A DNA stretch of 64,000 bases from Pirellulales bacterium (lineage in GTDB: Bacteria > Planctomycetota > Planctomycetia > Pirellulales > PALSA-1355), in contig CAVTBU010000005.1 in assembly GCA_963733035.1 (NCBI GenBank), forward strand, positions 1,760,001 to 1,824,000, in the 5' to 3' direction. Both the position numbers and the translations under genes were made by a program. Under the pieces are notes generated by a model. It saw nothing but the letters and a program-made list of their open reading frames with translations. It searched no databases and had not been told where the DNA came from. Shown piece by piece: positions 1 through 64,000 of this stretch; positions within the stretch are counted from its first letter, which is position 1, and the number at the start of each line of letters is the position of its first letter.

Positions 1-418
1 TCGTGACCGTGGTTGACTTGCCATTCGAGCCGCTGACGCCGATCGCGCGTGCACCGCAGCGCTGGAGAAACAGTTCGATCTCCGAAGTAAGTTCTGCTCC
101 GGCAGTGCGTGCGATTTGCAGGCAGGGGTGGTCCGGCCGAACCGCCGGATTCACGACGACGACTTCGGCTGCGCGAAAATCGCGTTCGTCGTGACCGCCG
201 AGGTGTAAGGCGTGAACCGCGACGTCCGCGAGTTGGGCCAGCGATTCGGAAAGGACGTCGGCATTGGCCGTATCGCTAATCGTGACGCGGGCGCCTTGCT
301 GGGCGAGATACCGAGCGGCGCCAAGTCCGCCGCCGTGTCGCCCCAGCCCCATCGCGGTCACATGACGATCGGTCCAGTTCTGTGCGCTGCGAGTCTTGCG
401 AAGTGTGGCCAGTGGCAT
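1..418 (-). CDS. murD: UDP-N-acetylmuramoyl-L-alanine:D-glutamate ligase, 5' part (runs off the window start)
   Basis: Not in the ORF track. Manual minus-strand translation from ATG 418 gives MPLATLRK...VTAMGLGRHGGGLGAARYLAQQGARVTISD...VVVNPAV...TSEIELF...IGVSGSNGKSTT: Rossmann GLG motif plus Mur-ligase P-loop GSNGKST. Confidence 0.9.
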   Translation of the reverse strand, partial: MPLATLRKTRSAQNWTDRHVTAMGLGRHGGGLGAARYLAQQGARVTISDTANADVLSESLAQLADVAVHALHLGGHDERDFRAAEVVVVNPAVRPDHPCLQIARTAGAELTSEIELFLQRCGARAIGVSGSNGKSTTVT

Positions 419-453
419 TGGCTTCCTGCCTTTGCACGCGTTTTGCGACGCGG

Positions 454-1293
454 TCAGTTTGATTCGGCCAGCATCCGCCGTGCGGCCTGCAGCGAGGGTT
501 GCAGTGCGGCGGCCTGCTCGCTGCCGCAGACTTTGAGGTACTGTTCGAGCACCGGCAGCGCTTTTTGCGGCTGACCGAGCCGCAGGTAAACCAGCCCCAG
601 GTCCCGGCGCTCCTGCGGAATCTGTGGCAAGAGCGCCGCCAACCGCTGCTGGACACATAGCAATTGTGGCCAGCACTCGTGCATGGCATGCACGGCCTTG
701 AGGTTTTGTAACACTCGGGCCGCGATATCCAGCGGCGCCGCTGCCCGAAAATGTTCGCGGCCAAGCGATCCCTTCTTACCGATCGCTTGTTCGATCCGGC
801 ATTTGCACTGGTCCAGTTCCAACACGTCGCCGTGGTTGAACGGATCGACGAACATCGCCTCGCCGTTGCCGCAGCAGGCCCCCACGACGAAATGTCCGGG
901 CGTGTTGACGCCAAACATTTTTAGTCCTGACCTCCCAGCGACGGCCATGTAGAGGATGCCAAGAGAAATTGGGATGCCGCAGCGCCTCTCCAGCACATCG
1001 TTTAGGTAGCTGTTTTGGGGTTCGTAATACGTTTCGCGATTACCGTGAAAACCCTCCAATTCATAGAGCATCCGACTGATGGCGACGAGCCGCTCACGGA
1101 CATCGCAACAACCGTGGCGCTCGACCTGATCGTGACAAGCGACGCGCAACCGATCGATTTCCATCAAGCAACCGACGCGATCGAGGCACGGATAGGCGTC
1201 TTCGGCCACCTCGAGCATGAAATGCACGAGGTCGATTTCGGACCGCCCGGCGATCAATTTGGCAAATTCGCAGTTCGGTTCGTATTGCGACAT
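454..1293 (-). CDS. SirB1-like / transglutaminase-like (Transglut_core2) protein with C-terminal TPR
   Basis: GFHGNRETYYEPQNSYLNDVLERRCGIPISL, GVNTPGHF, FVDPFNHG, ERRDLGL motifs. Start taken at MSQYEPN (ATG 1293). Confidence 0.8.
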   Translation of the reverse strand: MSQYEPNCEFAKLIAGRSEIDLVHFMLEVAEDAYPCLDRVGCLMEIDRLRVACHDQVERHGCCDVRERLVAISRMLYELEGFHGNRETYYEPQNSYLNDVLERRCGIPISLGILYMAVAGRSGLKMFGVNTPGHFVVGACCGNGEAMFVDPFNHGDVLELDQCKCRIEQAIGKKGSLGREHFRAAAPLDIAARVLQNLKAVHAMHECWPQLLCVQQRLAALLPQIPQERRDLGLVYLRLGQPQKALPVLEQYLKVCGSEQAAALQPSLQAARRMLAESN

Positions 1294-1700
1294 CGGGAGC
1301 GCGTGAGCCGGGGGGCGAGCACCAGCGGGAGTGCCGGGGAGGTTTCGTCGAGCCAATTCTAGGGTCGGCCCCTGGTAGCGGCAATTGAGAATCCCCGTCG
1401 GCGGCGGATCGCAATCGCCAATGGCTCGCACCGCCACGTTACGAGGATGCGTCGATGGCATCTTGACAGCAACTGGCTGGCTGACAACGGTCGCCTGGTT
1501 TTGACACAAATTGACGGGAAAATGCCCTGATTTGCCGGGAGTGTCGGCCTTTGTGAAAGTACCCGCAGCCGCTATCATTGCGGGGGTCTCATGCCGCGAT
1601 CGCGGTCCGCGCTGGCATTATGGTTCTTGCGCGACGGTCGCGGCTTCGACCTCTTTGCCGCCCCACCAAGTAGTGCGGCACTTCCAATGAAAGACACGCA

Positions 1701-3121
1701 ATGAGCGAGTTCCGTACCGAGCGCGATTCGATGGGGGACGTTCAGGTCCCCGCCAAAGCCTATTACGGCGCGCAAACCCAGCGCGCCAAAGACAACTTTC
1801 CCATCTCCGGCTGGCCGTTGCCCCCCGCGCTCATTCACGCGTTGGGCCAGGTGAAATACGCCGCCGCAGTGGCCAATCGCGATCTCGGAAAACTCACCGG
1901 CTCGGGTAAGAACCCACTGAAGGACGAGCAGGTCAAGGCACTGCTCGACGCCACCCGCGAGGTGGCCTCCGGCAAGCTCGACGACCAATTCCCCATCGAC
2001 GTGTTTCAGACCGGCTCGGGCACCTCCAGCAATATGAACGCCAACGAGGTGATTTCCAATCGAGCCATTGAATTGATCGGCGGCGATCGGTTCCAGGCCG
2101 ACAAGCCGATCCATCCGAACGATCACGTCAACATGGGGCAGAGCACCAACGACATGTTCCCCACGGCGATCCACGTCGCCGTCGCGCAGTCGATCAAGCA
2201 GGAGCTGGTTCCCGAACTCCAGCGGCTGCAAAAGGCTTTGGCCGACAAGGCGAAGCAGTGGGACGCGATTATCAAGATCGGCCGTACGCACCTGGCCGAC
2301 GCGACGCCGATTCGGCTGGGCCAGGAGTTTAGCGGCTATGCCCGGCAGCTCGAACTTTCCGTGGAGCGCGCCAGGGCGCGATCAAGGCCGTGCTCGAATT
2401 GCCCGCTGGTGGCACCGCTGTCGGCACCGGGATCAACACACACCCGGAATTCGGCGAGCGCGTCGCCGCGGTGCTGGCCAACGAGACGGGCATTCCATTC
2501 GTCGAAGCGGCAAACCATTTTGAGGGAAACGCCAATCGCGACGGCTTGGTATCGTGTAGCGGCGACCTGCGGACGATTGCGGTCACGCTGTTCAACATGT
2601 CGAACAACATTCGCTGGCTGGGCAGTGGCCCGCGCTGTGGCTTTTATGAAATCAAGCTGCCCGATCGCCAGCCGGGCTCGTCGATCATGCCGGGCAAAGT
2701 GAACCCCGTAATGTGCGAAAGCATGATGCAGGTTTGTGCTCGCGTGATCGGCAACGACCAGGCCTTGGCCTTCGCCGGGGCCACGGGTGGCAACTTTGAA
2801 CTGAACATCATGATGCCGATGATGGGTACCACGGCGCTTGAGTCCGTCCATTTGCTGGCCAGTTGCACGCGGGCGTTCGTCGACTTTTGCGCGCTAGACA
2901 TGCAGGCCAATGCCGAAGCCTGCGAGGCCGCCGTGGAGGGCAGCTTGGCAATGGTCACGAGCCTCAACCCGCACATTGGCTACGAAAAGGCCGCGGCCCT
3001 GGCCAAGGAAGCATTTAAGACGGGCAAGACGATTCGGCAATTGTGCCGGGAGCAAAAGATCCTGCCCGATGACGTCCTGAACGAAGCCCTCGATCCGAGG
3101 CGGATGACTGAACCACATTAG
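1701..3121 (+). CDS. fumC: Class II fumarate hydratase / aspartase superfamily enzyme, apparent frameshift near 2378
   Basis: FRTERDSMG, QTGSGTSSNMNANEV, GRTHLADA in ORF 1701-2702; GSSIMPGKVNP signature in ORF 2390-3121. One missing base near 2378 joins them. Confidence 0.85.
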
Positions 3122-3123
3122 AA

Positions 3124-3196
3124 AAGGCGGAAGTCAGCGGGATGAGGAATGAGAGAGACTTTTCAAACTCATCCTTCCCACGGCTGACTTCGCCTT
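3124..3196. terminator. Long imperfect hairpin after fumC (terminator-like or small intergenic repeat)
   Basis: AAGGCG(G)AAGTCAGC pairs with GCTGACTTCGCCTT, with inner GGATGAG/CTCATCC pairing. No clear U-tract. Confidence 0.45.
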
Positions 3197-3235
3197 AACG
3201 AAAAATCTCTCCTCTCGCGAACAAGGAGGTTCACG

Positions 3236-4882
3236 ATGATGGCACGATGGCAGCGAATTTTAGTGCCCACGCTGGTCGCGATGGCTGTAGGCTGGGGAAT
3301 CACGCAAAGCAGGGGCGAGGGACCCACGCACCTGGTACCGTTTCCGGAAGACGCCGCCGAGCAGGCTGCCAAGCCGAAACCGGTCAAGCCGGCACCGCCC
3401 AAGTCGGATTTCCAGCCGCGGTTCCGTGCGCCGAATCTGAAACCCGCCGAGCCGTTGGAACCCGTGGCGAAACAAGACAGCGCCGTGGTTCCTGCCAGCG
3501 CCAGCGAGCCCGTCTCCGAAGAGCCCACCGAGGCGATCCCCCTGGAGGACGCTCCGGCAGGCGAAAGCGCGGCCGAAACAGAGGCCAACGAAGGGCCGCA
3601 ACTGTTGCCGGCGGCCGAACCCGTCGACCCCGGCGCGCTTGCAGGTCGCGAGGCTCTCAACGAAGCCTATACGCGCAGCAAAGTGGCTTCGTCCGAAAGC
3701 GACTACACCACCATCATCGCGCTATGCGAGCGTGGCAAGCGAGGCGTCGCCAAACGGTATCAAGACTACGCCGAGCAATTGATGGGCTGGGCTTACAACC
3801 GCCGCGGCGAAGCCCGCGCCAAGGTCGGCGACGAGATACAGGCTCTCACCGATTTCGAAACGGCGGTGCGACTGAGCGGCGCCTGGCGGGCGATTCACAA
3901 TCGCGGCGTCAGCTATGCCGCGGCGGGTCGCATGGAAGAGGCGCTGGCCGATTTTCAGCGGACGATCGAGCTCAATCCCCGCTATCCCAACGCCTATTAC
4001 AACCGCGGCGAGCTCCTCTATCGACAGCAGAACTATCCCGGTGCCATCGAGGACTACAGCATGGCGCTCGAGCTGGGAAAACCCGACGCCACCACCTACA
4101 ACAATCGCGGCCATGCATTCTATCGCATTCAACGATTCGGCGACGCGCTGCGCGACTACGGCGAGGCGATCAAGCTCGACCCGACCAATCCCGACCCGCT
4201 GATCAATCGGGGTGACACGAACAGCGATCTGGGACAGTACGGTGAAGCGGCGGCCGACTACCGAGCCGCCGTGCAGATCGCGCCCGAGTTGGGCCGCGCG
4301 TTTCAAGCGGCCGCCTGGCTGATGGCCACTTGTCCCGATTCGCATTATCGCGACGAGAAGCTGGCGGTCGACGCGGCCAACCGCGCGATCGAACTCGACG
4401 GACCGACGTTCCGGAACCTGACGACACTGGCCGCCGCCCAGGCGAGCGCCGGTCAGTTCGATGCCGCCAAGTCCACGCAGGAGCAGGCGATCGCCGTCGC
4501 TCCCCAAGAGCAAGTTGTCACCGGCGAAAAGATGATGGCGCTTTACCAGCGTGAGATCGCGTTCCGCGACCGTCCGATCACCTCATTCAGCACACCTGAA
4601 GAAACTCCCGAATCAGAAATTCGCCAGGCCGCGGTCAATGAGTTCTTGGACAAGATCATGCCTTCGAAGCGGGCTTTTTTTCACGGTTCGGAATCGAACC
4701 CGCGGCAACCCGCCCAGGCAAAGCCGGCTCCCGCCGGGCAGTACGACGGTCGCTATAGCGCGCCGCCGCGGCAATTGCCGTCTGCGAGCCGTCCATCGCA
4801 GCAGGACCAACGACAGCCAGCCGCCGAGCCGCAACAAGAGCAGCAGCGCACGCGGCTGTTTGGGCCGAAGGGGCGAATCTAG
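3236..4882 (+). CDS. Secreted tetratricopeptide-repeat protein
   Basis: N-terminal hydrophobic signal, Pro/Glu-rich linker, several AYNRRG/HNRG/YYNRG/NNRG TPR units; AAGGAGG RBS upstream. Confidence 0.85.
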   Translation: MMARWQRILVPTLVAMAVGWGITQSRGEGPTHLVPFPEDAAEQAAKPKPVKPAPPKSDFQPRFRAPNLKPAEPLEPVAKQDSAVVPASASEPVSEEPTEAIPLEDAPAGESAAETEANEGPQLLPAAEPVDPGALAGREALNEAYTRSKVASSESDYTTIIALCERGKRGVAKRYQDYAEQLMGWAYNRRGEARAKVGDEIQALTDFETAVRLSGAWRAIHNRGVSYAAAGRMEEALADFQRTIELNPRYPNAYYNRGELLYRQQNYPGAIEDYSMALELGKPDATTYNNRGHAFYRIQRFGDALRDYGEAIKLDPTNPDPLINRGDTNSDLGQYGEAAADYRAAVQIAPELGRAFQAAAWLMATCPDSHYRDEKLAVDAANRAIELDGPTFRNLTTLAAAQASAGQFDAAKSTQEQAIAVAPQEQVVTGEKMMALYQREIAFRDRPITSFSTPEETPESEIRQAAVNEFLDKIMPSKRAFFHGSESNPRQPAQAKPAPAGQYDGRYSAPPRQLPSASRPSQQDQRQPAAEPQQEQQRTRLFGPKGRI

Positions 4883-5037
4883 CGCCGGGTCCGACCGTCG
4901 AACAGAGCCCCGTCGCCAGGAGCTAGATCAAAAAATCGCGGAGTCGGGTAGGACTTTCCTCCCGGCCCCGTTGTTGTCGGCGCAGCCACGTCGCTAGCAC
5001 TTTCCCTTGATCCCTGGCGGCTACCTTGGCATATTGA

Positions 5038-5053
5038 CTGTACATCTATCTAG
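5038..5053. promoter_or_regulatory. SOS-box-like imperfect palindrome CTGTACATCTATCTAG
   Basis: AT-rich CTGT-N8-CTAG, close to the CTGT-N8-ACAG pattern, 65 bp upstream of an RmuC-like gene. Confidence 0.35.
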
Positions 5054-5117
5054 TACGGTCGGATCCGTGAGCGGGACGCACGTGGCCCGCGGATTTCTCC
5101 CCCAGCAGGAGGTCGTC

Positions 5118-6722
5118 ATGGCAGGCGTGGTGGGTCGCAAACTGGAGCACGAGGGACTGCTGTTTTCCACCGACGGGGACGACTCGCTCGAATCGCTCGA
5201 ACTGCACCTGACGGTCACCGACCGCGACTCGATCGACGATCTGGCCAGTTTCGCCGACGGCGACGAGCGCGAGCAATTTGCCCTCAACGCTTTGCGCATC
5301 GGCATTCTGGCGCTCCGTCAGGCGCGGGGGCGAATCGATGCCGACCTGATCCAGCGCGAAACCCAGCGCATGCTATCGGCGCTTCAATCGCAACTGTCGG
5401 CGCACACCTCGCAAACCCACGAAAAGCTATCCGGCTCGCTGAAAGAGTATTTCGACCCGGCCAGCGGGCGGTTTCAGGAGCGTGTGCAGCAACTCATCAA
5501 ACACGATGGCGAGCTCGAACAGCTGTTGCGCCGGCAAATCGGTGGCGAGGACTCGGAGCTTTGCAAAACGCTGGTTGCCCACGTCGGACAACAAAGTCCG
5601 CTGATGAAGCTGCTCAGCCCAAACGAATCGCAGGGGCTGCTCTCGGCGCTCAAGCAGACAGTTGAAGCGCAATTGACCAGCCAGCGCGATCACGTGCTGC
5701 GAGAGTTCTCGCTCGACAACAAGGAAGGCGCCCTGGCCCGCATGGTCGGTGAACTGACCAACAGCCACGGCCAACTGACCGAGGCGTTGGAAAAGAAGAT
5801 CGGCGTGGTGATCGAGGAGTTTTCGCTCGACAAGGAAGACTCCGCGCTGAATCGCCTGGTGCGAAACGTCGATCGCGCGCAGTCAACCATCACCCGTGAG
5901 TTCTCGCTCGACGATGAAGCGTCGGCGCTGGCCCGCCTGCGCCGCGAGCTGCTCGCCCTGCTCAAGGAACAAACGCAAACCAACACGCAGTTCCAGGAAG
6001 AGGTGAAAGTCGCCCTCGGCAAGATGATGGCGCGTCGCGAGGAATCGCAGCGGTCCACACAACACGGCCTGGTTTTCGAAGATGCCGTGTGCAGTTTCCT
6101 CGAGTACCATGCGCAGCAATCCGGCGACATTGCTTCGCGCACCGGTCAAACCACCGGATTGATCAAGAACAGCAAGGTCGGCGATTGCGTCGTCGAGCTG
6201 GGTCCCGATAGTGCGGCCGCGGGGGCAAAAATCGTCGTCGAGGCCAAGCAGCACGCCGACTACAACCTGGCGAAGGCCCGGGCCGAAATCGAAACTGCCC
6301 GCAAAAACCGCGACGCTCAGGTGGGCCTGTTCGTGTTTTCCAAACAGTGCGCGCCGGAATGCTTGGAGGAAGTGTCTCGCACTGGCAGCGACGTGTTCGT
6401 CGTCTGGGATCCAGAGGACGCGGCAACAAACCTGCATTTGAAAATCGGCTTGACGCTGGCCCGGGCACTGTGCATTCGCGTCGAACAACAGCAGCAATCG
6501 CAAACCGCCGATTTCGAGGCGATCACTGCCGCGATTCTGGAAATCGAAAAGCAGGCGCAACTGCTGAGCGAAGCCAGCAAATACGGCGAGACGATCAAAT
6601 CGGGGGCCGACAAGATTCTGGAACGCGTGCGCAGAACCCGCAATTCCCTGGAACGCCAGGTCGCGATCCTCAACGAGCGGATTGGCGATTTGAAATCCCT
6701 CGGCGGGTCCACGCCATCCTAA
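5118..6722 (+). CDS. Coiled-coil protein with C-terminal PD-(D/E)xK nuclease-like domain (RmuC/DUF2130-like)
   Basis: AGGAGG RBS before ATG 5118; long helical region; HGLVFED...KVGDCVV...IVVEAK pattern (E...D...ExK). Confidence 0.6.
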   Translation: MAGVVGRKLEHEGLLFSTDGDDSLESLELHLTVTDRDSIDDLASFADGDEREQFALNALRIGILALRQARGRIDADLIQRETQRMLSALQSQLSAHTSQTHEKLSGSLKEYFDPASGRFQERVQQLIKHDGELEQLLRRQIGGEDSELCKTLVAHVGQQSPLMKLLSPNESQGLLSALKQTVEAQLTSQRDHVLREFSLDNKEGALARMVGELTNSHGQLTEALEKKIGVVIEEFSLDKEDSALNRLVRNVDRAQSTITREFSLDDEASALARLRRELLALLKEQTQTNTQFQEEVKVALGKMMARREESQRSTQHGLVFEDAVCSFLEYHAQQSGDIASRTGQTTGLIKNSKVGDCVVELGPDSAAAGAKIVVEAKQHADYNLAKARAEIETARKNRDAQVGLFVFSKQCAPECLEEVSRTGSDVFVVWDPEDAATNLHLKIGLTLARALCIRVEQQQQSQTADFEAITAAILEIEKQAQLLSEASKYGETIKSGADKILERVRRTRNSLERQVAILNERIGDLKSLGGSTPS

Positions 6723-6733
6723 TCAGGCCGGCC

Positions 6734-7207
6734 CTACTTCAACGCCGCGTATCCGCTGCGGAAATATACGAGCGGCTTGCCTTCCTGGATCCGCGTGCTG
6801 CCGACTTCGCCGACCACGATCGTGTGATCTCCACCGGGGAGCAGGTCGACCACCTTGCATTCGATCGCACAAATCGCGTCCTGAATGAGCGGCGCCCCGG
6901 CCGGACCAGGCGCGTAGCCCACTTCGCGAAACTGGTCGGGCTCGCTGGAGGCGAACCGCCGCGAAACGTTCTCCTGACTCTCGGCCAGGATGTTGACGGC
7001 AAAGGCGCGATCTTTCTGGAACGTGTCGTGCAGTTTGGCTCGCTTGTCAATGCAAACGAGCACCAGCGGCGGATCGAGCGACAGCGAACTGAAGGCGGTC
7101 ACCGTGATGCCCGCCGGCGAGCCGTCCTCGCCAGCGGTCGTGACGACCGTAACGGCGGCGGCGAAGTGACCCAGGGCCTGGCGAAACTCTGCTTTTTCGA
7201 CGGGCAT
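6734..7207 (-). CDS. Flavin reductase family protein
   Basis: FRQALGHFAAAVTVVT, FSSLSLDPPLVLVC, GGDHTIVVGEV, PLVYFRSGY. Confidence 0.92.
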   Translation of the reverse strand: MPVEKAEFRQALGHFAAAVTVVTTAGEDGSPAGITVTAFSSLSLDPPLVLVCIDKRAKLHDTFQKDRAFAVNILAESQENVSRRFASSEPDQFREVGYAPGPAGAPLIQDAICAIECKVVDLLPGGDHTIVVGEVGSTRIQEGKPLVYFRSGYAALK

Positions 7208-7415
7208 TGTCTACTCCCTCTGTACGCAATCCACGGACGGGCTTCACTAGCGACGACTGGCATCGAGGATACCGAAATTGCGCGCGCGCGCCAGCCCCGC
7301 TGCGGTTGCCGTGGACGGGCATTTTGCCAATCTCGGGGTGCGTTGGAACGCGCAATAAATGACTGTAAGTGATCTGTCTGTAACGACTTGTCGCTGGCGG
7401 CGCTGGCGCCGTTGC

Positions 7416-7443
7416 TTGACAGGTAGACAGCGGAACCTATAAC
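7416..7443 (+). promoter_or_regulatory. Sigma70-type promoter
   Basis: TTGACA-N16-TATAAC in an intergenic region. Confidence 0.5.
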
Positions 7444-7744
7444 GACCCTAACGATTACAGGAAGCTTATCGATTGCAAAGAATGGAGATCGAGCGTGACG
7501 CGGCAGCGTTTCTACGGCGCTTCAGAGCGCACCCCGGAAGTCTCGGATCACGAGGCTGCGGGTTTTTTCGCGAGCCGACAAGCTCGCCGTGCCTTCCCCT
7601 GGCGCGAAGCTGCCCCCCAGCCCGTTGGGCTGTTCGTTCTAGGACCTTGCTGGTCGAAATCTGCGGCCCGGTGCAGTTGGGCCTTCATATAGCGATGGCT
7701 CGAAAACGTTGTGGTTAAATTTTTTGTTTTGGAAGGAGAATGCG

Positions 7745-8116
7745 ATGAGAGGAAAGTTTGGGCTCGCCGTTTTACTTTTGGCCGCCGCCGCGTGGATGGT
7801 TGCCGAGAGCCAGTCGTACGCCGGGGGTCATCGGCGTCGCGCGCGTTGCGGCGGTTGCCATAGCGCTTGTTCCACCGGCTGCGCTCCGGCCAGTTCGGGT
7901 TGTTGCACGGCCGCCCCGGCCGGCGAAACAGCTCCTGCGCCGCCAGCCCCTCCGGCCCCGGCCGCACCCAGCCCGTCGGACGCGGCTTCGTCGGATGGAG
8001 CTTCGGCCGCAGCCGCAAGCGAAGCTCCCGAGGCCGCCCAGGTGACCTCGAGCCCCAACCAGCGCGTGTACTATTCCGCTGGCCGCCGGGCACGTCGCGG
8101 TTGGTTCCGTCGTTAA
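7745..8116 (+). CDS. Small secreted Cys/Pro/Ala-rich protein
   Basis: AAGGAG RBS; signal peptide MRGKFGLAVLLLAAAAW; CGGCHSACSTGC..CC cluster; PAPPAP linker; Arg-rich tail; terminator follows. Confidence 0.65.
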   Translation: MRGKFGLAVLLLAAAAWMVAESQSYAGGHRRRARCGGCHSACSTGCAPASSGCCTAAPAGETAPAPPAPPAPAAPSPSDAASSDGASAAAASEAPEAAQVTSSPNQRVYYSAGRRARRGWFRR

Positions 8117-8139
8117 ACGTCGGATCGATTCGTTCGAAT

Positions 8140-8177
8140 CGCGAGCCGGGGCCCGCTACCCCGGCTCGCGTTGTTTT
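8140..8177 (+). terminator. Intrinsic terminator
   Basis: CGCGAGCCGGGG / CCCCGGCTCGCG 12-bp stem followed by TTGTTTT. Confidence 0.75.
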
Positions 8178-8246
8178 GCGCGCGCCAGGCCATGCTCGGC
8201 ATCCGGGTAGTGTCCTATGAGTGAGTTGGTCGAAGGGAAGCTGCGG

Positions 8247-8534
8247 CTAGGGCCGGTGATTGACTGCCTTGAAAAGAAGAAATGCACCTAGCAGAAGTAC
8301 CAATGCTGGGGCTACAAACAGCCCAGTCGCGAATGCAGGCTCCATGTGCCTCTCTTCGATCATCTTCATATTCTCTTTGATGCCGCAAAATGCCGCAAAG
8401 GCCGCCAGTAAGGAACCGGCTAAATAGCCTTTGTGCATTCCATCAAGCCCTATTCTCCAGCCGCGCAGGAGCGATTTGGCTTTAGCCTTATCTGGTTCGT
8501 TTGGGGGACGATATGGATTATTGTCATCACTCAT
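8247..8534 (-). CDS. Small membrane protein with two TM segments, in a lower-GC patch
   Basis: 95-aa ORF with an NPY-x-PP N-terminus and two hydrophobic segments. Confidence 0.55.
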   Translation of the reverse strand: MSDDNNPYRPPNEPDKAKAKSLLRGWRIGLDGMHKGYLAGSLLAAFAAFCGIKENMKMIEERHMEPAFATGLFVAPALVLLLGAFLLFKAVNHRP

Positions 8535-8625
8535 TTCGTCATCCTTAACAACTGCGATTAGGGGCGTGAACTCTCGTGGCCCCGATTCTACCGCGCATGA
8601 AAAAGCCCCGGCAGAGGAATCGTGG

Positions 8626-8826
8626 CTAACTGGGAGGACCGCCGAATCCTTTCATTCTTGGCTGATCTTGCGCCCGCTTGACTTGAGCTCTGATCCATAC
8701 TGCGAAAGAATCCGACGGAAGCCTATATAGCCCTTGCTTGTCCGGATGCGGAAGAATGATCTGCTTACTCTTAAGCGCCTGAAGTGCATTGGTCAAAGTC
8801 GTATCCTTGAGTCCCGTTGCGGCCAA
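8626..8826 (-). pseudogene. Probable 3' remnant of a gene with a C-terminal winged-helix-like segment
   Basis: TGLKDTTLTNALQALKSKQII...GLYRLPSDSFAVWIR reads like real protein, but has no convincing start or N-terminal part; lower GC than the flanks. Confidence 0.4.
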
Positions 8827-9004
8827 GCAGCGTGTAAAATGACCCGACCAGCGGCCATCCGTGACCTAGGACACTACCGGCATCCGGGCTCCCGGGACAA
8901 CTCGGACGTTGAGTTGTACAATAGCGCAGCTTTACCGGCTCAGCAGGCACGTGGCCAAGGGCGCGCCGCGACCGGCACTGGCGTTTATGGTTTCAGGGTG
9001 GTGC

Positions 9005-10932
<1,928 letters not shown>

Positions 10933-10967
10933 CCGGCCGAATTCGTCGCGGCCGTGCAAGCCGGCCG

Positions 10968-11825
10968 CTATCCGGCGGCGAACCGCGAGGCGACGAGTTC
11001 CAGCACCTGGCGCGTAATCTCGCCTTGTCGTTCGCGTCGTTCCAGATCCGACAGCGAATTGAGCATCTTTTCCGTATTGCGCGTGGCGCCATCCATGGCC
11101 GTTAACCGGCTCGCCTGCTCGCTGGCAAACGATTCTGCCGCGATCCGATAGAGGCGGATGAAGGCATATTGGCTGATCAGCCCAACCAACAAATCCGCGG
11201 CGGGCAATTGCAGGTCGTAGGAAGTTTGCAAGGGCGCGGACGACTCTCGCAAGGCCGCCCAGTCGATGGGCAGAATCTGCTCCTCGGTTGGCACTTGCTC
11301 GCTGATCGACTGATACCGATTGTAGATGGCCCGCAGCGTTCCAAGCTGGCCGGTGGCAATCTGTTCGTCGACGATGGCCGCCAGCCGCTTCACGACGTCT
11401 CGCAGTCCGTGTACGGAAGTGGCCGCCGGTTCGGTCGCAACCGGAACGACGCCGCGAGCCGCCAGTTGCCGGGCGCCGCGATGGCCGACGACAACCAGCT
11501 GCGCTTCGCCCTCCCCTTGCAGTTCCCGCAGACGGCGCTCGGTCAGAGCCAGCACGTCCTGGTTGAAGGCCCCGCAGAAGGGTTGCTCGGAAGTCAGCAC
11601 GAGCACGAGTGTGCGGTGGCCCGGGCCCTGCAAGCAGACTGGCTCGGCCGAGTCAGCGGTTACGACGCGAATGGACCGCAAGACGACGTCTTCGAAGCGC
11701 CTCGAACTGGCCAGGGCCCGCTGTGCACTTTGAATCCGGCCGGCGGCGATGGCCCGCATCGCGCCCACGATATCGTGGATCGTGGCCACGGCATGTCTTC
11801 GCCGTTGCGTTTCCTGCAGTGTCAT
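10968..11825 (-). CDS. atpG: N-type ATPase gamma subunit
   Basis: IVGAMRAIAA, SEQPFCGAFN, SEQASRLTAMDGATRN, RQGEITRQVLEL. Confidence 0.92.
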   Translation of the reverse strand: MTLQETQRRRHAVATIHDIVGAMRAIAAGRIQSAQRALASSRRFEDVVLRSIRVVTADSAEPVCLQGPGHRTLVLVLTSEQPFCGAFNQDVLALTERRLRELQGEGEAQLVVVGHRGARQLAARGVVPVATEPAATSVHGLRDVVKRLAAIVDEQIATGQLGTLRAIYNRYQSISEQVPTEEQILPIDWAALRESSAPLQTSYDLQLPAADLLVGLISQYAFIRLYRIAAESFASEQASRLTAMDGATRNTEKMLNSLSDLERRERQGEITRQVLELVASRFAAG

Positions 11826-13342
11826 GTCGGCTTTCCGTTTTCAAAAGTGCTGCGCACCGCGTCCAGCACATGCCCGAGCTTCTGTCGTAGCGTCTCGTCG
11901 AACTCCGACGCCTGTTCGAGCGCCGCGACCAAGTCTGGTTCATACTGTTCCAGTCGCTGGTAGAGGCGTTCCAGGAAGTGCGCGACCTGCGCGACCGGCA
12001 CCGAATCGAGAGCGCCTTCGCGAACGGCGACCAGCGTAGCGATTTCGTGGGCCACGGAATTGGGTTGCAGCCGGGGCTGTTTGAGAGACTCCCGCAAGCG
12101 GCGGCCCCGCTCCAGGCGGCGCCGTGTCTCGGGTTCCAATTCGGCCCCGAAGCGGGCAAAGGTTTCGAGTTCGTGCAGTTGCGAGTAGAGCAGCCGCAAA
12201 TCGCTGGCCACCGCGCGAAGCAAACGGGGTTGGGCTTTTCCGCCGACGCGCGAAACGCTCAAGCCAACGTCAACGGCCGGCCGCTGCCCTTCGTTGAACA
12301 GCCGCGTGTCGAGATAGATCTGCCCGTCGGTGATCGAAATCAAGTTCGTCGGAATGTACGACGCGATGTTACCCGCCTGGGTCGATGCAATCGGCAGCGC
12401 CGTCAGGCTTCCGCCCCCCAACTTGTCGTGCAATCGCGTGGCCCGTTCGAGCAGCCGGGCGTGAAAGTAAAAGATGTCGGCCGGATAGGCTTCGCGTCCG
12501 GGGGGCCGGTTCAACAGCAGCGAAATGCGCCGGTAGGAGTCGGCATGCTTGGTAAGGTCGTCGAAGATGACCAGGGCGTGCCTCCCTTGCCGCATGAAGT
12601 ATTCGCCAATCGTGCAGGCCGTGTAGGGCGCCAGATATTGCTGGCCGGCAGGCGAGCTGGCGTCGGCCATGACGACCACCGTGTGCCGCAGCGCATCGGC
12701 TTTTTCGAGCAGCCCCACGGTCTCGGCCACGCTGGCTTTCCGCTGTCCAATAGCGCAATACACGCACAGCACTCCGCTATCACGCTGCGCCAGGATTGCG
12801 TCCAGCGCGATCGCGGTCTTGCCCGTGGCGCGATCACCCAGAATCAGTTCGCGCTGGCCGCGCCCCAGGGGGAGCAGCGTGTCGATCACCTTGATGCCGG
12901 TGTGCATCGGCTCGCAGACCGGCTGTCGCTCGATGACGCCGGGCGCCTCGCGCTCCACCGGCCAATAGTCCGACAAGTGCAAGGGTGGCCCGTCATCGAG
13001 GGGGCGTCCCAGAGCATCGATCACGCGACCGAGCAATTCGTCGCCGACGGCCACACTCGCCACCCGGCCGGTGGCTCGAAGCTCGTCGCCCGCCCCCACG
13101 TGCTCGCTGCTGTCCAGGAACAGCACGCCCACCTCCTGCGGCCGCAAATCGAAGGCCAAGGCCGTCAGCCCATCGCTACGCTGCAGCAGTTCACCGTAGC
13201 GGACCGACGGGCAACCGCGCACATAGGCCACGCCGTCGCCCACGCGAACCACCCAGCCCACCTCGCGCTGGCGCACTTCCCAATGAATCTCGCTCAGATC
13301 CTCGCGAAGCTGTTCGGCCATCCGCTGGATTTCTTCAGCCAT
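11822..13342 (-). CDS. atpA: N-type ATPase alpha subunit
   Basis: VGDGVA, GRGQRELILGDRATGKT, PPGREAYPADIFY, YIPTNLISITDGQI, PAVDVGLSVSRVGGKAQ. Start at MAEEIQ (13342). Confidence 0.95.
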   Translation of the reverse strand: MAEEIQRMAEQLREDLSEIHWEVRQREVGWVVRVGDGVAYVRGCPSVRYGELLQRSDGLTALAFDLRPQEVGVLFLDSSEHVGAGDELRATGRVASVAVGDELLGRVIDALGRPLDDGPPLHLSDYWPVEREAPGVIERQPVCEPMHTGIKVIDTLLPLGRGQRELILGDRATGKTAIALDAILAQRDSGVLCVYCAIGQRKASVAETVGLLEKADALRHTVVVMADASSPAGQQYLAPYTACTIGEYFMRQGRHALVIFDDLTKHADSYRRISLLLNRPPGREAYPADIFYFHARLLERATRLHDKLGGGSLTALPIASTQAGNIASYIPTNLISITDGQIYLDTRLFNEGQRPAVDVGLSVSRVGGKAQPRLLRAVASDLRLLYSQLHELETFARFGAELEPETRRRLERGRRLRESLKQPRLQPNSVAHEIATLVAVREGALDSVPVAQVAHFLERLYQRLEQYEPDLVAALEQASEFDETLRQKLGHVLDAVRSTFENGKPT

Positions 13343-14085
13343 GGGACGAGTTCTCCGAGACCGTGCGGGCCGTTTCCAATTGGCCGGCCAGGGAAGCGTC
13401 CCACACATTGCCCCCGATGCGCAACCGCCGCCGGCCAAAAGTGCCGGCTTCGTTTCCACATCGAGTTTGACTTGCTGACCTACGACCGACGCGACCGCGT
13501 CGGTGATTTTTTGCATCGAACCGGGATCGAGCGGGGCGGCAATTTCCACGACCGCGCCGTCTGCAGACTTCCAATCGCGGCGCACACGCGAACGCTCCTC
13601 TTCGGGAAGTCTGGCTAACGCTTCCACGAGATGCCCGGCCAATTGCTGCTGCAGCGTCGTTCCGGCCGCCTCCCGCAGCAAACGCTCAGCCAACTCGGCC
13701 GCCGAAGCGCTGATTTCGGCGCGGAGCGAACGGAGCGCGTCTTCGCGCTGGCGCTCGATGCCCGCGCGGACTTCGGATTGGCGACGCTCGATTGCTCGTT
13801 CGGCCTCGGAAATCAGTTTCTGGCGTTCGGATTCGCCTACCGCGCGGGCCTTCTGAATCGCTTCTTGCCGCTCCTGCTCGATGCTTGCGCCTGCGTTTGC
13901 AATTGCTCTTGCATGGCGACAGCCTGGGCGCGGGCAGCTTCGGCGTCGCTTTGCGTTTTGGCCAGCACGGCCCGACGCTGATCGATCGCCGCGCGCAGCG
14001 GGCGGTAAAGTATGCGGTGCAGGATGTAGGCCAGCACCACAAAGTTGACGATCTCGAACAGAAACGTCCAGACGTTGAAAGTCAT
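13335..14085 (-). CDS. atpF: N-type ATPase b subunit with delta-like C-terminus; apparent frameshifts near 13884 and 13430
   Basis: MTFNVWTFLFEIVNFVVLAYILHRILYRPL N-terminus, coiled coil, then ...LRIGGNVWDASLAGQL C-terminus, spread over three frames. Confidence 0.85.
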
Positions 14086-14091
14086 AAAGGT

Positions 14092-14358
14092 TTATTTCGA
14101 AATCAGGCTCGCGAGCGGATTGGCAAACAGCAGAATCAGCGCGATCACCAGGCAATAAATCGCCAGCGACTCGATCATCGCCAAACCGACGAACAGGGTC
14201 CGGCTGATGCGATCCGCGGCGTCGGGCTGGCGGGCGATCGCGTCGAGCGCCGAGTCCACCGCCTTGCCTTGCGCAAAGGCGGGGCCGATCGAGCCGACGG
14301 TCACAGTCAGGCCCGACACGACCATGACGATCAGGGCAAAGATGTCATGCGAGTCCAT
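14092..14358 (-). CDS. atpE: N-type ATPase c subunit
   Basis: Own RBS (AAGGAG) and ATG 14358; GSIGPAFAQG, IARQP, FVGLAMIESLAIY. Confidence 0.92.
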   Translation of the reverse strand: MDSHDIFALIVMVVSGLTVTVGSIGPAFAQGKAVDSALDAIARQPDAADRISRTLFVGLAMIESLAIYCLVIALILLFANPLASLISK

Positions 14359-14362
14359 ATGT

Positions 14363-15039
14363 TTATTCTCCTTGAGTCTGTTGCGCCGGACGGCGGCGCT
14401 CAAATAGACAACGGTCAATACGGCAAAGATGTACGCCTGCACCACGCCCGTCAAAACTGAAAGCATCATGATCGGAACGGGAACTAACAATCCGGCAATC
14501 GTCAACAGCACCGCGATCACCAACTCCTCGCTTACGACGTTTCCAAAAAGTCGCACGGCCAGTGCCAGCGTGCGCGAGAATTCCGTGATGATTTCCAGCG
14601 GCAGCAAAAGCGGCGTTGGCTCCAGGTAGTGGCGCAGATATCCGCGCAGTCCGCGAGCCCAAATCCCGTAAAACGGCACGGCCAAGAAGACCACGATCGC
14701 CAGGGCGGCCGTCGTGGAAAAGTCCGCCGTCGGCGGTCGCATGCCAGGCACCAGCCCGAGCAGGTTGGCGGTGCCGATAAACAGCGCCAGCGTTACCACC
14801 AGCGGCGTATAGGGTCGCGGGTCGCACTCGAACATGTCGTGCATGATTCCTTCTAAATGCTCGACGACGAACTCGGCGGCCACGGGCCAGCCCGAGCGAT
14901 TGGTCTTCAGGCCGATTCGTACCAGCAGGGCGAACGCGACGACGATAGCTGAGGCAATCAACGAGTAGACGACCGTACCAGTCACTTCTACCGGACCGAA
15001 CCGCAACAGCACTTCAGGAAAGAATTGCTCACCGCCCAT
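14363..15039 (-). CDS. atpB: N-type ATPase a subunit (stop probably at 14363 after a 1-base correction)
   Basis: PPTADFSTTAALA, LPLEIITEFSRTLALAVRLFGNV, QAYIFAVLTVVYL. As sequenced it reads through in frame into atpE. Confidence 0.88.
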
Positions 15040-15102
15040 GGGCAACGACCCTCAGTCCGCGAACGCGTTGGTAGCTAGCCATCACCGCACCGAAATCGAT
15101 GT

Positions 15103-15380
15103 TCACTCCTTCAACTCCCGATCGACATGCCGCCAGGCGCTGGCACAGCCGAGCATCAGGCCCCCAACCAGCAGCGACAACGTCCAAAAAATGCCCGAAG
15201 CGAACTTCACGTCGAGCCATCGTCCGACCAGAGCGCCCAAGACGGCGGGCAAACTCACCATCCAGCCCACCGCGCCGACGCTGGCCAGCCCGCGCCAAAA
15301 CGTCCCATGACGGCTATCGCGAGTTCGTTCGGCTTGGCGCCGGATTTCCGATACGAACGGATCTTCCGGGGCCTTCTCGT

Positions 15381-15384
<4 letters not shown>
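15103..15384 (-). CDS. AtpZ/AtpI-family (AtpQ) N-ATPase accessory membrane protein
   Basis: GLASVGAVGWMVSLPAVLGALVGRWLD...WTLSLLVGGLMLGCASAW; lies between atpC and atpB. Confidence 0.85.
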
Positions 15385-17217
<1,833 letters not shown>

Positions 17218-17533
17218 GTGCGTTTCCAATCGTGCTGCTGGATGGCCGGGCCCAGTTCGTTGCCGGCTGACCACGGCAAAGCGACAATCCGGCGTGTTCC
17301 GACTCCCGCTGGTCAAAAATAGCGTTTTTAAAACGGTGGGATACTCCCCGGCAGGTGCTATGTACGAAGAAATCTCCTGAGCTGCCGTCGCCAGGGAGTC
17401 CTGTGCGACCACGCACCAGCCAGAGCGATACCGCGCACCAATTTCATCTGGTTTCGCTCGAATCGCAAGATCATCACACGGTTTTCCGGTCATCGCCAGC
17501 CCACGCGGTCTCGCCTGCCAAAAGGCCTTCGGC

Positions 17534-17550
17534 TCGGCACATGATCTGCA
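17534..17550 (+). promoter_or_regulatory. Sigma54 -24/-12 promoter for the His-rich protein/hydrogenase unit
   Basis: TCGGCACATGATCTGCA: GG-N10-GC with GGCAC, 65 bp upstream of ATG 17615. Confidence 0.6.
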
Positions 17551-17614
17551 TAGCTGGCATGGCAGCGTTTTATCACGTTTCGCCGTCGGCCGTACACGAG
17601 TGGAGAAGTTCAAC

Positions 17615-18010
17615 ATGACCAGCTCAACGCATGCCACAATGCACCAGAACCATCGGCAATGGAAAAGTGACAACGACCAATGGCGGTGCGACCTGGCCGC
17701 TTGGCAAGATGAATTGCGGCAGGCGACGGGGCAGCTTTCGGAGGTTGAAGAGGCATTGAAGAAGCAAGCAGCGAAGCTGCAGACTCACGCCTCGTCGATT
17801 CGCTTGCGCGAACAGGATCTGTTGGCACACGAACACGCACTGGCAGCCTGCGAGCAGGGAGAGCCCACGGTAGATCTCATCAAATTGGCGAAGGCGCACG
17901 AGGACGAAGAGTCCAAACATGCCTCCCAGCGGGACGCGCATGAGAAGATCAAGCGCCATCATCACGCGATCATGGCGCACCTGGCGGCGTTGCATAAGCT
18001 CGTCTCCTAG
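17615..18010 (+). CDS. His-rich coiled-coil hypothetical protein
   Basis: GGAG RBS; 131 aa with 14 His; predicted all-helical; first gene upstream of the hydrogenase genes. Confidence 0.7.
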   Translation: MTSSTHATMHQNHRQWKSDNDQWRCDLAAWQDELRQATGQLSEVEEALKKQAAKLQTHASSIRLREQDLLAHEHALAACEQGEPTVDLIKLAKAHEDEESKHASQRDAHEKIKRHHHAIMAHLAALHKLVS

Positions 18011-18178
18011 CCAGACTAAGGGATGGTCATCATGCTGGTTGGTCCCCCTTGCGGGCCTAACGGCGCGTCAGCCGGAGCGCGAAATCCGCGGCCGCTACTT
18101 GCCACGTGTTCGATCCGTGCGAGAATCAATCGCTGTTATGCGCTATCCGCCTGAAAATCGCGCACGGAAATCGCTCTC

Positions 18179-18670
18179 GTGGACACGCCGGTCTTGATAC
18201 AAGTGTTGCAGCAGTTGCGCTTTTCCGAGACGCTGCCCGACCACGTCTTGGAACGCGTCGCGGCGGCCGCCAGTCTGCGCGGGTTTCCGGCCGATACGAT
18301 CTTATTTCGCGAAGGCGGACAAAACGATCAGTTGATGGTTGTCTCCGTCGGTAGCGTGGCGCTCGATATGAACGTGCCGGGGCGGGGCGAGGTGCGGATC
18401 ATGTCGCTGGGGCCCGGCAACGTCGTGGCCTGGTCGGCCCTGCTGGGCGGAGGTCGCATGACCGCTTCGGCCGTGGCTCTTGAAGACACGCAAGTCGTAC
18501 AGATTCCCGCGGCCGACCTATTGGCCATTTGCGACACGGACGCTCTGTTCGGCTATCACTTGATGCGGCGTGTCGCCACGGCACTGGCCGAGCGGCTAGT
18601 CGCCACGCGATTGCAATTGCTCGACCTATTTGCCGACACGGCACCGATCGTTCCTCAGGGCCCCGACTGA
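18179..18670 (+). CDS. Stand-alone cyclic-nucleotide-binding (Crp-like, no HTH) domain protein
   Basis: ILFREGG, GSVAL, LGPGNVVAWSALL, RMTASAVALED, LAERLVATRLQLLDL. Confidence 0.85.
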   Translation: MDTPVLIQVLQQLRFSETLPDHVLERVAAAASLRGFPADTILFREGGQNDQLMVVSVGSVALDMNVPGRGEVRIMSLGPGNVVAWSALLGGGRMTASAVALEDTQVVQIPAADLLAICDTDALFGYHLMRRVATALAERLVATRLQLLDLFADTAPIVPQGPD

Positions 18671-18694
18671 CATTCGACGCAGGAAGGTTGCGGC

Positions 18695-19828
18695 ATGACG
18701 ACGACCGCGGGTGAACCAGTCGGCAAGGATGGCCAGACCATGCTACTCGCCAAGGCGCACTTTCAGAAACTCCTGGATTTGCTGTGGAGCCAGGCGTATC
18801 GAGTCGTTGGCCCGACGGTGTCTCAAGAGGCGATAGTTTACGACGAGGTTCGCAGCATCGATGATCTGCCGCGGGGGTGGACGGACGAGCAAAGCGGCGG
18901 GACTTATCGACTCAAGCGGCGCGACGATGACGCCTGGTTCGGCTTCGTCGTGGGGCCGCACTCCTGGAAACGCTATTTATTTCCGCCTCAGGCAACGGTT
19001 TCGCAGGCCGAGCGTACGGCGGACGGCTGGCAGCTGCGCGACGTGGTCGACGAGGAACCGCCCTACGCGTTCCTTGGCGTGCGCGCGTGTGAACTTGCGG
19101 CCATGGCCGTGCAGGATCGAACCTTCTTAAACGATCAATACTGCGATCCAATCTATCGCCGCCGTCGGGAGCGAGCATTGATCATCGCGGTGAATTGTAC
19201 GCAGGCCGCGTCGACCTGCTTCTGCACTTCGATGAACACCGGGCCGCGCTGCACGCGAGAATACGACTTGGCGTTGACCGAGCTAGTGGATCACTTTACC
19301 GTCGAGATCGGCAGCGAGCGGGGTCGGGAAATTGCCTCGCAACTCCCGACCACCGTGGCCGATTCCGGACACCTCGATCAGGCCGAAACCGCGCGCCAGC
19401 AGGCCGTTGATCAAATCACGAAAACGCTGGACACCACCGACATCCGAGATTTGCTGCTGGGGAACCTCGGTCACCCGCGTTGGACCGAAGTCGCGACCCG
19501 CTGTTTGTCGTGCACGAATTGCACGATGGTCTGTCCGACCTGTTTTTGCAGCTCGGTTAAGGACGTCAGCGATCTGGCCGGCGAGCACGTCGAGCGCGTG
19601 CGGCAGTGGGATTCTTGTTTCAATTGGGACTTCAGTTACATGAACGGCGGTGTGGTACGCAACCAGATCCGCTCGCGATATCGTCAGTGGCTGACGCACA
19701 AGTTGGCTTCTTGGATCGACCAGTTCGACGTCTCCGGCTGCGTGGGATGCGGACGGTGTATCACCTGGTGTCCGGTGGCGATCGACTTGACCGAGGAAGT
19801 GGCGGCGATCCGGGAGACTGCCCTGTGA
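18695..19828 (+). CDS. hydB: Group 3b (sulf)hydrogenase beta subunit, 4Fe-4S dicluster
   Basis: GPHSWKRYLFP, GVRACELAA, CFCTSM, CLSCTNCTMVCPTCFC, RYRQWLTHK, GCVGCGRCITWCPVAID. Confidence 0.9.
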   Translation: MTTTAGEPVGKDGQTMLLAKAHFQKLLDLLWSQAYRVVGPTVSQEAIVYDEVRSIDDLPRGWTDEQSGGTYRLKRRDDDAWFGFVVGPHSWKRYLFPPQATVSQAERTADGWQLRDVVDEEPPYAFLGVRACELAAMAVQDRTFLNDQYCDPIYRRRRERALIIAVNCTQAASTCFCTSMNTGPRCTREYDLALTELVDHFTVEIGSERGREIASQLPTTVADSGHLDQAETARQQAVDQITKTLDTTDIRDLLLGNLGHPRWTEVATRCLSCTNCTMVCPTCFCSSVKDVSDLAGEHVERVRQWDSCFNWDFSYMNGGVVRNQIRSRYRQWLTHKLASWIDQFDVSGCVGCGRCITWCPVAIDLTEEVAAIRETAL

Positions 19829-20685
19829 GTCGTGACCGCAGCTCTGCGATTAGCGAGAATCCCTGGTTGGCACAAAGCGTCGAGATCGCCGACATCACGC
19901 CGGAAATGCCCGGCGTGGCCACCTATCACCTGCGATTTCGCGATCCGGCCCTGCACGCCAGCTATGCGTTTCGGCCGGGACAATTCAACATGCTCTATTT
20001 GCCCGGGGCTGGCGAAATTGCCATCAGCCTGAGTGCGGGCAGCCAGCAGCACGGCACTTGGGACCATACGATTCGCGTGGCTGGTAACGTCACTCGAACG
20101 TTGGCCAAGATGAAAGTGGGTGCCGATTTTGGGCTTCGCGGTCCGTACGGTTCGAGTTGGCCGTTGGACGAATTCCACAATGCGAACGTCATTGTTGGCG
20201 CCGGCGGTATTGGCCTGGCGCCGCTGCGGCCTGCCATTGAGGCGCTGCTGCAAGAGAAGCACAAGTTTGGCGAGCGGATGTTGCTTTATGGAGCGCGCAC
20301 GCCCGATACCTTGCTCTATACCCGGCAGTACGAGGACTGGTCGGATCGCGGCTTGAGTTTGCAAACGACCGTCGACCGTGCACAGCCCGGCTGGTTAGGT
20401 CACGTGGGCGTCGTGCCGCTGCTGTTGGACCGCTTGCGGCCGTTTACTCCGGCCAATTCTGTGTTGTTGCTCTGCGGGCCAGAAGTCATGATGCGCTACT
20501 GCGTTCGCAGCGCATTGGCGCGGGGTATGCGGAAGGACCAGATTTGGTTATCGCTCGAGCGCAACATGCAATGCGCCGTGGGGCTTTGCGGCCACTGCCA
20601 GCTTGGACCGGAATTCATCTGCAAGGACGGTCCGATCTTTCGCTATGACCGCGTCGAGCCGTTTCTCGAAGTGGAGACACTGTAA
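19825..20685 (+). CDS. hydG: Group 3b hydrogenase gamma subunit (FAD/NAD(P)-binding, 2Fe-2S)
   Basis: FRPGQFNML, RGPYG, AGGIGLAPLR, CGPEVMM, ERNMQCAVGLCGHCQ, ICKDGP; GTG start overlaps the upstream stop. Confidence 0.9.
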   Translation: MSRDRSSAISENPWLAQSVEIADITPEMPGVATYHLRFRDPALHASYAFRPGQFNMLYLPGAGEIAISLSAGSQQHGTWDHTIRVAGNVTRTLAKMKVGADFGLRGPYGSSWPLDEFHNANVIVGAGGIGLAPLRPAIEALLQEKHKFGERMLLYGARTPDTLLYTRQYEDWSDRGLSLQTTVDRAQPGWLGHVGVVPLLLDRLRPFTPANSVLLLCGPEVMMRYCVRSALARGMRKDQIWLSLERNMQCAVGLCGHCQLGPEFICKDGPIFRYDRVEPFLEVETL

Positions 20686-21467
20686 TGGGGATTCCCCGGC
20701 TGGCCGTGTTCAAATTCGCCTCTTGCGACGGCTGCCAGCTCTCGCTGCTGGGGTTGGAAGACGAACTCCTGACGCTGGCCGGACGCATGGACGTTGTGTA
20801 CTTTCTGGAGGCCTCCAGCCGCGCCGAACCGGGACCGTATGACGTTGCCTTGGTTGAAGGTTCGATCACGACCGCCGAAGACGCCGCGCGCATTCGCCAG
20901 ATTCGTCGCGATGCGAAGTTTCTGGTGACGATCGGTGCTTGCGCCACGGCAGGCGGTATACAGGCCCTGCGCAATTGGGCCGACTCTCGGGAATTCTTGC
21001 AAGCCGTGTACGCTTCGCCACAGTACATCGAAACGCTCGCCACCTCGACGCCCATTTCGCAGCATGTGCCGGTGGATTTTGAACTGCGCGGCTGCCCGAT
21101 CAACAAACATCAGTTGCTGGAGGTCCTGACCGCGCTGCTTGCCGGTCGGCGGCCACGGACACCCGTGCATAGCGTTTGCCTGGAGTGCAAGCGGCGCGGA
21201 ACCGTCTGTGTCATGGTCGCTCAAGGCATGGTTTGCCTCGGGCCGATCACGCATGACGGTTGTGGAGCAATTTGCCCCAGCTACGACCGCGGTTGCTATG
21301 GCTGTTTTGGTCCCGCGCAGCAGCCCAACCCGAAAAGCCTTACCGCGCAGTTCCAGCAAAACGGCGTCTCGCGAGAATCGCTTGTTCGCAGCCTGCGCGG
21401 GAGTTTTAACGGGTATGCGCCGGAATTTCGTGCCGAAGGCGATCGGCTCGCCGAAGGCCAGGACTAG
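20685..21467 (+). CDS. hydD: Group 3b hydrogenase small (delta) subunit
   Basis: KFASCDGCQL, VEGSITT, GACATAGG, LRGCP, CLGPIT..GCGAICP...GCYGCFGP. Confidence 0.92.
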   Translation: MGIPRLAVFKFASCDGCQLSLLGLEDELLTLAGRMDVVYFLEASSRAEPGPYDVALVEGSITTAEDAARIRQIRRDAKFLVTIGACATAGGIQALRNWADSREFLQAVYASPQYIETLATSTPISQHVPVDFELRGCPINKHQLLEVLTALLAGRRPRTPVHSVCLECKRRGTVCVMVAQGMVCLGPITHDGCGAICPSYDRGCYGCFGPAQQPNPKSLTAQFQQNGVSRESLVRSLRGSFNGYAPEFRAEGDRLAEGQD

Positions 21468-21478
21468 GTGCTCACGAC

Positions 21479-22777
21479 ATGACTTCCGAGCGTACTATTC
21501 GTGTCGCGGCGATGACCCGGGTCGAGGGGGAGGGATCGCTGCGGATTCGATTGAGCGATGGACAAATCGACCAGGTGCAACTCAGAATCTTCGAGCCCCC
21601 GCGGCTGTTCGAAGCGTTCCTGCGGGGTCGAGCCATCGAGGATGTGCCGGATATCACGGCCCGCATCTGCGGCATCTGCCCGGTCGCCTATCAGATGAGT
21701 TCCGTACACGCCCTGGAACAAGCGCTAGGGGTGCAAACGCCGCCCGAATTGCGCAGCTTGCGGCGGTTGCTGTATTGCGGCGAATGGATTGAAAGCCATT
21801 CGCTGCATGTGCACCTGCTGCACGCGCCGGACTTCTTGGGTTACGACAGCGTGCTGGAAATGGCCAAGGACTTTCCCGATGAAGTGAATCGCGGGCTGCG
21901 CCTCAAAAAGCACGGCAACCAACTGCTCGACGTGCTGGGTGGGCGGTCGGTGCATCCGGTGAATGTTGCGGTCGGCGGATTCCACCGTCTGCCGCGTCGC
22001 GACGAACTGGCGCCGCTGGTCGATGATTTCGCCTGGGGGCTCGAGGCCGCAATCGAAGCCACACGCTGGGTCGCGGGTTTCGATTTTCCGTCGTTCGAGC
22101 GTCCCTATGGCTTCGTGGCGCTCTCGCATCCGCACGAATACGCGATGTCCGAGGGGCAGATTCGCACGAGCGATGGGCTCGCCTTCGACGCTGCGCAGTT
22201 CGCGCAGCATTTCCGCGAACAGCAGGTACCGCATTCCACGGCCCTGCAGGCCGTGCGGGTCGACACGGGCGGGACCTATTTTCTGGGGCCACTGGCTCGC
22301 GTCAATCTCAACCGTGGGCAACTGCTGCCCCGGGCACGCAAGCTGGCCGACGAGATTGGTTTGGAAGATCCTTGTCGCAATCCGTTCAAAAGCATCATCG
22401 CGCGGAGTATCGAGGTCGTCCAAGCGTATGAAGAAGCGCTGATGCTCTTGCGGAGCTATCGACCGTCGCGCCGAGCCCGAGTCGCGTATACATACCGCGC
22501 CGGCGCCGGCGCCGCGGCCACCGAAGCGCCCCGCGGAATGCTATATCACCGCTACGAGGTGGACGCGGAAGGCACGATCGTGGCCGCCACGATCGTGCCT
22601 CCCACTTCGCAAAACCAGGGTCAGATCGAGGACGATTTGCGTCACTACCTGCCGGCCCAACTTGCGCAGCCCGACGAACAGGTGGCGGCGGCCTGCGAAC
22701 GCTTGGTGCGAAGTTACGATCCGTGCATCAGTTGCTCGACGCACTTCCTGAAGGTTGCCATCGAGAGGAACGAATGA
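21479..22777 (+). CDS. hydA: Group 3b [NiFe]-hydrogenase large (alpha) subunit
   Basis: TRVEGEG; L1 motif RICGICPVAY; EAPRG; PPTSQNQ; L2 motif RSYDPCISCSTH followed by a cleavable tail. Confidence 0.95.
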   Translation: MTSERTIRVAAMTRVEGEGSLRIRLSDGQIDQVQLRIFEPPRLFEAFLRGRAIEDVPDITARICGICPVAYQMSSVHALEQALGVQTPPELRSLRRLLYCGEWIESHSLHVHLLHAPDFLGYDSVLEMAKDFPDEVNRGLRLKKHGNQLLDVLGGRSVHPVNVAVGGFHRLPRRDELAPLVDDFAWGLEAAIEATRWVAGFDFPSFERPYGFVALSHPHEYAMSEGQIRTSDGLAFDAAQFAQHFREQQVPHSTALQAVRVDTGGTYFLGPLARVNLNRGQLLPRARKLADEIGLEDPCRNPFKSIIARSIEVVQAYEEALMLLRSYRPSRRARVAYTYRAGAGAAATEAPRGMLYHRYEVDAEGTIVAATIVPPTSQNQGQIEDDLRHYLPAQLAQPDEQVAAACERLVRSYDPCISCSTHFLKVAIERNE

Positions 22778-23223
22778 GCGGCGACGCACTGTTCGTCGGC
22801 ATCGGCAGCCCGCACGGCGACGACTGCGTCGGCTGGCGAGTGGCGCAGCGGATTAGCGAGTTGGGCATTAAACGCCTAGTCGTCCGCCGGGCACAATCGC
22901 CAGCCGACGTGCTCGACTGGCTCGACGACGTCGAGGCGCTGGACGTCTGCGACGCGGTTTTCAGCGAGTCGCCCCCCGGCACGCTCCATTGTTGGCCGTG
23001 GCCCAGCGCCGCGATCGAGAGCGCCCTGTTTTGCGGCACGCATGACCTGTCACTCCCCGCGGGGCTCGCCTTGGCCGAACGACTCGGTCGCTTGCCGCGG
23101 CAGGTCCGTATTTGGGGGGTTGCCATCAACGAGGCCAATCAGACAGCGCCCGTCTCACCGGACGTTGCCGCGGCGACTCCAGCCATCGTGAGCGAAATAG
23201 CAACCGCTCTTGGACGCCAGTAA
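22774..23223 (+). CDS. Hydrogenase maturation endopeptidase
   Basis: VGIGSPHGDDCVG, DAV, GTHDLSL; overlaps the large-subunit stop. Confidence 0.85.
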   Translation: MSGDALFVGIGSPHGDDCVGWRVAQRISELGIKRLVVRRAQSPADVLDWLDDVEALDVCDAVFSESPPGTLHCWPWPSAAIESALFCGTHDLSLPAGLALAERLGRLPRQVRIWGVAINEANQTAPVSPDVAAATPAIVSEIATALGRQ

Positions 23224-23242
23224 CCAGGCTTATTAACCAGGC

Positions 23243-25663
23243 TCATTTGTTCCCCAGCGACTGTTCCAGTTCCACGATCCTGGCCATCGTCTTGATCGCC
23301 GCGTCCGGATTCAGCGAGATGCTGTCGATTCCCTCCCGTACCAGGAATTCGGCGAATTCCGGATAGTCGCTTGGCGCCTGGCCGCAGATGCCGATCTTCC
23401 GACCCGCCTTATGCGCCGCGGCGATCACGCTCGAAATCAAACGCTTCACCGCCAGGTTGCGTTCGTCGAACACGTGGGCGACGATTTCGGAATCGCGGTC
23501 CACCCCCAAGGTGAGTTGTGTCAGGTCGTTCGAGCCGATCGAAAAGCCGTCGAAAATCTCGGCAAACTCCTCGGCGCACACCACGTTGCTCGGAATCTCG
23601 CACATCACGTAGACTTCCAGCCCGTCTTTGCCCCTTACGAGCCCGTGCTGGGCCATGATGTCGAGCACCTGCTGTCCCTCCTTCACCGTGCGGCAGAAGG
23701 GGACCATGATTTTCATATTTACCAGGCCCATCGTTTCGCGCACTTTGCGCAGGGCCTGACATTCCAGACCAAAAGCATCGCGGAACCTCGGGTCGTAGTA
23801 GCGCAATGCGCCGCGAAAGCCAATCATCGGGTTTTCTTCCACCGGTTCGAATTGCCGGCCACCGACCAGATTGGCATATTCGTTGGTCTTGAAATCGCTC
23901 AGCCGCACGATCACATCCTTGGGATGGAACGCGGCCGCCAGCATGGCCACACCCTCGGCGAGCCGGTCGACGAAGAACTGCGGCTTGTCGGTATATCCGA
24001 CCGTCATGGCGTCGATTTGGGCCCTGACCGACTTGTCTTCAAGACGGTCGTACTCCAGCAATGCCGACGGATGAATCGCAATCGAGTTGGCGATGATGAA
24101 TTCGATCCGCGCCAGCCCTACTCCGTCGTTCGGCAGCATCGACAATCCAAACGCCTCATCGGGCTTTGCCACGTTGAGCATGATCTTGGTGCGCGGGCGG
24201 CCGAGATTGCTCAGTTGCACCTTGTCGACGGCAAAGTCGAGCTGCCCGTCATAGACGAAGCCCGTTTCCCCCTCGGCGCATGAGACGGTCACCGCCTGGC
24301 CGCTGCGTAGCACGTGCGTGCCGTTTTGCGTGCCCACCACGGCCGGCAAGCCGAGCTCGCGACTGACGATGGCCGCATGGCACGTGCGTCCGCCGCGATT
24401 GGTGACGATGGCCGCGGCCTTTTTCATGACCGGCTCCCAGTCCGGATCCGTCTTGTCGGTGACCAGCACCTCGCCTTGCTGAAAGGATCCCAGGTTCTGG
24501 GCGTCGGCAATCACCCGCGCGCGGCCCGTGCCGATCTTTTCACCCACGCTCTGGCCCGTGACCAAAACCGCGCCGCGAGTCTTCAGACGATACGTCTCCA
24601 AAACGTCACGCTTGCGAAGGGCCTGCACTGTTTCAGGCCGCGCCTGCACGATGAAGATCTCGCCGGTTACACCGTCCTTGGCCCATTCGATATCCATCGG
24701 GCAGTAGCGGCCGTGCAACTGGCTATAGTGGTCCTCGATCTGGCAGCCCCAGCGGGCCAGTTTCAAAACGTCGTCGTCGTCGAGCGACAGGCGGTTTCGA
24801 TCTCCCTCGGGTACGGGCACGGTTTTGACCATCTTGGTGCCGCCGTGTGCGAGGATCAGTTTGAATTCCTTGCTGCCGAGCTTTTTGTGCAGAAGGGGGC
24901 GAAAACCCGATTTAAGCGTGGGCTTGAAGACAACGAATTCGTCTGGATTGACCGAGCCCTGCACGATCGTCTCACCGAGCCCGTAGGACGACGCGATCAG
25001 CACGGCATCGCGAAAGCCCGATTCCGTGTCGATCGTGAACATGATGCCGGAGCTTGCCACGTCCGAGCGCACCATCAATTGCACGCCGACCGACAGGCCG
25101 ACCTGGAAATGGTCGAAACCCTTGTCGGCGCGATAGGAGATCGCGCGGTCGGTAAACAGCGAGGCAAAACAACGACGGCAAGTTTCCAGCAGGGCCGCAC
25201 TCCCGCGCACATTAAGATATGTTTCCTGTTGGCCGGCGAAGCTGGCATCGGGCAGGTCCTCGGCCGTGGCGCTGCTCCTCACGGCAACCGCCACATCGCT
25301 GCCATTTTCTTGCGACAACTGGGCGTAGGCTTCGAGAATCGCCTCCTGCAGATCGGCAGGGAAGGGGGTCTCGACCATGGCATGCCGAACTTTGGCGGCG
25401 CGCACACGCAGGTCGTCGACATTCTGCGTGTCGAGCCCCTCGAGAATTTGCCGGATCCGCCGGTCGAGCCCCTGTTGTGCGAGAAACCGGCGGTAGGCTT
25501 CGGCCGTAACGGCAAATCCGTTGGGAACCCGCACGCCCGCGTCGGCGAGTTGGCGGACCATTTCTCCAAGTGAAGCATTCTTGCCACCCACTGACGGAAT
25601 GTCAGCCAGCGTGAGGTCGGCAAACCAGCGGACGAGCGTGACTTTGGTTTCGGCAACGGACAT
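23243..25663 (-). CDS. ppsA: Phosphoenolpyruvate synthase
   Basis: VGGKNASLGEM, AVRSSATAEDLPDASFAGQQETYLNV, TNRGGRTCHAAIVSRE, EENPMIGFRGA, GFSIGSNDLTQL. Confidence 0.96.
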   Translation of the reverse strand: MSVAETKVTLVRWFADLTLADIPSVGGKNASLGEMVRQLADAGVRVPNGFAVTAEAYRRFLAQQGLDRRIRQILEGLDTQNVDDLRVRAAKVRHAMVETPFPADLQEAILEAYAQLSQENGSDVAVAVRSSATAEDLPDASFAGQQETYLNVRGSAALLETCRRCFASLFTDRAISYRADKGFDHFQVGLSVGVQLMVRSDVASSGIMFTIDTESGFRDAVLIASSYGLGETIVQGSVNPDEFVVFKPTLKSGFRPLLHKKLGSKEFKLILAHGGTKMVKTVPVPEGDRNRLSLDDDDVLKLARWGCQIEDHYSQLHGRYCPMDIEWAKDGVTGEIFIVQARPETVQALRKRDVLETYRLKTRGAVLVTGQSVGEKIGTGRARVIADAQNLGSFQQGEVLVTDKTDPDWEPVMKKAAAIVTNRGGRTCHAAIVSRELGLPAVVGTQNGTHVLRSGQAVTVSCAEGETGFVYDGQLDFAVDKVQLSNLGRPRTKIMLNVAKPDEAFGLSMLPNDGVGLARIEFIIANSIAIHPSALLEYDRLEDKSVRAQIDAMTVGYTDKPQFFVDRLAEGVAMLAAAFHPKDVIVRLSDFKTNEYANLVGGRQFEPVEENPMIGFRGALRYYDPRFRDAFGLECQALRKVRETMGLVNMKIMVPFCRTVKEGQQVLDIMAQHGLVRGKDGLEVYVMCEIPSNVVCAEEFAEIFDGFSIGSNDLTQLTLGVDRDSEIVAHVFDERNLAVKRLISSVIAAAHKAGRKIGICGQAPSDYPEFAEFLVREGIDSISLNPDAAIKTMARIVELEQSLGNK

Positions 25664-25708
25664 GATGTTCCCCTTTCTGATCGGCCGGCCATGGCCGGTG
25701 GAGCTTGG

Positions 25709-28396
25709 CTAGGAAAGTCGTTTGCTGGCCCTCAGCAGCGTCGGATCGTCGGCCGGTTCCAGGTCGAAACCGAAATGCCGAAACACATGCAACATGCCGG
25801 CATTGCTGCGGCCGGTAATACCGTAAACCTCTTGCACCTTTTGACGGTCCGCATGCTTGAGACAATATGCGGTGAGCAGCCGCCCGAGCCCCTTGCGCTG
25901 CCAGTGCTCGCCCACCAGCACGGCAAATTCGGCGCGTCGGGTGGCCGTCTCATTCACGAGCCGCGCCACGCCAAGCAGTTGTTTCTTGCCGTCGATGTCG
26001 GCTTCGGCCACGGCCGTCAATTCGCGGTCGTAGTCGACAAAGCAAAAGCGGATCGCCGCCTCGTGCGTTTCCGTCTTGAACATGTAGCGAAAGCGGTTCC
26101 AGAGCGTTTCGCTCGAACAACTGGCCAGCAACTGGTGCCACAGCGGTTCGTCCTCGGGCTTAATCGGGCGCAGCGTCACGGGCGTCCCGTCCTTGAGTTC
26201 ACCAGGTTCGGCGAGTTCGGCCGGATAGGGACGAATTGCCAAATGGGCATACGGTTGCGCTGCAGGATGTTCGACGGCCGCGCGATCGACGATGATCCGC
26301 GCGTCCAACGCAATTAATTGCTTGTCTCGCACCAGCACCGGATTGGCATCGAGTTCGGAGATCTCGGGAAAGTCGGACAGCAGCCGCGAGACACGCAGCA
26401 AGGATTCGACCAGGCAATCGACGTCGGCCACGGGTTTACGGCCGCGGTAGCCAACCAATAGTGGCCAGGCACGGAGCGATTGAAGCATATGCAGCGCGAG
26501 CCGTTCGTTCAGGGGCGGCAGTCCGAGCGCCCGATCCTGAAACAGCTCGGCCGCAATTCCCCCGACGCCGACCATCAACACCGGCCCAAACACGGGGTCC
26601 TTTTTGGCGCCGATAATCAGTTCGAGGCCTCCCGGGAGGCTGATCATCGGCTGCACGGAGATCCCTTGAATCTCGGCGTCAGGTCGAGCCTGAATCACAT
26701 TCGCGGTCATCTCGATATAGGCGGTTCGCACCTGGTCTTCATTGACCAGATTCAACGCCACGCCGCCCACGTCGGTCTTATGCGTGATTTGGGGCGAAAC
26801 GATTTTCAGCGCGACCGGAAAACCAATGGAACGCGCCAGCGACGCGGCTTCGTCGACCGAATGCCCCTCGCGAACGCCAGCCACGGCAATCCCATAAGCA
26901 CTGAGCAGCGACTTGGCTTCGGACTCGAACAGAGTATCGCGGCCGCGCTGAAACATGCCCTGCAGCCGCGCCCGAATCGCGGCCGGTTCTTCGGCCAACC
27001 CCAACGGCATCTCGCGCGGCGTCTCGTACAGCAGGTCGAGGTTCCGCGCATAGCGAACCAGGTGCATGAATGCCGACACTGCATCGCTGGGACTCTCCGC
27101 CGTCGGTAAACCCGCCTGGTTGAGGATGTCGACTCCTTCGCGGACCATCCCGCCTCCCATCCAGTTGGCCAGGATGGGCTTGTGCGTGTGGCGCGACGCC
27201 TTGACGACGCTGCGGGCCGTCTCGCTGGGATCGGTCATCGCTTGTGGAGTCAAGATGGCGAGCACCGCGTCGACGTTCGTATCGTTCGCCACCACTTCCA
27301 GGGCTCGTGAAAATCGTTCCGGCGTCGCGTCGCCCAGCACGTCGACCGGGTTCGCGTGCGACCACGCCGCCGGCAGGAATTGGTTCAACTGCTCTAGCGT
27401 GGCTTTGTCGAGCTCGGCCAGCTTGCCGTGGCGTGCCAGCAATGCGTCGCAGGCCATCACGCCCGGCCCACCGGCATTCGACACGATGCCCAATCGGTCA
27501 CCTTGCACGCGCGGCCCATGGGCCAAGAGTTGTGCGCACTCAAACAATTCGTCGACTTCAAAGACACGCACGATGCCCGCTCGCTCGAAGGCCGCCTCAT
27601 ACACGCTGTCGACGCCGGCCATCGCGCCCGTGTGAGATGCGGCGGCCTGCGCCGATTCGGCGAAGCGTCCGGCCTTGTAAGCAATGACCGGTTTCCGCCG
27701 GGCACAGGCTCGCGCTGCCGACATGAACGCCCGCGCGTTGTCGATCGATTCGATATACAGGATGATCGAATCGGTAGACGAGTCGTCGGCCAGGTAGTCG
27801 AGCAGATCGGCAATGCCCACGTCGATCGCATTGCCAATTGAAAGAAAATGCGAGAACCCAACGGACTGCTCGCCAGCCCAATCGAGCATGGCCGTGCAGA
27901 GGGCACCCGACTGCGAAAGGAACGCTAGCCGCCCCACGGCCGGCATCGAAGCCGCGAAGCTGGCATTGAGATGGTGCCCCGGCACAATCGCTCCAAGACA
28001 ATTCGGGCCGATCACGCGCATTTCGGGAAACCGCTCGAGCTCTGCTTGCAATGCCGCTTCGACCGAGCGCCCTGCTTCGCCGGTTTCACGAAAGCCGGCC
28101 GTGAGAATGATCAGTCCTCCCACTCCGGCCTCGCCACATTGGTGAACCAATTCCGGCACGGTCGCCGCCGGCGTGCAGAGGATCGCCAGGTCGACGGGCT
28201 CGGGCAGTGAGGCCACATCAGGATAAGCTCGAAGTCCTTGGACCTCCGAGCGCCGTGGATTAACGGGAAAGATTGGCCCTTCAAATCCGCCGCGGACCAG
28301 ATTTTCGAAGGTCACCGCGCCAACCTTGCCCGGCTGGCTGCTGGCTCCGATCACAGCCACGCTACGAGGGGCCAGGATTCTGCGGAGGTTTCCCAT
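25709..28396 (-). CDS. ADP-forming acyl-CoA synthetase (alpha+beta fused) with C-terminal GNAT domain (Pat/ACD family)
   Basis: PRSVAVIGAS, IGPNCLG, SQSGA, ASHTGA, SNAGGPG, NPVD, THKTDVGGV, ELDANP, then LRPIKPED...CFVDYDRE...WQRKGLG GNAT. Confidence 0.92.
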   Translation of the reverse strand: MGNLRRILAPRSVAVIGASSQPGKVGAVTFENLVRGGFEGPIFPVNPRRSEVQGLRAYPDVASLPEPVDLAILCTPAATVPELVHQCGEAGVGGLIILTAGFRETGEAGRSVEAALQAELERFPEMRVIGPNCLGAIVPGHHLNASFAASMPAVGRLAFLSQSGALCTAMLDWAGEQSVGFSHFLSIGNAIDVGIADLLDYLADDSSTDSIILYIESIDNARAFMSAARACARRKPVIAYKAGRFAESAQAAASHTGAMAGVDSVYEAAFERAGIVRVFEVDELFECAQLLAHGPRVQGDRLGIVSNAGGPGVMACDALLARHGKLAELDKATLEQLNQFLPAAWSHANPVDVLGDATPERFSRALEVVANDTNVDAVLAILTPQAMTDPSETARSVVKASRHTHKPILANWMGGGMVREGVDILNQAGLPTAESPSDAVSAFMHLVRYARNLDLLYETPREMPLGLAEEPAAIRARLQGMFQRGRDTLFESEAKSLLSAYGIAVAGVREGHSVDEAASLARSIGFPVALKIVSPQITHKTDVGGVALNLVNEDQVRTAYIEMTANVIQARPDAEIQGISVQPMISLPGGLELIIGAKKDPVFGPVLMVGVGGIAAELFQDRALGLPPLNERLALHMLQSLRAWPLLVGYRGRKPVADVDCLVESLLRVSRLLSDFPEISELDANPVLVRDKQLIALDARIIVDRAAVEHPAAQPYAHLAIRPYPAELAEPGELKDGTPVTLRPIKPEDEPLWHQLLASCSSETLWNRFRYMFKTETHEAAIRFCFVDYDRELTAVAEADIDGKKQLLGVARLVNETATRRAEFAVLVGEHWQRKGLGRLLTAYCLKHADRQKVQEVYGITGRSNAGMLHVFRHFGFDLEPADDPTLLRASKRLS

Positions 28397-28513
28397 GACG
28401 AAGGCGTTCCCTCTTTTCGAATGCGACAGGATCGCACGCACTGGGCGAATCGGCACACTCGTTTGTCTCGTTTGCGTGCCTGCAATGCTTTTTTCTCACG
28501 CATCACGGGTCTT

Positions 28514-28530
28514 TGCAACGCACGTGCCGC
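28514..28530 (-). promoter_or_regulatory. Sigma54 promoter for the acyl-CoA synthetase/ppsA operon
   Basis: Minus strand GCGGCACGTGCGTTGCA = GGCACG-N4-TTGCA, near consensus. Confidence 0.7.
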
Positions 28531-28706
28531 TGACGTGGTTTGGAGACAAGGTGCGCCGCAAGAAGACGGACTCGCTTCAGCGACCGACGATTTCGAACGG
28601 CCAAAACGGCGCGCCGAAAGTTGCACCATGGCACGCTTAGCAATCTTTGCAGATTCGATGAACTGTTCGCGGTCCCGATTTCTTGTTTGTGAATCGCTGG
28701 GCGCAT

Positions 28707-28730
28707 AAAAAAAACCGCCTTCTTGGCGGT
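28707..28730 (-). terminator. Intrinsic terminator of the orphan transcription unit
   Basis: Minus strand ACCGCC-AAGAA-GGCGGT followed by a run of 7 further T. Confidence 0.85.
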
Positions 28731-28969
28731 CCTCCCTCGTTCCTTGAGCCTCGTGGGCTGTGAAGCGCTTCTTACCCGATCGCAGGATGTGAACTGCCCC
28801 GACAGCGCTCACCACTTATTTTGCGAACCTCACTCTCGGCCGCGAGGCTCCCTTACTGCTTTTGCCTCACACATGATGTCGCACCTCCTTGTTAAACCAT
28901 TCATTTTTGGCCTTCCGGACGACACATTCCGATCGGGCCTTTCGCTGACTTCTCCACTCTCCTCTCTCC
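28707..28969 (-). ncRNA. Candidate sigma54-dependent GGA-rich small RNA (~260 nt), possibly also encoding a 14-24 aa peptide
   Basis: Bounded by a sigma54 motif (28980-28995) and a terminator; insulated from hsp20 by another hairpin; 10 GGA triplets; no long ORF. Confidence 0.5.
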
Positions 28970-28979
28970 ACCATTACTA

Positions 28980-28995
28980 CGCAAGTAATGGGCCA
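28980..28995 (-). promoter_or_regulatory. Sigma54 promoter overlapped by a perfect palindrome
   Basis: Minus strand TGGCCCATTACTTGCG (GG-N10-GC, TTGC); inverted repeat CCATTACT-N5-AGTAATGG at 28971-28991. Confidence 0.65.
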
Positions 28996-29018
28996 TTGGT
29001 TCGCCAAAAACGGTAGGG

Positions 29019-29074
29019 AAAAAACACCGGCCAGGGCGGATACATGGGCTACATCCCGCCCTGGCCATGTTTTT
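29019..29074 (-). terminator. Terminator downstream of hsp20 (possibly bidirectional)
   Basis: GGCCAGGGCGG / CCGCCCTGGCC stem flanked by AAAAAACA and TGTTTTT. Confidence 0.65.
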
Positions 29075-29083
29075 GGCGGCGGA

Positions 29084-29554
29084 TCAACTCTTGACCGTAA
29101 TCTTGCGGGCCTTGGCTTCTTCGGTCTTTGGCAGTTTAACGGTCAGCGTGCCGTTTTTGTACTGAGCGTCCACGGCCTCATCGTTCACTGGACAAGGAAG
29201 CGTCACCGTCCGCGAGAACGTTCCGCTACGCCGCTCAACGCGGTGGTAGGTTTTTCCCCGCTCCTCACGTTCTTCCTTGCGTTCGCCGCTAATGGTCAAC
29301 AGGTTGCCATTGACTTGAATCTCGAAGTCTTTGGCCTCCATGCCTGGGGAATCCATGCAAACCTCAATCGCACCATCGGTTTCGGCCACGTCCAGCGAAG
29401 GGGAAATCCGGTCGAGCGGCCACTCGGCATCGCTGCCGAAGGTCCGCGAAATCAGGTCTTGCATCTCTTCTCGCAGATGCTCGAGCGGGCGAGGTCCAAA
29501 CCAATTGCGCACACTCTTCGGTTCCTTCTTGCTCTTGGTCAACGTCGTACTCAT
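29084..29554 (-). CDS. Hsp20/alpha-crystallin small heat-shock protein
   Basis: PSLDVAET, PGM, LTISGERK, HRVERRSGTFSRTVTLP, AQYKNGTLTVKLPK; AAGGAG RBS before ATG 29554. Confidence 0.93.
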   Translation of the reverse strand: MSTTLTKSKKEPKSVRNWFGPRPLEHLREEMQDLISRTFGSDAEWPLDRISPSLDVAETDGAIEVCMDSPGMEAKDFEIQVNGNLLTISGERKEEREERGKTYHRVERRSGTFSRTVTLPCPVNDEAVDAQYKNGTLTVKLPKTEEAKARKITVKS

Positions 29555-29635
29555 CGCATCGCTCCTTTGCAATTGCTGGGTCCATGAATTGCGGCGCCCG
29601 GTTGGGTGATGTCTGAACTGCCACCCTGAAAGTTG

Positions 29636-29652
29636 AGCAAACAACATGCCGA
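29636..29652 (-). promoter_or_regulatory. Sigma54 promoter for hsp20
   Basis: Minus strand TCGGCATGTTGTTTGCT (GG-N10-GC, TTGCT), about 80 bp upstream of the start. Confidence 0.65.
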
Positions 29653-29921
29653 TTGCCGCCTGGGATGCCGTTACGGCCGCTACGATCATTGCAAGAAAGC
29701 GGACACGTTAATGCCTTGCAATGCGATGACAAACTGGCGTCACCAACCAAGTGTGCGGAATCGACCGCCCGTGCGCTTGTTTGGCACCCGCTTCTGCAAA
29801 CCGATATCGCGAAATCGTACGTAGCGGACGGCAAATTAACGCTAGTGATCACATTTTTGAGCGCGGCGGAATGTTTTGGTGCGCGACTTGCGTCACACCC
29901 GCCCTCAGGAGGGTTAACACC

Positions 29922-30389
29922 ATGACAACCTGGATTTTGGTGGCGGATGCCGGTCGAGCCAAGCTGTATTCGGCCGAGTTGCGTGCAGACAAGTGGTCTC
30001 TAATCAAGGAATTCGAACACCCCGAAGGACGGCAGACATCCAGCGAGATCAGTCCGTCGTCGCCGCCGGGTAGTTCCGAGCAAAGTCAGGGGCATGGCGC
30101 TCGCCATACGGCTTATGAGCCCCGTACGACACCCAAGAAGGCCGAAACGGATCGGTTTGCCCAGCATTTGGCAGATCACCTCGAAAAGGCGACTGCAAGC
30201 CGCGAATTCGACGCCTTGGTGCTCGTGGCCCCGCCGCGCTTCCTTGGCATGTTGCGCGGGGCTTTGGGTCAACAGGCCGCCAAGCAACTGCGCACGTCGG
30301 TTGATAAAGACCTGAGCATGTTTAGCGTCGAGGCGCTGCGCGAACACCTTACGGATGTGGTGTTTCCATCCACGTCGGCGGCTGGATGA
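29922..30389 (+). CDS. Host_attach-family (aeRF1-related) protein
   Basis: AGGAGG RBS; TWILVADAGRAKL, FAQHLADHL, LVLVAPPRFLGMLR, VDKDL. Confidence 0.85.
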   Translation: MTTWILVADAGRAKLYSAELRADKWSLIKEFEHPEGRQTSSEISPSSPPGSSEQSQGHGARHTAYEPRTTPKKAETDRFAQHLADHLEKATASREFDALVLVAPPRFLGMLRGALGQQAAKQLRTSVDKDLSMFSVEALREHLTDVVFPSTSAAG

Positions 30390-30434
30390 GCAGAAGCGCC
30401 TCATCGAAGCGCGAGGGAATGAAGGGCCCGGGCC

Positions 30435-32441
30435 ATGGTCACGTTTGCCGAGCAACGCCGCCAATTGGTCGAAATGCAAATCAAACGGCGGGGCGTTACA
30501 GACCCGGCGGTGCTCGCGGCCGTCGAGGCGGTTCCGCGGGAAGCATTTCTGCCACCCGAGTTGGCTGAGTTTGCTTATCTCGATCGAGCATTGCCGATCG
30601 AGAAAGGGCAAACCATTTCGCAGCCCTACATCGTGGCCCTGATGGCCGAAGCGTTGGAACTAAAACCGACGGACCGAGTACTGGAAATTGGCACCGGCAG
30701 CGGATACGCGGCGGCCGTGCTGGCAAAGATTGCCAGTGAGGTGTTTACAATCGAGCGGCACGGAGAACTGGCCGAACAGGCCGCGCGGCGGCTGCACGAA
30801 GAGAATTTTCAGAACGTGCACGTGCTCCATGCCGACGGCACGCTGGGATGGCCCGACGAGGCGCCCTTCGATGCGATCGTGGTTGCCGCCGGCGGACCGG
30901 AGGTGCCCAAACCGCTTTTGGAACAATTGGCCATTGGCGGGCGGCTGGTCATTCCCGTGGGTGCCGAACGGACGATGCAAAGTCTGATTCGGGTAGTCAG
31001 AGTCGGCGAAGACAACTACCAGCGTGAGGACCTCGGCGACGTTCGGTTCGTGCCGCTGGTCGGCGCCGGTGGTTGGGAGGAGGAGTCCGAAGCGGAACGG
31101 ATCGTCGCGCCCAAACCGCGGCGTAGCCCCGACAAAGTCGTCGAAGAGCTAATTCGTGAAGCGGCCGAGCCGCTGCATCAGATCGAAGGTGCCGACCTGG
31201 GTTCGATCGTCGAACGGGCCGAGAATAGCCGGCTGGTGCTGATCGGCGAAGCCACGCACGGCACGTCCGAGTTTTATCGAATGCGGGCCGAAATCACGAA
31301 GCAATTGATCACCCGTCGAGGTTTTCGCTTCGTGGCGATCGAAGCCGACTGGCCCGACGCCGCGCGGATCGACCAGTATGTGCGACGCCTACCGCCGGCC
31401 AACGGTCATCGCTGGGAAGCTTTTGCCCGTTTTCCCACCTGGATGTGGCGCAACCGCGAAGTGTGGGACTTTGTCGAGTGGCTTCGCGAGCACAATTCGT
31501 CCATTGAAAACCCCGCGGAGCGCGTCGCGTTCTACGGCCTCGATTTGTACAGCGTGTTCACCTCCATTCGGGCCGTGCTCGACTATCTCGACCGGGTCGA
31601 CCCGGACGCGGCGCGCATCGCCCGCTTGCGCTACGGCTGCCTGACGCCGTGGGAAGGCGATCCGGCCTTGTACGGCCGCATGGCGGTTGGCGGACGCTAT
31701 CGCGTCTGCGAAGACGAGGCCGTCGCCACGCTCACCGATTTGTTCAAACAACGCCTGAAGTACACCGAATACGACGGCGCGCGGTTTCTCGACGCGATGC
31801 AAAATGCCCGGCTGGTTGCTAATGCCGAGCGCTACTATCGGGTTATGTACTACGGTTCGAACGAATCCTGGAATCATCGCGATCAGCACATGTTCGACAC
31901 ATTGGAGTTGCTGTTGGGCTTTCACGGCACGGAGTCCAAGGCCGTGGTCTGGGAGCACAACTCGCATTTGGGTGACGCGGCTGCCACGGAAATGGGAGCC
32001 AGCGGGCAGACAAACGTCGGGCATTTGTGCCGAAGCCGATTTGGCAACGATGCCTACCTGATTGGGCAGGGCACCGACCATGGAACCGTGGCGGCGGCGT
32101 CCAATTGGGACGAGCCTGTCGAGTTTATGCAAGTTCGCGCGGGGCATCCCGGGAGTGTCGAGCAGTTGTTTCACGACTCACGAGTCGAGGCATTCTCGTT
32201 GCATCTTCGTGAACCTCGTCGACCGGCCGTCCGCGTCGAGATGGCCCAATCGCGACTCGAGCGCGCGATCGGCGTGATCTACCGTCCGCGCTCGGAGCTG
32301 GCGAGTCATTATTTTCATGCCTTGCTTTCGCATCAGTTCGACGAATTCATTTGGTTCGATCGCACCAAGGCAGTCACGCCCACTAGCAACGACGATGCGC
32401 GCCGTCTGCCGCCGGGCCATCCGTTCGCGCTCGATCGTTAA
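30435..32441 (+). CDS. pcm: Protein-L-isoaspartate O-methyltransferase fused to an erythromycin-esterase-family domain
   Basis: VPREAF, GQTISQPYIVA, VLEIGTGSGY, VRFVPLVG; then LIGEATHGTSEFY, EADWPDA, RFPTWMWRN, WNHRDQHM, WEHNSHLGDA, LERAIGVIYRP. Confidence 0.92.
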   Translation: MVTFAEQRRQLVEMQIKRRGVTDPAVLAAVEAVPREAFLPPELAEFAYLDRALPIEKGQTISQPYIVALMAEALELKPTDRVLEIGTGSGYAAAVLAKIASEVFTIERHGELAEQAARRLHEENFQNVHVLHADGTLGWPDEAPFDAIVVAAGGPEVPKPLLEQLAIGGRLVIPVGAERTMQSLIRVVRVGEDNYQREDLGDVRFVPLVGAGGWEEESEAERIVAPKPRRSPDKVVEELIREAAEPLHQIEGADLGSIVERAENSRLVLIGEATHGTSEFYRMRAEITKQLITRRGFRFVAIEADWPDAARIDQYVRRLPPANGHRWEAFARFPTWMWRNREVWDFVEWLREHNSSIENPAERVAFYGLDLYSVFTSIRAVLDYLDRVDPDAARIARLRYGCLTPWEGDPALYGRMAVGGRYRVCEDEAVATLTDLFKQRLKYTEYDGARFLDAMQNARLVANAERYYRVMYYGSNESWNHRDQHMFDTLELLLGFHGTESKAVVWEHNSHLGDAAATEMGASGQTNVGHLCRSRFGNDAYLIGQGTDHGTVAAASNWDEPVEFMQVRAGHPGSVEQLFHDSRVEAFSLHLREPRRPAVRVEMAQSRLERAIGVIYRPRSELASHYFHALLSHQFDEFIWFDRTKAVTPTSNDDARRLPPGHPFALDR

Positions 32442-32449
32442 GACGACAA

Positions 32450-33337
32450 ATGCAACGGCACGTCGATCATGTGCTGACCCGCCTCGATTGGATGCGCAGC
32501 GAGCGCATCTGGCCAAACGGATTGCGCTATCTTTGGACCGACGCTTTCGGTGTGACCCTGCTGGTGTCGTTGCACGACGCGCTAGTCGACGAAGCTTTTC
32601 TCGATCAGGCCGAGCAGGTCGTGGCCGACGTGGACCGCGTGTTGGGGCGACCACTCGGGATCCGCATCGGCGAAGAGTCGGATCGGGACGGCCAGTACTA
32701 TCACTATCTGGGCATGTGGCTATTCGCCCTCTGGCGGCTCGGGCAGCATCGCCCCGAGTACCATCGCAGCGCGATCGAACTGGCCCGCACGATCCACCCG
32801 CGGTTCGTCGTCCCTGGCGTGGGCGTGCACTGGAAGATGCTCGAGGACCTGAGCGGCCCGTACCCAGGTTTTGGAATGGGGGCACTCGATGCCTTTCATG
32901 GTCTGGTGGTTTATCGGCTGCTAGACGCACATGCGCTGGCCCGCGAGATTGCCGACATGAGTCGGATCGTGCAGCAGACGTTCTCGCAATTGCACGTGAC
33001 CCAGGACCTGGGGTTGGGCATGTTGCTCTGGATGTCGCACTTCTTTCCCAACGAAGTTTGGGCGGCGACGCTACGCGAGCGGTCGCTCACGATGCTCGAC
33101 TCGATGTGGATCGATCCACCGGGGTACTTCTGCCGCGAGCCGTACTTGCCGCACGTTTGCTTTGCCTTCACCAACTATGGAGTTTCGATCGGCCTGCAAG
33201 CCGTCGGCGCGAGTTCCGACCGCGTGGAGACTCTCAATCGCTATTTTGAAACCTACCGTTCCGGCGATGAGTACGACACCAACGCCATCACCCACGTGAT
33301 GGGGTGTTGCTCCTGGCTGCCGGGTTGCCTGTTGTAG
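32450..33337 (+). CDS. Uncharacterised conserved-looking protein (possible alpha/alpha-barrel)
   Basis: 295-aa ORF co-oriented with 8-10 bp gaps; RYLWTDAFGV and DGQYYHYL motifs. Confidence 0.7.
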   Translation: MQRHVDHVLTRLDWMRSERIWPNGLRYLWTDAFGVTLLVSLHDALVDEAFLDQAEQVVADVDRVLGRPLGIRIGEESDRDGQYYHYLGMWLFALWRLGQHRPEYHRSAIELARTIHPRFVVPGVGVHWKMLEDLSGPYPGFGMGALDAFHGLVVYRLLDAHALAREIADMSRIVQQTFSQLHVTQDLGLGMLLWMSHFFPNEVWAATLRERSLTMLDSMWIDPPGYFCREPYLPHVCFAFTNYGVSIGLQAVGASSDRVETLNRYFETYRSGDEYDTNAITHVMGCCSWLPGCLL

Positions 33338-33347
33338 GGCACAGGTC

Positions 33348-34997
33348 ATGCAAAACAATGCAAGCGTAAAAGGCGGTTGGGCCTTCGCCCTGTGGGTTGC
33401 ATTGGCCGGTCTGGCCGGCCAGGTGCTCGGAACTGAGTCGGCCGCGACGCGGCCAGAAACGAACATCGTCACGCTCGAGGTGTTCGTGCGCAGCGACTCA
33501 AAGCATTCACAAGATGCCGTTGAATACGTCCGGCAGCTCGAAAAGCAACGAACGGGGCTGCACGTGGAGGTCCACGACGTGCTCGAGGACGATGCCGCGC
33601 GCGCTACGTTTTGGGAACTGGCCAAGAAGTTCAAGGCCAAGAAACCCGGACTGCCCGCGTTTTTTGCCTGCGATCGCGCGGGTTTCGGATTTGCCGATGC
33701 CGCGACAAGCGGCCGTTCAATCGAGAACTTGCTCACGATTCGAGCCTTCGTACGCGAAGGTTGTCCGCATTGCCAGGCCGCGAAGCGATTCTTGAAAGAG
33801 CTCGAGCAGCGCTGGCCGGCGATCCGTGTCGAGTTGAACGACGTAATTGCCGATCCCGCGGCGCACCGCAGAATGACCGCCCTGGCAAAACAATACGGGC
33901 AACATGTCGCGTCCTTGCCCGCAATCGAAATCTGCGGTCGCTTCCACATCGGGTACGACACCGACGCCACGAGCGGCGCGCGTCTCGAATCGATTCTCCG
34001 CAAAGCGAGCGACCCCCTGCGCGGAATTCAAGTACCAGACCACACACGCCAAGGCCGCCGGAAGCAGCGGGACCGCCAACTCGGACTGGACGCGACCCCC
34101 ATCCTTCAATTGGCGAGTATTCAGGTGGTTGGTATCGCGCCGATGCTCGTCGCCGCCGACGAACCACCGCCATTGCCTCCGGTTGTTGAAGACGATACCG
34201 AGGTGGTCGGACCGGTCGAAACTGCGCCCGGTCCGCAAGGGATTCAAGTGCCGTGGTTCGGCACGCTGTGGGTCGACGAGGTGGGAATGCCCGCGTTCAC
34301 GCTGGCGATCGGGCTGGTCGATGGGTTCAATCCATGTGCGATGTGGGTACTCGTGTTTCTGCTTTCGGTGCTGGTGAACGTTCGCAGTCGGGCGAAGATC
34401 CTCGCGATCGCCGGCACGTTTGTGCTGGTCAGTGGATTGGCGTACTTCGCGTTCATGGCCGCTTGGCTCAACGTATTTCTGCTCGTGGGTTTCCTGCGTC
34501 CGCTGCAAATAACATTGGGGCTGATGGCGATATTTATCGGCTTGATCAACGTGAAGGATTTCGTGGCCTTCAAGCAGGGGATATCGCTGTCGATTCCCGA
34601 ATCGGCCAAAGAGGGGATCTACGACCGCGTTCGCAAGATCGTGTCGGCGAAGTACCTTGGTGTGGCCGTGGCAATGGCCGTTGTTCTGGCAGTAGGTGTG
34701 AACATCGTCGAACTGTTGTGCACGGCGGGGTTACCGGCGCTGTACACACAAATCTTGACGCTGCAGAAACTACCCGGCTGGAAAAACTACGCCTATTTGG
34801 TGCTCTACAATGTGGCCTACATGTTCGACGACACGCTCATGTTGGCGGCGTTCGTCATCACGCTTTCGCACCGCAAAGTGCAAGAAAGGGAAGGGCGGTG
34901 GCTCAAGCTTGTCAGCGGTCTGGTAGTCCTGGCACTGGGAGTGGTGATGATCTTTCGACCGAGTTGGCTGCAACTTGCCGCCGCCCAGCCGCTCTAG
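33348..34997 (+). CDS. Glutaredoxin/thioredoxin-domain membrane protein with CcdA/DsbD-like TM domain
   Basis: Signal peptide; FVREGCPHC; TM region with DGFNPCAMW and ELLCTAGLP cysteines. Confidence 0.8.
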   Translation: MQNNASVKGGWAFALWVALAGLAGQVLGTESAATRPETNIVTLEVFVRSDSKHSQDAVEYVRQLEKQRTGLHVEVHDVLEDDAARATFWELAKKFKAKKPGLPAFFACDRAGFGFADAATSGRSIENLLTIRAFVREGCPHCQAAKRFLKELEQRWPAIRVELNDVIADPAAHRRMTALAKQYGQHVASLPAIEICGRFHIGYDTDATSGARLESILRKASDPLRGIQVPDHTRQGRRKQRDRQLGLDATPILQLASIQVVGIAPMLVAADEPPPLPPVVEDDTEVVGPVETAPGPQGIQVPWFGTLWVDEVGMPAFTLAIGLVDGFNPCAMWVLVFLLSVLVNVRSRAKILAIAGTFVLVSGLAYFAFMAAWLNVFLLVGFLRPLQITLGLMAIFIGLINVKDFVAFKQGISLSIPESAKEGIYDRVRKIVSAKYLGVAVAMAVVLAVGVNIVELLCTAGLPALYTQILTLQKLPGWKNYAYLVLYNVAYMFDDTLMLAAFVITLSHRKVQEREGRWLKLVSGLVVLALGVVMIFRPSWLQLAAAQPL

Positions 34998-35049
34998 TCA
35001 GCAAATGCCAAGGCTGTCAATACGAACGAATCGCGCCGCCTTTGCGCAA

Positions 35050-36438
35050 TTACTTGTCCACGACCACTTTCTCACCGTCGAAGATCTCCGACATGTTGCC
35101 GAGGATCACTTGCTCGGTACCGTCGAAGTTCTTCCAGTCGTTGCCGACTTTCTTGTTCAAGATTTCGACCCAATCGTCCGTGTGCACGCCGGTTTCCACG
35201 GGGATTTGAACGGCCTTGCCGTTTTCATAGAAATAGCAACACTCCTGGTTGCCGATTTCCGTAATCGTGGCCCTCGGCAACACCGTGGCGTTTTTGCGGT
35301 CGAAAATCACGCGGCCGTACGCATACATACCCGGTAGCAGGCGGGCGTCGGGATTATGCAAGTCAATTTCGGCCCGGAGCGTGCGGCTTTTGAAGTTCAA
35401 CGCCCACGACGATCGCGTCACTTCGCCCGGGATTTCATCGTCTTGAAATGCGGTAACCAGCACGCCACCCTTGGTCACTGTGCGTGGATCTCCGGAACGT
35501 TTCTCCACTTTGCTGACGATGTAGTTGGCGTCCTGCTCCGGAACGTCAACGTACACGCGCACCACGTCCGTTCGCGCGACAACGTAGATCGGCGTCGCTT
35601 CGGCCGCCGACTTATCGCCCGAGCGTGCCGCCGCCGAGGGATCGCCCGTCGCCGGCAGCACGAAGTCGCCAGTGTTGATATTGCGAAGCACCACGATGCC
35701 GTCGTACGGAGCCAACAACTTGGTATAGCTGAAGAGTGCTTCGACCCGTTTTAGATCCGCGTCGGCAACCTGCAGCCGGGCCTTGGCCACGTCGACATCG
35801 ACCCGGGCTTTGTCCAAGTCGGCGGTACGGGAGACCAGATCGGCCTCGGCCGTTTGCACGGCGGCTAGCGCCGCTGCCCGGCTGGCGATGCTGGCTTGCA
35901 GTTGCCGGGTGGACTCGTCGAGGATTTGCTCGTCGAGCACGTCCTCTTCGACGAGCTTCGTTTCGCGGCGAACTTCCGACTCCCAGCGTACGACCAGCGC
36001 TTCGGCCTGGCCGACGTTCGCCTTGGCCTCGGCCACCTGAGCGCGTGCCGCGGCAAGATTGCCTTGCGCCACCTCGACCAGTTTCTCGGACTGTCGCACC
36101 AGCGCCGTGTCCATCGCAACCTGGGACTTCTTGAGCGCGACTTCCTCCCGCAACTCGGGAATATAAAGCGTCGCTAACACCTGGTTCTTCTTGATGGGGT
36201 CGCCGATGTCCACGTTCCAACGAAGCACGTAGGCCGGCAATTTGGCGTAGATGGCCGTCTGTTCGTACGAATCGATGAATGAAGGCTGTCCGATCACGCG
36301 TTGGAGATCGCGCTTGCTGGTTTTCACCAGACTGACGTGCGGATCGGTGCTGAGCGGCTCTTTGGCCGGCAGCGGCTTGGCGCCGCAGCCCGAAGCTGCC
36401 AGAGGCAGTAACATTAACAGGAGACCAACATATCGCAT
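35050..36438 (-). CDS. RND efflux membrane-fusion (periplasmic adaptor) lipoprotein
   Basis: Lipobox-like ASGC; VDIGDPIKKNQVLA; APYDGIV; SRTLRAEIDL; LLPGMYA. Confidence 0.9.
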   Translation of the reverse strand: MRYVGLLLMLLPLAASGCGAKPLPAKEPLSTDPHVSLVKTSKRDLQRVIGQPSFIDSYEQTAIYAKLPAYVLRWNVDIGDPIKKNQVLATLYIPELREEVALKKSQVAMDTALVRQSEKLVEVAQGNLAAARAQVAEAKANVGQAEALVVRWESEVRRETKLVEEDVLDEQILDESTRQLQASIASRAAALAAVQTAEADLVSRTADLDKARVDVDVAKARLQVADADLKRVEALFSYTKLLAPYDGIVVLRNINTGDFVLPATGDPSAAARSGDKSAAEATPIYVVARTDVVRVYVDVPEQDANYIVSKVEKRSGDPRTVTKGGVLVTAFQDDEIPGEVTRSSWALNFKSRTLRAEIDLHNPDARLLPGMYAYGRVIFDRKNATVLPRATITEIGNQECCYFYENGKAVQIPVETGVHTDDWVEILNKKVGNDWKNFDGTEQVILGNMSEIFDGEKVVVDK

Positions 36439-39400
36439 GACGCGTCCTCCTCGTGTGCGGAATGTTCGTCTGGGGCATCCTCCGGCGGATCGTAGTACGA
36501 GCTGTCACTGTCGTCGGGATGCACCGACATCGAGCGCCGCACCGAGGAGCCAAGCACCAGGGCAAAAACGGCCGGCACAATCGTCAGCGTGGCCAGCGTC
36601 GACATGATCAGGCCGCCAATCACGGCTCGGCCCAGCGGCGCCTGCATTTGGCTGCCCGCTTCCAGTGCCAGCGACATCGGAACCATGCCGACGGTCATCG
36701 CGCAGGCCGTCATCAAAATCGGCCGCAAGCGGTCGGCGGCGGCGCGCACCGCGGCTTTGTGCGGCAACATGCCCCCTTTCCAGTGTTCGTTGGCAAACGT
36801 GACCAGCATCACGGAGTTCGACACCGAAACGCCGATGCACATGATCGTGCCCATGAACGATTCGAGATTCAGCGTCGTGCCGGTGGCAAACAGCATCAGC
36901 ACCACCCCGGCCAACACGCACGGCACGGCGCTCACCGAGATGATCGCCAGTCGAGGCGATTCGAAATACGCGGTCAACAGCAGCAGAATCACCACCACGG
37001 CGATCGACAGACCGATGCCCAGCGCCTTGAACATGTCATCCATCGGCGTCAGCTGTCCGCGGGTCATCACCCGCACGCCCCGAGGCGCCTTGCCCGCACG
37101 GGCGACCGCCTTGGCCACCTGCCGCGAAGCGCTGCCCATATCCTCTCCCTCGACGTTGGCCGTGATGCTGATATAGCGCTGCGACGCCACGCGGTCGTAT
37201 TCGCCCGGCATCGTGCTTTCGCGAATGTCGGCCACGTCGCGCACCATCAGGTTGACGACGTTGTTGACTTGCTCGACCGGTAGCCGCGCCACTTGTTCCG
37301 ACGATGTCATCCGCTGGGTCGGCACGAGCACCTCGACCTGGTAATCAAAGCCCGTCGCCGGGTTCTTCCAGTAGTTCAGCGCAATGAATCGGCTGGACGA
37401 CGTGGCCACGATGGCCGCGTTGCCCACTTGCTGAACGGTAACGCCCGACAGGCCGGCCTTTTCGCGGTCGATGTCCACCTCGACCGTGGGATACTCGAGC
37501 GTTTGCTCGAAATCAACGTCGCGCAGATAAGGAATCTGGCACATCTCCTCCTTGATTCTCTGGGCATGACGGCGAGCCTCGTCCAGGTCGGGACTGGCCA
37601 CCACAATTTCAATCGGCGTGGGCGACCCAAAGCTCATCACCTCGGTGATGATGTTGCCCGGCTGAAAGCCAAACATCGAGCTCTCGGCGCGTTGTCGGGC
37701 AACCTCGGGCATGACCCCTTTCTTTTCCAGTACTTTGGCCAGCCAGGGGATGATCTTCTTGGGCAGCTCCTGGCGCATCCGCTCGCGGAAGGCGGCCAGG
37801 TCGATCTTCGCCTCGTCGCGAAAACGCATTCGCAGCCAGCCGTCGTCGGGACCGCGCATGAACAGTACGATGTTGTTCATGCCGAAGTTCGGGGCGATCT
37901 GACCGGCGTAGCCGATTGAGACTTTTACGTTCTCGGCGCCGACGGCCTCCTCCATGAGCTGCAGGATTTTGACGCCCATCTCGCGCGTGATTTCGTAGTT
38001 CGTGCCGCGCGGCGGCCGGTAGCGCAGCACGAACTCAGTGGAGTTGATCTGCGGAAACAACTCGGTGCCGGTGCGCGTGCCAATTTGCCACAGGACGATC
38101 GCGCAGAAGGCCACGTACGCGCCCACCACCAGGCGGCGATGGGTCACGTTGAACTCAACAATGCGTTCGAACGCCGCCTGAAAGCGGCCGAAGAATCCGC
38201 CGCCTTCGTCGTCGTGCGACTTGTGTTTGAGCAGCCACACGCAAACGATCGGCACCAGCGTGCTCGAGAGGATGTAGGACGAAATCATGGCGAATCCGAC
38301 GGCCAAGGCCAGCGGCATGAACAACGCCCGCATCGGGTCGACCATGATGAACGCCGGAATGAATACCGACAGAATACACAGCATCGCCAACAGCCGCGGC
38401 ACGGCGGTCTGCATGCTGCCTCGTTCGACTGCGCGCGAGAGCCGTTTCGTTTTCCCCATCTGCACGTGGATGTTTTCGATCGAGACCGTCGCCTCGTCGA
38501 CCAGCATACCGATCGCCAGCGCCATGCCGCCCAGCGACATGATGTTGATCGTGCCGCCCGTCAGCCAAAGTCCGGTCAGCGAGCCCGTCAGGGCCAGCGG
38601 GATATTGAGCACAACCACAACCACGCTGCGCACATCGCGCAGAAAGATCAGAATCATCAGGCCGGTCAGCGTTGCGCCAATCAGGCCTTCCGTGGCCACG
38701 CTATGAATCGCCGCCACGACCGTCGGCGACTCGTCGAACGCGTAGCTGATCTTGATGTCCTCGGGCACGGCGTCGGAGAACACCGGAAGCGATTTGTGAA
38801 TGTCGGCCACGACCGACAGCGTGGACGCGGTGCTTTTCTTGATGATCGGCAAAAACACGCTCGTCTTGCCGTTAACCAGCGCGCAGCCGTAGTTCACGTC
38901 GGTGCCGTCGGTGATCTTGGCCACGTCGCGAATGTAGACATTGCGTCCCATGCGGAGCGGAATCTTGCTGATCTCCTGGATATCGTCGACCAGCGCGTTG
39001 TTGGGCACCATCGGCATCTGGTCGCGGATATAGACGTTCCCGGCCGGAATGATCGCATTGCCGGTCATCAGCGCGTTGACGACGTCTTGCGGCATCAGGT
39101 TGTACGACTGCAGCTTCTGTGGGTCGACATTCACCAGAATCGTTCGCGCGTTCGGACCAAACGGCGAGACGGCCACCGTCCCCGGCACGTTCTGCTGCAC
39201 CAGCGGACGGATGATGTTCTGCGCATAGTCCGCCACCAGTCCCAGCGGCGTCTTCTTGCTTTCGAGCACCAGGTAGCCAACCGGCACGCTTCCCTCGTCC
39301 ATCCGCATCACCATCGGCGGCAACGTGCCAGGTGGCATGCGAGACATCGCGCGATTGGCCATCGCCACGACCGCCGATTCGGCCACGCCCATATCGGTGC

Positions 39401-39692
39401 CCGGAAAGAACGACAACTTGACCAGCGCCACTTGTTGAATGCTGCGAGACTCGATTTCCTTGACGCCGTCGACGTACTGAAACATCAACTCAAACTGGTT
39501 GACGATCAGGCCTTCCATCTGCCCGGGGCTCATGCCGCCGTACTGCAGAAAGACGTAGATCCGCGGCTCGTTGAGCGACGGAAAAATCTCGATCCGCATC
39601 CGCGTCAGGGCCAAGCTGCCGCCGGCTATCAGTCCGACCACCAGCGTGAGCGTGGTGATCGGGTGCTTCATCGCGAACCAGATTGGGTTCAT
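36414..39692 (-). CDS. RND efflux permease
   Basis: NIMSLGGMALAIGMLVDEATVSIENI, RLRPILMTA, APLGRAVIGGL; start at MNPIWFAMKHP. Confidence 0.93.
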   Translation of the reverse strand: MNPIWFAMKHPITTLTLVVGLIAGGSLALTRMRIEIFPSLNEPRIYVFLQYGGMSPGQMEGLIVNQFELMFQYVDGVKEIESRSIQQVALVKLSFFPGTDMGVAESAVVAMANRAMSRMPPGTLPPMVMRMDEGSVPVGYLVLESKKTPLGLVADYAQNIIRPLVQQNVPGTVAVSPFGPNARTILVNVDPQKLQSYNLMPQDVVNALMTGNAIIPAGNVYIRDQMPMVPNNALVDDIQEISKIPLRMGRNVYIRDVAKITDGTDVNYGCALVNGKTSVFLPIIKKSTASTLSVVADIHKSLPVFSDAVPEDIKISYAFDESPTVVAAIHSVATEGLIGATLTGLMILIFLRDVRSVVVVVLNIPLALTGSLTGLWLTGGTINIMSLGGMALAIGMLVDEATVSIENIHVQMGKTKRLSRAVERGSMQTAVPRLLAMLCILSVFIPAFIMVDPMRALFMPLALAVGFAMISSYILSSTLVPIVCVWLLKHKSHDDEGGGFFGRFQAAFERIVEFNVTHRRLVVGAYVAFCAIVLWQIGTRTGTELFPQINSTEFVLRYRPPRGTNYEITREMGVKILQLMEEAVGAENVKVSIGYAGQIAPNFGMNNIVLFMRGPDDGWLRMRFRDEAKIDLAAFRERMRQELPKKIIPWLAKVLEKKGVMPEVARQRAESSMFGFQPGNIITEVMSFGSPTPIEIVVASPDLDEARRHAQRIKEEMCQIPYLRDVDFEQTLEYPTVEVDIDREKAGLSGVTVQQVGNAAIVATSSSRFIALNYWKNPATGFDYQVEVLVPTQRMTSSEQVARLPVEQVNNVVNLMVRDVADIRESTMPGEYDRVASQRYISITANVEGEDMGSASRQVAKAVARAGKAPRGVRVMTRGQLTPMDDMFKALGIGLSIAVVVILLLLTAYFESPRLAIISVSAVPCVLAGVVLMLFATGTTLNLESFMGTIMCIGVSVSNSVMLVTFANEHWKGGMLPHKAAVRAAADRLRPILMTACAMTVGMVPMSLALEAGSQMQAPLGRAVIGGLIMSTLATLTIVPAVFALVLGSSVRRSMSVHPDDSDSSYYDPPEDAPDEHSAHEEDASCDMLVSC

Positions 39693-39982
39693 GGCGCTGG
39701 CAGGGTGGAGTCGGAGGGCGGGGAAAACCGGGGGATTTCGAGGGCATCCAACCGTACGAGGCGAAATAACGGGTGTCAATTTATCGAGACCCGGCAATTT
39801 GGGCGGAAATCGGTTTGGTTGTCGAATACTCCGAAACTCGCGGTTGTATGAATTGGTGCAGCGCCGCCGCGCTATGTCCCGATACTTTTCGCATAGGGCA
39901 GCTCTGAGTGCAGGGGTGCTATTTCTCTGGGAGACGAAAACCGCGACGAAGGTTTCCAGATGCCTGACTCCACGGCGGCAGT

Positions 39983-41722
39983 ATGCCAGGCCAGCCGCGG
40001 CGCCGGATATCGGCGCGCTTGCCGTCGCTTGGCGCACTCCTGGGATTCTGCAGGCTGCTAGCAGTCGTGGTGTTGCTTTCAGACGCCTCCACGACGGTCG
40101 CCCAATCGCCCCGAGCAACGATGCGAACTGCCGCGCTCGAACGCCTGCCACCCGTTCAAAGCATGCCCGAATTGGTCACCACGCCCGCGCCTGCTGAAGC
40201 TCAAATGCAGATGCCCGCGCAGGACTTCGCGCTTTCCGGCAGCGGATCCGTGCTCTCCGGTCCACGCCGCTCCGAGCCCGCGATCCGTCCTGCCTTCGCG
40301 ACGGTGCAGCCGACGGGCTCGGAGCAACCGCTGCCGATTAACCTGGCTACGGCCCTGCGGCTCTCGGACGCGCGGCCGCTGGTCGTGGCGGCAGCCGAGG
40401 CTCGAATCCAAATTGCCGCGGCCCGCTTGGAAAAGGCGGGCGTGCTGTGGTTGCCGAACATCAACGGAGGCTCTGCCTACATCAATCACACCGGCGGCAA
40501 CCAGGCTTTCACCGGCAACCTGGTTACGAATAGCACCAACTTCCTGTACGCCGGTGGTAGCCTGGAATTGCGGGTCGCGACCACCGACGCGATCTTCGAG
40601 CCGCTGGCCGCCCGCCAGGAACTGCGCGCCCGAAACATCGACCTGCAAACGGCTCGCAACGACGCCCTGCTGGCAACGGCCGAGGCGTACTTTACGGTCC
40701 AGCAGGCCCGTGGCTCGTATACCGCCATGCGCGACGCGGTCGCCAAATCGGCCGACCTGGTCAAGCGCGTCGAGAGTCTGGCCCGTGGCCTGGCTCCGCG
40801 TGACGAAATCTATCGGGCTCGCACGCTACACGCCGAGTTGGAAGAGGCAGCCGCGCTGGCCAAGCAGAAGTGGCAGGTGGCAAGCGCCCACTTGACGCGT
40901 GTGCTGCGGTTGAATCCCGCGGCGGTGGTCGTGCCGCTCGAGCCAGACTTCATGCAAGTTTCGCTGGTTTCTGGGCGAGCCAGTCTCGACGAGTTGATCC
41001 CGATCGGACTGACGAACCGGCCAGAGCTGGCGTCGCATCAGGCGGTCGTGCAGGCCACGTTGGCCCGGCTCAAGCAGGAACGGATGCGCCCGCTGATTCC
41101 CAGCCTCTTAGTGACCGGCAACGGCACGCCGGACTTCCTTTTCCAGGGCGGCGTATTCGGCACCGGCGGCAGCAGTGGTCTGAACCAGTGGGCCGGTCGT
41201 AGCGACATCAGTGCCCAGATCGTCTGGCGGATGGAAAATCTGGCCCTTGGCAACCAGGCGTTGATTCGCGAGCGGCGCGGCCAAATGAACCTGGCGATGG
41301 TCGAGTTGTTCGAAGTGCAAGACCGCGTGGCGGCCGAAGTGACCCAGGCCAAGGCGGACGTCGAATCGGCCACATTTCGCGTGGGTCAGGCCGAAAAAGG
41401 GCTCCACGAGGGGCTGGCGTCGTATGCCGGAAACCTGCGGGGGTTGGGCCAAACCACGCGCTTCAACGATTTGCTCACGCTGGTTAACCGGCCCCAGGAA
41501 GTGGTCGCCTCGCTGCAACAGCTCCAGCAGGCCTATATCAACTACTACGAGACCGTGGCCGATTTCAACCGTTCGCAATTCCGGCTGTTTTACGCGCTTG
41601 GTTTTCCGGCCCACATCTTGGCGTGCCAGCGACCGCCCGGAACGGTCGAGCCGGTCGATACCTCGCGACCAGGGTACATGCCGGCCGTCATGGCAGCCGA
41701 GCCCTGCGGATGCCCGCCCTGA
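39983..41722 (+). CDS. TolC-family outer-membrane efflux protein
   Basis: PINLATALRL, WLPNIN, AEAYF, NRPEL, FNRSQFRLFYALG; divergent from the RND permease. Start uncertain. Confidence 0.8.
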   Translation: MPGQPRRRISARLPSLGALLGFCRLLAVVVLLSDASTTVAQSPRATMRTAALERLPPVQSMPELVTTPAPAEAQMQMPAQDFALSGSGSVLSGPRRSEPAIRPAFATVQPTGSEQPLPINLATALRLSDARPLVVAAAEARIQIAAARLEKAGVLWLPNINGGSAYINHTGGNQAFTGNLVTNSTNFLYAGGSLELRVATTDAIFEPLAARQELRARNIDLQTARNDALLATAEAYFTVQQARGSYTAMRDAVAKSADLVKRVESLARGLAPRDEIYRARTLHAELEEAAALAKQKWQVASAHLTRVLRLNPAAVVVPLEPDFMQVSLVSGRASLDELIPIGLTNRPELASHQAVVQATLARLKQERMRPLIPSLLVTGNGTPDFLFQGGVFGTGGSSGLNQWAGRSDISAQIVWRMENLALGNQALIRERRGQMNLAMVELFEVQDRVAAEVTQAKADVESATFRVGQAEKGLHEGLASYAGNLRGLGQTTRFNDLLTLVNRPQEVVASLQQLQQAYINYYETVADFNRSQFRLFYALGFPAHILACQRPPGTVEPVDTSRPGYMPAVMAAEPCGCPP

Positions 41723-41956
41723 TGCCCCCGGCAGAGGTCGGGTGAGCGGTCCCGCAAGTCGATTGCCGCGTCGGGGTCCGGCGGCCGAAATCATACTCGA
41801 CGGAGCGGGGATGGACGGCTACAGTTGGGAGGAAACAATAGTAGAGTTGCGGTGTCGATGGATCGCAGCCGGCACCGGCGAGTTGGCCCCGATTTTCAAT
41901 AGTGCATTAGCTGCCCACCGGGCTTCCTTCCCGGCGGTAGAGCGTGAAACGGCATC

Positions 41957-43021
41957 GTGAATTCGAACCATCGTAAAAGCAGCGCCGCGCATCGCAACGG
42001 GCGCGGCCGAGGACCGGCTTGGGCCAAGCTGCCCGACGAAGAGCTGCTCAAGTTGCGGATCTGCGACCTTGGGCTGACGATCGAGGGCACCGTTCTGGAG
42101 GAGCGCACCGAGCGGCTTAGCGAAGAGCTGGAATATCGCGGCATACGCTTTCGGCCGCACTTCTGGTTGTCGGACGAATGGTTTTCGCCAGACGGCATAC
42201 CCGGCATCGCCATTCCGTTTTATTTGGCGCATCCACGATTGGCACGGCTCGAGCGAAAGCAGATGCTCGAAGTGGAAGGCGGCACCGAAGACTGGTGCCT
42301 GCGCATACTGCGTCACGAAGCGGGGCACGCGCTCGACACCGCTTATCGCTTGCATCGCCGCAAGCAGTATCGCAAGTTGTTCGGCAGCTACACGGCGCCC
42401 TATCCGGAACACTATCACCCGAAGCCGTATAGCAAGAACTACGTGCTGCACCTCGAACCTTCGTACGCGCAGGCGCATCCGGCCGAGGACTTTGCCGAAA
42501 CATTCGCGGTGTGGCTGCGTCCGCGGTCGCCGTGGCGCGCCACCTATCACGATTGGCCGGTCATTAAGAAACTCGAATATGTTGCCGAGTTGATGGATGA
42601 AATTCGCGGCGAGAAGCCGGTCGTATTCTCGCGCGAACACGTCGAACCGGTGCGCAAACTTCGCAAGACACTGGGTGAACACTACGCCAAACGTCGCGAT
42701 CAATACGGCATCAACTTGCCCAATCTATACGACCAGCATTTGCGTCGATTATTCTCCGATGCCGCGGCGTTTCCCGAGGCTCCCTCGGCCGCGTCATTCC
42801 TGCGACGCAACCGCGCCGAACTGCGCAAAACCGTCGCCCACTGGACGGGCGAGTATCAATACATTATTGATCAAGTGCTTGAGGAAATGATCGATCGGTG
42901 CGGAGAGCTCGATTTACGCATCGATCGGCCGGTTGATCAGGCCCAGCGCAACGCGCTCGTGCTGGTGACGGTGCAGACCATGAACTACCTGCACGGCGGA
43001 TATCACCGCGTTGCCCTGTAA
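41957..43021 (+). CDS. Putative zinc-binding metallopeptidase (zincin)
   Basis: LRHEAGHALD (HExxH) and YAQAHPAEDFAETFAVW. Confidence 0.85.
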   Translation: MNSNHRKSSAAHRNGRGRGPAWAKLPDEELLKLRICDLGLTIEGTVLEERTERLSEELEYRGIRFRPHFWLSDEWFSPDGIPGIAIPFYLAHPRLARLERKQMLEVEGGTEDWCLRILRHEAGHALDTAYRLHRRKQYRKLFGSYTAPYPEHYHPKPYSKNYVLHLEPSYAQAHPAEDFAETFAVWLRPRSPWRATYHDWPVIKKLEYVAELMDEIRGEKPVVFSREHVEPVRKLRKTLGEHYAKRRDQYGINLPNLYDQHLRRLFSDAAAFPEAPSAASFLRRNRAELRKTVAHWTGEYQYIIDQVLEEMIDRCGELDLRIDRPVDQAQRNALVLVTVQTMNYLHGGYHRVAL

Positions 43022-43040
43022 GCACGCGGATTTGCACGAC

Positions 43041-44141
43041 ATGCGGCTCACAAGGACGGGTGCCCTCTACACTCGATTACGCGCTGTGACGAAGGCAAAA
43101 ACGAAAAAGCGCGAGTTCAAGAAGCTCCGCGTGGCTGTGTTGGTACACGAGGATCTCGTGCCGCCCGAATCGCTCGAGGGCTACACCGACAAGGAAATCC
43201 AGGAATGGAAGACCGAGTATGACGTCGTCACCACGCTCCGCGAAATGGGACACGAGGTGCGGCCGCTGGGCGTCTGGGACGACCTCGGCAAAATCCGCAA
43301 ACAAGTGGATGAATGGCAGCCGCACATCGCCTTTAACCTGCTGGAGGAGTTTCACGGCGTATCGATCTACGATCAGCACGTCGTGAGCTATCTGGAACTC
43401 ATCCGTCAACCGTACACTGGCTGCAATCCGCGCGGCCTGATGCTGGCCCACGACAAAGCGCTTTCCAAGCAGATTCTTTCGTACCATCGCATCCTCACGC
43501 CGCGCTTCGCCGTTTATCCACTCAAGCGCGCGGTCAAGCCGACAAAGCGCCTCAACTACCCGCTGGTGGTCAAGAGCGTTAGCGAGGAAGCGTCGCTGGG
43601 GATCTCGCAGGCATCGATTGTAACCAGCGACGAAAAACTCAAGGACCGCGTGGAGTTCGTACACGAGCACGTGCAGTCCGACGCCCTGGTGGAAGAGTAT
43701 ATCGAGGGTCGCGAACTCTACGTCGGCATCGTGGGCAACCAGCGACTCCAGACGTTTCCCATTTGGGAACTTCAGTTCAAGAAAGGGGGAGACAAGGTTC
43801 CCCTGATCGCCACGGCCAAGGTGAAATGGGACTACGAGTATCAAAAGAAGCTCGGCGTAGAGACCAACGCCGCCCGCGATCTGCCCGAGAGTCTTGTCAA
43901 TGCGATCATCAAACAGTGCGTGCGCACCTACCGCTCGCTGTTCTTGACGGGCTATGCCCGCATCGATTTGCGGCTGGCCGAGGACGGTCGCGCCTACGTG
44001 CTGGAAGCGAATCCAAATCCGAACCTGTCCTATGGCGAGGATTTTGCCGAGTCGGGCGAAGCCGCCGGATTGAGCTACGAAGACCTGCTCCATCGCATCG
44101 TCACGCTCGGACGCAACTACAAGGCTGCCTGGCGGGCTTGA
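43041..44141 (+). CDS. D-Ala-D-Ala-ligase-like ATP-grasp enzyme
   Basis: FNLLEEF, PYTGC, DKALSKQIL, VVKS..EEASLGISQAS, LVEEYIEGRELYV, GYARIDLRL, LEANPNP. Start uncertain (43041 or 43086). Confidence 0.85.
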   Translation: MRLTRTGALYTRLRAVTKAKTKKREFKKLRVAVLVHEDLVPPESLEGYTDKEIQEWKTEYDVVTTLREMGHEVRPLGVWDDLGKIRKQVDEWQPHIAFNLLEEFHGVSIYDQHVVSYLELIRQPYTGCNPRGLMLAHDKALSKQILSYHRILTPRFAVYPLKRAVKPTKRLNYPLVVKSVSEEASLGISQASIVTSDEKLKDRVEFVHEHVQSDALVEEYIEGRELYVGIVGNQRLQTFPIWELQFKKGGDKVPLIATAKVKWDYEYQKKLGVETNAARDLPESLVNAIIKQCVRTYRSLFLTGYARIDLRLAEDGRAYVLEANPNPNLSYGEDFAESGEAAGLSYEDLLHRIVTLGRNYKAAWRA

Positions 44142-44265
44142 ATTCGGCCCGCACCCGCCGTCCCGGCGCAAGCCGCACAAACGGTCTGCCGCCGGGAGAA
44201 GATGCCCGAACCGATTTTGCCAGCGCGCACGACTTCGACGGTTGATCGGCCGCAGGGCCCTCCCC

Positions 44266-44316
44266 GTGCCCGATTAAAAGGTAAGGTTGGAAGTAATCAT
44301 TCCAACAATCGGGCAC
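44266..44316 (+). promoter_or_regulatory. Two-stem hairpin directly upstream of the kinase start codon
   Basis: GTGCCCGATT/AATCGGGCAC (10 bp) and GTTGGAA/TTCCAAC (7 bp), with a 10-nt bulge. Confidence 0.5.
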
Positions 44317-44320
44317 CGCG

Positions 44321-46648
44321 ATGGGTATGGAAAAATCGACGATTCTTGTCGTTGACGACGACGTGAGCGTGGCGCAACTGCAGACGCTGCGTCTCAAGCA
44401 CGCCGGCTACGACGTGTGCCTTACCGAGAACTCCGTCGCGGCCCTCGAGCGCGCGAAACAGGGCGACGTCGATTTGGCCATCGTCGACCTGCGGCTGGAG
44501 GACGATGTTACCGGCCTCGACCTGCTCGAACGGTTTCATGCCGCCGGTTTACACATTCCGGTCATCATTGTCACGGGGTTCAGTGAAGAAGCTACGGTGA
44601 TTCGGGCACTACGCGCCGGCGTTAGCGATTTCATTCCCAAAACCAAAGCCTATCTCGACTACCTGCCCGAGGCGGCCGAGCGCGTGCTCAAGCAACAGCG
44701 CACCGAGCGCCAGCTGGCTGAATCCGAAGCCCGCTTCGTCTCATTCATGGATAACGGGCCGGCCTTGTGCTACATCAAGGACCAACAGGGCCGCTTCCTG
44801 TTTGCCAACCGGCAACTGCGCCAGTTGTTCGACATCGGCGATTGGACCGGCAAAACCGTCTTCGATTTAGTGGCCACCGACCTGGCCCAGTCGGTCCACG
44901 ACGACGACATGGAAGTGCTGCGAACGGGCCAACCGAGCGAGAAGAACTACCAGGCCGATGAACCGGATGGATTGCTGCGACAGTGGGTGACCTATCGATT
45001 TCCCATGACGGACGTCCACGGCGAGCGGCTGCTGGGCGCGGTCACGGTCGACGTGAGCGAACCGGCCCGAGCCGAGGCCGCTTTGCGAACCTCCGAGGCC
45101 AAGTTCCGCTCGGTCAGCGAGTCGGCGACGGATGCTCTGATTTCCGTCGATCAATATGGCCACGTCATGTCCTGGAACAAGGCCGCCGCGCGAATGTTTG
45201 GCTACGCGGCCGAGGAGATGCAAGGCCAACCGCTCGAACGAATTGTGCCCGAGCGCTATCGCGAGGCGAACCGCGCCGCATTCGCCCGTATCGCGGCCTA
45301 TGGCAAGTCAGGCTTACGTGGACATCCGCTCGAACTGCACGGTTTGCGCCGCGACGGCAGCGAGTTTCCCATCGAGCTCACCGTCGGAAACTGGCAGGAT
45401 GGCGGCGAACTGTTCTTCGCGGGCATCGTGCGCGACGTGACCGACCGCAAGCGGGCCGAAGTAGAACTACATAAACGCGACGAGCAATTGCGGCATTCGC
45501 AAAAGCTGGAGGCGCTCGGAACGCTGGCCGGCGGCGTCGCGCACGAATTCAACAACCTCCTGCAAAGCATTCAAGGATACACCCAGTATGCCCGCGAGGG
45601 GCTCGACGAGGCGGATCCCCGTCGACAAGACCTCGACCTGGTGCTCAAGGCGGCGGACCGGGCCGCATCGCTCACGCGTCAGCTCCTCGGTTTTTCGCGG
45701 CGGCAAATGCTGCAGTACGCCGACCTCGATCCCAATCAGGCCGTGCAGGAGGCGGCGCGCATGCTCCGGCCTTTGATCGGCGAACACATTCAACTTGAAA
45801 TTTCACTGGGAGAGGATATTGGAACGATTCATGCCGATCCGACGCATCTGCAACAACTCCTGATGAACCTCGCGATCAACGCCCGCGACGCCATGCCCGC
45901 CGGCGGTCAACTGCTCATCAAGACCGAGGCCCTGCGGCTCAGTCACGAGGCCGCCGACTTCTATCCGGGGCTCAAGCCGGGACACTACCTATCGCTCACC
46001 GTTTCCGATACAGGCTGCGGCATGAAGCCCGAGGTGCTCGAACACGCCTTCGATCCGTTTTACACCACCAAGGATGTCGGCCAAGGCACCGGCCTGGGCC
46101 TGGCCTCGGTCTACGGCGTCGTCACGCAGCACCAAGGCACGGTGCGGGTCTACAGCGAACCGAACGTTGGAACGTCGTTCAAGATTCTGCTGCCGGTGGT
46201 CAAGCGGCCTGTCGAGGGCGTTCGCGCGAGGTCGATCGCCCCGCGAGCGCGCGACGATGAGACCGTGCTCGTGGCCGAGGACGAACCGCTAGTGCGCGAT
46301 CTGGTCGTCCGCACGGTCGAGTCGTCCGGCTACCGCGCCATTTGTGCCGCCGACGGCGCCGAGGCATTGGAAATCTTCCGGCAGCGGCACGACGAGATCT
46401 CGCTGGTCCTGCTCGACGTGGTGATGCCGGGGATGAACGGACACGAAGCTTACGACTTGATGCGACTGATCGAACCGAACGTCAAGGTGGTCTTCTCCAG
46501 TGCCTACGATCTGGCAACCGCCCAGCTCGGATTCATTGGCGACCATGGACTGCGGTTCGTCCCCAAGCCTTGCGAGCCCGCGGTCCTGCTGCAAACGATC
46601 CGCGCGGTGCTCGATGACAAAGCCGCGCCGACGGAAGCCGCTCGTTGA
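44321..46648 (+). CDS. Hybrid sensor histidine kinase REC-PAS-PAS-HisKA-HATPase-REC
   Basis: ILVVDDD; two PAS domains; AGGVAHEFNNLL; NLAINARDAM; FDPFYTTK..GQGTGLGL; VLVAEDE...LLDVVMP. Confidence 0.93.
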   Translation: MGMEKSTILVVDDDVSVAQLQTLRLKHAGYDVCLTENSVAALERAKQGDVDLAIVDLRLEDDVTGLDLLERFHAAGLHIPVIIVTGFSEEATVIRALRAGVSDFIPKTKAYLDYLPEAAERVLKQQRTERQLAESEARFVSFMDNGPALCYIKDQQGRFLFANRQLRQLFDIGDWTGKTVFDLVATDLAQSVHDDDMEVLRTGQPSEKNYQADEPDGLLRQWVTYRFPMTDVHGERLLGAVTVDVSEPARAEAALRTSEAKFRSVSESATDALISVDQYGHVMSWNKAAARMFGYAAEEMQGQPLERIVPERYREANRAAFARIAAYGKSGLRGHPLELHGLRRDGSEFPIELTVGNWQDGGELFFAGIVRDVTDRKRAEVELHKRDEQLRHSQKLEALGTLAGGVAHEFNNLLQSIQGYTQYAREGLDEADPRRQDLDLVLKAADRAASLTRQLLGFSRRQMLQYADLDPNQAVQEAARMLRPLIGEHIQLEISLGEDIGTIHADPTHLQQLLMNLAINARDAMPAGGQLLIKTEALRLSHEAADFYPGLKPGHYLSLTVSDTGCGMKPEVLEHAFDPFYTTKDVGQGTGLGLASVYGVVTQHQGTVRVYSEPNVGTSFKILLPVVKRPVEGVRARSIAPRARDDETVLVAEDEPLVRDLVVRTVESSGYRAICAADGAEALEIFRQRHDEISLVLLDVVMPGMNGHEAYDLMRLIEPNVKVVFSSAYDLATAQLGFIGDHGLRFVPKPCEPAVLLQTIRAVLDDKAAPTEAAR

Positions 46649-46760
46649 CCCCACCTCCGTGCGCCGAGCAACCGCCCCCAGCGGCGGCTGCGCGCGTCGC
46701 AACAAACCCGGCTAGCCCATTTGCTGGCATCGCGGTCCGCGCCAGTCTACAATCGCCTCC

Positions 46761-47858
46761 ATGACACCGATACGATTCATCATGGTTGGCGGCTTTTTGG
46801 GGGCGGGCAAGACGACCACCATCGGCCGGTTGGCACGCGCGTTCACCGAGGCCGGACACCGCGTCGGCATCGTCACCAACGACCAGGCGGCCGATCTGGT
46901 CGATACGCACCTGCTCCGCTCGCAGGGGCACGCCGTGGGCGAGGTGGCCGGCGCGTGCTTCTGTTGCCACTTCAACGATCTGATCAGCACGGTCGAAGGG
47001 CTCGAGGCCAGCGCACGGCCCGACGTGATCCTGGCCGAACCGGTTGGCAGTTGCACCGACCTGGTGGCTACGGTCGTGCAGCCGCTGGTGCAATTCTACG
47101 AAGAACGCTTCGACGTGGCCCCCTACGGCGTCATCCTCAAGCCGAGTCACGGGCTACGGATTCTCAAGCCCGATAGCAAATCGGGTTTTTCTCCCAAGGC
47201 CGCCTATATCTTCCACAAGCAACTCGAGGAAGCCGACTTTGTGCTCATCAACCGCATTGATGAACTGCCCGCCGGCGAAGCCGATGAGTTGAGCACACTG
47301 CTCGCGGCTCGGGTGCCCGACACGCCGCAGCTGCGCGTCTCGGCCAAGACCGGCGAGGGCTTTGATCGGTTGGTCGAGTTTCTCGATCAGCGGGGCGCTT
47401 TCGGACGTCGGATTCTCGAAATCGACTACGACACCTACGCCGAGGGCGAAGCCGAGCTCGGTTGGCTCAATGCCCGGCTTACAATCGCCAGTGCCGCGGC
47501 CATCGATCTTGACTCTCTGGTGCTCGATATCATCGAGCGCCTGAGCAAGGCCTTCGCCGCGGCCGAGGCGGAAACCGCGCACCTCAAGGTAATTGGCCTG
47601 TCCGACGCATCGTTCGCCGTGGCCAACCTGGTCAGCAGCCAATCGCCTGCCGAGCTCTCGCTCCCCTCGAACAGCCAAACCAAGGCCGCCGAGCTGATTG
47701 TCAACGCACGAGTGGCACTTGATCCCGAGCAACTTCAAACCGAAGTCCGCGTTGCCGTCGACGCCGCTTGCGCTGCGGCCGGCACCACGCCCAACTGGCA
47801 AGAGACCAAAAGCTTCCGACCCGGCCGGCCAGTGCCGACGCATCGGATGGCGCTTTAG
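46761..47858 (+). CDS. CobW/COG0523-like G3E metallochaperone GTPase
   Basis: GGFLGAGKTT, VTNDQ, GACFCC (CxCC), AEPVGSCTD, RVSAKTGEG. Confidence 0.88.
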   Translation: MTPIRFIMVGGFLGAGKTTTIGRLARAFTEAGHRVGIVTNDQAADLVDTHLLRSQGHAVGEVAGACFCCHFNDLISTVEGLEASARPDVILAEPVGSCTDLVATVVQPLVQFYEERFDVAPYGVILKPSHGLRILKPDSKSGFSPKAAYIFHKQLEEADFVLINRIDELPAGEADELSTLLAARVPDTPQLRVSAKTGEGFDRLVEFLDQRGAFGRRILEIDYDTYAEGEAELGWLNARLTIASAAAIDLDSLVLDIIERLSKAFAAAEAETAHLKVIGLSDASFAVANLVSSQSPAELSLPSNSQTKAAELIVNARVALDPEQLQTEVRVAVDAACAAAGTTPNWQETKSFRPGRPVPTHRMAL

Positions 47859-48164
47859 ATTCATTTTCGACTCCCATGTTGACTGGACCGGACGTCGGAT
47901 CGAGAAAGCGACGGCCCGCATGGCGGCGCCTGCATCGCACCGGTTGGATCGCGTACGCCGGGGCTGGCCGTTTCGGCGCAACGGTCGAGCTCCACGATCG
48001 GATGCCGCTGACGCCCTATTCGTACCGTGGCCCCGACGAGAAGACACAACTTGAGATTGTGCGCTGGCGATGACCGGCGGCACGCAAGCCGTGAAACGCT
48101 CAAAGGCCAACTCGGAGCCAATCGCTAGAACGAAGCGGATGCCTGCACCAGGCCAAGGTGAGCC

Positions 48165-48545
48165 ATGAAGTCACGACCCTTGAGACGGCTCCTGTTGATT
48201 AGCGGCATGGCGATCGTCCTGGTTGTTGCCACGTATCAAATCGCCTTCGAGTTCCCGGTGATCAAGTGGACGTACTTGCACGGCGCCGACTCAAAGCAGC
48301 CGGTGCTGCGACCGCCGACCTACGCGGAGTCCATGATCAGGCTCAAAGTCTGCTCGACGATTGAAGCAGTTCTCGTCATCGGTGCGTGGGTCTTCCTGCG
48401 CTGGTACAACGGCAAGGAGATTCTGCCGGAGAACAAACTACTCCCAATCGAAGGTGAGCCGATCAAGGGCGAGCTGCTCATGCCTCTGCAAGGGCTCGGC
48501 TATTGTCCGGCCGACGACAAGTCAGCCGAGCGCCTCAACGACTAG
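48165..48545 (+). CDS. Small membrane hypothetical protein
   Basis: 126-aa ORF with two hydrophobic segments and plausible codon usage. Confidence 0.5.
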   Translation: MKSRPLRRLLLISGMAIVLVVATYQIAFEFPVIKWTYLHGADSKQPVLRPPTYAESMIRLKVCSTIEAVLVIGAWVFLRWYNGKEILPENKLLPIEGEPIKGELLMPLQGLGYCPADDKSAERLND

Positions 48546-48675
48546 CCAACGGCGGCGAGAAGAAGACGGGCATCACGACACCAGCGGGCGTGCAGCGGCT
48601 TGCGAGGACTCGCGCCGCAATTTGGCGGATTGATCGCGGCCGACGGCTGCTCACCGTCTCTGGCCGCATCCACGC

Positions 48676-50169
48676 TTACCTTCCAGAATCCAGCAGCTTG
48701 CGAAGCTGGGCAGCGGCCTCCAGGAATCGCTCTTGCCTCAGCTTGTCGGGTCGCTTGGCGTTTTTGATATAGGCTGCGGCGCCGGCCTCTGCTTCGTCGA
48801 GGGACTTGCGAGCTTCGTCCAATTGGCCCGCGGCCTGTTGGTTGCGTGCTAACGCCAAGCGTTGGGCGAAACTGTCTGGATCGACCGCGAGGTACCGCAT
48901 GCGAAATTCGATGGCTTGTTCGCTCTTTCCGGCCCGTTCCAGGGCCAGAGCCGTCATGCCGATTGCGTCGAGCCACTTTTCACTTTTCGGTTCGGTCGCG
49001 TCGCGATAGTCGCGAAACGCCGCCAGCGTCCGTTCCAAATCAGGTTGACCGAGGAGCGAGGTTGCCTTGCGGCGCAATCGCGCCAATCGTCGTGGCGAAT
49101 TCTCGGCGGCATCGGCAATCAGGCCGTCGTAAATCGCGACCATTTCATCCACGCGCCCCAGTCGCTGCAGCATATGCGCTTCGTGCGAGAGTACGCGCAC
49201 GCGAAGGTCCGCCGACGGGGGTGGCACTTTTAGCAATCGCCGCGCATTGGCCAAGGCCTCTTCGCAGATCAAGGTTCGTTCTTCCGGCACCGCGTCCTTC
49301 TGCCAGCTCGACAGCTCGAGTTGAGTCTGCCGCGCTAGTTCCAGCCTCCAGCGCACGTCGTCGTCCTGAACGCTAGGCAGTGTTTGTTCGATATAGGCAA
49401 TTGCGGCCGGCGCATCTTCAACCCCCTTGAACTTTCTTAGTTCCCGGAAGATCGTCACGCCCGGTTGCTTCTCCCACGCCTTGCGCGTCGCAATCCGCTT
49501 CTCGTAGTACTTGGCGGTTTCGCCCGAATCGCCGTCGAGCGATTTGATTTCCTCCACCACGTCGCCGTAGTAGGCAAACAGCGGGTCCATCTTGCGCGAA
49601 TACATCGTGCCCAGGTTCAAGGCCACCGCTTGGAGCCCCTCGTGCAGTTTCTTGGCCCGCTCCGCGCCGGTGAGCTTGGCGGCCTCGGCCAGCGCGGCGT
49701 CACGGGCTTGCCGACCGGCGCGATCGAGACTTAGCTCCTGCAGAAATTTCTCAGGAGTGATGCCGGTGTTATATCCGGTATAGGCGACGGGCAGTCCCTT
49801 GGCATCGGCGACGATCACCGTTGGATAGCCACTCACCATGTAGTAGTCGCGCAGCTTCGGAAACCACTCCTTCATATCTCCTTCCAGATACTCGTCGGTG
49901 CCCGGATAGTCGAACTCCACCAGCACAAAGTCATCGGCCGCAGCGGCGAACTCGGGTTTACCGAAAACCTCGGCCTCGAGCCGTTTGCAGTATCCGCACC
50001 AACTCAAACCCGTGAAGTTGATCAACAGGTCCTTGCCCTCGGCCTGCGCGATCCGCTTCGCTTCATCCAGACGACGAACCCATTTGATCGCGGATTCATC
50101 CGCGCGCACCGGCGCTAGCGCCCCGAACATGGCCACTGCAAACAGCACCCAGAATTTCGTGGCCCGCAT
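48676..50169 (-). CDS. Secreted thioredoxin-like (WCGYC) protein with C-terminal helical/TPR region
   Basis: Signal peptide; KDLLINFTGLSWCGYCKRLEAEVF; GYPTV. Confidence 0.8.
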   Translation of the reverse strand: MRATKFWVLFAVAMFGALAPVRADESAIKWVRRLDEAKRIAQAEGKDLLINFTGLSWCGYCKRLEAEVFGKPEFAAAADDFVLVEFDYPGTDEYLEGDMKEWFPKLRDYYMVSGYPTVIVADAKGLPVAYTGYNTGITPEKFLQELSLDRAGRQARDAALAEAAKLTGAERAKKLHEGLQAVALNLGTMYSRKMDPLFAYYGDVVEEIKSLDGDSGETAKYYEKRIATRKAWEKQPGVTIFRELRKFKGVEDAPAAIAYIEQTLPSVQDDDVRWRLELARQTQLELSSWQKDAVPEERTLICEEALANARRLLKVPPPSADLRVRVLSHEAHMLQRLGRVDEMVAIYDGLIADAAENSPRRLARLRRKATSLLGQPDLERTLAAFRDYRDATEPKSEKWLDAIGMTALALERAGKSEQAIEFRMRYLAVDPDSFAQRLALARNQQAAGQLDEARKSLDEAEAGAAAYIKNAKRPDKLRQERFLEAAAQLRKLLDSGR

Positions 50170-50335
50170 GATGTTGCCCTCCGGTGCGAGGAACGGAATC
50201 AGAGAACGATCACTCTCCAATTAACGCCGAACAGCACCCCACAATCTACTCAGTCTGGCGGCGTCAATCACGCATCTCCCGCAAAAAAGCCTGCGAATGC
50301 CCAACGCGAGCAGGCCGTGTTGCCCCTGGGGCCGC

Positions 50336-50364
50336 TTGCCGCAGGCCTCGACTGTGTTGATAAT
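50336..50364 (+). promoter_or_regulatory. Sigma70-type promoter
   Basis: TTGCCG-N17-GATAAT upstream of 50419. Confidence 0.4.
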
Positions 50365-50418
50365 CGCTTCGAAGGGCTGAACTGTTAAAGATAGCGCACG
50401 GCTGCGCGACCCGACCTC

Positions 50419-51375
50419 ATGTGGGAGCGACCCGTGAAACGTTACCGTCTTGCGGCCTTGCTGGCTGCCTCACTCATCGCCGTCTTGCTAGTCGATCGTG
50501 GAATTGCCCAGGAGGCGGCCAAGACTTCCAACGCCGGGAAGCCTCAGGCACCGTCGGCGGAGTTGACCGCGATTCGCACTACCTCGCAAGCTTTCACCGA
50601 GGCGTTCAACCGCCAAGACCCGCAGGCGATCGCCGAATTATGGACTCCTGACGGCGATTTCGTCGACGAGCTCGGCAACCGCTATGCCGGCCGCGATGCC
50701 ATCCAAGCGGCATATGCGCGGTTCTTCGCCGAAAACCCCGCGGCGCGGTTGCGCGTCATTATCGATTCAGTTCGGCTCCTGAACGACCTCACGGCCATCG
50801 AGGACGGCCGTACCACGATCGATCCACCACCGGCCGGCGCGCCTGGCATGGGCAAATACACCGCCATTCACATCAAGGTCGATGGTAAGTGGTTGATGTC
50901 GACGGTGCGCGAGACACGAATCGAAACTCCCTCGGCTTACAATCACGTTGCCGATCTGGAATGGCTCATCGGTACCTGGACGGCCGAACAGCACGGTGCA
51001 AAAACCGAATCGGTCTGCCGCTGGGTGGCAAACAAGAGCTTTGTCGAGCGCAATTACACAACCACCCTCGCTGACGGCACGTCGACTGCCGGCGTGCAAC
51101 TGATCGGTTGGAATCCTCGCGTGGGTCATGTTCAGTCGTGGAACTTCAGCGCTGACGGCGGGCATGCCGTTGGCGTTTGGTCGCCTCAAGAAGATGGCTG
51201 GGCCGCCGAGGTTCACGGCGTCACCGGCGATGGCATCCCCACCGCGGCAGTCGTCCTGCTCAAACGCCTCGACGACAATGCCTACGTTTGGCAGTCCATC
51301 CGGCGCACCGTGGCCGAACAATCCTTGCCCGACACCGACGAAGTCGTCCTCCGACGTCGCCAGGCCGGGCCGTAA
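50419..51375 (+). CDS. Secreted SgcJ/EcaC (NTF2/SnoaL-like, DUF4440) domain protein
   Basis: FTEAFNRQD..AIAELWTPDG, GRDAI, AIEDG, KVDGKWLM, LEWLIGTW, IGWNP. Confidence 0.8.
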   Translation: MWERPVKRYRLAALLAASLIAVLLVDRGIAQEAAKTSNAGKPQAPSAELTAIRTTSQAFTEAFNRQDPQAIAELWTPDGDFVDELGNRYAGRDAIQAAYARFFAENPAARLRVIIDSVRLLNDLTAIEDGRTTIDPPPAGAPGMGKYTAIHIKVDGKWLMSTVRETRIETPSAYNHVADLEWLIGTWTAEQHGAKTESVCRWVANKSFVERNYTTTLADGTSTAGVQLIGWNPRVGHVQSWNFSADGGHAVGVWSPQEDGWAAEVHGVTGDGIPTAAVVLLKRLDDNAYVWQSIRRTVAEQSLPDTDEVVLRRRQAGP

Positions 51376-51427
51376 GCCCCCCTGGCGTCATGCTTCGAAT
51401 CGTCGCAAACATCCTGGAGACGTACTG

Positions 51428-52864
51428 ATGATCCGGCAACTCCAACTCACCGCTTTGTGCCTGGCATTGATCGTCGGGCTGTCGTTCTCCAATTGTTGGG
51501 CACGCGGATTCGGCGGCGGGTTTCATGGCGGCGGTGGTTTCGGTGGGTTCCATGGTGGTGGTTTCGGCGGCGCCGGACGCAGCTTTGGTGGCGGTGGATT
51601 TCCAGGGGGAGGGTTCGGCGGCGCCGGCGGCTTCGACCGCGGCCTGAGCCGTCCCGGTGGCTTCAGCCCAGGTGGCTTGGACCGAGGAGCGGGCGGCTTC
51701 GATCGTGGTGCCTTGGGCCAGGGAGGCCTGAATCGCCCCGGTCAATTCGGTGATAGAGATTTCGGCGCCGGGGGTCTCGGTGCGGATCGGTTCGCGTCGC
51801 CCAGTCGCACGCAGCTCAACAGCTTTTTGGGATTGCCCTCGGATGAAGGACTGCACAACCTGGCTGGCAGCCGTCCGTTCTCCGGAGACAACTTCGATGT
51901 CAATCGGGGCACCGTGGAAGGTCCGCGCGGCGGCACTGCGGCCGGCGCTACGGTAACCGGCCCACGAGGCAACACGGTCGGCGGCGCCGCCGCCGAAGGC
52001 CCCGGTGGCGGAACGGCCGTGGCGCGCGGCGTTCAGGGTGCAGGCGGGGCCGCCGGTGTACGGGGCGCTGCCGAAGGTCCCGGTGGGCGCGTTGCCGCCG
52101 GCGGCGCGGTGCATGGGCCCGGCGGAGCCGTTGCCGCGCGCGGCGTGGTCGCCGGGCCAAGAGGCGTGGCCGGGGGCTTTGCACGCGTATCGCCGTCTGG
52201 ACGCTATACCTGCGCCGCCGCCGTGCGACGCAACTACAATCACTGGGGCGTGTTCGGCCGCCCTTGGTACGCCAATCATCCGGGCGCCTGGTTTGCGGCC
52301 GGTTGGGGCGCCGGAGCCGTATGGAGGGCGGCGACCTGGGGCTCCCTGGGTGCGTGGATGGGATACTATCCTGCCCAGCCGGTCGACTACGACTACGGCA
52401 ATACGGTTGTCTATCAGGACAACAGCGTCTATGTCGACGGACAGGACGAGGGCAGCGCGGAGCAATACTATGATCAGGCCGCCGACCTGGCCAACGCTGG
52501 GGCGCAGGCCAACGCGCCGGCCGACGGCGACTGGCTGCCGCTGGGCGTGTTCGCGCTCACGAGGCCCGATCAGAGCAAGTCGGATGTAACCATTCAGCTG
52601 GCCATCAACAAAGACGGAGTGATCCGCGGCAACAGCGACGACACGGCCACCGGCAAGGTCCAAGTCATTCAGGGCTCGCTCGACAAGCAAACGCAGCGGG
52701 TGGCGTTTACCGTCGGCGATAACACGTCGACCGTGGTGGAAACGGGCCTGTATAATCTCACGCAGGAAGAGGCTCCCGCCTTGATCCACTTTGGCAAGGA
52801 TCGCACCGAGCAATGGTTGCTCGTGCGTCTTACGAATCCCGACGCCGAGCAGGCCAAGAGCTGA
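51428..52864 (+). CDS. Secreted Gly-rich planctomycete 'protocadherin-like' protein
   Basis: Signal peptide; GGGF and GPxG repeats; WYANHPGAW, YDYGNTVVY, WLPLGVFAL, ETGLYNLTQ, QWLLVRL. Confidence 0.75.
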   Translation: MIRQLQLTALCLALIVGLSFSNCWARGFGGGFHGGGGFGGFHGGGFGGAGRSFGGGGFPGGGFGGAGGFDRGLSRPGGFSPGGLDRGAGGFDRGALGQGGLNRPGQFGDRDFGAGGLGADRFASPSRTQLNSFLGLPSDEGLHNLAGSRPFSGDNFDVNRGTVEGPRGGTAAGATVTGPRGNTVGGAAAEGPGGGTAVARGVQGAGGAAGVRGAAEGPGGRVAAGGAVHGPGGAVAARGVVAGPRGVAGGFARVSPSGRYTCAAAVRRNYNHWGVFGRPWYANHPGAWFAAGWGAGAVWRAATWGSLGAWMGYYPAQPVDYDYGNTVVYQDNSVYVDGQDEGSAEQYYDQAADLANAGAQANAPADGDWLPLGVFALTRPDQSKSDVTIQLAINKDGVIRGNSDDTATGKVQVIQGSLDKQTQRVAFTVGDNTSTVVETGLYNLTQEEAPALIHFGKDRTEQWLLVRLTNPDAEQAKS

Positions 52865-52893
52865 AGGCACACACGCATCGAAGGAGCGCAGCA

Positions 52894-55515
52894 ATGAAAC
52901 GGTGTCGACGATCCCGGACAACGACGCAGTGGCATTCGTTGGTTCTATCCGTGGTACTGCTGGCGACCACCACCGGCTGCCTGCAGCAGCCGACGCAATC
53001 CGCGACGGATACCGAGCCAAGCGAGCCGCCGGCCAGCCAAACGAAGCAGTCGCCCCCTTTGGCCATGGCCGATGGACCGCAGACCGCCGGACAGCCCGGT
53101 TCGCCCGCCGCCACGACGACAATCCCCGGCAACCAGCTCCCGCCCCCCGACCCGAAATTCGGCGGCGCGATCAAAGAAAACGCGGCCCAGTCGAAGGCGT
53201 GGTGGGCGCCCCGCGTGGTGCCACCGAAGAAAGCGCCAAACATCTTGCTGATCATGACCGACGACGTTGGCTTTGGCGCGCCCAGCACGTTTGGCGGCGT
53301 CATTCCCACGCCGGCGCTCGATCGGATTGCCAGCAGCGGCCTGCGTTACACGAATTTCCATTCCACTTCGCTCTGCTCCCCGACGCGTGCCGCGCTAATC
53401 ACCGGCCGCAACCACCATTCCGCAGGCTTCGGCGTCATCTCCGAGCAGTCCACCGGCTTCCCGGGCTACAACAGCATCATCAATCGCGACAAAGCCACGA
53501 TCGGACGCATCCTGCTGGACAATGGCTTTGCCACCTCGTGGTTTGGCAAGAACCACAATACGCCGACGTTCATGGCGAGCCAGGTCGGCCCGTTCGACCA
53601 GTGGCCAATCGGCATGGGTTTCGAATACTTCTACGGCTTCGTCGGCGGCGACACCAGCCAGTGGCAGCCAAACCTGTTTCGCAACACCACGCCCATCTAT
53701 CCCTACATCGACAAGCCGGGCTGGAATCTCACGACGGCGCAGGCTGACGACGCCGTCAAATGGTTGAACGAAATCAATCAGATCGATCCCAGCAAGCCGT
53801 TCCTCTGCTACTTCGTGCCGGGGGGGACGCACGCGCCGCACCATCCCACGCCGGAGTGGATCAAGAAGATCAGCGACCTGCACCTGTTCGACAAGGGCTG
53901 GAATGCGCTGCGCGAGGAGATCTTCGCCAACCAAAAGCGACTGGGTGTGATTCCAGCCGACGCCAAGCTGACTCCCTGGCCGGATGACTTGCTCAAGCAG
54001 TGGGATCAATGCACCGCCGCCGAAAAGAAATTGTTCATTCGCCAGGTCGAGGTATATGCCGCGTATCTCGCCTACACCGACCATGAAATTGGACGCGTGA
54101 TCCAGGCCGTCGAAGACATGGGCAAGCTCGACAACACGCTTGTCATTTACATCAGCGGCGACAACGGCGGGAGCGTCGAAGGCACCCTGCTTGGCACGCC
54201 CAACGAAGTCGCGGCCTTCAACGGCATCAACGTTCCTGTCGACGTGCAACTTGAAAAATTCTACGACGTGTGGGGCAGCGACCAAACGTACAATCACATG
54301 GCCGTGCCGTGGTCCTGGGCGTTCGACACGCCGTTCCGTTGGTCCAAACAAATCGCTTCGCACTTCGGCGGAATTCGCCAGGGTATGTGCGTGTCGTGGC
54401 CTGGTCACATCGACGATGCGGGCGGTATTCGCCACCAGTTCCACCACGTGATCGACGTCGTGCCTACGCTTCTTGAGGTCTGCGGCATTCCGGCGCCCGA
54501 GCAAGTGGACGGCATTCCGCAAACACCGATCGAAGGCGTGAGTTTTGCCTACACGTTCGACAAAACCAAAGCGAACGCACCGTCCACCCACAAGACGCAG
54601 TACTTCGAAATGATGGGCGATCACGCCATCTACCACGACGGCTGGATCGCCAGCACCAAGGTGATTCGCCCCCCCTGGGAAATCGTCGGGCCGGTCAATC
54701 AGGATCCCTTCAACAACGTCACCTGGGAACTTTATGACCTGAGCAACGACTGGACGCAGGCGGATGACGTGGCCGCCAGCCACCCGGAGAAACTGGCTGA
54801 ACTCAAGCAACTCTTCTCGCGAGAGGCGGAAAAGTACCAGGTGCTGCCGCTTGATGCCTCGGTGGCAACACGCCTGGTGGCGCCGCGTCCGAATCTCACC
54901 GCCGGACGCAGCGAGTTCGTCTATACGGTTCCGATGACGGGCATTCCGCAGGGCGATTCCCCCGTGTTGCTTAACACGTCGTACACAATTACCGCCGAGG
55001 TGGAGATTCCCCAGGGAGGCGGCGAAGGCGTGCTGCTCACTTCCGGAGGTCGATTCGGCGGCTACGGGTTCTACCTGCTCAAGGGCAAGCCGGTGTTCGT
55101 CTGGAACCTGGTCGATCTCGAGCGGATTCGCTGGCAAGGCCCCGACGAGCTTTCGCCGGGCAAGCACACGATCGAGTTCGCCTTCACCTACGACGGTCTC
55201 GGCGCCGGTACGCTCGCATTCAACAGCATGAGCGGCATCGGCCGAAACGGTACCGGGGTGCTCAAGGTCGACGGCCAGCAAGTCGCCGCCCAGAAAATGG
55301 AACGCACGTTGTCGCTGATCATGCAGTGGGACGAGACCTTCGACATCGGCTCCGACACCGGCACGTCCGTCGACGATCAGGACTATCAGATCCCATTCGC
55401 GTTCAATGGCAAATTGAACAAGCTAACGCTCAAGATTGACCGGCCACAGCTGACGCCGGCGGACATCAAGTTGCTTGAGCAGGAGGGTCAGCGAAACAAC
55501 CGAGCCAGCGAGTAA
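52894..55515 (+). CDS. Arylsulfatase (Cys-type formylglycine sulfatase), probably exported or a lipoprotein
   Basis: PNILLIMTDDVG, LCSPTRAALITGRNHH, FGKNH, SGDNG, WELYDL. Confidence 0.93.
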   Translation: MKRCRRSRTTTQWHSLVLSVVLLATTTGCLQQPTQSATDTEPSEPPASQTKQSPPLAMADGPQTAGQPGSPAATTTIPGNQLPPPDPKFGGAIKENAAQSKAWWAPRVVPPKKAPNILLIMTDDVGFGAPSTFGGVIPTPALDRIASSGLRYTNFHSTSLCSPTRAALITGRNHHSAGFGVISEQSTGFPGYNSIINRDKATIGRILLDNGFATSWFGKNHNTPTFMASQVGPFDQWPIGMGFEYFYGFVGGDTSQWQPNLFRNTTPIYPYIDKPGWNLTTAQADDAVKWLNEINQIDPSKPFLCYFVPGGTHAPHHPTPEWIKKISDLHLFDKGWNALREEIFANQKRLGVIPADAKLTPWPDDLLKQWDQCTAAEKKLFIRQVEVYAAYLAYTDHEIGRVIQAVEDMGKLDNTLVIYISGDNGGSVEGTLLGTPNEVAAFNGINVPVDVQLEKFYDVWGSDQTYNHMAVPWSWAFDTPFRWSKQIASHFGGIRQGMCVSWPGHIDDAGGIRHQFHHVIDVVPTLLEVCGIPAPEQVDGIPQTPIEGVSFAYTFDKTKANAPSTHKTQYFEMMGDHAIYHDGWIASTKVIRPPWEIVGPVNQDPFNNVTWELYDLSNDWTQADDVAASHPEKLAELKQLFSREAEKYQVLPLDASVATRLVAPRPNLTAGRSEFVYTVPMTGIPQGDSPVLLNTSYTITAEVEIPQGGGEGVLLTSGGRFGGYGFYLLKGKPVFVWNLVDLERIRWQGPDELSPGKHTIEFAFTYDGLGAGTLAFNSMSGIGRNGTGVLKVDGQQVAAQKMERTLSLIMQWDETFDIGSDTGTSVDDQDYQIPFAFNGKLNKLTLKIDRPQLTPADIKLLEQEGQRNNRASE

Positions 55516-55596
55516 GGTCGCCACTGAACTTCCGCAAGCACTCTCGGATCACGGGGGTGCGTGGTAACTCGCCGCGCACGAGAGACGCCCTGTTTT

Positions 55597-56715
55597 TCAA
55601 AAGAACGTTAGCGCGACCACCAGCATAATCGCATTGAGCCCAAAATAAGTAAGTGGGAAGATCCACCGACAATTGCTGTCGATGCGATCGCCGCGCTGAT
55701 GGCCGCGACGGTCGACCGTGCCCACGTACAGGTTGATTACGACCGTGGCACACATCAGCACGAAACTCAGATTCAGAAACCCGTTCATCAACGTGAAGTA
55801 CGAGACGTTCGGAACGATGCCCCCCAGCGTGATCTGGTAGGCCACCGCCGTGAGGATCCCCACGAATGACACGGCCATGCGGTCGCCGACTGAGGAGCGG
55901 TCCATCCAGAACACCGACCAGGAGAGGATGACAATCAAGCAGAGTGGAACGACGACTAACCGTAGCATGAAGAGGGGCTGCCGGTTTACGTTCATGCTTA
56001 CGACCAGCGCCGACGCGTCGCCCATTCTGTCGGAATCCGCCGCGTTTAGCGTTCGATTCGACGCTTCGATCCCTTCCATGGTCCACTGTGCTAGTTTGGT
56101 TAGAGATCCGTCGGCGGATGCGGAGTTTGGCTCGCTTTTCAGCGCAACCTGACTGGCATCATAGCCGAAGACCCTGAACACTAATTCCAAGCGTTGGCGA
56201 TCGAACGGAAACCGCCTGATATCGAGATCCACTTTTGCGGCCGCCTCGAGTTCTTCGCTCAAGATGCTGGTTCCATCCGGCTTCACGCGTAGCAGGACCG
56301 CCCGACTGTCGTACTGGTCCAAGGCGTTGGCCAGCGTGACTTGGGGATACCAGCCGGGCGATATCTCATTGAACTGATACGAGCCCGAAAAAACCTTCTC
56401 GCTCACGCCCTCCTTGACCGGATCGAACGCCTGGCGTGCGTCCTTCCAAACTAGCGTGAGAACGCCCGAGAAGGCGACCTTTTCCGCTTCGTCGTCGATC
56501 TCGGTGATGCCGAGCAGTTGAAACGAAGCGCGAACCACCAGCGGTCCGTCGACTTTCGGAAAGCCGAGTAGAACCGAATCGCTCGCGGCCGCTGGCGGAG
56601 GCTCGGCGATCGGTTGGGCGGTGACCGCCGGCGAGCAGCAAACAATCATCACCGCAAGTCGCGCGACGCTGGCAATTCGCTTACGCATCGCGTCGCAGTA
56701 GTTCTTGAGATTCAT
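55597..56715 (-). CDS. Prokaryotic pentameric ligand-gated ion channel (GLIC/ELIC-like)
   Basis: Signal peptide; beta-rich extracellular domain with W-x-D-x-R, WYPQV and LDIRRFPFDRQ Pro-loop; four TM helices (VVPLCLIVILSWSVFWM, M2 DRMAVSFVGILTAVAY, PNVSYFT, RWIFP). Confidence 0.85.
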   Translation of the reverse strand: MNLKNYCDAMRKRIASVARLAVMIVCCSPAVTAQPIAEPPPAAASDSVLLGFPKVDGPLVVRASFQLLGITEIDDEAEKVAFSGVLTLVWKDARQAFDPVKEGVSEKVFSGSYQFNEISPGWYPQVTLANALDQYDSRAVLLRVKPDGTSILSEELEAAAKVDLDIRRFPFDRQRLELVFRVFGYDASQVALKSEPNSASADGSLTKLAQWTMEGIEASNRTLNAADSDRMGDASALVVSMNVNRQPLFMLRLVVVPLCLIVILSWSVFWMDRSSVGDRMAVSFVGILTAVAYQITLGGIVPNVSYFTLMNGFLNLSFVLMCATVVINLYVGTVDRRGHQRGDRIDSNCRWIFPLTYFGLNAIMLVVALTFF

Positions 56716-57122
56716 AGGCCTTCCCGAGCAGTTGAATTGGGTCCATCGGCCAGAGCAACTTGGCATCGGTCCGCCGCAGCGGCTCAGACCCGCCTGGTTT
56801 AGACCGTGGGCACTCGAAAGGACAGGTCGTTGTTGGAGATTGCCAAGAAGGTGATTAGATCAACCGACCGACGGTCCGAAAAGCACATCCGCGCTCAATT
56901 TTCCTGTAACAATCGACCGCGGCCCGCGCTGAAGATGGTATCCACAGCCAGGCATCACCCCCCGCGACCACTTATCCGGCGGCGCGATCGCTATGATCAG
57001 CGACTTCCACACCGTTTGTACAGAGTCCGATTGAGCCCAACGGCAAAGAAAGCTTATAGTTCTTCCCTGCATCGTTCGATTTGAGACAGGCAGCTAACAC
57101 CCCCCGTTCAGGATGCACTGCA

Positions 57123-59867
57123 ATGACGACCGTCAACCTCGACCCAGCACGCACTCGCATTTTGTTGCTAGCCGTCTTGATGCTGCTGACCCTGGGTGTA
57201 ACCGGCGCCATCGCTGCCGAGCCGGCCACGCCGCAGGCCGCCGCTCGCGTGCTCGACCTGCGCACCTTTCCGCGGCCCAATGGGGCCGCCGAGAGTTCTC
57301 TAAGGACCCTCGGCATGCTGATGTACGAATCGCCCGTTTCGGCCGCGGCCGCCTTCGACTTCCAACAACAGCAGCTCACGAAGGCCGGCTGGAAGGTGCA
57401 GCCGGGCGCCTATCACGATGCCAACAACCATTCGGCGCAATTCAACAAGCAGGGCTACTCGCTCGCGGTTTCCACGTCGAGCGTGATGGGCGAACCCGAC
57501 AAGCAAGGCTGGTCGCGCATGGCGCTTATCAATCACGGCAACGTACAGGCCGCGAATCTGCCGGTGCCCAAGGGCGTCAAGCCGTTCGGATCCTATGGCG
57601 GCGACGCTTCGTACCTGAGCGATGCCAAGGTGGCCGACGCCGCCAGCGCGTGTCGCAAGTTGCTCACGTCCGCCGGCTGGACACCCTACGGCTCGGCCGG
57701 TAGCGACGACGCACCGATGATGTATTTCAAGAAGAACGCCATTCGGGTGATGGCCTGGATATCGACCGCGCCGGCCCAGGGCAACAAAACGATGATTCGC
57801 TACAGCACGGAACTGTTGTCGGCCGATCTGCCCGTGCCGCCCAATGCTCCGGATCCGCGCTACAACGACACCGACAAATCGCTGAGCTTCGACTTCCCCG
57901 GCGAAGACAGCTTGCCGGTTATCGCGTTCTACCAGGAGGCCCTGCCCAAGCTTGGTTGGCAGGCAACAACCGACAAGCCAATCCGCGACGACGGCAAGAG
58001 AACGGAGTTCCTCATTTTCCGCAATTCCGACCGCGACATGATCTCGCTCGATCTGGAACACTTCAACGAGATTGTGCGCGTCAAAGTTGAGTACGACACG
58101 GCCGCCGAAGTTCAGGAGGAAGAGCGCCTGGCCAAGGAAGCCGCCCGAAAAAAGTTGGCCGAGCGTGAAGCCGCCAGGTTGGCCGGTGACGACAAGCCCA
58201 CTCAGCCCAAGCTGCCCGCCGGCGTGGAGATTCCCGAACTGCCCGACACCGACGATGTCGGCGGCTTGCTCAAAGCCGCCCAAAAAATGGCCGACGACGC
58301 GATCGGCGAAGCCCGGCAGGCCGTCAAAGAAGCCGGTGGCGCTCCGCAAAAACCGGCCGCGCCTGCGGGTCCGGCACGCGTTGCCGACATCGCCATGCCC
58401 GACGGCGCCGGAGTCGAGTACAACAATATTGTCAAGATGATCAAGGTCACCAGCGCCGACGACGTTGCCACGCTCGCCAAGTTCTTCCTCGATTCGCTGC
58501 CCGCTGGCGGTTGGGCGGCAGCTCCGAATCCGCTCGTCACCGACGACTCCGCGATTCTGAAGTTCACGCGTGGCGAGGCCACGCTGACCATCATGGCGGG
58601 GGGCGAAGATTCCGGCAGCGAGGCCACCCTCATCTGCAAAGGCGTCAATTGGGACCAGGTCCCACCATCGCGCGCCGCGGCCAAAACGCCGGCCAAGGTT
58701 GCCAGCAGCGACAATAAAGCCGAGCTGCCCGCCGCCGATCACTCCGCCGACGACGAACCAAAACCAATCAAACTCAAATACGCGGCCAAAGTTTCGGCGG
58801 CCGAACAAAAGCAAACCGGCGCGACAATTGAGGCCGGCGGCAAGAAGTTCGCACTCGCCTATGGCGTGGCCTACCAGGCTGTCGACGACGGCCAGCAGAA
58901 AACCGAAGTCCTGCTGTCCACCAAGCCGATCAACGTCGACAAGCTCGTCGCCCTGCTCAACAACGGTCAGGACGGCGGCGACGCCATCAGCTTCGAACCA
59001 CAGCTCAAACTGCGCTACGACGCCGAAGGCAAGCTCAGCTACCTGTTTTTGTATGCCGACGGCCTCTCGGTAAACCTCAGCGGCCAGGGCGAGGATAAAA
59101 TCGAATCGCAACTCACGATCGACGGCGATCGCGCACGAGGCAAAACGCGCCTCGTGCAGCCTGGCAAGCTGTTCGACAATGAGTACACGTTCACCGCTCC
59201 GTTCGACGTGAAGCGGATCACCGGCACCGCCCCGTCAGGCAACGCCAATCCCGCCGAGCCGCCCGAGGCGCTGGCCGGCGAGGATTTCAACGGGCTGCCC
59301 GTACCGCTCATTACGACCAATCGATCGTCGACCGGCAGCCCATTTCGCAACACGATTGAGGTTTCGATCCCGGCGCCGCTGGCCGCGGTGGTCGATTTTT
59401 ACCGCACCGCGCTCGCCAAGTCCGGCTGGAAAGAAGACGCTCGGGCGGCAAAGCTGACGGGCGACGGCGCGACGCTCGCCTTCACCAGCAGCGAAGGCAC
59501 GCTCAGCGTCGGGCTCACCAGGCAGGACGACAAAACGCAAGCCACGCTCGCCGCTCGCTTCCCCGCGAAGGCGCAAGCCGCAGGCATCGCCCCTCAGGCC
59601 GGCAAGGGACGCCTGATCCTCGGCAACGCCGGCGACCGCGAAGTCGTCATCGTCATCAACGGCCAGCAATACAAGGTTGCCGCCGGCAAGGGCGCCCAAA
59701 ATCCCAAGGACGGCGTTTCGTTGCACGTGCTGCCGGGCAACTACAACGTCTCCATCAAATCCGCCGGCCAACAAGACAAAAGCGAAAAGCTGAAAATCGC
59801 CGTCGGCGAAACCTGGGGCGTCATCGTTTTGCCCACCGGCGGATATTTCGCCGATCAGGTGTATTGA
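57123..59867 (+). CDS. Large secreted protein with five repeated alpha/beta modules
   Basis: Signal peptide; five copies of a (V/A)xxFYxxxLxxxGW-type motif. Confidence 0.75.
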   Translation: MTTVNLDPARTRILLLAVLMLLTLGVTGAIAAEPATPQAAARVLDLRTFPRPNGAAESSLRTLGMLMYESPVSAAAAFDFQQQQLTKAGWKVQPGAYHDANNHSAQFNKQGYSLAVSTSSVMGEPDKQGWSRMALINHGNVQAANLPVPKGVKPFGSYGGDASYLSDAKVADAASACRKLLTSAGWTPYGSAGSDDAPMMYFKKNAIRVMAWISTAPAQGNKTMIRYSTELLSADLPVPPNAPDPRYNDTDKSLSFDFPGEDSLPVIAFYQEALPKLGWQATTDKPIRDDGKRTEFLIFRNSDRDMISLDLEHFNEIVRVKVEYDTAAEVQEEERLAKEAARKKLAEREAARLAGDDKPTQPKLPAGVEIPELPDTDDVGGLLKAAQKMADDAIGEARQAVKEAGGAPQKPAAPAGPARVADIAMPDGAGVEYNNIVKMIKVTSADDVATLAKFFLDSLPAGGWAAAPNPLVTDDSAILKFTRGEATLTIMAGGEDSGSEATLICKGVNWDQVPPSRAAAKTPAKVASSDNKAELPAADHSADDEPKPIKLKYAAKVSAAEQKQTGATIEAGGKKFALAYGVAYQAVDDGQQKTEVLLSTKPINVDKLVALLNNGQDGGDAISFEPQLKLRYDAEGKLSYLFLYADGLSVNLSGQGEDKIESQLTIDGDRARGKTRLVQPGKLFDNEYTFTAPFDVKRITGTAPSGNANPAEPPEALAGEDFNGLPVPLITTNRSSTGSPFRNTIEVSIPAPLAAVVDFYRTALAKSGWKEDARAAKLTGDGATLAFTSSEGTLSVGLTRQDDKTQATLAARFPAKAQAAGIAPQAGKGRLILGNAGDREVVIVINGQQYKVAAGKGAQNPKDGVSLHVLPGNYNVSIKSAGQQDKSEKLKIAVGETWGVIVLPTGGYFADQVY

Positions 59868-60024
59868 GTTCATCGCGAAACGGTGCCCGCGGAATCTAGC
59901 TCGCCGCCACGATTGCTCGTGAGGGTCGCCCTTTGAATAGTTAGCGAAGTTTCAGTTTTTCGTCTATACTTCGAAAAACGCCCCCCCCACCTTGAGAGGC
60001 AAACCCCCTTGGCAGGTGCATCCC

Positions 60025-63000
60025 ATGAACCGAAACACCCCGTTTCGCCTGCTTGAGAGCTTTTCGACCTCGGCACCGACCCCTGAACTGGTTCGGCGTA
60101 CTGTCTTACGGTTCGAGCCGCTCGAAGATCGCAAGATGCTGGTCGCGACGACGGTGTACGTGAATGACGACTGGACTGACATTGATAATCCGGGTGGACC
60201 GGTTCAAATCGGTGACTTCGTCCAAAGCTCCATCGGCACCGATGGGGTCTCCGTCATCGCCGAGTACGGTTTCGACGCCTTCGGCACGGTCGAGGGGAGC
60301 ACCCAACCAGGCGCTGCCACGATTTACGATGCCATTCAGGCCACGAGCACAGGCGGCACGCTGAATCTGTTGGGCGGCACCTATGCCGAGTCGGACATCG
60401 TCATCGATCGTCCCATGTCGTTCATTGGCCAGGGCACGACCGGCGCCACCGCCTCGGTGATCGTTCCGGAAGTGGTTTCGGCCGCTGTGCAAGAAAACTT
60501 CGGCGTCGGCACCCACTCGGGCATCATCATCTACTCGCCGACCGTCAACATTGCCAACGTCCGCGTCGACGGTGCCGGCAACGGTTCATTGGCCGGCAGC
60601 TACAACTTCCACCAGGGCATCACCACCCTCTACGACACGCAGAACGGTGGCGACTACAATTCGCTGCATAACGGTCTACTCCCCCTGATCCAACTGGGCG
60701 CGGACGGCAGCGGCGAGGGGGGTGCCGGCAGCTCGATTCCAGACATCTCGATCGACAACGTCTCGGTCAGCAACGCCTACTGGCATGGCGTCACGATCTC
60801 GGCCCTGCAGGACCTGGCGTTCGATCCCGGCTCTGCCGAAAACTACAACCTGCAGATCACCAATTCGCAAATCAGCGACATCGGTGATGTCAAAGACGTC
60901 AATCGCGTTGGTGTCCTGCTGCAGAACCTGACCGACGAAGACAATTCAATGGGCAATGCCCGTTATGTCACCGTGACGAATGCGGGCGTCGGTTTCAAGT
61001 CGAATGCATATGGCTCGAGTCCGGTCTTTGGCCAGAACCACGGTGCCACCAATCGGTCGTACCTGCGATACGACACGGCCATTGATCCGGTCGTATACGG
61101 CTTTGATGTCAATTTTGCCGACCGTAGCGACTCCTACGGCTGGCACGTCTCGGTCAGCAACCCGGCCAACACAGCGGTTGGTGTTCACCTCAACTACGCC
61201 CGCTCGCAACTGGTTGGAGCTGTGATTACCGGGGCCAAGATTGGTGTCGAGGTGCAGAACGCCCCTGTAGCGCCGACCGGCAACACGGTCTTTTCCGGGC
61301 TCGGTTGGGAAACGTCGATCACCGGTCCGGCCGGCGCGCCTGCCGGCTCGGTCGGCTCGCTCATCACCAGCGGTGCCGGCGACCAGTACGGCGTGGACAC
61401 GACCATCAGCCCCGACGTTGCAATTTCCGGCTTCGATACCGGCGTCAAGATTGAGCAGCCCAACATGCCTGCCAGCGGCCGGCCGAACACGGTGATCTGG
61501 GCTGGCAACACCTACTCGAACGGTGGGAAGACCGCCCGGCTTTCCGGCAACACCACCGACATTTCGGTCGGCAACAATGCCGTCCTGAGCGGTGCAGCGA
61601 ACGTCGCGGGGAGCATCGTGACCTCGGGCAACGCCACGGTCGATCCGCGGATGTACAACTGGAATCCGCAGAGCCCGTACTACTACGACGGCCCAGGTAA
61701 TTCCGGCAACGGCGCTGCCGCCCCGGCCAACGCCGACCAGTGGAACTCCGGCAACCTCACCCTGGGCAGCAGCTCGACCTACTCGGCCCTGCTCTCCGGT
61801 AAAACCGCCAGTGCCGACCTGTTCAACTTCAACAGTGCGGCGACCTACAACTTCGCCGCCCCGCCGTCCGATCCGGTCGATGGCGTGGTGGCACAGCCGT
61901 ACGGTGCTCTGTATGGCTGGTATGGGCACGTCACGCAGTCGGGCGACGGGGTTCTTAACGTCACCGGTGCCCCGAACGGCGACGGGTACGAGTACATGTT
62001 CGGCTCGAACAACACGCCGATCACCAGCGGTCCGAATGCCGGCCAGTACCAGCTCGTTGGCACCGACATTTCGGCGATGTCGCAAATCAACTTAAAGGTG
62101 ATGCTGAATCCCGACAACGAAAGTCATGCGTTTGTGTTCGGTTTGCTCGACTTCCGCGGCAACGCCAATGCCTGGACCGTCGACGCCACGCAACTCAGCT
62201 CGACAACCTGGACGACGCTCTCGTTCGACTTGTTGACACCCTCGATCGACCTGACCGGCCCCGATAGTCACCTCGACCTGACGAATGTCGCCGGCTGGGT
62301 GTTTGGTGGCGACCAGGGCCTGGCCAACGACATGCACACGGTCCCGACCAGCTTCCAGGTGGACGACATCAGTGTCTCCAGCGTGCCCAACAGCGAGCTC
62401 AACGTGACAGGTACGGTATCGTTGGGTGGAGCAGCTCTGAACGTCAATCCGCAAACTTCGCCCACGGTAGGCCAAACGTGGACCCTCGTTAACAACGATG
62501 GGGCCGATGCGGTCTCGGGCACGTTCTCCAACGTCGGGCAATTCTCGGTGTCCTATACCGGTGGCGACGGGAATGACGTCGTCACGACTCTCGGATGTAT
62601 TTGTCCCCCGCCGGACGTCCGCACTTACCTCTTCTACAACAACTCGGCCTACGACGCCAACACGCCCGGCATCAGCGCCTCGGACGACGCGGCGATCGCC
62701 ACGGACAAAACCCCCTTCAACGGCGTGGGGACCGCGCCGACCAGTGCGTTTGCCAGCTACAGCAAGGGCATCAACGGCATTATGGTGGATATCTTAAACC
62801 CGCCGGCCAACCTGTCGCTGTCCGACTTCACCTTCAAGGTCGGCACCAACAACATGCCCAATCTCTGGGCAAACGCTCCGGCTCCGACCGCCTTTTCGAT
62901 CAGGCCGGGCGCCGGTTATGCTGGCTGGGACCGGGTGGAAATCATCTGGGCCGACGGTGCCATTGCCAACGAGTGGCTGCAGGTCGTGGTCGAAGGAAAC

Positions 63001-63600
63001 GACGCGATCGGTGGCAACAACACCCATACGGGATTGGCGACCAGCGACGTGTTCTTCTACGCCAACCGCATCGGCGACAACTTCCTCGGCGAGCCGTCAA
63101 CGCTGGTGGTGACCAACGCGGGCGACGAGATTTACGCTCGTACCAACACGGGCTTCTTGTTGCCGGTCACCAACATCACGGACTTCAACAAGGACAAGTT
63201 CGTGAACGCGGCCGACCAGATTGTCGCCCGTACCAACGGCGGCTTTTTGACGCGCGTGATCAACTGGGTCCCGCCGGCAGCTCCCGTAGCCTCGCCGACG
63301 CTGGCCACCAGCAGCAACGACGGGACCAGTTCGGCCGTGGTATCGGCCCTAGCTGTTCAACGCCAGAGTAAGTTGGATCCGCCGACACGCAGCCCGCGGA
63401 ATTCAACTCTGGGCTCTTCCGGGACGGTGCCGAACCGAAACACGCACCATGCCACTACGCACGCGCTACGAAGTAGCGAGGACCTGGAACGTCTCGTTGC
63501 GTCCGCGGTGGAACCCTATGACGCCCCCGCGCTTGAATCGTCGCTCGACGACCTCCTGGCCGACGCTGGCAAAAACAAATCCGCCAAATCGCTCCTGTGA
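60025..63600 (+). CDS. Large planctomycete extracellular protein (beta-helix-like, C-terminal FYNNS/dockerin-like region)
   Basis: LRFEPLEDRKML leader; Gly/Asn/Thr-rich beta repeats; YTGGDGNDV; FYNNS...SYSKGINGIMVDI...DFNKDKFVNAAD. Confidence 0.8.
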   Translation: MNRNTPFRLLESFSTSAPTPELVRRTVLRFEPLEDRKMLVATTVYVNDDWTDIDNPGGPVQIGDFVQSSIGTDGVSVIAEYGFDAFGTVEGSTQPGAATIYDAIQATSTGGTLNLLGGTYAESDIVIDRPMSFIGQGTTGATASVIVPEVVSAAVQENFGVGTHSGIIIYSPTVNIANVRVDGAGNGSLAGSYNFHQGITTLYDTQNGGDYNSLHNGLLPLIQLGADGSGEGGAGSSIPDISIDNVSVSNAYWHGVTISALQDLAFDPGSAENYNLQITNSQISDIGDVKDVNRVGVLLQNLTDEDNSMGNARYVTVTNAGVGFKSNAYGSSPVFGQNHGATNRSYLRYDTAIDPVVYGFDVNFADRSDSYGWHVSVSNPANTAVGVHLNYARSQLVGAVITGAKIGVEVQNAPVAPTGNTVFSGLGWETSITGPAGAPAGSVGSLITSGAGDQYGVDTTISPDVAISGFDTGVKIEQPNMPASGRPNTVIWAGNTYSNGGKTARLSGNTTDISVGNNAVLSGAANVAGSIVTSGNATVDPRMYNWNPQSPYYYDGPGNSGNGAAAPANADQWNSGNLTLGSSSTYSALLSGKTASADLFNFNSAATYNFAAPPSDPVDGVVAQPYGALYGWYGHVTQSGDGVLNVTGAPNGDGYEYMFGSNNTPITSGPNAGQYQLVGTDISAMSQINLKVMLNPDNESHAFVFGLLDFRGNANAWTVDATQLSSTTWTTLSFDLLTPSIDLTGPDSHLDLTNVAGWVFGGDQGLANDMHTVPTSFQVDDISVSSVPNSELNVTGTVSLGGAALNVNPQTSPTVGQTWTLVNNDGADAVSGTFSNVGQFSVSYTGGDGNDVVTTLGCICPPPDVRTYLFYNNSAYDANTPGISASDDAAIATDKTPFNGVGTAPTSAFASYSKGINGIMVDILNPPANLSLSDFTFKVGTNNMPNLWANAPAPTAFSIRPGAGYAGWDRVEIIWADGAIANEWLQVVVEGNDAIGGNNTHTGLATSDVFFYANRIGDNFLGEPSTLVVTNAGDEIYARTNTGFLLPVTNITDFNKDKFVNAADQIVARTNGGFLTRVINWVPPAAPVASPTLATSSNDGTSSAVVSALAVQRQSKLDPPTRSPRNSTLGSSGTVPNRNTHHATTHALRSSEDLERLVASAVEPYDAPALESSLDDLLADAGKNKSAKSLL

Positions 63601-63734
63601 ATGAATCGCCTTCGCCGTGCTACTGCTTCACTACGCGCCGATCCTTGCCTCTTCAGCAGCAGCCAACTCCTGCGGCGCGAGCGTCCGCGTATTCGCCAAG
63701 ACGTCCGACCAAAAAACGGCTTGGAAACTCCGAA

Positions 63735-64000
63735 TCATTTCTTCTTTCCCGACGAATTGAGAGCGACAGCCGCGCGGATGAGATCCTTGAATGCCGCTTC
63801 GTTGATCTTGTCGTCTTGCTGGATATCGATGGCGCGCCGGACGTTCCCATCCATGCTCGCATTGAATAAACCCGCGGGATCTTTAAGAGAGGCTCCCTTG
63901 GCAAAGGTAAGCTTCACCTTGTCCTTGTAGGTCTCGCCGGTGCAAAGAATCCCGTCGTGGGACCAAACTGGGACCCCCGCCATCGCGTTCGACGGCTTTC
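63735..64000 (-). CDS. DUF1801 (YdhG-like) protein, 3' part
   Basis: GVPVWSHDGILCTGETYKDKVKLTFAKGASLKDPAGLFNASMDGNVRRAIDI; 5' end lies outside the window. Confidence 0.85.
   Translation of the reverse strand, partial: KPSNAMAGVPVWSHDGILCTGETYKDKVKLTFAKGASLKDPAGLFNASMDGNVRRAIDIQQDDKINEAAFKDLIRAAVALNSSGKKK

Follow-up and report, generated by a model that had tools for sequence, protein, structure and literature searches.

The window analysed here is a stretch of 64,000 nucleotides from a Pirellulales genome. The gap between two of its minus-strand genes, hsp20 and a gene for an ADP-forming acyl-CoA synthetase/GNAT protein, holds a predicted RNA gene. The features of the locus and of the surrounding island are collected in Table 1.

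Table 1. Genes and sequence features in and around the RNA gene, by position in the window
Feature	Position	Strand	Description
Island of the window, two parts	15773-25663 and 29751-32441		Includes ATP synthase alpha/beta-like ORFs (Pfam)
cNMP-binding regulator	18179-18670
[NiFe] hydrogenase-like set	18695-22777		Four genes
PEP synthase	23243-25663
ADP-forming acyl-CoA synthetase/GNAT	25709-28456	minus	915 residues (Pfam)
Separate, better sigma-54-like site	28513-28528	minus	CGGCACGTGCGTTGCA; ahead of the acyl-CoA synthetase/GNAT gene
Intrinsic terminator	28707-28730	minus	CCGCC (28729-28725), loop AAGAA, GGCGG (28719-28715), T8 (28714-28707)
RNA unit (predicted)	~28969-28707	minus	~260 nt; ends fit the conserved promoter and terminator
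Structured core	28741-28854	minus	114 nt, 3' part of the RNA; covariance models R1 and R2
P1, closing helix of the core	28850-28843 with 28753-28746	minus	GAGCCTCG with CGAGGCTC
Possible 14-codon ORF	28830-28874	minus	MCEAKAVREPRGRE; stop TGA 28832-28830; runs into P1 and P2
Shine-Dalgarno look-alike box	28882-28890	minus	AAGGAGGTG, 9 nt, perfect; 33 nt before the core
5' arm of the RNA	28855-28969	minus	Purine-rich, begins GGAGAGAGG; hairpins variable
Sigma-54-like string	28980-28995	minus	TGGCCCATTACTTGCG; TGGCCC-N5-TTGCG, correct spacing
Conserved promoter	28978-29002	minus	-35 GAACC (29002-28998), 15-nt spacer, -10 GCGTA (28982-28978)
hsp20 terminator hairpin	29019-29074	minus	11-bp GC-rich stem GGCCAGGGCGG/CCGCCCTGGCC, then GGTGTTTTTT
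hsp20	29084-29689	minus	Pfam HSP20
baeRF12/Host_attach protein	29751-30389
PCMT-erythromycin-esterase fusion	30435-32441		Also beside the RNA in G032

Boundaries and composition of the RNA unit

The original prediction, made from the letters of the window, had described an orphan, non-coding unit of about 260 nt, closed by an intrinsic terminator and shielded from hsp20 read-through by a separate hairpin. This outline is borne out: none of the five ORFs overlapping the gap matched a Pfam family, and the ends that had been proposed, about 28969 and 28707, agree with the promoter and terminator conserved among homologous loci. The start is predicted to lie 7-9 nt past the CGTA of the promoter. 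The hsp20-side hairpin can be read directly at its predicted place, immediately 3' of the hsp20 stop codon; it lies outside the RNA and sets its upstream limit. The RNA's own terminator is likewise present where it had been placed, being read from the sequence and also seen in the fold, and our own scan of 30 homologous loci shows the core of 27 to be followed, no more than 90 nt on, by a T-tailed, terminator-like hairpin. A consensus terminator scan of the window reported neither of these two minus-strand terminators, we suspect because extension of the stem consumes the T run of the first and because the tail of the second begins 4 nt past its stem.

Taken as a whole, the 276-nt stretch folds better than all of 200 shuffled sequences (z = -3.03). 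The 5' arm has an unusual composition, with a purine content of 69%, and the homologue alignment shows GGAGGGAG, GGAAGGAG and AGAGGG to be conserved words in the 5' part of the RNA. At the other end, a (T/C)GCGC word was seen by eye 0-3 nt past the terminator T run in about 19 of the 30 loci (at 28700-28706 in the window, and for example in L028, L031 and L163). It may be the actual boundary of a unit that is conserved and movable.

A structured core supported by covariation

The 3' part of the RNA folds into a core closed by P1, inside which lie the helices P1b and P2, the variable hairpin P3 and a short P4, with the conserved junction words UACG, CAUCC and GGGGAA left unpaired. The closing helix (GAGCCUCG...CGAGGCUC) and the inner helices were already apparent from an alignment derived from blastn matches. 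Covariation was checked on the homologues and is strong. Across 29 sequences of the R2 alignment, which was fitted to the covariance model and so favours the structure, 94.9% of cells form standard pairs, compared with 25-41% when the 3' partners are slid out of register. Both-side, compensatory changes occur in 20 of 30 pairs (93 cells), and none of 500 shuffles reached any of five measures; a smaller set of nine sequences already had both-side changes in 10 of the 30 pairs. Near-duplicate rows in the alignment are L050/L060, of which L050 was left out, L162/L164 and L174/L176. The hairpin P3 illustrates the pattern well, its sequence being fully altered between loci while it stays paired (GGUGAAG/CUUCAC, GCGAAG/CUUCGC, CAAGGG/CCUUUG). 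Judged from these comparisons, the gap almost certainly holds a real, conserved structured RNA.

A pseudoknot between the AGGA of the upstream box and the CAUCCU of the core was considered and rejected, as L171, L168 and L180 have an altered CAUCCU and no corresponding change in the box. Two observations concern other pairings of the same strands. The 5' end of the RNA, GGA(G/A)GGAGC(C), repeats the P1 5' strand (GGGAGCC) in 8 of 26 loci, among them the window (28960-28969), L028, L161, L163 and L170, a copy that could vie with P1 for the GGCUC strand. In the unconstrained fold of the window, the 5' strands of P1 and P2 are paired to each other instead.

The original prediction had recognised no known RNA family, and a search of the whole 64 kb against Rfam 15 agrees, with no match at the gathering score. 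Relaxing the limit to E values of up to 10 gave four weak, unrelated matches, none of them usable; the best was to a piece of group II intron (17.7 bits against a cut-off of 35 bits), and an isrD match covers the terminator only. The finding is new as an RNA family.

A conserved promoter upstream of the RNA

At the same place ahead of the RNA, 26 of the 30 homologous loci carry [GA]AAC-N16-18-CGTA, for which we estimate a chance rate of about 0.015 per locus. The conserved blocks are GAAC(C/T/A), 15 nt and (G/A/T)CGTA, followed 7-9 nt later by a conserved, purine-rich start, and the sequence of the spacer is free to vary. CGT at -10 and a spacer of about 16-17 nt with variable sequence are the rule for group IV (ECF) promoters. 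A G with AAC is given as the -35 hallmark of group IV sigma promoters in passages of PMC1540707.

The original prediction had instead assigned the unit to sigma-54. The string on which this was based has the letters that had been read at 28995-28980, with the GG (-24) and GC (-12) correctly spaced for the consensus TGGCAC-N5-TTGCW, and a search for rpoN found one copy in the genome. The string is, however, built from the variable spacer and the GCG of the -10 block of the conserved promoter. Its elements (GGC-N8-TGC) occur at the promoter place in the window alone among the 30 loci, and GGCMC-N5-TTGC matches the window three times, where shuffled sequences average 2.14 ± 1.52 and 33 of 100 shuffles give three or more. 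Drive by sigma-54 is probably wrong, and the promoter is probably of the ECF type. A separate sigma-54-like site, CGGCAC-GTGCG-TTGCA, lies outside the RNA, downstream of its terminator; from there it is about 115 nt to the ATG of the synthetase gene, and it matches the sigma-54 consensus more closely. The acyl-CoA synthetase/GNAT gene may have a sigma-54 promoter of its own.

Group IV sigma factors have regulons that share their promoter motif and are often autoregulated. The conserved motif of the RNA defines no regulon in its own genome. In a scan of the genome with a position weight matrix, which includes the 5' end of the RNA and so favours its own site, that site scored 40.7 bits and the next 23.2 bits, and GAACC-N15-GCGTA gave ten matches, about the number expected by chance and mostly within long ORFs. 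Since, in addition, no cognate sigma gene was found beside the RNA at any locus, the sigma factor is one that we infer from the form of the promoter.

Neighbouring genes and the possibility of a cis-acting leader

Flanks of about 1.5 kb per side were surveyed with Pfam, covering 11 of 20 order-level loci and 106 of 208 ORFs. The neighbours of the RNA vary between loci and are mostly stress or energy genes. They include hsp20 (the window, L162 and L164), a Pat-like acyl-CoA synthetase (the window, G006 and L165), PEP synthase (G032), MgtC/DUF4010 (G009, G020 and L166), a P-type ATPase (L032 and L165) and a zinc-dependent alcohol dehydrogenase (Zn-ADH; L050/L060), with Usp, SOD, cysteine desulfurase and AdoMet synthetase among the others. 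The impression is of a free-standing RNA gene in an island of stress or low-energy genes, rather than of a leader belonging to one gene family.

A leader is one alternative to weigh. The core would then be a riboswitch-like sensor of a ligand or protein, and the terminator the expression platform for a downstream stress gene. Like an aptamer, the core has multiple helices meeting at junctions, and its unpaired bases there are strongly conserved; a terminator follows the core at nearly every locus, and in most annotated loci a same-strand gene begins about 100-300 nt downstream. These downstream genes, however, belong to no consistent family, being for a Pat-like synthetase, PEP synthase, MgtC, Zn-ADH, cysteine desulfurase, a P-type ATPase or a lipase, and in L166 the downstream neighbour is convergent. 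The RNA is also mostly present in one copy per genome, and about 115 nt with a conserved box of their own precede the core. From P1 to the terminator the spacer differs between loci, both in length and in sequence, and has no overlap with P1; the terminator differs in sequence too, and a conserved antiterminator was not seen in this region. In the window, moreover, the separate sigma-54-like site falls after the terminator and ahead of the next gene. We regard a cis-acting leader as unlikely on this evidence.

A Shine-Dalgarno-like box and a small open reading frame

In 24 of the 30 loci, a AAGGAGGUG-like box (GGAG/GAGG) lies 30-36 nt ahead of the core, and the single carrier beyond the order also has it. 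The box is complementary to the 3' end of 16S rRNA. A start codon follows 3-13 nt past the box in 17 loci, and an ORF of 13-15 codons ending at core positions +19 to +23 is found in 10. The remaining 13 loci have no start codon at this distance past a box, three of them having no box at all. What is conserved is therefore the box rather than the peptide.

With an ORF at ten loci, the box could be no more than a ribosome-binding site. The RNA would then be the mRNA of a tiny protein or a dual-function RNA, in which AAGGAGGUG serves a peptide of about 14 residues (MC-x5-REPRGRE) whose translation, reaching into P1 and P2, remodels the core. Several details are in keeping with this. The Shine-Dalgarno match is perfect, and close relatives of the window have a start codon 7-10 nt past it, varying between ATG, GTG and TTG and with TGT or TGC as the second codon; from there a frame of 14 codons, as in the window itself, leads into P1 and P2 and closes at a TGA that they share. 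A variable stretch of fixed length, 15 nt, preserves the frame in six of eight close relatives, the ORFs of 13-15 codons share their end, and L032, which loses the usual TGA through covariation in P2, has a new TGA one codon earlier. Against this, besides the loci that have no start codon, the ORF is broken in the close relatives L028 (by a frameshift) and L033 (where three codons are left), the middle of the peptide shows no conservation, and its conserved C-terminal residues are those encoded by P1, a helix that covaries as RNA. A translated peptide as the purpose of the box is accordingly doubtful, a shade more so than a leader.

Distribution across the order

The RNA is an undescribed family of the order Pirellulales, found in many of its members. 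In a blastn search of 61 related genomes, five from other genera had a match, which was limited to the 3' half (about 28699-28856), and none of three genomes of the same genus had one. With the covariance models the core was found in 8 of 33 genomes of the family, one copy each (R1), and in 21 of 151 sampled genomes of the order, representing 11 of 30 families, as well as in one of 150 further genomes of the phylum (R2). R2 finds a single place in the genome of the window. One genome, G093, has two copies on separate contigs (L162 and L180) with differing 5' arms; the other carriers have one.

A strict sequence pattern run on genome contigs matched seven MAGs, all of them already among the family-search matches. 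A loose pattern, GAGCCTCG-N78-106-CCACGAGGCTC, was also tried on metagenomes and set aside: it matched at least 120 stretches, and of 80 that were fetched the covariance model accepted two, near-identical to each other, the others being chance matches of a 19-base palindromic pattern.

In the same-genus genomes G003 and G002 (L182 and L183), a baeRF12-like gene lies ahead of the homologue of the synthetase gene and the RNA is absent there, the best covariance-model score being 6.8 bits. The locus has therefore been rearranged even within the genus. The DNA identity of these synthetase homologues is just 68-69%.

Such a patchy spread, together with the differing neighbours, would also suit an RNA that is part of a dedicated ribonucleoprotein, serving as the partner of a protein rather than as a regulator of mRNAs and carried on a unit that is easily gained and lost. 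The complex, conserved core agrees with this, as does the block conserved from the -35 box to the GCGC past the terminator, which was recognised by eye in about 19 of 30 loci. The flanks that were surveyed contain no recurring protein gene, however, and no repeats or integrase were seen apart from one IS110 transposase beside L169. We consider a ribonucleoprotein of this kind improbable.

GGA motifs and CsrA

The original prediction had counted ten GGA triplets, clustered at both ends of the RNA. All ten were recovered on recomputation, with first G at 28969, 28962, 28955, 28930, 28916, 28888, 28851, 28743, 28735 and 28732. The enrichment that had been read into them does not hold: shuffles preserving dinucleotides contain 8.6 on average (z = 0.6), and 26 homologues have a mean of 7.7 (range 3-14) where 7.6 are expected. 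In unconstrained folds, which do not reproduce the consensus core, the mean probability of being unpaired is slightly higher at the GGAs (0.47) than overall (0.38), which gives a location in loops no clear support. Two of the ten lie inside the terminator stem, with probabilities of 0.04 and 0.01. In place of the repeated hairpins of a CsrB/RsmZ-type build, the RNA has one complex junction. As GGA is not enriched, the RNA is unlike a high-capacity sponge.

A few GGA sites are conserved, namely the 5' GGAGG, the AAGGAGG box and AAGGGAGCC. Three or four such sites, at the 5' end, in the box and at the base of P1, could in principle bind one or two CsrA dimers. A search for csrA in the genome gave 14 CsrA-domain matches above the Pfam cut-off (for example G000:C8:224484-224639 and C5:401551-401706), and all of the 151 Pirellulales genomes searched have CsrA, with 2-17 matches each, a great expansion. 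Its presence can therefore not discriminate between models. Hfq had no match in the genome of the window, which is 92% complete.

Known CsrA sponges carry GGA more densely than the approximately one per 34 nt found here. The idea of a sponge is unsupported, and the combined model, in which a sigma-54 promoter drives a GGA-rich RNA that titrates CsrA like CsrB, RsmY and RsmZ, is very improbable: the correctly spaced TGGCCC-N5-TTGC of the window, the rpoN gene, the many CsrA copies beside a missing Hfq match, the few conserved GGA sites and a GGA read by eye in a hairpin loop in L028 and L029 have to be set against a promoter match at chance level and a different promoter at nearly all loci, GGA numbers and pairing close to expectation, a single junction, the absence of any Rfam match to the CsrB, CsrC and Rsm families, and an RNA present in a fraction of the genomes that all have CsrA.

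Interpretation

We favour a stand-alone small RNA gene of about 260 nt that would be transcribed by an alternative sigma factor of the group IV (ECF) type and, for this reason, presumably respond to a stress signal; that there is a transcript, where it begins and ends and what induces it are predictions. The RNA would act in trans. Its working surface may be the exposed purine-rich arm with the Shine-Dalgarno look-alike, which would bind and hold back a reader of such mRNA sites, either a CsrA paralogue or the 30S subunit, and the folded core could provide stability or dock a protein or ligand. That the RNA is an independent unit acting in trans is slightly favoured. The whole reading, a trans-acting small RNA of a stress island under an ECF-type sigma factor, is evenly balanced, and the titration of a Shine-Dalgarno/GGA reader by the RNA is a tentative suggestion, with a chance only a little above that of a leader. 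Several points weigh against the favoured reading. Cores of many helices with conserved bases at the junctions are found more typically in riboswitch aptamers and ribonucleoprotein RNAs than in base-pairing small RNAs, the promoter motif picks out no regulon, and no cognate sigma gene was found next to the RNA at the loci.

The RNA may, with low probability, be a stress-induced decoy of translation-initiation sites. The conserved, exposed and perfect anti-anti-Shine-Dalgarno box AAGGAGGUG would then capture CsrA paralogues or free 30S subunits, and the sensor-like core would gate this capture by binding a ligand or protein. Such a role would fit a box that stands at a fixed distance from the core and is kept even where there is no ORF. 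If true, the decoy would be the first case of a regulatory RNA circuit to be described for Planctomycetes, and as a sponge it would follow a different plan from CsrB or RsmZ. Full-text literature searches listed no paper with a title or abstract on regulatory small RNAs or CsrA partners in this phylum.

The RNA offers a handle on post-transcriptional control in the phylum, on what one of its numerous ECF-type sigma factors regulates and on the purpose of its CsrA expansion. With about 30 representatives and a consensus structure, it is ready as an Rfam candidate.

Comparison with known systems

CsrB, CsrC and RsmX/Y/Z resemble the Pirellulales RNA in being purine-rich, with several GGA words, and in having an abundance of CsrA in the host. 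The AAGGAGG box also resembles CsrA sites on mRNAs. Unlike these, the Pirellulales RNA is not enriched in GGA, has no repeated GGA-loop hairpins and matches none of their families. The promoters of CsrB/Rsm-type RNAs depend on GacA/UvrY and are of a different type.

Dual-function small RNAs with a tiny ORF are known from SgrS/SgrT, RNAIII/hld and SR1/SR1P. A strong Shine-Dalgarno sequence and a short ORF within a structured RNA are shared with part of the Pirellulales family, whereas many of its members have no ORF, and RNA pairing accounts for the residues that are conserved.

Orphan riboswitch candidates and large non-coding RNA motifs, such as raiA and the ykkC subtypes at the time when they had no known ligand, have in common with the Pirellulales RNA a lineage-restricted, covarying junction with conserved unpaired bases and then a terminator. 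In contrast to such candidates, it is tied to no single downstream gene family, has a conserved promoter of its own and a 5' arm that is long and likewise conserved, and is absent from Rfam 15.

Among the stress-induced small RNAs that depend on ECF or alternative sigma factors are the sigma-E-dependent MicA and RybB of E. coli and the sigma-T-dependent GsrN of Caulobacter. The Pirellulales RNA differs from these in being much longer, with a covarying core of four helices and no likeness in sequence or structure by Rfam, and in having a host genome in which no Hfq was found. Like them, it has its own promoter of alternative-sigma type (-35 AAC, -10 CGT) and an intrinsic terminator, lies among stress genes and is mostly present as a single copy.
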